A stretch of DNA of 63,851 nt, filler included, from Octopus bimaculoides (taxonomy: Eukaryota), in the NCBI RefSeq assembly GCF_001194135.2. It is 4 parts of 4 records of this genome, joined end to end, with 100 filler letters (N's around TTAATTAATTAA, not from the genome) between each part and the next. Parts side by side here need not be neighbours in the genome. Positions count along the whole stretch, not along the records: positions 1 to 26,313 come from NC_068994.1; 3 more parts are not named here. One strand, written 5' to 3'. The position numbers and the translations under genes were made by a program. Within the stretch, counting starts at the first letter, position 1. Each line of letters begins with the position of its first letter. This document shows positions 1 to 63,851 of the stretch, piece after piece. Under the pieces are notes generated by a model. That model was not told where the DNA came from and ran no database searches. It saw only the letters and a list, made by a program, of their open reading frames with translations.

Positions 1-15045: not shown

Positions 15046-15775
15046 CTTTCTCAGATGCATTTCACATTTCAACCAATAAAAATACAAATACCAACTTTTT
15101 ACTAAAAAAATTCTTTTTAATTATTCAACGATTCATAATTGGCACAAATCATCCAATTATGCAAGTTAAAAGAGTTTTTTTTGTTTTTTGTGTTTCTTTA
15201 ACAATAAAATTATTAATTATTTGGTCAGCCTGACATGTTGGCACACTTTTGCTCATTATTTTGCATTGCGACACTGTTTATGTGAGTGTGACTTGCTCCT
15301 ACTCCTCAGAAAAAGCACTTTGAGGATACACTCAGAGCCTCATGGAAGAGCTTTGAGATTTACCCTGATGCCTGGCAAGCAAAGCTGTCCCAGCAGAGGT
15401 CCTGTCTCCTTTGAAAAGGACAGGATTGCTCAAGTCCAGAGCCAACTCCTTGCCTTCTGCCGCAACAGACCACCAGTGCCTGACCAGCAGCAGAACCTTC
15501 CAAGCATGCATTGAATTGATTGACCACGGTTAAACACACTATGCCCCACCTTTTTGTTCCACATAATGTCCTTGCTCATAATACACACATATATATTTAT
15601 GTATCTATATGTGTGTGTCTTTGTGTCTGTTGTGTTTGTGACTGCGGCCATACTGGGGCATGCCACCTTGAAGAATGTTTAGTTGAATGGATTGACCCCA
15701 GTAGTTATATATTTTTTAAGCCTAGCACTTACTTTATTGATTTCTTTTTCCAGACTGCTAAGTTACAGAGACATA

Positions 15776-16247
15776 AACTTCTGAACCTTTCCCATCAAGT
15801 GAAGATGCTTCTCTATAGCAGTGTGGGAGCATTCTATTTTCTCTGCCAGTTCTCTTGTTGTTTGACGAGAATTTTCGTGCAAAAGTTGGTTTAATTGCTC
15901 TTCATCGAACTCAACTGGACGGCCAGAACTAGGTGCGTCTTTGAGATCAAAATTTCCATTTTTGAACTTGGCATACCAATCACGAACGGTTCTTTCAGCT
16001 ATGGCACCCTCTCCCTACACAGCACAAATGTCGCGAGCAGATTTTGCAGCCTTAGAGCTTTAATTAAAAGCAAAAAGAAGGAGGTGTCGAAAATGCTCGT
16101 TTTTCTTAACTTGACATTCCATTTTAATGATCTGAAAATAAACCAAATTTAACTAAAATTAGCTAGAAAACAAACAAAATAAATTCTAAAATGATTCAAA
16201 AATAAATTCCAAAATTTAAAAAAACAGCGGGAACTTAGTTGCCAACC
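15776..16247 (-). mobile_element. Mariner transposon 5' fragment (TIR plus transposase N-terminus, inactivated)
   Basis: Minus strand from ATG at 16122 reads MECQVKKNEHFRHLLLFAFN*SSKAAKSARDICAV*GEGAIAERTVRDWYAKFKNGNFDLKDAPSSGRPVEFDEEQLNQLLHENSRQTTRELAEK, the mariner HTH and GRP motif. TIR-like GGTTGGCAACTAAGTTCCCGC runs into the gap. Confidence 0.9.
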
Positions 16248-16336
16248 NNNNNNNNNNNNNNNNNNNNNNNNNNNNNNNNNNNNNNNNNNNNNNNNNNNNN
16301 NNNNNNNNNNNNNNNNNNNNNNNNNNNNNNNNNNNN

Positions 16337-16561
16337 GCCAAAAGTCACCTGACAGTAAATCAAAATTCCAGAAATATTATCTGTAATTCTGTATTGACTT
16401 GAATGGAAAAATGTGTCGCTCAAGAAGGACATCAGTTTGAACAGTTTTCATGATTTTTCACATTTATATGCTTTTATTAAATTCATTCAATTGTTAAACA
16501 TAAATAAATCTTGCAATTAAATGGTTTTGATTTACTGTCAGGTGACTTCTAGCCAACCCTG
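16337..16561 (+). mobile_element. Tc1/mariner-derived MITE
   Basis: Inverted ends GCCAAAAGTCACCTGACAGTAAATCAAAA (16337-16365, continuing into the gap) and TTTTGATTTACTGTCAGGTGACTTCTAGCCAACCCTG followed by TA. Internal remnant reads MEKCVAQEGHQFEQFS*, like a transposase C-terminus. Confidence 0.8.
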
Positions 16562-16916
16562 TATATATATGAGGGACTTCTTTTTAGGTTCTGTGTATGA
16601 AATCCACCCACAAGGCTTTAGTAGAAAGGGTTTGCCCAAGGTGCCACACGGTGGGACTGAACCTGGAACCATTAAGTTGGGAAGCAAAATTCTCACTAGG
16701 CAGCTGCACCAGTTTATGAAATTAATTAGGGTGGAGGTGTATCCATGATTCATTATATCTAAATATATAAGTTTTGGGACAAACATGGGTGTATTTCAGA
16801 ATGTATTTACTTTAATTGGTGCCATAGTTGCACATGTGGAACATCTGCCGTAGTACAAGTACCACAAGCACCTGCATCTATGGTGAAATGGCAAAAATAC
16901 AGCTTGCAGACATGTG

Positions 16917-16962
<46 letters not shown>

Positions 16963-17114
16963 CACATGCATTTGAGAGATAGTGTGTCTGTGTGTATGTC
17001 AATGTATGTATGAATGCCTATGTGGATATATGTGTGTGTGCAAGTGATATATGCACATGTATATGTATGCTAATGTATATGTGAATGAATACAAGTGTTA
17101 ACATATATAAGATG

Positions 17115-17145
<31 letters not shown>

Positions 17146-17159
17146 TGTCATCATCATTT

Positions 17160-17345
17160 AAAGTCCATTTTCCATGCTGGCATGGGCTGGATGATTTGAC
17201 AAGGGCCGGCAGGGCTGGAGGGCTCTGCCAAGCTCTATTGTTTGTTTTGGAATGGTTTCTATGGCTGGATGCCCTTCCTAAAGCCAACCACTTTGCAGAG
17301 TGTACTGGGTGCATTTTTCCTGGCACCAGCACCAACAGGGTCACT
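17160..17345. mobile_element. Interspersed SINE-like repeat (GGATGCCCTTCCTAA.GCCAACC family)
   Basis: The same motif set recurs near 2625-2770, 7040-7075 (opposite strand) and 14155-14390, usually abutting (CAT)n tracts. Confidence 0.7.
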
Positions 17346-18649
17346 GAGTAACTTACAAGACAAGTCCCCTCAATTCCTTGTGAGTAGACAGCAACTAAAA
17401 AAATAAACATGTCACATACACACACACACACATGCATGTGTCAGTGTCAGTGTGTCTGTGTGTCCACTCATATAGCTGTGCGTGTGTGAGGTTTGAATAA
17501 AATATACGGTTGAATCATTAATAGGTTTTTCATTGCAGCAATGAGGTCATTGCTTTGATCCAATTGTTTGGCATCTTATCTTCCACCATAGCTTCAGGCT
17601 AACACAAAGCTTTTGAGGTTGGAACTAGATAAACAAAACCTGGGGAAGTAGATGGCATATCAAAGAAACTTTTGTCCAAAGCAAACATACCTTCTACTGG
17701 TGTTCAATATTCTGTGATGGCATATTCCAAACTTTTTATTGATCTTATTTGTTTATGTCTAGCTGTCGTGATCTTGAAGTAGAATTTGTTTCCTTCACAA
17801 TATTTGGGTAATATCATTATTCATAAGTACTGGTTTGATTATATACCGTATTTCTCTGCAATGCATAATTTGCAATATATGGCTCCGTTTATTGAGAGCA
17901 TTCTATGTTCGATGTTGCAATGGTCATTAATTCATTTTTTTATGTATTATATTTATCATTATAAGTCTTTCAATACCATCAGTGATAAAACAAGCAAAAA
18001 CATATTTTCTCCAAAAATTCCATGCAAAGATCTCAGATATTTCAAACTGTCCATTGTTATTGCAAAATAGATGGGAAAATAAATAAAGAAAGAACTAAAT
18101 GAATAATAAAAGCCGAAGATTCTTTTACTTTAGCAGAGAAACTAGAGTTGTTCATGGCAATTACATCATTAAGCAACATGTTAATATGAGAAAAGTTTGA
18201 AATAAAGAATCACTTCATGTGCACAAGAGCCTGAATGGCACCACACAAACAAAAATAAACAAATACAATAAAATACAAAGTAAAAATGTGATAAGAAGAA
18301 GACGCAAACAAAAATTCCTCTGCTTCTGTCTGCAACAGAAACTTTCTTTCACTAAGAGAACTTATGACCCGCAACGTCAAGCACTTTATAAATAAACCCT
18401 CTGAATGCAACAGATGCTCACATGCACATGCACGTATGCATGCACACACACACACACACACATGCACGCACACACACTGACAAACACATGCAGTCAGACA
18501 AATTTCCGACCTTCCAAAATGACTGAATCCAGTGTGAGAAAGAAATGAGTATAAAAATCATGGAAGTGAAGGATTGATTTATATCATCTAACACTATGGA
18601 AACTGTATTTTGCTTCAGAGATTAACATCTTAGCTTCAAAACATAAAAT

Positions 18650-18693
<44 letters not shown>

Positions 18694-19263
18694 GCACCAC
18701 AGCAAACCACAGCACATACCCAAGGCGCACAGAGCTGTGCTCGGTAGTGAAGTGAAAGCACGTTATAAAAATAAAACTACTGAACAATAATAATAATAAT
18801 AATAATAATGGACTACAGCAAATATTCTGTTCAGTACCATAGATTTGCATGTCAGTTGTTTGACCTTAACCAGCTGAGCATGTCCCTTAGTGGCTGACGA
18901 TATGTGCATCTCTGATCATGAGCAGTAGTTGGGGAGCATCATAGCCATGTGTTGAGAGGAATTCTTTGGGGTTTGGATAATATAACTCTGAAAACGTGTT
19001 TCATTCAACATCCTTAAACAGTGCATGTATGTGTGTGTATGTGTTTTGCTCCATTTATTATTATTATTATTCATATCTACTCAAAATACATCACTTTAAA
19101 ATGGAATTTCTACCCATTAACTGGGTATGATATCCCAGTTTTTGTGTGGTTTTTGCTACCCTGGTAACTATTAACATATTTACATTATCGAAGTTTTTTC
19201 AACCAACCAAGATAATATTAATATATACATAAATTAGAATTTATTTCTGTATCTTATAAATTA

Positions 19264-19313
<50 letters not shown>

Positions 19314-19687
19314 AGAGACAGAGAGGGGGGGAGAATTTAACTGTTATTTCTCTGAAAGCCACCACCACCCTGCCACCCTGCCGCCCCACCCTCTGACAGG
19401 TTTATAAATCACTAACGTTTATTATTGCTGTTACTTCAACAACTTCCAGCAGAGATATAAATAACGACTTCACAATTAAATGAGCAATTAAAACATGAGA
19501 GAGATGCGTAACTCTATATCAGCCGTTTTTAAGTGGAGAAGTTTCAATGATGGAACTGACAGATGTGACGCCAAAGGTCAAAAGATTACCAAAAGTTATA
19601 GAATGAGAGAACCTGTTATGTATGTGGTGGGGTTGAGGAGTTAGTGTTAATGTGGTAGTTTATGCCGATTAACTGTGCCGTGTTTGT

Positions 19688-19738
<51 letters not shown>

Positions 19739-20594
19739 NNNNNNNNNNNNNNNNNNNNNNNNNNNNNNNNNNNNNNNNNNNNNNNNNNNNNNNNNNNNNN
19801 NNNNNNNNNNNNNNNNNNNNNNNNNNNNNNNNNNNNNNNNNNNNNNNNNNNNNNNNNNNNNNNNNNNNNNNNNNNNNNNNNNNNNNNNNNNNNNNNNNNN
19901 NNNNNNNNNNNNNNNNNNNNNNNNNNNNNNNNNNNNNNNNNNNNNNNNNNNNNNNNNNNNNNNNNNNNNNNNNNNNNNNNNNNNNNNNNNNNNNNNNNNN
20001 NNNNNNNNNNNNNNNNNNNNNNNNNNNNNNNNNNNNNNNNNNNNNNNNNNNNNNNNNNNNNNNNNNNNNNNNNNNNNNNNNNNNNNNNNNNNNNNNNNNN
20101 NNNNNNNNNNNNNNNNNNNNNNNNNNNNNNNNNNNNNNNNNNNNNNNNNNNNNNNNNNNNNNNNNNNNNNNNNNNNNNNNNNNNNNNNNNNNNNNNNNNN
20201 NNNNNNNNNNNNNNNNNNNNNNNNNNNNNNNNNNNNNNNNNNNNNNNNNNNNNNNNNNNNNNNNNNNNNNNNNNNNNNNNNNNNNNNNNNNNNNNNNNNN
20301 NNNNNNNNNNNNNNNNNNNNNNNNNNNNNNNNNNNNNNNNNNNNNNNNNNNNNNNNNNNNNNNNNNNNNNNNNNNNNNNNNNNNNNNNNNNNNNNNNNNN
20401 NNNNNNNNNNNNNNNNNNNNNNNNNNNNNNNNNNNNNNNNNNNNNNNNNNNNNNNNNNNNNNNNNNNNNNNNNNNNNNNNNNNNNNNNNNNNNNNNNNNN
20501 NNNNNNNNNNNNNNNNNNNNNNNNNNNNNNNNNNNNNNNNNNNNNNNNNNNNNNNNNNNNNNNNNNNNNNNNNNNNNNNNNNNNNNNNNNNNNN

Positions 20595-20630
<36 letters not shown>

Positions 20631-22395
20631 ATGATGACCACTAAAGTGGACATTTAATGTGCTAGAAATAGACCACATGTTGTGTCTATTAAGACCTAAT
20701 AGTTCTCAAAAGAAATTCAGCGAAATACGAAACTGTAAGCGAGCAAGACAGTGAAAATTACTTACGTAAAATTAAAACATTGTTATTCGCGGATCGGTTT
20801 CGGAATTAAAATTCTCTTACCGAGAAAATCTGTCCCTCTTCAGCGCGAACTGCAAGGAAGTTATAATTATAATATCACAAACTGCAGCCATACTGGGGCA
20901 CCACCTTGAAGAATCTTTCGTCAACTGAATTGACTTCATTACTTTTTGGTTTTAAAGTCTGGTACTTACTCTCTCAGCGTGAAGGGTAGATATGCAGACA
21001 CAAAGAAGCACATACACATGCACACATATATATATATATATATATACGTGATGGGCTTCCTTCAGTTTCCATCTAACAAATCCAGGCACAGGGCTTTGGT
21101 CCACCGAAAACCATAGTCAAAGACACTTGTCCTGGGTACCGTGCAATGCGAGTGAACATGGAACCATATGGTTGGCAAGAAAGCTTCTTACCACACAGCC
21201 AAGCCAAAAATTTATTTTTGAGAAATATTATTAATAATAATATATTTTCCCTAATAATTTAAACAGGAATGTAAATTAATAATAAAATATTAAATTAATT
21301 TTTAATTGCAGTCATATTATTTTGACTGAGATTCTATAACAAATAAAAATCTCACATCTTTAATGAATGTTTTTTTTTTCAATAATCATACAGAAAATAT
21401 GCAAATTAATTAATTAGTTTTTATAAAAGCATAAAACATTTTATTTCATTTCAGCTCGTGTGCAGCAATATTTTATTAACCAAAGCAGAGAACAAACAAA
21501 CAGTTATAAACCTACTTAATGAACAGGAGTCATGACNNNNNNNNNNNNNNNNNNNNNNNNNNNNNNNNNNNNNNNNNNNNNNNNNNNNNNNNNNNNNNNN
21601 NNNNNNNNNNNNNNNNNNNNNNNNNNNNNNNNNNNNNNNNNNNNNNNNNNNNNNNACCACCACCATTACTCTGCCAGACATTTCTGTTTTGCCGCCTTCT
21701 TCCATCAGCACCTGCACCATTACCCTACCTCCACTCCACCTCTCCTCTCTGATTCTAGTTCTTCAAGACTGGTCACATCTCAGAAATGTCAGCAAAATTT
21801 CTAACAAGATTTCTTTCAGGTCAACTCAAACAGTTTACAATAAAGTATTTATTTACACAAAAAGCTGATAAAATGTGAAAGTGGGTTCCAATTACCAATT
21901 TTCACATGTGTTCTGGGGAGAAGGAGAGGAACATCTTTAATCTGCATTTTGCTTCTTTTTTTGGTTTTTAGTTTATATTTTAGAATTTTTATTCTTATTT
22001 TTGCTTTGTCATTTGTTTGTTTGTTTTTTCTAGTTCTTTTCTCTTCTCACTTTGTTTATTCTTCCTATTTATGCTGCTTAGGTGATTTTTTTATTATCAT
22101 TATTATTATTGTCATTATTCATATTTTTTTCATTCATTCATTTTTTTTTTTTTCTTTTAAATTCCTTGAGAAAAGTGCTTGCTATATTTCTACGACAAGC
22201 ATGACAACCAAATTTATTCTATCACACTCGTCCTCGCCCCACTGAGGAAGACAAAGATAAGACTTAAAGTCAGTCACTCTGATGCTATAATAATTCAGTC
22301 GGTCCACTATTTACTTGTATCTGCTTCACTCCCAGACAGAAGCAGATCTTTCAACTGAAGCTGAAAGGCCACAAACACGGATTCTGCTTGAACAA

Positions 22396-22429
22396 CTTAC
22401 CCTGGTTATAGTTATATCTTTTTTTGCAG
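22396..22429 (+). promoter_or_regulatory. Probable 3' splice acceptor of a 5'-UTR intron of the double-CRD gene
   Basis: Branch-point-like CTTAC at 22396-22400, pyrimidine tract and TTTTTTTGCAG ending at 22429, 69 nt upstream of the ATG. Confidence 0.6.
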
Positions 22430-22498
22430 ACTACCAAAGAAATTTATTTCTATATTCTGAAAAATACTTCACCACTTTGGATACTATAAGCCATTACA

Positions 22499-23488
22499 AT
22501 GCTGGCTAAAAATTATTTAATCTACCTTCTTTTGGCAACCCTCTTAATTATGGCTGTTATCCAGCCAGGAAATGCTAAGAAAAAGAGGAAAAAGTCAAGG
22601 AAAAGAAAACGACCCAAACAAGTGGAATCTTACAACACGACAACCTGTACTAAGATAATGCTGCCAATGTGCCGGAATTTAATTCCTTATTCAGATACTC
22701 AATTAACAATGAAAAAAGAAGGAGTTTTAATGACCCAAGGCCAATTGTCAGCTCTGATTGAACCACTCTGGGCATTTATGGATACTGAATGCTCTTCACA
22801 TTTCCGGCTGCTGGCATGTGGTTATTATCTGCCAAAATGCCACCCTACAACAGGTAATCCAATGCTGCCTTGTAGGTCTCTGTGCAGAGATGCTAAAAAG
22901 GAATGTTCTAGAACTTTTAATAGACACAGTATAAAGTGGCCTAACGAGCTGAAATGCACCAATTTCCCAACCAAAAACTGTGTGAGTTCATCAGACAACA
23001 CTCATGTTAAATCTGTTGTAGACACTGGATCAAGATGTATCCTCAACGTTATTCCAATGTGTGCCAACCTTACTTCAAACATCACTCCAGTTAAGAAATA
23101 TATGTTTGGAGTCCTACCTAACATGTTTCTACAAAATTCTCCAGGACAGATTTTCAAAGAAATGAATAATTTCAAAGAACTTGTTGAATCAAATTGCTCA
23201 CCAAATATTGCTTTCTTTGTCTGTGGCGTTTACTTACCATTCTGCACTGGCAACGAAGGTACTGATGGATTCCGCGTGCCATGCAAAGAAGTGTGTGACG
23301 AAGTTTTCGCAGCATGTGAAACTAAGTTGCTTGAAATCACCGGAGTTAACTGGCCTAGTAAATTCCAGTGCCATCGCTATCCTTCAAGGGAATCTACTAG
23401 AAACCGTTTGAAATGTCTGGAAGCTGATCAATTGGATATTGTACGAAAAGCTGCACTCCCTTCTCTAAACAAGACTGAAACTAACTAG
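22499..23488 (+). CDS. Secreted protein with two tandem Frizzled cysteine-rich domains (sFRP-like but lacking NTR), 329 aa, intronless CDS
   Basis: Uninterrupted ORF. ATG is in good context (ACAATG) with an in-frame TAA 9 nt upstream (22487-22489). Residues 1-26 look like a signal peptide (LIYLLLATLLIMAVIQPGNA), followed by KKKRKKSRKRKRPK. CRD1 (C50-C161) and CRD2 (C180-C306) each have 10 Cys with Fz spacing and Fz motifs (C..LPMC, CS..F..L.C..Y.PKC, PCRSLC, WP..L.C..FP; LPNMF, CSPNIAFFVCGVYLPFC, PCKEVC, WPSKFQC..YP). No TM segment follows CRD2. N-glycosylation sequons at N46, N190, N194, N232 and N324. Confidence 0.93.
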   Translation: MLAKNYLIYLLLATLLIMAVIQPGNAKKKRKKSRKRKRPKQVESYNTTTCTKIMLPMCRNLIPYSDTQLTMKKEGVLMTQGQLSALIEPLWAFMDTECSSHFRLLACGYYLPKCHPTTGNPMLPCRSLCRDAKKECSRTFNRHSIKWPNELKCTNFPTKNCVSSSDNTHVKSVVDTGSRCILNVIPMCANLTSNITPVKKYMFGVLPNMFLQNSPGQIFKEMNNFKELVESNCSPNIAFFVCGVYLPFCTGNEGTDGFRVPCKEVCDEVFAACETKLLEITGVNWPSKFQCHRYPSRESTRNRLKCLEADQLDIVRKAALPSLNKTETN

Positions 23489-23809
23489 CATTACCAACCA
23501 AATATTTTCTAGAAAGGAAACGCTAAGCTATCTTTTATTCAATCTTTATTTCATGCTACTAGAATCTGCAAACATGCAAACGTCCATATATATACATATA
23601 CATATACATACATATATACATACATACGTGCACACAGGCAACCACATACATACACGATTTTTGTTAAATGCAACTAACATACTAAATACACTTTATTTAA
23701 TTAATTGCTTTTTTTTCCCCAATACATGAATTTCTTCACATATCGTATTTTCCTTCAATCTTTGGTTAATAGTAGTAATAATAACAATAGTAATAATAAC
23801 AACAATAAC

Positions 23810-23877
<68 letters not shown>

Positions 23878-24021
23878 CAATAATGATGATAATGATAATT
23901 TAAAGGAAGAAATGTTTGATAAACTTCTGCAACAACAAAGTAAATGATAATATTTATATATATTTTAAACCCATCATCATTATTAAAAAAATTAACAGTT
24001 ATTCATAAAAGAAAGCAGGAA

Positions 24022-24027
24022 AATAAA
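24022..24027 (+). promoter_or_regulatory. Candidate polyadenylation signal for the double-CRD gene
   Basis: First AATAAA I found downstream of the stop codon, about 530 nt after it. The true 3' end could lie further downstream. Confidence 0.3.
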
Positions 24028-24160
24028 GAAATTTCCACTAGAAAGAAAAATTTTATTCCAGAGGAACAATTGTATATTGTATAGCTTACAACTGTATGCA
24101 ATTATATTCTCTATTATATATATATATATATATACATACTTTAATGCATATATATATGTG

Positions 24161-24243
<83 letters not shown>

Positions 24244-24263
24244 CTATATATAGTCACACTTTA

Positions 24264-24665
24264 CCAACATGAACATTTATGTAAAACAAAATCTAAGCAA
24301 TAGTATTTCTACATGAGCAGTAATTCATGTTTAGACTTACCTATACATTGCTACATGAAGAAACAAACCTTGTTAAATATCACTACATGAACATCAACAC
24401 AAGCTGTTAGACAATGAGATATTGCTACATAAACGACCATATATCTTTAGGTGCTGTTACATGAAATCCCATGTACTCTTAGCTTGCGCTACATGAAAAG
24501 AAAACCAAAAAAAAATCCTTACATATTTTAGATATTGCTACACAAAAAAAGACCCATTGCTACACGAGCAACTGTATATTTTAGGCACTGCTACATGAAC
24601 AGATACATTTCACTAGACCTTGCTACATTAACAGCAATATACTGTTGAACATTGCTAATATAAAC
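24264..24665. repeat. Decayed ~32-bp minisatellite with core (A/C)TTGCTACATGAA, about 12 copies
   Basis: Cores at about 24264, 24309, 24351, 24383, 24425, 24457, 24489, 24538, 24560, 24591, 24623 and 24656. Most spacings are 31-33 or 42 nt. Confidence 0.75.
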
Positions 24666-25201
24666 AGTCATACACAATATATATATACATATTAATTTGT
24701 ATATTATATACTAGTTACTTTAATATATTCACATTAATTATGATAATGTGATGACGTGCCATATGTTCTCTTACACTATACTGGTATTTTTTCTATATTT
24801 TTTGATACTTTTTTTATTATTATTATTATTTTTGCCATCTCATCTTTTAATTAGTATCAGTTTCTTGCACTGCTATAAATCACTGGAAGGACACAATACC
24901 TACTTGTTAACTATTATATAACATAAGTTTATAGTTAGTTAATATGTAAATGAAAGTTTGAAAAGAAATTGATGTGAATTCAAAGTGTTTTGCATTTTTT
25001 TTATTCTTTTGAAAAATTTCCATATTTTTGTGTTTTTGTTACCTTTAGGGATCAAGCTAAGTGTGTGTGTGTGTGTGTGTGCACACATATATACGTTTGT
25101 ATTTATTTAATTTGTATATATATATATATATCTGTGCATGTGTGTGTTTATGTGTAAATGCTTACGTATAGGAGTATAGATAGATAGACAGACAGACAGA
25201 C

Positions 25202-25232
<31 letters not shown>

Positions 25233-26313
25233 CAGACAGACAGATAATCCAATGAAAGGAAAAAGAAGACAAAGAAAATTTTTTAACACATCTTTAATTA
25301 TAAGTTATAATTAAAGATGAGCTGAGGGACCCTGTATGTGGTCATGTAACTTATAAGAAATAGCAGCCAGAACTTCTTCAAATTTTACCCAAGCATTTTT
25401 AAATGAAGATAAAGTAGTATTAGGTGTTCCTGAAAAAAAAAAAGGTAGGATGGTCATGATTGGAACGCTTTGGGTGGTAGGCTTGTCTGTTGATATCAGA
25501 ACAGACCCAAGAGATAAACAACAATAACTAAATGTATCTTTAGCATAAATTTTCTATAGTTTTGCAATGAGTTGGATTTTCCACACGTCTAAGACAATCC
25601 TTAGATAATAGTAAAAAGGTGGGATGGTCATGGCTGGAAGACTTTCGATTATACATCTGTCTATTCAGAAAAACAACAAGGGCAATTATATTCGTCTTTA
25701 GCTTTTATTTCAACAATCTTTAACCGGGGGGAATTTCCCATCTCGTTTGAAATTACCAAAATATGACAAAATTTGGGAATTCCAGGCAGGATATTATTTT
25801 TTAGTTTGAAAAGCTCTCACAAAGACAATCCCCCGCCCCACTGATTTTGCTAAATTTCTCTCTTTTTCTTTATTGCATTTTCTTTGCAACAGTCATTAAA
25901 CTGTGGCCATGCTGGGGCACCATCTTAGTAAAATGACTCAATCCCAGTACATTTTTTTTTTTTAAACCTGGTACATATTCTATCAGATTCTGCAGCTGAA
26001 GTGCTAAATTACAGGGACATAAACACACCAACACCAGATGTCAAGTGGTAGCGAGACACACACACACACACACATACATATTTATATTAAAGGGCTTCTT
26101 TCAATTTCCGTCTACCAAATCCACTCACAAAGCTTTGGTCAGCCCAAGGCTATAATAGAAGACACATGCCCATATATGCATACACATATATATATGTGTG
26201 TATATATATATGTGTGTATATATATATGTGTGTATATATATATGTGTGTTTATATTTATGTATTTGTATCTCTGTGTTTGTCCCTCCCCGACACCATCGC
26301 TTGACAACTGATG

Positions 26314-26413
26314 NNNNNNNNNNNNNNNNNNNNNNNNNNNNNNNNNNNNNNNNNNNNTTAATTAATTAANNNNNNNNNNNNNNNNNNNNNNNNNNNNNNN
26401 NNNNNNNNNNNNN
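26314..26413. other. Assembly spacer: 44 N + TTAATTAATTAA + 44 N (six-frame stop linker), also at 48790-48889 and 59869-59968
   Basis: Three identical 100-bp cassettes. The palindromic 12-mer carries TAA in all frames on both strands. Confidence 0.95.
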
Positions 26414-26650
26414 GTTCGCCCCGAGATCGTCGTCGTACCTTCCCTCCACTAATCCACTATAGAATGCGTTAGTTGTGATGCAGTCGCTCAAGGTTGACCC
26501 GGGTTGTTGGAGTTGCCGAAGAGCAGCGCGACACTCGCGGTGCCATTCGCCCTTCCTCGGCCTCTTCTTGATCCATGACTGCAGTTCGGTCATGGAGACG
26601 AGCTGCGGGAAAGCGCGCCGCACAAACGGCGACCACACCTGTTCACCGAG
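26414..26650 (-). mobile_element. GC-rich LINE ORF2 fragment (probably L1/Tx1-like, post-RT region), cut by an assembly join
   Basis: Stop-free frame LGEQVWSPFVRRAFPQLVSMTELQSWIKKRPRKGEWHRECRAALRQLQQPGSTLSDCITTNAFYSGLVEGRYDDDLGAN with GC content far above its flanks. The family assignment is from recall and includes no catalytic motif. Confidence 0.55.
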
Positions 26651-26655
26651 ATAAT

Positions 26656-26731
<76 letters not shown>

Positions 26732-27715
26732 CGTTAGTGTAAAACAGAAAGGAAAAGTGTTTAGCAGATATACATATGTGTGTGTGCGTGCGCGTTTCTT
26801 TGTGTGTGTGTGCGTGTGTGTTTATTAACACGTCTAGAACAATTGACCTAAACCAATGTCACAATGTACATTTTCCAGTGGCAGTTATAACTTTTCGAGG
26901 AAAACAGAAATTCAACATTTGAAACTTCGCCATTTCGTGTCTATTCTATCTTTTCCACCTTGTAGTTGTAAGAACTACATATGTTTACTAACACTGTTTG
27001 TTTATCTGCTGATCACCCAATAAATCTATATGTAATACGTTTTTGTGTAGAGCATATGTTTAATTTTTTAATATTCTGCCGTCGAATACATATTCATAAA
27101 TAGGTTTAAATTATAAATCGATCCTGTTGTTCACTCAGTTCATTGATAAATATTCATAATTTTCTCAACTCAGTATAAGCATTAGCTGAAGCAGCGTTGA
27201 CTGTCTGTCGCTCCTACCATAGCTTCAACGATTTCTGCCGCTCTGAGTTAACTGGATGAAACATTTTGCCTTCCCTCTCAGATATCGTTCTTAAACATTT
27301 TATTATATGCCTGTTATTGTACAATAGATCTTTTCTGTATTTCTTTGTCTGACTGTATTTTTCTTAGCCAGTGACATAACGAGGTCCAACTTGGACATCA
27401 AATTCATAAGCGATATATTGAAATGATATAAAATATTATCATTGTTGAAATAGAAATATTCAGAGGACATGCGACGGTTTTATACTGCTCATACTAGAGC
27501 CTTGTGTACTCTAAGTTGCACTAGGCTCCAATATGAATAATACTAGATGAGCAGAGGCGAGGTGTACTCAAACATGACTTAACGAGTGGGTTTTTACCCA
27601 TTATGTAGATGGGAAACCTTTTCAAATAACTTGTTAAATTTATCTTATGCTTTTATAGCTATTCATTCCTATTATATTAAAGTATCATCTTTGTAGAACG
27701 TCTCTGACACCTCTG

Positions 27716-27751
<36 letters not shown>

Positions 27752-27902
27752 NNNNNNNNNNNNNNNNNNNNNNNNNNNNNNNNNNNNNNNNNNNNNNNNN
27801 NNNNNNNNNNNNNNNNNNNNNNNNNNNNNNNNNNNNNNNNNNNNNNNNNNNNNNNNNNNNNNNNNNNNNNNNNNNNNNNNNNNNNNNNNNNNNNNNNNNN
27901 NN

Positions 27903-27941
<39 letters not shown>

Positions 27942-27968
27942 TACATACGTACATGCATACATACATAC

Positions 27969-28020
<52 letters not shown>

Positions 28021-29186
28021 ATGTATAACTTGTTTGTTCTACTTAAGACGATCTTAAGTTTACCCATTTTGTTTATAATAAACCGTTATTATAAATTAAC
28101 TCTCTTCTAAGGATAAAAAAAAGTCTACAAGTGGCTATTGTTGCCACAATTATACCAGCTGGAACTTTTGCCCTACACCCTCAATAACTTTGCTTTAGCT
28201 TCTACGCCTGTAATGGAGCAGAGAGAAGATTTCTGAAATGATTCTGTTGTCTTGAGCTATCAAGTGCTCCTTTCTGCATTTCTTTGTCTGACTTTATTTT
28301 TGCTAGCCACCGACATAATGACGTCCAACTTGGACATCAAACGCATGAGCTCTGAAGAGTGAAAATTTAATGAACAGTGCAATATTTTCTTCATCGATTT
28401 TCTCCTTTCGGTCAACCATTGCTGGTCTTCAATCCGACAATCGCCTGGCTTCACCGTTTCTGGCAAAAGTTGTTATCTCAGTCATTTATATGCAATGGAA
28501 ACCGAGTAACAACCTTTATGAGCCCTAGGGTCCGAGAAAAGAGTAAGATAAAAATATATACACGACGGACTTCCACACAGTTTCCGTCTCCCAGATTAAC
28601 TCACAAGGCGTTGGTCGGCGTAGAGCTTTAGTCGAACATGCAAGTCCAAGGTACGTGTAGTGTGAGTGAAACCGGAACCACGTGGTTGTAAAGGGAACTA
28701 CTTAACCGCATAGCCATGCCTGCACCTATTTTTGATCATGGTTGTTGTTGTGGTGTTGATGTTGTGTTTGTTTGTAGAGAGGTGACTGTAGTGACGGCGA
28801 TTATGAGGTTCGTTCTGGTGGTGGTGGTGAATGAGGCGGTGATGGTGGTGGCGATTGTTGTGACTGTCATAGTGGTTGTGGAGGCAGCAACGTAGGTAAT
28901 TGTTGTTGTATTGAGAGGCGTGATTTGGCAGCAGCGGTAGGGATGTGTTGCTGGTCTCTTTCAATACGGACCTTAGCTATTCAATCCAACTTTAAATCAC
29001 ATTGAATTCTATTTGACACATAAACTCTCAACCTCTACTACATCCTTCCACTCGTTTTCTTTTTCTGTCTATCTGTCTCACGTATGCGCAGAAACATCCA
29101 CACTCACCCTTCACATACACGTACACTAGTATACTTAGACCACAATATAGGTGTATGTATACACATACATAGATACATACGTACAT

Positions 29187-29305
<119 letters not shown>

Positions 29306-30547
29306 CAGGGGTTGGACAAAATATCTTGAAATTTCAAGCAAATTTATTTTAATATGGAGTAGGACCGCCTTTGGCAGTAATTACACCATGAATTCTACGA
29401 AGTGTGGACTCGTACAAACTTTCAATTGTTTCCAAAGGAATTTCTGTCCATTCTTTAGCTCAAACAGTTTCCAGTTCTTGTAGCGATTATGGTAGAGGAT
29501 ATCAACTCCTTGCTTGATTTTCTAAAATGCATCAAGAATGTTCAATAATATTAAGATCTGGGGTCTATGGTGCCCAGATAAGATGTTTAACTTTACTAGA
29601 ATGTTCCTTGTGCCATTTAGTAACAACTTTAGTTGTGTGAATTGGTGCTTTATCATCCTGAAAGATTGCTTTTCTCTCCGGAATCAGTTCCGCAAACATA
29701 GAATAAAATGCTTAAATAGTCTGCCATGAAGGGAAGCTATTGAGCCGTCGAATTTCCATGATATAGACACCCACATCATCACAGATCCTCTCCATGTTTA
29801 ATAGTTAGAAGAAGGCAGTCTGGGTCAAATGCTTTTTTCTTACTCTCTTCACACGTATACTTGGCCGGTGGTCGGAAATAAGGTAAAGGAGGACTCGTCC
29901 GAGAAATTAACATTCTTCCACTACTCAAGGAAACAATTCTGTAGGTTTTTACTCCACTCTAAAGTCTTTGCAACGTTTGTTTTGAAAGTAGTGGTTTTCT
30001 GATTGCAGCCCTCCTGTGAAATCCGGCTTTGTACAGCTCTCGGCTAACAGTTTTTGTGAAAACTGGATGCTCGAGGTGGTCAGTAAGCTCTGCAGTGATT
30101 TTAGGAGCTGTATTTTGTGATCCTTTCTAACAGTTGGCGTCAGAGTCCGACGGTCTCTATCTGAAAGTTTTGGTTTTCTTCCGGAGTTTTGCTTCGATGA
30201 AGAGAGGAGGTTTTTCCCTTTTTCTCAAAGGCTTTCATTACTTTCGAGACAGTACTTCTTGATACACTAAACATTTCGGCTGTTTTCGTTACGCTAGCGC
30301 CTGCCATACGAGCACCAACAGTTTGACCTCTTTGAAAGTCCGACAGATCTGTTATTTTAATGAATTTTAATTACTTTTTTCCGATTATAGCTGAAAAGAA
30401 ACAGCGATTTTAGCAAAATATATCAAGCAACACTAATAATAAATAAAAAAAGACATAAAAATAAACAAGCTTTTGACAGTTTTATAGATATTTCAAAATT
30501 ATGATGCTATGATGTTTAGGTGTTTCCATTATTTTGTCCAACCCCTG
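29306..30547 (-). mobile_element. Full-length decayed Tc1-family DNA transposon with DD36E triad (Incomer-like)
   Basis: Perfect 18-bp TIRs CAGGGGTTGGACAAAATA (29306-29323 and 30530-30547) with TA on both sides, 1242 bp. Transposase remnant at 30355-29349 reads DLSDFQRGQ.VGARMAGASVTKTA...FSDESSF...FQDDKAPIH...PDLNIIE...KGGPTPY*, with several stops and frameshifts. Confidence 0.95.
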
Positions 30548-31172
30548 TATATATGCAAAAATATGTACCTGCTTGTGTATGTAAGTATGTGTGTGTGTGT
30601 GTGTGTGTGTGTGCGTGCGTGTGTGTATATATAAGTGGCGTCCTATCCCTACGTTCGAAACGCGGAGTAGATAAAATAGGGGACAACTGATGAAGGGAAT
30701 GTTCTTTATGTTGCCTGTCTCGTTTCTCCCTTTTTTTTGACGTCCTGTACCCATATATGCATGTATATATACATATATATGTAGGTATGTACATATATGC
30801 ACACACACACACACACACATATATATANNNNNNNNNNNNNNNNNNNNNNNNNNNNNNNNNNNNNNNNNNNNNNNNNNNNNNNNNNNNNNNNNNNNNNNNN
30901 NNNNNNNNNNNNNNNNNNNNNNNNNNNNNNNNNNNNNNNNNNNNNNNNNNNNNNNNNNNNNNNNNNNNNNNNNNNNNNNNNNNNNNNNNNNNNNNNNNNN
31001 NNNNNNNNNNNNNNNNNNNNNNNNNNNNNNNNNNNNNNNNNNNNNNNNNNNNNNNNNNNNNNNNNNNNNNNNNNNNNNNNNNNNNNNNNNNNNNNNNNNN
31101 NNNNNNNNNNNNNNNNNNNNNNNNNNNNNNNNNNNNNNNNNNNNNNNNATATATATATATATATATATATAT

Positions 31173-31218
<46 letters not shown>

Positions 31219-31223
<5 letters not shown>

Positions 31224-32105
31224 TGTTGATGACACCTTCATACTATGGCCCCACCAGGAAGATATCCGAGTGCTGTTAGATCATGTCAACTCAATAAAGC
31301 CATCCATACAGTTCACAATGGAAAAAGAGAAAAGACAATCAGCTAGTATTCCTGGACGTATTAATAACATGCACCAAGTATGGATTCAGGACATCCGTAT
31401 ACCGCAAGCCGACCTTCACTGGACGATACCTTAACTTCAACTCCCACCATCCATACAGTGTAAAGAGAAAGATTGCTCAGTGCCTAAAACATCGAGCAAT
31501 GAATATAAGTAGCGATCGAGATACCCACCACAAAGAAATGATCAAGCTCAGTAACAATCTGTTAAGCAACAACTGCCCCAAAAGCATACTCTCCACTCCA
31601 ATTAGGAAGAAAAGAGAGGATGAAACCGATAAACTGTCCACAGTCTGTCTACCCTATGTGAAAGCCTCTCCGAAAAGATACAAAAGATATGCGGCCCATA
31701 TGACATCAGGACATTATTCAAAAGTAATACAACACTTCACAAATATCTCCTTCGAGTAAAACCACCAATAGAAGAGAATATGACCAAGAACTGCGTGTAG
31801 TCCATCCCATGCAGCTGTGGTAGGTTATACAAAGGCGAAACATGCCGCACCCTCAGAATAAGGGTAGAGGAACATTGCAAAGCTGTGACATGAGGAGACA
31901 TTGATAAATTGGGTATAGCTGATCATGTATGGAAAAATGGAGACCACCTCCCCCTGTGGGATGATGTTAAAATAATAGACAGAGAACATTACTGGGAAAT
32001 ATGAAAGCTAAAAGAAGCAGCTCATATGCAAGGGCACAACAACCTCCTAAGCAGACCGAGTGCAGATATGAATAGCATATGGGAACTGGTGGTGGTGAAA
32101 CTATT
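31219..32105 (+). mobile_element. Penelope-like element, 5'-truncated (RT C-terminus plus GIY-YIG endonuclease), degenerate
   Basis: YVDDTF at 31222, FLDVLI, YRKPTFTGRYLNFNSHHP, LPYV, the GIY-YIG-type CV*SIPCSCGRLYKGET, and IADHVW...WDDVKIIDRE. Confidence 0.92.
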
Positions 32106-32361
32106 CTTCGGGAAGCTGCAAATAGTTGAAGGTATCTTACTCTCCTTCTAAAAACTTCAAAACCAGATAAGGAAATCCAATTTTTGCAGCTCCTTTTTCT
32201 ATTTATGTGTATATAGAACAAGTACCAGACTCTAAAATGTTAATTACTGTGGTTGATTCGTTCGACCAAAGTTTTTCAACTGGGCACCCCAGCATGGTCG
32301 CAGTCTAATGACTGTAACCAGAAAAAGATAAAACATAAAGATACGTGCGTGTGCATGTGAC

Positions 32362-32408
<47 letters not shown>

Positions 32409-33069
32409 ATGTATGAATGCATGTATGTATGTATGTATGTATGTATGTGCGTGTGTGTGAATATATATGCAAATATACATGTGCGTGTGTGTGTGTGTTT
32501 ATGTAACAAACGAAAGCAAAACACGAGATTAATTCGAAAAGCCTTACATCCATTTCATTAACTTAATGAAAATTACATAATCAAAACTCTGTCAAATGAT
32601 CAGGTTAGAAACATGGAACTTATGTCGTAACACGATGGGATTCAAAGGACGATAGAATCCACTTCCGGATAGATAGCTAGCAACAGTCACTAAATTACTT
32701 GAAAGATGATGAAAGACAAAGATAACATACATACATTCACTCACTCGCACATACAGATGTTGACAAGATTGGCATATGAGATCCTAGTCACAGACGGTAC
32801 TACCGCCTTGAGACTATTAATGTCGTATTAAATAAACATTGAAGGTTAAGGATATTTTAGTTGATAATATAACTCAACTTTTTTAATCATTATGTTTTGA
32901 GAAAAGTCAGCGAACTGTTCAAATTGTCAGGGCGCCGGAATAAAAGATTTCTGGCATTTAACTACGTATCTCCACAGCTTTTACACTAATCAGTTACACT
33001 CACTCTATAGACCTGCGATATCAGAGAAGAAACATGCCCAAGGTACCGCCACATAGCTACGGAGCGACA

Positions 33070-33121
<52 letters not shown>

Positions 33122-34129
33122 ATGTATGTATGTATGTATGTATGTACGTATGTATGTACGTATGTATATATATANNNNNNNNNNNNNNNNNNNNNNNNNN
33201 NNNNNNNNNNNNNNNNNNNNNNNNNNNNNNNNNNNNNNNNNNNNNNNNNNNNNNNNNNNNNNNNNNNNNNNNNNNNNNNNNNNNNNNNNNNNNNNNNNNN
33301 NNNNNNNNNNNNNNNNNNNNNNNNNNNNNNNNNNNNNNNNNNNNNNNNNNNNNNNNNNNNNNNNNNNNNNNNNNNNNNNNNNNNNNNNNNNNNNNNNNNN
33401 NNNNNNNNNNNNNNNNNNNNNNNNNNNNNNNNNNNNNNNNNNNNNNNNNNNNNNNNNNNNNNNNNNNNNNNNNNNNNNNNNNNNNNNNNNNNNNNNNNNN
33501 NNNNNNNNNNNNNNNNNNNNNNNNNNNNNNNNNNNNNNNNNNNNNNNNNNNNNNNNNNNNNNNNNNNNNNNNNNNNNNNNNNNNNNNNNNNNNNNNNNNN
33601 NNNNNNNNNNNNNNNNNNNNNNNNNNNNNNNNNNNNNNNNNNNNNNNNNNNNNNNNNNNNNNNNNNNNNNNNNNNNNNNNNNNNNNNNNNNNNNNNNNNN
33701 NNNNNNNNNNNNNNNNNNNNNNNNNNNNNNNNNNNNNNNNNNNNNNNNNNNNNNNNNNNNNNNNNNNNNNNNNNNNNNNNNNNNNNNNNNNNNNNNNNNN
33801 NNNNNNNNNNNNNNNTGTGTGTGTTCATGTGTTTGTTCCCCCGCTATCACTTGAAACCGATGCTGGTGTGTTTATGCACCCACTAACCAAGTGGTTCCGC
33901 AAAAGAAACCTATAGAATAAGTACTAAGCTTACAAAGATTATGTCCTGGGTAGCGATTTCTTCGACTAAAACCCTTTAAGGCGGTGCTCCAGCATGGCCA
34001 CAGTCAAATTACTGAAACAAGTAAACGAATAAAAGAATAAAGGAACATATATATACACGGTGTGCTTCTTTTATTTCCCATCTACCGTATCCATTCACAA
34101 ACCTTTGGTCAGACCACGGTTATAATATA

Positions 34130-34340
34130 CAGGTTGTTCAAAAAGTCTCTACGCAGTGAGTTTTTTTGAAGACACCAACACCGAGAAATATTTGCTCAAA
34201 TATTGTCTATCCATTTGTGGGCCAAGTCACTGAAAGTGAAATTAATAATGCATATTTTCAGCAAGACGTAGCTACAGCACATACTTTGCACATCGCCAAG
34301 GTGCTACTTCAAGAGTTTTTTGGTGAACGGATTGTTTCGA
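34130..34340 (+). mobile_element. Internally deleted Tc1/mariner-superfamily (DDxD-like) transposon fragment
   Basis: TA|CAGGTTGTTCAAAAAG TIR-like start, then YFQQDVATAHT...LQEFFGERIVSKGL. Truncated by a SINE at about 34340. Confidence 0.7.
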
Positions 34341-35204
34341 AGGGACTCAGAGCGCAAAGACAGACGAAATACCGCTAAGCATTTCGCCCGGCGAGCTAAC
34401 GTTTCTGCCAGCTCGCCGCCTTGTCCAGGGATTGAACCTGGCGCCATGTGGTTAGAAAGCAAAATTCTTACCACACATTCACGCCTACACTTAATGTATA
34501 TGCACACACGCGCACGCATCACACAGAAATGCGTACACACACACACACACATGCATATCTGTATATACACACAAATATATATAAACGCACACTTTGGTGT
34601 ATTTGTGTTCGTGTCTGCAGACAGAAGCACACATATACAGTGTTCTATTAAAAAAAAAATATCCATCTTGTGTAGTGAAACTGTATTTTATGACATTGAT
34701 TTATTTAAAAAGGTTTGCATTATTGTTGTTGTTGCTGTTGTTGTGGCTATATTTGCTATTGCTACTTCTGTTACTGCTATTACTATATAGCACGGAGCAG
34801 AGCGATGAAATATATGGTGAGTGTTCTTTATAATCTGTAAGAAAATGTCACAGGATCAGAAGTACATTTGCAAATAAGTGATAGATAGAATATGAGCATT
34901 TCTTCACCTTGATATAATGTGTTTGTTTTATTTGCTTTTACTTTTGTTGCCGTTGTTGTTTTGGAGGAAGGCCTTCTTTATTAAAGATTGATCATCTTGT
35001 CCTTTAACCTTTCATTTTATTCTATATCTTTGGGTTATAAGAACGAGGTGGGAGACATTTGAGAAGGTGTTTATAAAGCGTCTCCTTTACAACTTACCCG
35101 AGCTATGTTCTCCCAATCGCTTTCTCCTTCTCCCTCTCATCCCTTCCTGTCTCTTTGTCCCCTCCTTTCTCCTTCTTTTCATCTGTCTTCAGGTGAGGGG
35201 TTGA

Positions 35205-35276
<72 letters not shown>

Positions 35277-37803
35277 TAATAATAATAATGAGGACCTTGC
35301 AACACATACACAACACTGAATAAATCACTGCTCACAACACTACCCGCCTACTCGTTACGGCGTCTCTGCGACGCAGAATTCTCGTCTTTTTTTTTTTTTT
35401 CTACTCCTTCTTTCTTAGTGTCGCCATCACGCTCCGGCGTCTTTTTGTCGTTCCAGCAGCATCATCCAGTTTTTTGTTTTTGTTTTCAGGATAACTCCAG
35501 ACGGAATTCTGTATCGTGGGGGAACAAGTAATTACAAAATCCTATAAGTTTATAGTTGCTAAAAGAAAAAAAAAAAAAGAAAAAGAAAAATTTTTTTTTT
35601 TTAATCGCGCAGCTGTCATTGCTGTTATTACTTTACTTATAGTTCTTGTTGTTTGATGTTATTGTTAAAAATATCAATATAATGTATTTTCTTCTCATTC
35701 AATTCACATTATCTTCTTTCACTACATCATATATTTTCTCTCATAAGAACTCCGCTCTCTTTCACTTTTTCTCTCTGTTGCTCACTTTCTCTGTCTTATA
35801 CACTCTAACTTTATCACTATCTCACTTTTTCTCTCTCCCATCTTTTTCTCCTTCCCATCTTTTTCTTATTTCTCTTTTACCTTTACCGTTATTCTCCTTG
35901 ATTTGATTCTTGTGTTTTCTTTTATTACTCTGTAAATCTTCTGAATTTACTCTCTTAGAAACCGCGAAGATTTAGAAGTGACAAAATGCGAGAGTAAAGT
36001 GTTTTGCAATATTGAATCTTTACTATTGGTTTTCTGCTGTTCTCGGTCAAATCCAGCCATGTTGAACTTCATTCTCTCATCTTCTCGAGGTCAATAAAAT
36101 AAGTAGCAGTATAAAATGGTTCCATTCAATCATCGATCTATTCCTGTTTGAATACCATTCTTCAAATAACTGTGAACAAAGAGAGGTGGACCAGGGGGTA
36201 AAACATGACGGATGACATCAAGTAACGAATTGGTAAGTGAATTCCTTGCAGAAACTTGGCACGCAGCTACTACAGATAGAGAATGCGTTTGCCTCACGAC
36301 TCCCGCAGGAGTTAAGGATGCAGAGAAGGACGGATTCTCCCGCCAAAAATATAGCCGTGTGGGCCACGTGAAAAATCATATTTTCACCTGGTCATATTAG
36401 CATAGTCTCATCCATACACAGCCTGGTTTCGCTTCTGCTTGAATGGTTATAACCCGTCTTTCGCTCCCACTAAATCAGAGGTTCACCCCTTCATCGTGTT
36501 GGGCAGTTCTCATGTACTCCTATGAAGAATATAATGTAAAATAGTTTGATGTCATAGAGCAAACAGTAGACATGCACTTTTCATTATCTAATTATGTAAT
36601 TTCATTGTCAGAGTTCAAATCCTGCCGTGGATTAGTACAGAAAGAGGGAGAGACAGAGAGGGAAAGACGGAGAGAGAAACATACATACGTTCATAATTTA
36701 TAAATATCATAACAAGCATCTATATACACATACAACCATATCACAGTCAACCTACCTACCTACCTACCTACCTACCTACCTACCTACCTACCTACCTACC
36801 TATCTATCTATCTATCTATCTGTTTATTTATCAATTTCCCATTATATGTATNNNNNNNNNNNNNNNNNNNNNNNNNNNNNNNNNNNNNNNNNNNNNNNNN
36901 NNNNNNNNNNNNNNNNNNNNNNNNNNNNNNNNNNNNNNNNNNNNNNNNNNNNNNNNNNNNNNNNNNNNNNNNNNNNNNNNNNNNNNNNNNNNNNNNNNNN
37001 NNNNNNNNNNNNNNNNNNNNNNNNNNNNNNNNNNNNNNNNNNNNNNNNNNNNNNNNNNNNNNNNNNNNNNNNNNNNNNNNNNNNNNNNNNNNNNNNNNNN
37101 NNNNNNNNNNNNNNNNNNNNNNNNNNNNATATATAACCACTCTCCACAAAGAACAAATCCGCCACCTACAATACAGACAGATACGGGTCAGTGGGCACAT
37201 AGAAAGATGTGTGAGGAATCTTAATCCTAATTTCCTAAATTTTCCCTTCTACCAATCTTCACACAATACCACAGTACACCAAACAATGAATAAAGAGGCA
37301 ACTTTCATCAATAAATATATTCCACAACTAAATATGAACACATAACATAATACAGAACATTACTAACCTTTCGATTAATACCGCTAACCCACATACATCC
37401 CATACACCATTCACATTACAGATCTATATCTACCATAATTGCACCATATCCAGAGCTACTTACCTCTCTTACACATAATCTTTTTACTCAGGGACTAGTA
37501 GACCTGACACCGTTCAGTAATCGGTGTGCATTCAAAGCAATGATTAGTAACATTACGAAACCGGTAAGCTTTTGAATCTCTCTAACAGTTCAAAATAATG
37601 ACTTTTATTACTTTTATTCCTACTTCAGTTCATCGAATTGCATATATCTATCGTTATTTTTCCTAAAAGCCTTTACTTTTTTTGATTTCCAATGTGCATT
37701 TTCGTTTATTTTTCTTCTTACTTTCCCCTTATATTTCCACGTGGAGTTTCTATTTTTTTTTGTAACGTATTTCTATCATATATATATGTGTGTGTGTGTG
37801 TGC

Positions 37804-37849
<46 letters not shown>

Positions 37850-38105
37850 GTGTGTATGTATATGTATGTATGTATATATATATATATGCATATATATANN
37901 NNNNNNNNNNNNNNNNNNNNNNNNNNNNNNNNNNNNNNNNNNNNNNNNNNNNNNNNNNNNNNNNNNNNNNNNNNNNNNNNNNNNNNNNNNNNNNNNNNNN
38001 NNNNNNNNNNNNNNNNNNNNNNNNNNNNNNNNNNNNNNNNNNNNNNNNNNNNNNNNNNNNNNNNNNNNNNNNNNNNNNNNNNNNNNNNNNNNNNNNNNNN
38101 NNNNN

Positions 38106-38174
<69 letters not shown>

Positions 38175-39113
38175 AACAAACAAACAAACAAACAAACAAA
38201 CAAACACCAACCAGCAAGATGCGAGCTAAATTGTTATAGCTTCACGTCCCCAGGCGTATCATTGCCAACGACAGCGAAAACAAACTAATTGTTTTCGCCG
38301 AGCGATCTATTGTTCAACTGGTCAATAGGAAGCTTGTTATGGTCACAGGGGGCCTGATATGTGTCCAGTAATCCGGACAAAAACTATCGTATTGGGTATC
38401 GGCATTTACTTTTGAGGCCTGTCATGTTTAGAAAATGTTTGGTATGTCACCATCATGATCGTGCGTATATATGAGACCCAAAGACTATCATGTTGCAGTT
38501 AATACATACATAAACAGACATACATATATATATATATANNNNNNNNNNNNNNNNNNNNNNNNNNNNNNNNNNNNNNNNNNNNNNNNNNNNNNNNNNNNNN
38601 NNNNNNNNNNNNNNNNNNNNNNNNNNNNNNNNNNNNNNNNNNNNNNNNNNNNNNNNNNNNNNNNNNNNNNNNNNNNNNNNNNNNNNNNNNNNNNNNNNNN
38701 NNNNNNNNNNNNNNNNNNNNNNNNNNNNNNNNNNNNNNNNNNNNNNNNNNNNNNNNNNNNNNNNNNNNNNNNNNNNNNNNNNNNNNNNNNNNNNNNNNNN
38801 NNNNNNNNNNNNNNNNNNNNNNNNNNNNNNNNNNNNNNNNNNNNNNNNNNNNNNNNNNNNNNNNNNNNNNNNNNNNNNNNNNNNNNNNNNNNNNNNNNNN
38901 NNNNNNNNNNNNNNNNNNNNNNNNNNNNNNNNNNNNNNNNNNNNNNNNNNNNNNNNNNNNNNNNNNNNNNNNNNNNNNNNNNNNNNNNNNNNNNNNNNNN
39001 NNNNNNNNNNNNNNNNNNNNNNNNNNNNNNNNNNNNNNNNNNNNNNNNTATATACATATACATATATATATATATACGTATATGTACGTATATATCTATA
39101 TATGTGTATGTGT

Positions 39114-39149
<36 letters not shown>

Positions 39150-63851: not shown

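What the first reader, a model, noticed from the sequence alone, without database searches (positions are those of the whole stretch)
22499..23488. Secreted protein made only of two tandem Frizzled CRDs: candidate unusual extracellular Wnt-pathway modulator
Seen: signal peptide, polybasic stretch, two complete 10-Cys Fz CRDs, an 18-aa linker and a short tail, with no TM, NTR or protease domain. The in-frame stop just upstream of the ATG means it is not simply an internal exon of a corin-like gene spliced at the adjacent acceptor. Established: known Fz-CRD families are Frizzled/Smoothened (7TM), sFRP/Crescent/Sizzled (one CRD plus NTR), corin (two CRDs plus LDLa, SRCR and protease, membrane-anchored), CPZ, MFRP, ROR/MuSK and collagen XVIII. 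I do not recall a characterised family that is a soluble CRD-CRD dimer alone. Inference: it could be a bivalent Wnt trap, a Wnt carrier, or a bridge between Wnt and Fz or another ligand, possibly lineage-specific to cephalopods or molluscs.
Basis: partly seen in the sequence, partly recalled or inferred. Interest (0 to 1): 0.85.

Follow-up and report, generated by a model that had tools for sequence, protein, structure and literature searches.

The report
Secreted two-Frizzled-domain protein of molluscs
The ORF is a real, stand-alone octopus gene for a secreted protein made of two Frizzled-type cysteine-rich domains; it belongs to an uncharacterised family found in all named mollusc classes sampled and probably modulates Wnt signals outside the cell, though nobody has tested that.

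Summary
Window 22499-23488 (+) is an intact 329-codon ORF. It encodes a signal-peptide-like N-terminus, a polybasic stretch (12 of 15 K/R), two complete 10-Cys Fz domains 18 residues apart, and a 23-residue tail. There is no NTR, 7TM, LDLa or protease domain.

It is not an exon of a longer gene. Stops bound it on both sides. RefSeq models in Octopus sinensis, Argonauta and Haliotis have the same single-exon CDS. A cephalopod cDNA contig and a spliced bivalve mRNA contig encode only this protein.

It belongs to a conserved, apparently mollusc-specific orthogroup seen in cephalopods, gastropods, bivalves and a chiton. All 20 Cys are invariant, and CRD2 carries the signature WPSKFQCHRYP. All database names are automatic or "uncharacterized", and I found no paper on the family.

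Within Octopus the gene evolves fairly fast but under purifying selection (dN/dS 0.43-0.52).

Both CRDs look more like receptor and sFRP3 CRDs than Sizzled or Smoothened CRDs, and CRD1 is closest to Fz5/8. A secreted Wnt-binding modulator is the best inference, but it is untested.

The concept has precedents: sea urchin sFRP-1 (four tandem CRDs, no NTR, a Wnt antagonist) and Platynereis FzCRD-1. This is therefore a new variant of a known kind, of moderate interest.

The parts
22286..22293 (+). Candidate TATA-like element (TATAATAA), about 205 nt upstream of the ATG
   Evidence: Read from the sequence. Conserved in O. sinensis, and as TATAACAA in a second octopod. Function not shown.
22417..22429 (+). 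Polypyrimidine tract plus AG: candidate 3' splice site of a possible 5'-UTR intron
   Evidence: Sequence ...tctttttttgcag|actacc. The AG is conserved in three octopod sequences. Whether it is used cannot be told without RNA-seq. It lies upstream of the in-frame stop, so it cannot extend the protein.
22487..22489 (+). In-frame TAA stop three codons upstream of the start codon
22499..23488 (+). Complete single-exon CDS (329 codons plus stop) of the secreted tandem-CRD protein
   Evidence: 87% aa identity to the O. sinensis 328-aa RefSeq protein. dN/dS 0.52, p=0.009.
22499..22576 (+). Signal peptide (aa 1-26, MLAKNYLIYLLLATLLIMAVIQPGNA, predicted cleavage after G-N-A)
   Evidence: The only hydrophobic segment in the protein. 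The h-region is about 15 residues, with small residues at -3 and -1. This is inferred, because no SignalP was available.
22577..22618 (+). Polybasic segment (aa 27-40, KKKRKKSRKRKRPK)
   Evidence: A basic or Arg/Asn-rich segment recurs in most family members, after the signal peptide or in the linker. Glycosaminoglycan binding is an inference.
22646..22981 (+). CRD1 (Cys50-Cys161), Fz5/8-like Frizzled cysteine-rich domain
   Evidence: Pfam Fz. The family profile scores best against Fz5 (119 bits) and Fz8 (114 bits) CRDs in the PDB. AF2 pLDDT is about 90. Foldseek TM 0.8-0.86 to Fz CRDs.
22982..23035 (+). 18-residue inter-domain linker (aa 162-179)
   Evidence: Poorly conserved, with low pLDDT at 172-176.
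23036..23416 (+). CRD2 (Cys180-Cys306), a divergent Frizzled cysteine-rich domain with the family signature WPSKFQCHRYP and a cephalopod-specific insert (aa ~193-209)
   Evidence: Pfam Fz. The profile scores nearly equally against Fz8, Fz2, Fz7, Fz4 and Fz5 CRDs, at 95-90 bits. Signature and insert. The insert has pLDDT below 50.
23417..23485 (+). C-terminal tail (aa 307-329), unstructured, with an NKT sequon
   Evidence: Too short to hold an NTR or any other domain.
24022..24027 (+). First + strand AATAAA downstream of the stop codon: candidate polyadenylation signal (3' UTR about 540 nt)
   Evidence: This is weak evidence in AT-rich DNA. It is compatible with the 3' UTR of at least 660 nt in the cephalopod cDNA contig L004.

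Best explanation
Shown:
- Window 22499-23488 is an intact protein-coding gene with a single coding exon, from an Octopus species.
- Its product has one N-terminal hydrophobic segment, a polybasic stretch and two different Frizzled-type cysteine-rich domains joined by an 18-residue linker, and nothing else.
- It is the cephalopod member of an orthologous family present in cephalopods, gastropods, bivalves and a chiton. Every named member found is a mollusc.
- The family is under purifying selection and is transcribed as a stand-alone mRNA.

Inferred:
- The N-terminus is a cleaved signal peptide. The mature protein would be about 34.5 kDa with pI about 9.3, a glycoprotein that is secreted.
- The basic segment holds it on heparan-sulfate proteoglycans or matrix, playing the part that the heparin-binding NTR plays in sFRPs.
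- Each CRD offers a Frizzled-like surface and a partly preserved hydrophobic groove for the palmitoleate of a Wnt.
- The protein therefore competes with Frizzled receptors for Wnt ligands, or binds Frizzled CRDs themselves. It would act as a local, possibly bivalent extracellular modulator of Wnt signalling, most likely an antagonist, as sFRP3/FrzB and sea urchin sFRP-1 do.
For: Gene reality:
- ORF, flanking stops and two Fz domains.
- P(330 open codons) by chance is about 2e-8.
- Orthologues of 286-383 aa with the same architecture occur in 14 named mollusc species.
- All 20 Cys are invariant.
- dN/dS is 0.52 (p=0.009) and 0.43 (p=4e-6) against two other octopods.

Stand-alone transcript:
- L004 begins with the SMART oligo GTGGTATCAACGCAGAGTACGGGG. 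It carries only this ORF, with a 5' UTR of about 78 nt and a 3' UTR of at least 660 nt.
- Pectinid contig L010 is spliced relative to the Ylistrum genome and carries only this ORF.

Orthogroup:
- CRD1- and CRD2-specific HMMs score 147-166 and 138-184 bits on full-length members, against about 50-80 bits on the other domain. They score 111 bits or less, without discrimination, on every other multi-CRD protein of 500 aa or less tabulated.

Secretion:
- The only hydrophobic segment is residues 1-26, and there are five N-glycosylation sequons.

Frizzled-like CRDs:
- CRD1 profile against the PDB: Fz5 119 bits, Fz8 114, Fz10 100, Fz7 and Fz2 97-98, sFRP3 94, Fz4 93, Sizzled 60, Smoothened 48.
- CRD2 profile: Fz8 95, Fz2 93, Fz7, Fz4 and Fz5 about 91, sFRP3 80, Sizzled 69, Smoothened 28.
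- The AF2 model has pLDDT about 90 in both CRD cores and pTM 0.69. Foldseek gives TM 0.80-0.86 to Fz8, Fz5, Fz7, Fz4 and sFRP3 CRDs.

Groove positions (mouse Fz8 numbering recalled from Janda et al. 2012, so from memory):
- CRD1 keeps Y48 and, in 15 of 17 members, W73. It has hydrophobic residues at 72 and 122 in all members and at 75 in most.
- CRD2 keeps F/Y72, L75, F86 and hydrophobic 127, and is mostly hydrophobic or aromatic at 122.

Precedent:
- Secreted, NTR-less, four-CRD sea urchin sFRP-1 antagonises Wnt/JNK and Wnt/beta-catenin signalling in vivo (PMC5778778).
Against: - No binding, expression-pattern or loss-of-function data exist for any member.
- dN/dS of 0.4-0.5 is high for a core developmental Wnt regulator.
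- Several groove positions are changed. In CRD2, W73 becomes a charged or polar residue and I78 becomes S/T. In cephalopod CRD1, I78 becomes T and Y125 becomes H.
- Cephalopod CRD1 has replaced the otherwise conserved P-N-x-F-x-H motif with MKKEGVL.
- CRD2 carries a cephalopod-specific insert that AF2 cannot place.
- Fz-type CRDs can have non-Wnt ligands. Known examples, from my own knowledge, are Sizzled with Tolloid, Smoothened with sterols, and Fz4 with Norrin.
- The signal peptide was judged by eye, not by a predictor.
Confidence: 0.55

Rival explanations
1. It is a secreted tandem-CRD protein whose real ligand is not Wnt. Options are a fatty-acid or sterol carrier, an inhibitor of an extracellular protease (as Sizzled's CRD inhibits Tolloid), a binder of another cystine-knot ligand, or an immune or surface-recognition factor.
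For: - It evolves fairly fast: dN/dS 0.43-0.52.
- Several lipid-groove positions have diverged, and CRD2 is about equally distant from all receptor CRDs.
- Cephalopod-specific inserts and loss of the PNxFxH motif in CRD1.
- Conserved linkage to an ARM/TIR_2 (SARM1-like, innate-immunity type) gene in Octopus, Haliotis and Gigantopelta.
- That Fz-type CRDs can have non-Wnt ligands is established knowledge, recalled from memory.
Against: - Both CRDs score far higher against Wnt-binding receptor and sFRP3 CRDs (90-119 bits) than against Sizzled (60-69) or Smoothened (28-48).
- Y48 is invariant, W73 nearly so, and hydrophobic residues at 72, 122 and mostly 75 are kept in CRD1.
- Gene linkage alone says nothing about function.
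Confidence: 0.3
2. The protein is a Wnt carrier or agonist rather than an antagonist. The two CRDs close over one Wnt acyl chain, like the lipid-bridged CRD dimers seen in crystals, and so keep Wnt soluble and extend its range.
For: - Two CRDs on a short 18-residue tether.
- pTM of 0.69 for a two-domain model hints at a defined mutual orientation.
- The PDB holds Fz5 CRD with palmitoleate and Fz7 CRD with a C24 fatty acid (5URY, 5URV). My recollection is that the lipid bridges two CRDs in these structures.
- From my own knowledge, sFRPs can expand Wnt range at low dose.
Against: - I could not inspect the model's inter-domain contacts.
- The CRD2 groove has lost W73.
- The polybasic segment argues for retention near the source rather than long-range transport.
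Confidence: 0.1
3. The ORF is an internal or terminal exon of a larger gene: either the surrounding ARM/TIR_2 host gene or a corin-like gene that adds TM or protease domains.
For: - In O. sinensis the orthologue lies inside the span of a 664-aa ARM/TIR_2 gene model on the same strand.
- A polypyrimidine-AG lies 70 nt upstream of the ATG.
- One orthologue is auto-named 'atrial natriuretic peptide-converting enzyme-like'.
Against: - An in-frame TAA lies between the candidate acceptor and the ATG, and a stop follows the 23-residue tail.
- RefSeq models of 286-383 aa exist in 14 species.
- The cDNA contig with a 5' SMART oligo and the spliced bivalve mRNA contain only this ORF.
- No LDLa, SRCR, trypsin, TIR or ARM match occurs in the ORF or in other window ORFs.
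- ORFs translated from the Haliotis neighbour-gene region (5' part of its ARM/TIR_2 gene) find nothing in the window.
Confidence: 0.03
4. It is a non-functional retrocopy or decaying pseudogene that happens to keep an open frame.
For: - The CDS is intronless in Octopus, Argonauta and Haliotis, while Gigantopelta, Ylistrum and Plakobranchus orthologues have 1-5 introns.
- It sits inside another gene's intron in O. sinensis.
- Constraint is relaxed.
- The window's exact protein is absent from the protein database.
Against: - The frame is intact in five cephalopod sequences, some at saturated synonymous divergence (dS 1.8-2.5), with dN/dS well below 1.
- All 20 Cys are invariant.
- It is the only copy detected in cephalopods, so there is no parent gene.
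- A transcript exists.
Confidence: 0.02

Closest known systems
Sea urchin sFRP-1 (Illies et al. 2002; Khadka et al. 2018, PMC5778778)
   Same: Secreted, with a signal peptide, several tandem Fz-type CRDs each with 10 Cys, no NTR and no TM. It is lineage-restricted (echinoderms) and has been shown to antagonise Wnt signalling. It is the best functional analogue.
   Different: It has four CRDs plus an Ig domain between CRD3 and CRD4. Its CRDs are reported to be related to sFRP3/4, whereas CRD1 here is closest to Fz5/8. It comes from a different phylum, is not an orthologue, and has no reported polybasic segment.
sFRP3/4 (FrzB) and sFRP1/2/5 (secreted Frizzled-related proteins)
   Same: Secreted Fz-CRD proteins that bind Wnts and Fz CRDs. 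They are heparin-binding. The sFRP3 CRD scores 94 bits (CRD1 profile) and 80 bits (CRD2 profile).
   Different: sFRPs have one CRD plus a C-terminal NTR domain. Here there are two CRDs and no NTR. Sizzled, the sFRP1/2/5-type relative with a solved structure, is a much weaker match (60-69 bits).
Platynereis FzCRD-1, -2 and -3 (Bastin et al. 2015, PMC4669655)
   Same: Lophotrochozoan, secreted, CRD-only Frizzled-related proteins without an NTR. They are proposed Wnt modulators with spatially restricted embryonic expression.
   Different: Each has a single CRD. They are reported as unique to Platynereis, and FzCRD-1 groups with sFRP3/4. They are not the same orthogroup.
Frizzled-5/8 receptors
   Same: CRD1 is most similar to the Fz5 and Fz8 CRDs by sequence and by fold.
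   Different: There is no linker or 7TM domain and no intracellular part. A second, divergent CRD takes the place of the membrane part.
Corin (atrial natriuretic peptide-converting enzyme)
   Same: It contains two Fz CRDs, and one orthologue is auto-named after it.
   Different: Corin is a type II membrane protease with LDLa repeats between and after the CRDs, an SRCR domain and a trypsin domain. None of these is present here. A direct comparison with corin CRDs was not possible.
Uncharacterised multi-CRD proteins in databases (Penaeus, Meganyctiphanes, Antedon, Montipora, Orbicella, Oryzias; a second two-CRD protein in Littorina)
   Same: Predicted proteins built mainly of tandem Fz CRDs, showing that CRD arrays arise repeatedly.
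   Different: They are not orthologues. Those of 500 aa or less that were tabulated score 111 bits or less against the CRD1 and CRD2 HMMs, without discrimination. Many have near-identical repeats or extra domains.

Membership tests
Frizzled-type cysteine-rich domain (Pfam PF01392, Fz) | Profile match above the curated cut-off | tested here: met
   136.7 bits against a cut-off of 32.1, with two domains.
Frizzled-type cysteine-rich domain (Pfam PF01392, Fz) | Ten conserved cysteines per domain | tested here: met
   10 + 10 Cys, invariant in 10 family members.
Frizzled-type cysteine-rich domain (Pfam PF01392, Fz) | Mainly alpha-helical CRD fold | tested here: met
   The AF2 cores have pLDDT about 90. 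Foldseek TM 0.80-0.86 to Fz8, Fz5, Fz7, Fz4 and sFRP3 CRDs.
sFRP (secreted Frizzled-related protein, sensu stricto) | C-terminal netrin-like (NTR) domain | tested here: not met
   No NTR hit even at E<=1. Only 23 residues follow CRD2.
sFRP (secreted Frizzled-related protein, sensu stricto) | Single N-terminal CRD | tested here: not met
   Two CRDs.
sFRP (secreted Frizzled-related protein, sensu stricto) | Signal peptide and no transmembrane segment | tested here: met
   The only hydrophobic segment is residues 1-26, with a G-N-A cleavage-type motif. Judged by inspection, not by SignalP.
Frizzled receptor | Seven-transmembrane Frizzled domain (PF01534) | tested here: not met
   No Pfam hit and no hydrophobic window after residue 26.
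Corin | Type II TM anchor, LDLa repeats, SRCR and trypsin domains | tested here: not met
   None detected. The ORF is bounded by stops.
Sea-urchin-type multi-CRD secreted protein (sFRP-1) | Secreted, two or more tandem Fz CRDs, no NTR | tested here: met
   Architecture of sFRP-1 taken from PMC5778778.
Sea-urchin-type multi-CRD secreted protein (sFRP-1) | Four CRDs with an Ig domain; orthology to echinoderm sFRP-1 | tested here: not met
   Two CRDs and no Ig. All named orthologues are molluscs. A direct sequence comparison with Sp-sFRP-1 was not made.
Pan-molluscan tandem-CRD orthogroup (undescribed; defined here) | Signal peptide, CRD1, short linker, CRD2, with domain-specific HMM discrimination | tested here: met
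   For the window protein: CRD1 162 bits against 62, and CRD2 160 bits against 72.
Pan-molluscan tandem-CRD orthogroup (undescribed; defined here) | CRD2 signature W-P-x-K-[FL]-Q-C-H-R-Y-P | tested here: met
   WPSKFQCHRYP at aa 285-295. W, P, K, Q, C, H, R, Y and P are invariant in the 10-sequence alignment.
Wnt-binding proteins (functional class) | Direct binding of a lipidated Wnt | not testable with these tools
   Only partial conservation of the groove residues could be scored.

The most novel reading that the evidence does not exclude
Molluscs possess their own ancient extracellular Wnt regulator. Two non-equivalent CRDs on a short tether would act together, either enclosing one Wnt acyl chain in an intramolecular 'CRD dimer' or bridging a Wnt to a Frizzled. 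This would give a mode of Wnt control (carrier, range-shaper or bivalent clamp) different from the one-CRD-plus-NTR sFRPs. It may compensate for the repeated loss or divergence of sFRP3/4 reported in lophotrochozoans.
Probability: 0.12. Interest if true: 0.7.

Novelty: new variant of a known kind. Interest (0 to 1): 0.45.

Why it matters
Wnt signalling patterns the axes, nervous system and shell field of molluscs. The known extracellular antagonists (sFRPs, Dkk) are unevenly retained in lophotrochozoans. sFRP3/4 is reported as lost or highly divergent in several molluscs and annelids (PMC4669655).

A conserved, phylum-wide, secreted two-CRD protein is an obvious candidate for a missing regulator, and it has not been named or studied. 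It is small, intronless in octopus and easy to express, so the hypothesis is cheap to test.

If it does not touch Wnt at all, it becomes an example of the Fz CRD being reused for another ligand. Either way the immediate practical value is better annotation. The current names ('protein mom-5', 'frizzled-10-like', 'frizzled-5', 'corin-like') are misleading, and the gene seems to be unannotated in the assembly this window came from.

Tried and rejected
- Profile search of the indexed protein database with the CRD1 alignment. It returned three unnamed fragments. The word index missed even known members, so it gave no named nearest paralogue. I therefore relied on PDB profile scores rather than a proper CRD phylogeny with mollusc Fz, sFRP and corin sequences.
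- Search for exons of the neighbouring ARM/TIR_2 gene in the window, using ORFs translated from the Haliotis neighbour-gene region (its 5' part). No hits.
- Pfam scan of ten other window ORFs, Rfam scan and tRNA scan of the window. Nothing was found.
- Literature searches. A 'two CRDs / tandem CRDs' query was swamped by carbohydrate-recognition domains. Searches on shell matrix or mantle, 'mom-5' with octopus, and the SRA run numbers gave nothing on this family.
- L002 and L003 (Logan contigs) turned out to be collinear with the genome. They give no splicing information.
- AATAAA scan. The first + strand site after the stop is at 24022, which is weak evidence in AT-rich DNA.
- I could not read the AF2 coordinates, so the mutual orientation of the two CRDs and the shape of the grooves remain unexamined.
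- The corin-exon, retro-pseudogene and membrane-anchored readings were considered and rejected (see the rival explanations).
Full report
**1. Observation**

The ORF at window 22499..23488 (+) is real and intact: 329 codons, an ATG start and a TAG stop. An in-frame TAA lies at 22487-22489, three codons upstream of the ATG. Pfam finds two Fz domains (PF01392; E 5.7e-40; 136.7 bits against a curated cut-off of 32.1) and nothing else, with no NTR, 7TM, LDLa, SRCR or trypsin.

The 20 cysteines fall into two sets of ten (50-161 and 180-306), separated by exactly 18 residues and followed by 23 residues. The only hydrophobic stretch is residues 1-26, and KKKRKKSRKRKRPKQ follows it. With 5.3% stop codons on this strand, 330 open codons have a chance probability of about 2e-8 per start. 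Every other ORF of at least 90 aa in the 26 kb is microsatellite-like, spans an assembly gap, or has no Pfam match.

**2. It is a stand-alone gene**

The closest protein is a 328-aa Octopus sinensis RefSeq entry at 87% identity, auto-named 'protein mom-5'. It is followed by a 323-aa Argonauta hians protein at 69% and two unnamed cephalopod sequences at 72% and 58%. In O. sinensis, Argonauta and Haliotis asinina the CDS is one uninterrupted exon of the same length as the protein.

Contig L004 carries the 58% relative. It starts with GTGGTATCAACGCAGAGTACGGGG, the SMART template-switch oligo, so it is cDNA reaching the 5' end of an mRNA. It holds a 5' UTR of about 78 nt, this ORF alone (the true start is the ATG at L004:104) and a 3' UTR of at least 660 nt. 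Contig L010, from a pectinid bivalve, is contiguous where the Ylistrum genome has an intron of about 990 nt. It is therefore a spliced mRNA, and again it holds only the two-CRD ORF.

It could at most belong to a 5'-UTR intron.

**3. A pan-molluscan orthogroup**

Database searches and name look-ups give named members in four classes:

- Cephalopoda: O. sinensis, A. hians.
- Gastropoda: Haliotis, Littorina, Aplysia, Bradybaena, Gigantopelta, Plakobranchus, Lottia.
- Bivalvia: Ylistrum, Argopecten, Pinctada, Mya.
- Polyplacophora: Liolophura.

All are 286-383 aa when complete. In a 10-sequence alignment all 20 Cys are invariant, and CRD2 carries the invariant signature W-P-x-K-x-Q-C-H-R-Y-P.

HMMs built separately from CRD1 and CRD2 discriminate sharply. 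On full-length members the CRD1 model scores 147-166 bits on CRD1, and the CRD2 model scores 138-184 bits on CRD2. Each model scores only about 50-80 bits on the other domain. No other multi-CRD protein of 500 aa or less that was tabulated exceeds 111 bits or shows discrimination.

No named non-mollusc falls in the discriminated set. Several members come from unnamed read-assembly contigs, so a wider distribution cannot be excluded. All source names are 'uncharacterized', 'hypothetical' or automatic guesses (mom-5, frizzled-2/5/10-like, FZD1-like, corin-like).

**4. Evolutionary behaviour**

| Comparison | dN | dS | dN/dS | p |
|---|---|---|---|---|
| O. sinensis | 0.067 | 0.13 | 0.52 | 0.009 |
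| Second octopod (L002) | 0.153 | 0.352 | 0.43 | 4e-6 |

Flanking non-coding DNA is 88-91% identical to O. sinensis, which matches dS. In comparisons with Argonauta and the more distant cephalopod, dS is saturated and dN/dS is well below 1. The gene is therefore constrained, but loosely for a developmental signalling component. CRD2 is the most constrained part (0.36-0.39).

Intron content varies. Octopus, Argonauta and Haliotis have one coding exon, Gigantopelta and Ylistrum have two, and Plakobranchus has six.

**5. What the domains resemble**

| PDB target | CRD1 profile (bits) | CRD2 profile (bits) |
|---|---|---|
| Fz5 | 119 | 91 |
| Fz8 | 114 | 95 |
| Fz10 | 100 | 86 |
| Fz7 and Fz2 | 97-98 | 91-93 |
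| sFRP3 | 94 | 80 |
| Fz4 | 93 | 91 |
| Sizzled | 60 | 69 |
| Smoothened | 48 | 28 |

Each CRD is closer to receptor CRDs than to its partner (about 50-80 bits). The pair is therefore not a recent internal duplication.

AlphaFold2 on the 10-sequence alignment gives mean pLDDT 74.7 and pTM 0.69. Both CRD cores are near 90. The polybasic segment, the linker, the tail and a cephalopod-specific CRD2 insert (193-209) are low. Foldseek returns only Fz5, Fz8, Fz7, Fz4, Fz2, Fz3 and sFRP3 CRDs, with TM up to 0.86.

I aligned the family to the mouse Fz8 CRD and looked at the positions I recall as lining the Wnt palmitoleate groove (Janda et al. 2012; from memory). CRD1 keeps Y48 in all 17 members and W73 in 15 of them. 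It has hydrophobic residues at 72 and 122 in all members and at 75 in most. CRD2 keeps F/Y72, L75, F86 and a hydrophobic 127, and is mostly hydrophobic or aromatic at 122. It replaces W73 with charged or polar residues and I78 with S/T. Cephalopod CRD1 has also replaced the conserved P-N-x-F-x-H segment with MKKEGVL. Lipid or Wnt binding is therefore plausible for both domains but assured for neither.

**6. Most likely mechanism**

Shown: a stand-alone, conserved, transcribed gene whose product has one N-terminal hydrophobic segment, a polybasic stretch and two Frizzled-like CRDs.

Inferred: the N-terminal segment is a cleaved signal peptide, with an h-region of about 15 residues, G-N-A before the basic run, and five N-glycosylation sequons including the conserved N-L-T after Cys2 of CRD2. 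The mature product would be about 34.5 kDa with pI 9.25.

A basic or Arg/Asn-rich stretch recurs across the family, after the signal peptide or within the linker. It would tether the protein to heparan sulfate. The CRDs would compete with Frizzled receptors for Wnts or bind Fz CRDs directly.

By analogy with sFRP3 and with sea urchin sFRP-1, I rate a local Wnt antagonist or modulator as the best explanation (about 0.55). A non-Wnt ligand is the main rival (about 0.3), and a Wnt-carrier 'clamp' is a minority variant (about 0.1). The exon-of-a-larger-gene and pseudogene readings are essentially excluded.

**7. Comparison with what is known**

The protein fails the definition of an sFRP (no NTR, two CRDs), of a Frizzled receptor (no 7TM) and of corin (no TM, LDLa, SRCR or protease).

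The nearest characterised analogue is sea urchin sFRP-1. It is secreted, has four tandem CRDs plus an Ig domain and no NTR, and antagonises Wnt/JNK and Wnt/beta-catenin signalling. That paper also notes 15 further novel Fz-CRD genes in the sea urchin, and that lineage-specific secreted CRD proteins are 'not uncommon' (PMC5778778). Platynereis has three CRD-only genes (PMC4669655).

The representative search also shows many uncharacterised CRD arrays elsewhere:

- Penaeus, 1834 aa, with 11 matched stretches.
- Oryzias, 1379 aa.
- Antedon, Meganyctiphanes, Montipora and Orbicella.
- A second, unrelated two-CRD protein in Littorina.

What is new here is a specific architecture of two heterologous CRDs, conserved as one orthologue across a whole phylum and never described in the papers I could search.

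**8. Verdict**

It is a new variant of a known kind, namely lineage-specific, NTR-less secreted Frizzled-related proteins. Interest is moderate (0.45). It is a clean, cheap-to-test candidate Wnt regulator for molluscs and a clear annotation fix. It is not a categorically new system, and no functional evidence exists yet.

Noticed in passing
L001 (O. sinensis) 1-20987; L005 (Haliotis asinina) 1-6707; L008 (Gigantopelta aegis) 1-711: The tandem-CRD gene keeps the same neighbour in three distant molluscs: an ARM + TIR_2 (SARM1-like) gene of 643-664 aa. In the two gastropods it lies head-to-head, 3.3 kb and 9.3 kb upstream on the opposite strand. In O. sinensis the CRD gene lies inside the span of that gene model on the same strand, so it appears nested in an intron. 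The scallop Ylistrum has PEX11 upstream instead.
   Followed up: partly
window 22499-23488: The window's exact 329-aa protein is not among the hits of the 5.8-billion-cluster protein search; the best hit is the O. sinensis orthologue at 87%. The gene is therefore probably unannotated in the assembly the window comes from.
   Followed up: no
window ~6254-6524, 10587-10868, 11247-11329, 12319-12690, 16562-16704, 17132-17332, 21000-21201, 25878-26172: Copies of one or more short interspersed repeats, on both strands, each matching several places in the O. sinensis locus at 70-87% identity. They look SINE-like. No tRNA-like head was found by ARAGORN.
   Followed up: partly
window 5633-6250, 16248-16336, 19739-20594, 21537-21655: Four assembly gaps (runs of N), each flanked by dinucleotide or tetranucleotide microsatellites (GA/CT, CA/TG, TATG types). 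These produce long spurious 'SLSLSL', 'YIYIYI' and 'HTHTHT' ORFs.
   Followed up: no
window 23780-23900: A long AAT/ATA-type microsatellite about 300 nt downstream of the stop codon reads as a poly-Asn ORF (23705-23947). A (CATA)n-like run lies at 23590-23660, inside the probable 3' UTR.
   Followed up: no
window 22664-22735 (CRD1) and 23075-23125 (CRD2): There are cephalopod-specific changes inside the CRDs. CRD1 replaces the otherwise conserved L-P-N-x-F-x-H segment with TMKKEGVLM. CRD2 has an insert of about 8 residues (SNITPVKKYMF) that AlphaFold cannot place.
   Followed up: partly
proteins P0010, P0011, P0012, P0014, P0016 (not in the window): Very large predicted proteins made almost entirely of tandem Fz CRDs occur in shrimp (1834 aa), medaka (1379 aa), a crinoid, a coral and krill. 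P0012 (Antedon) and several unnamed hits share a conserved C-terminal module ('...GWVDVQGQGAANDYCRV...DGDGRDDYCRC...'). All appear uncharacterised.
   Followed up: partly
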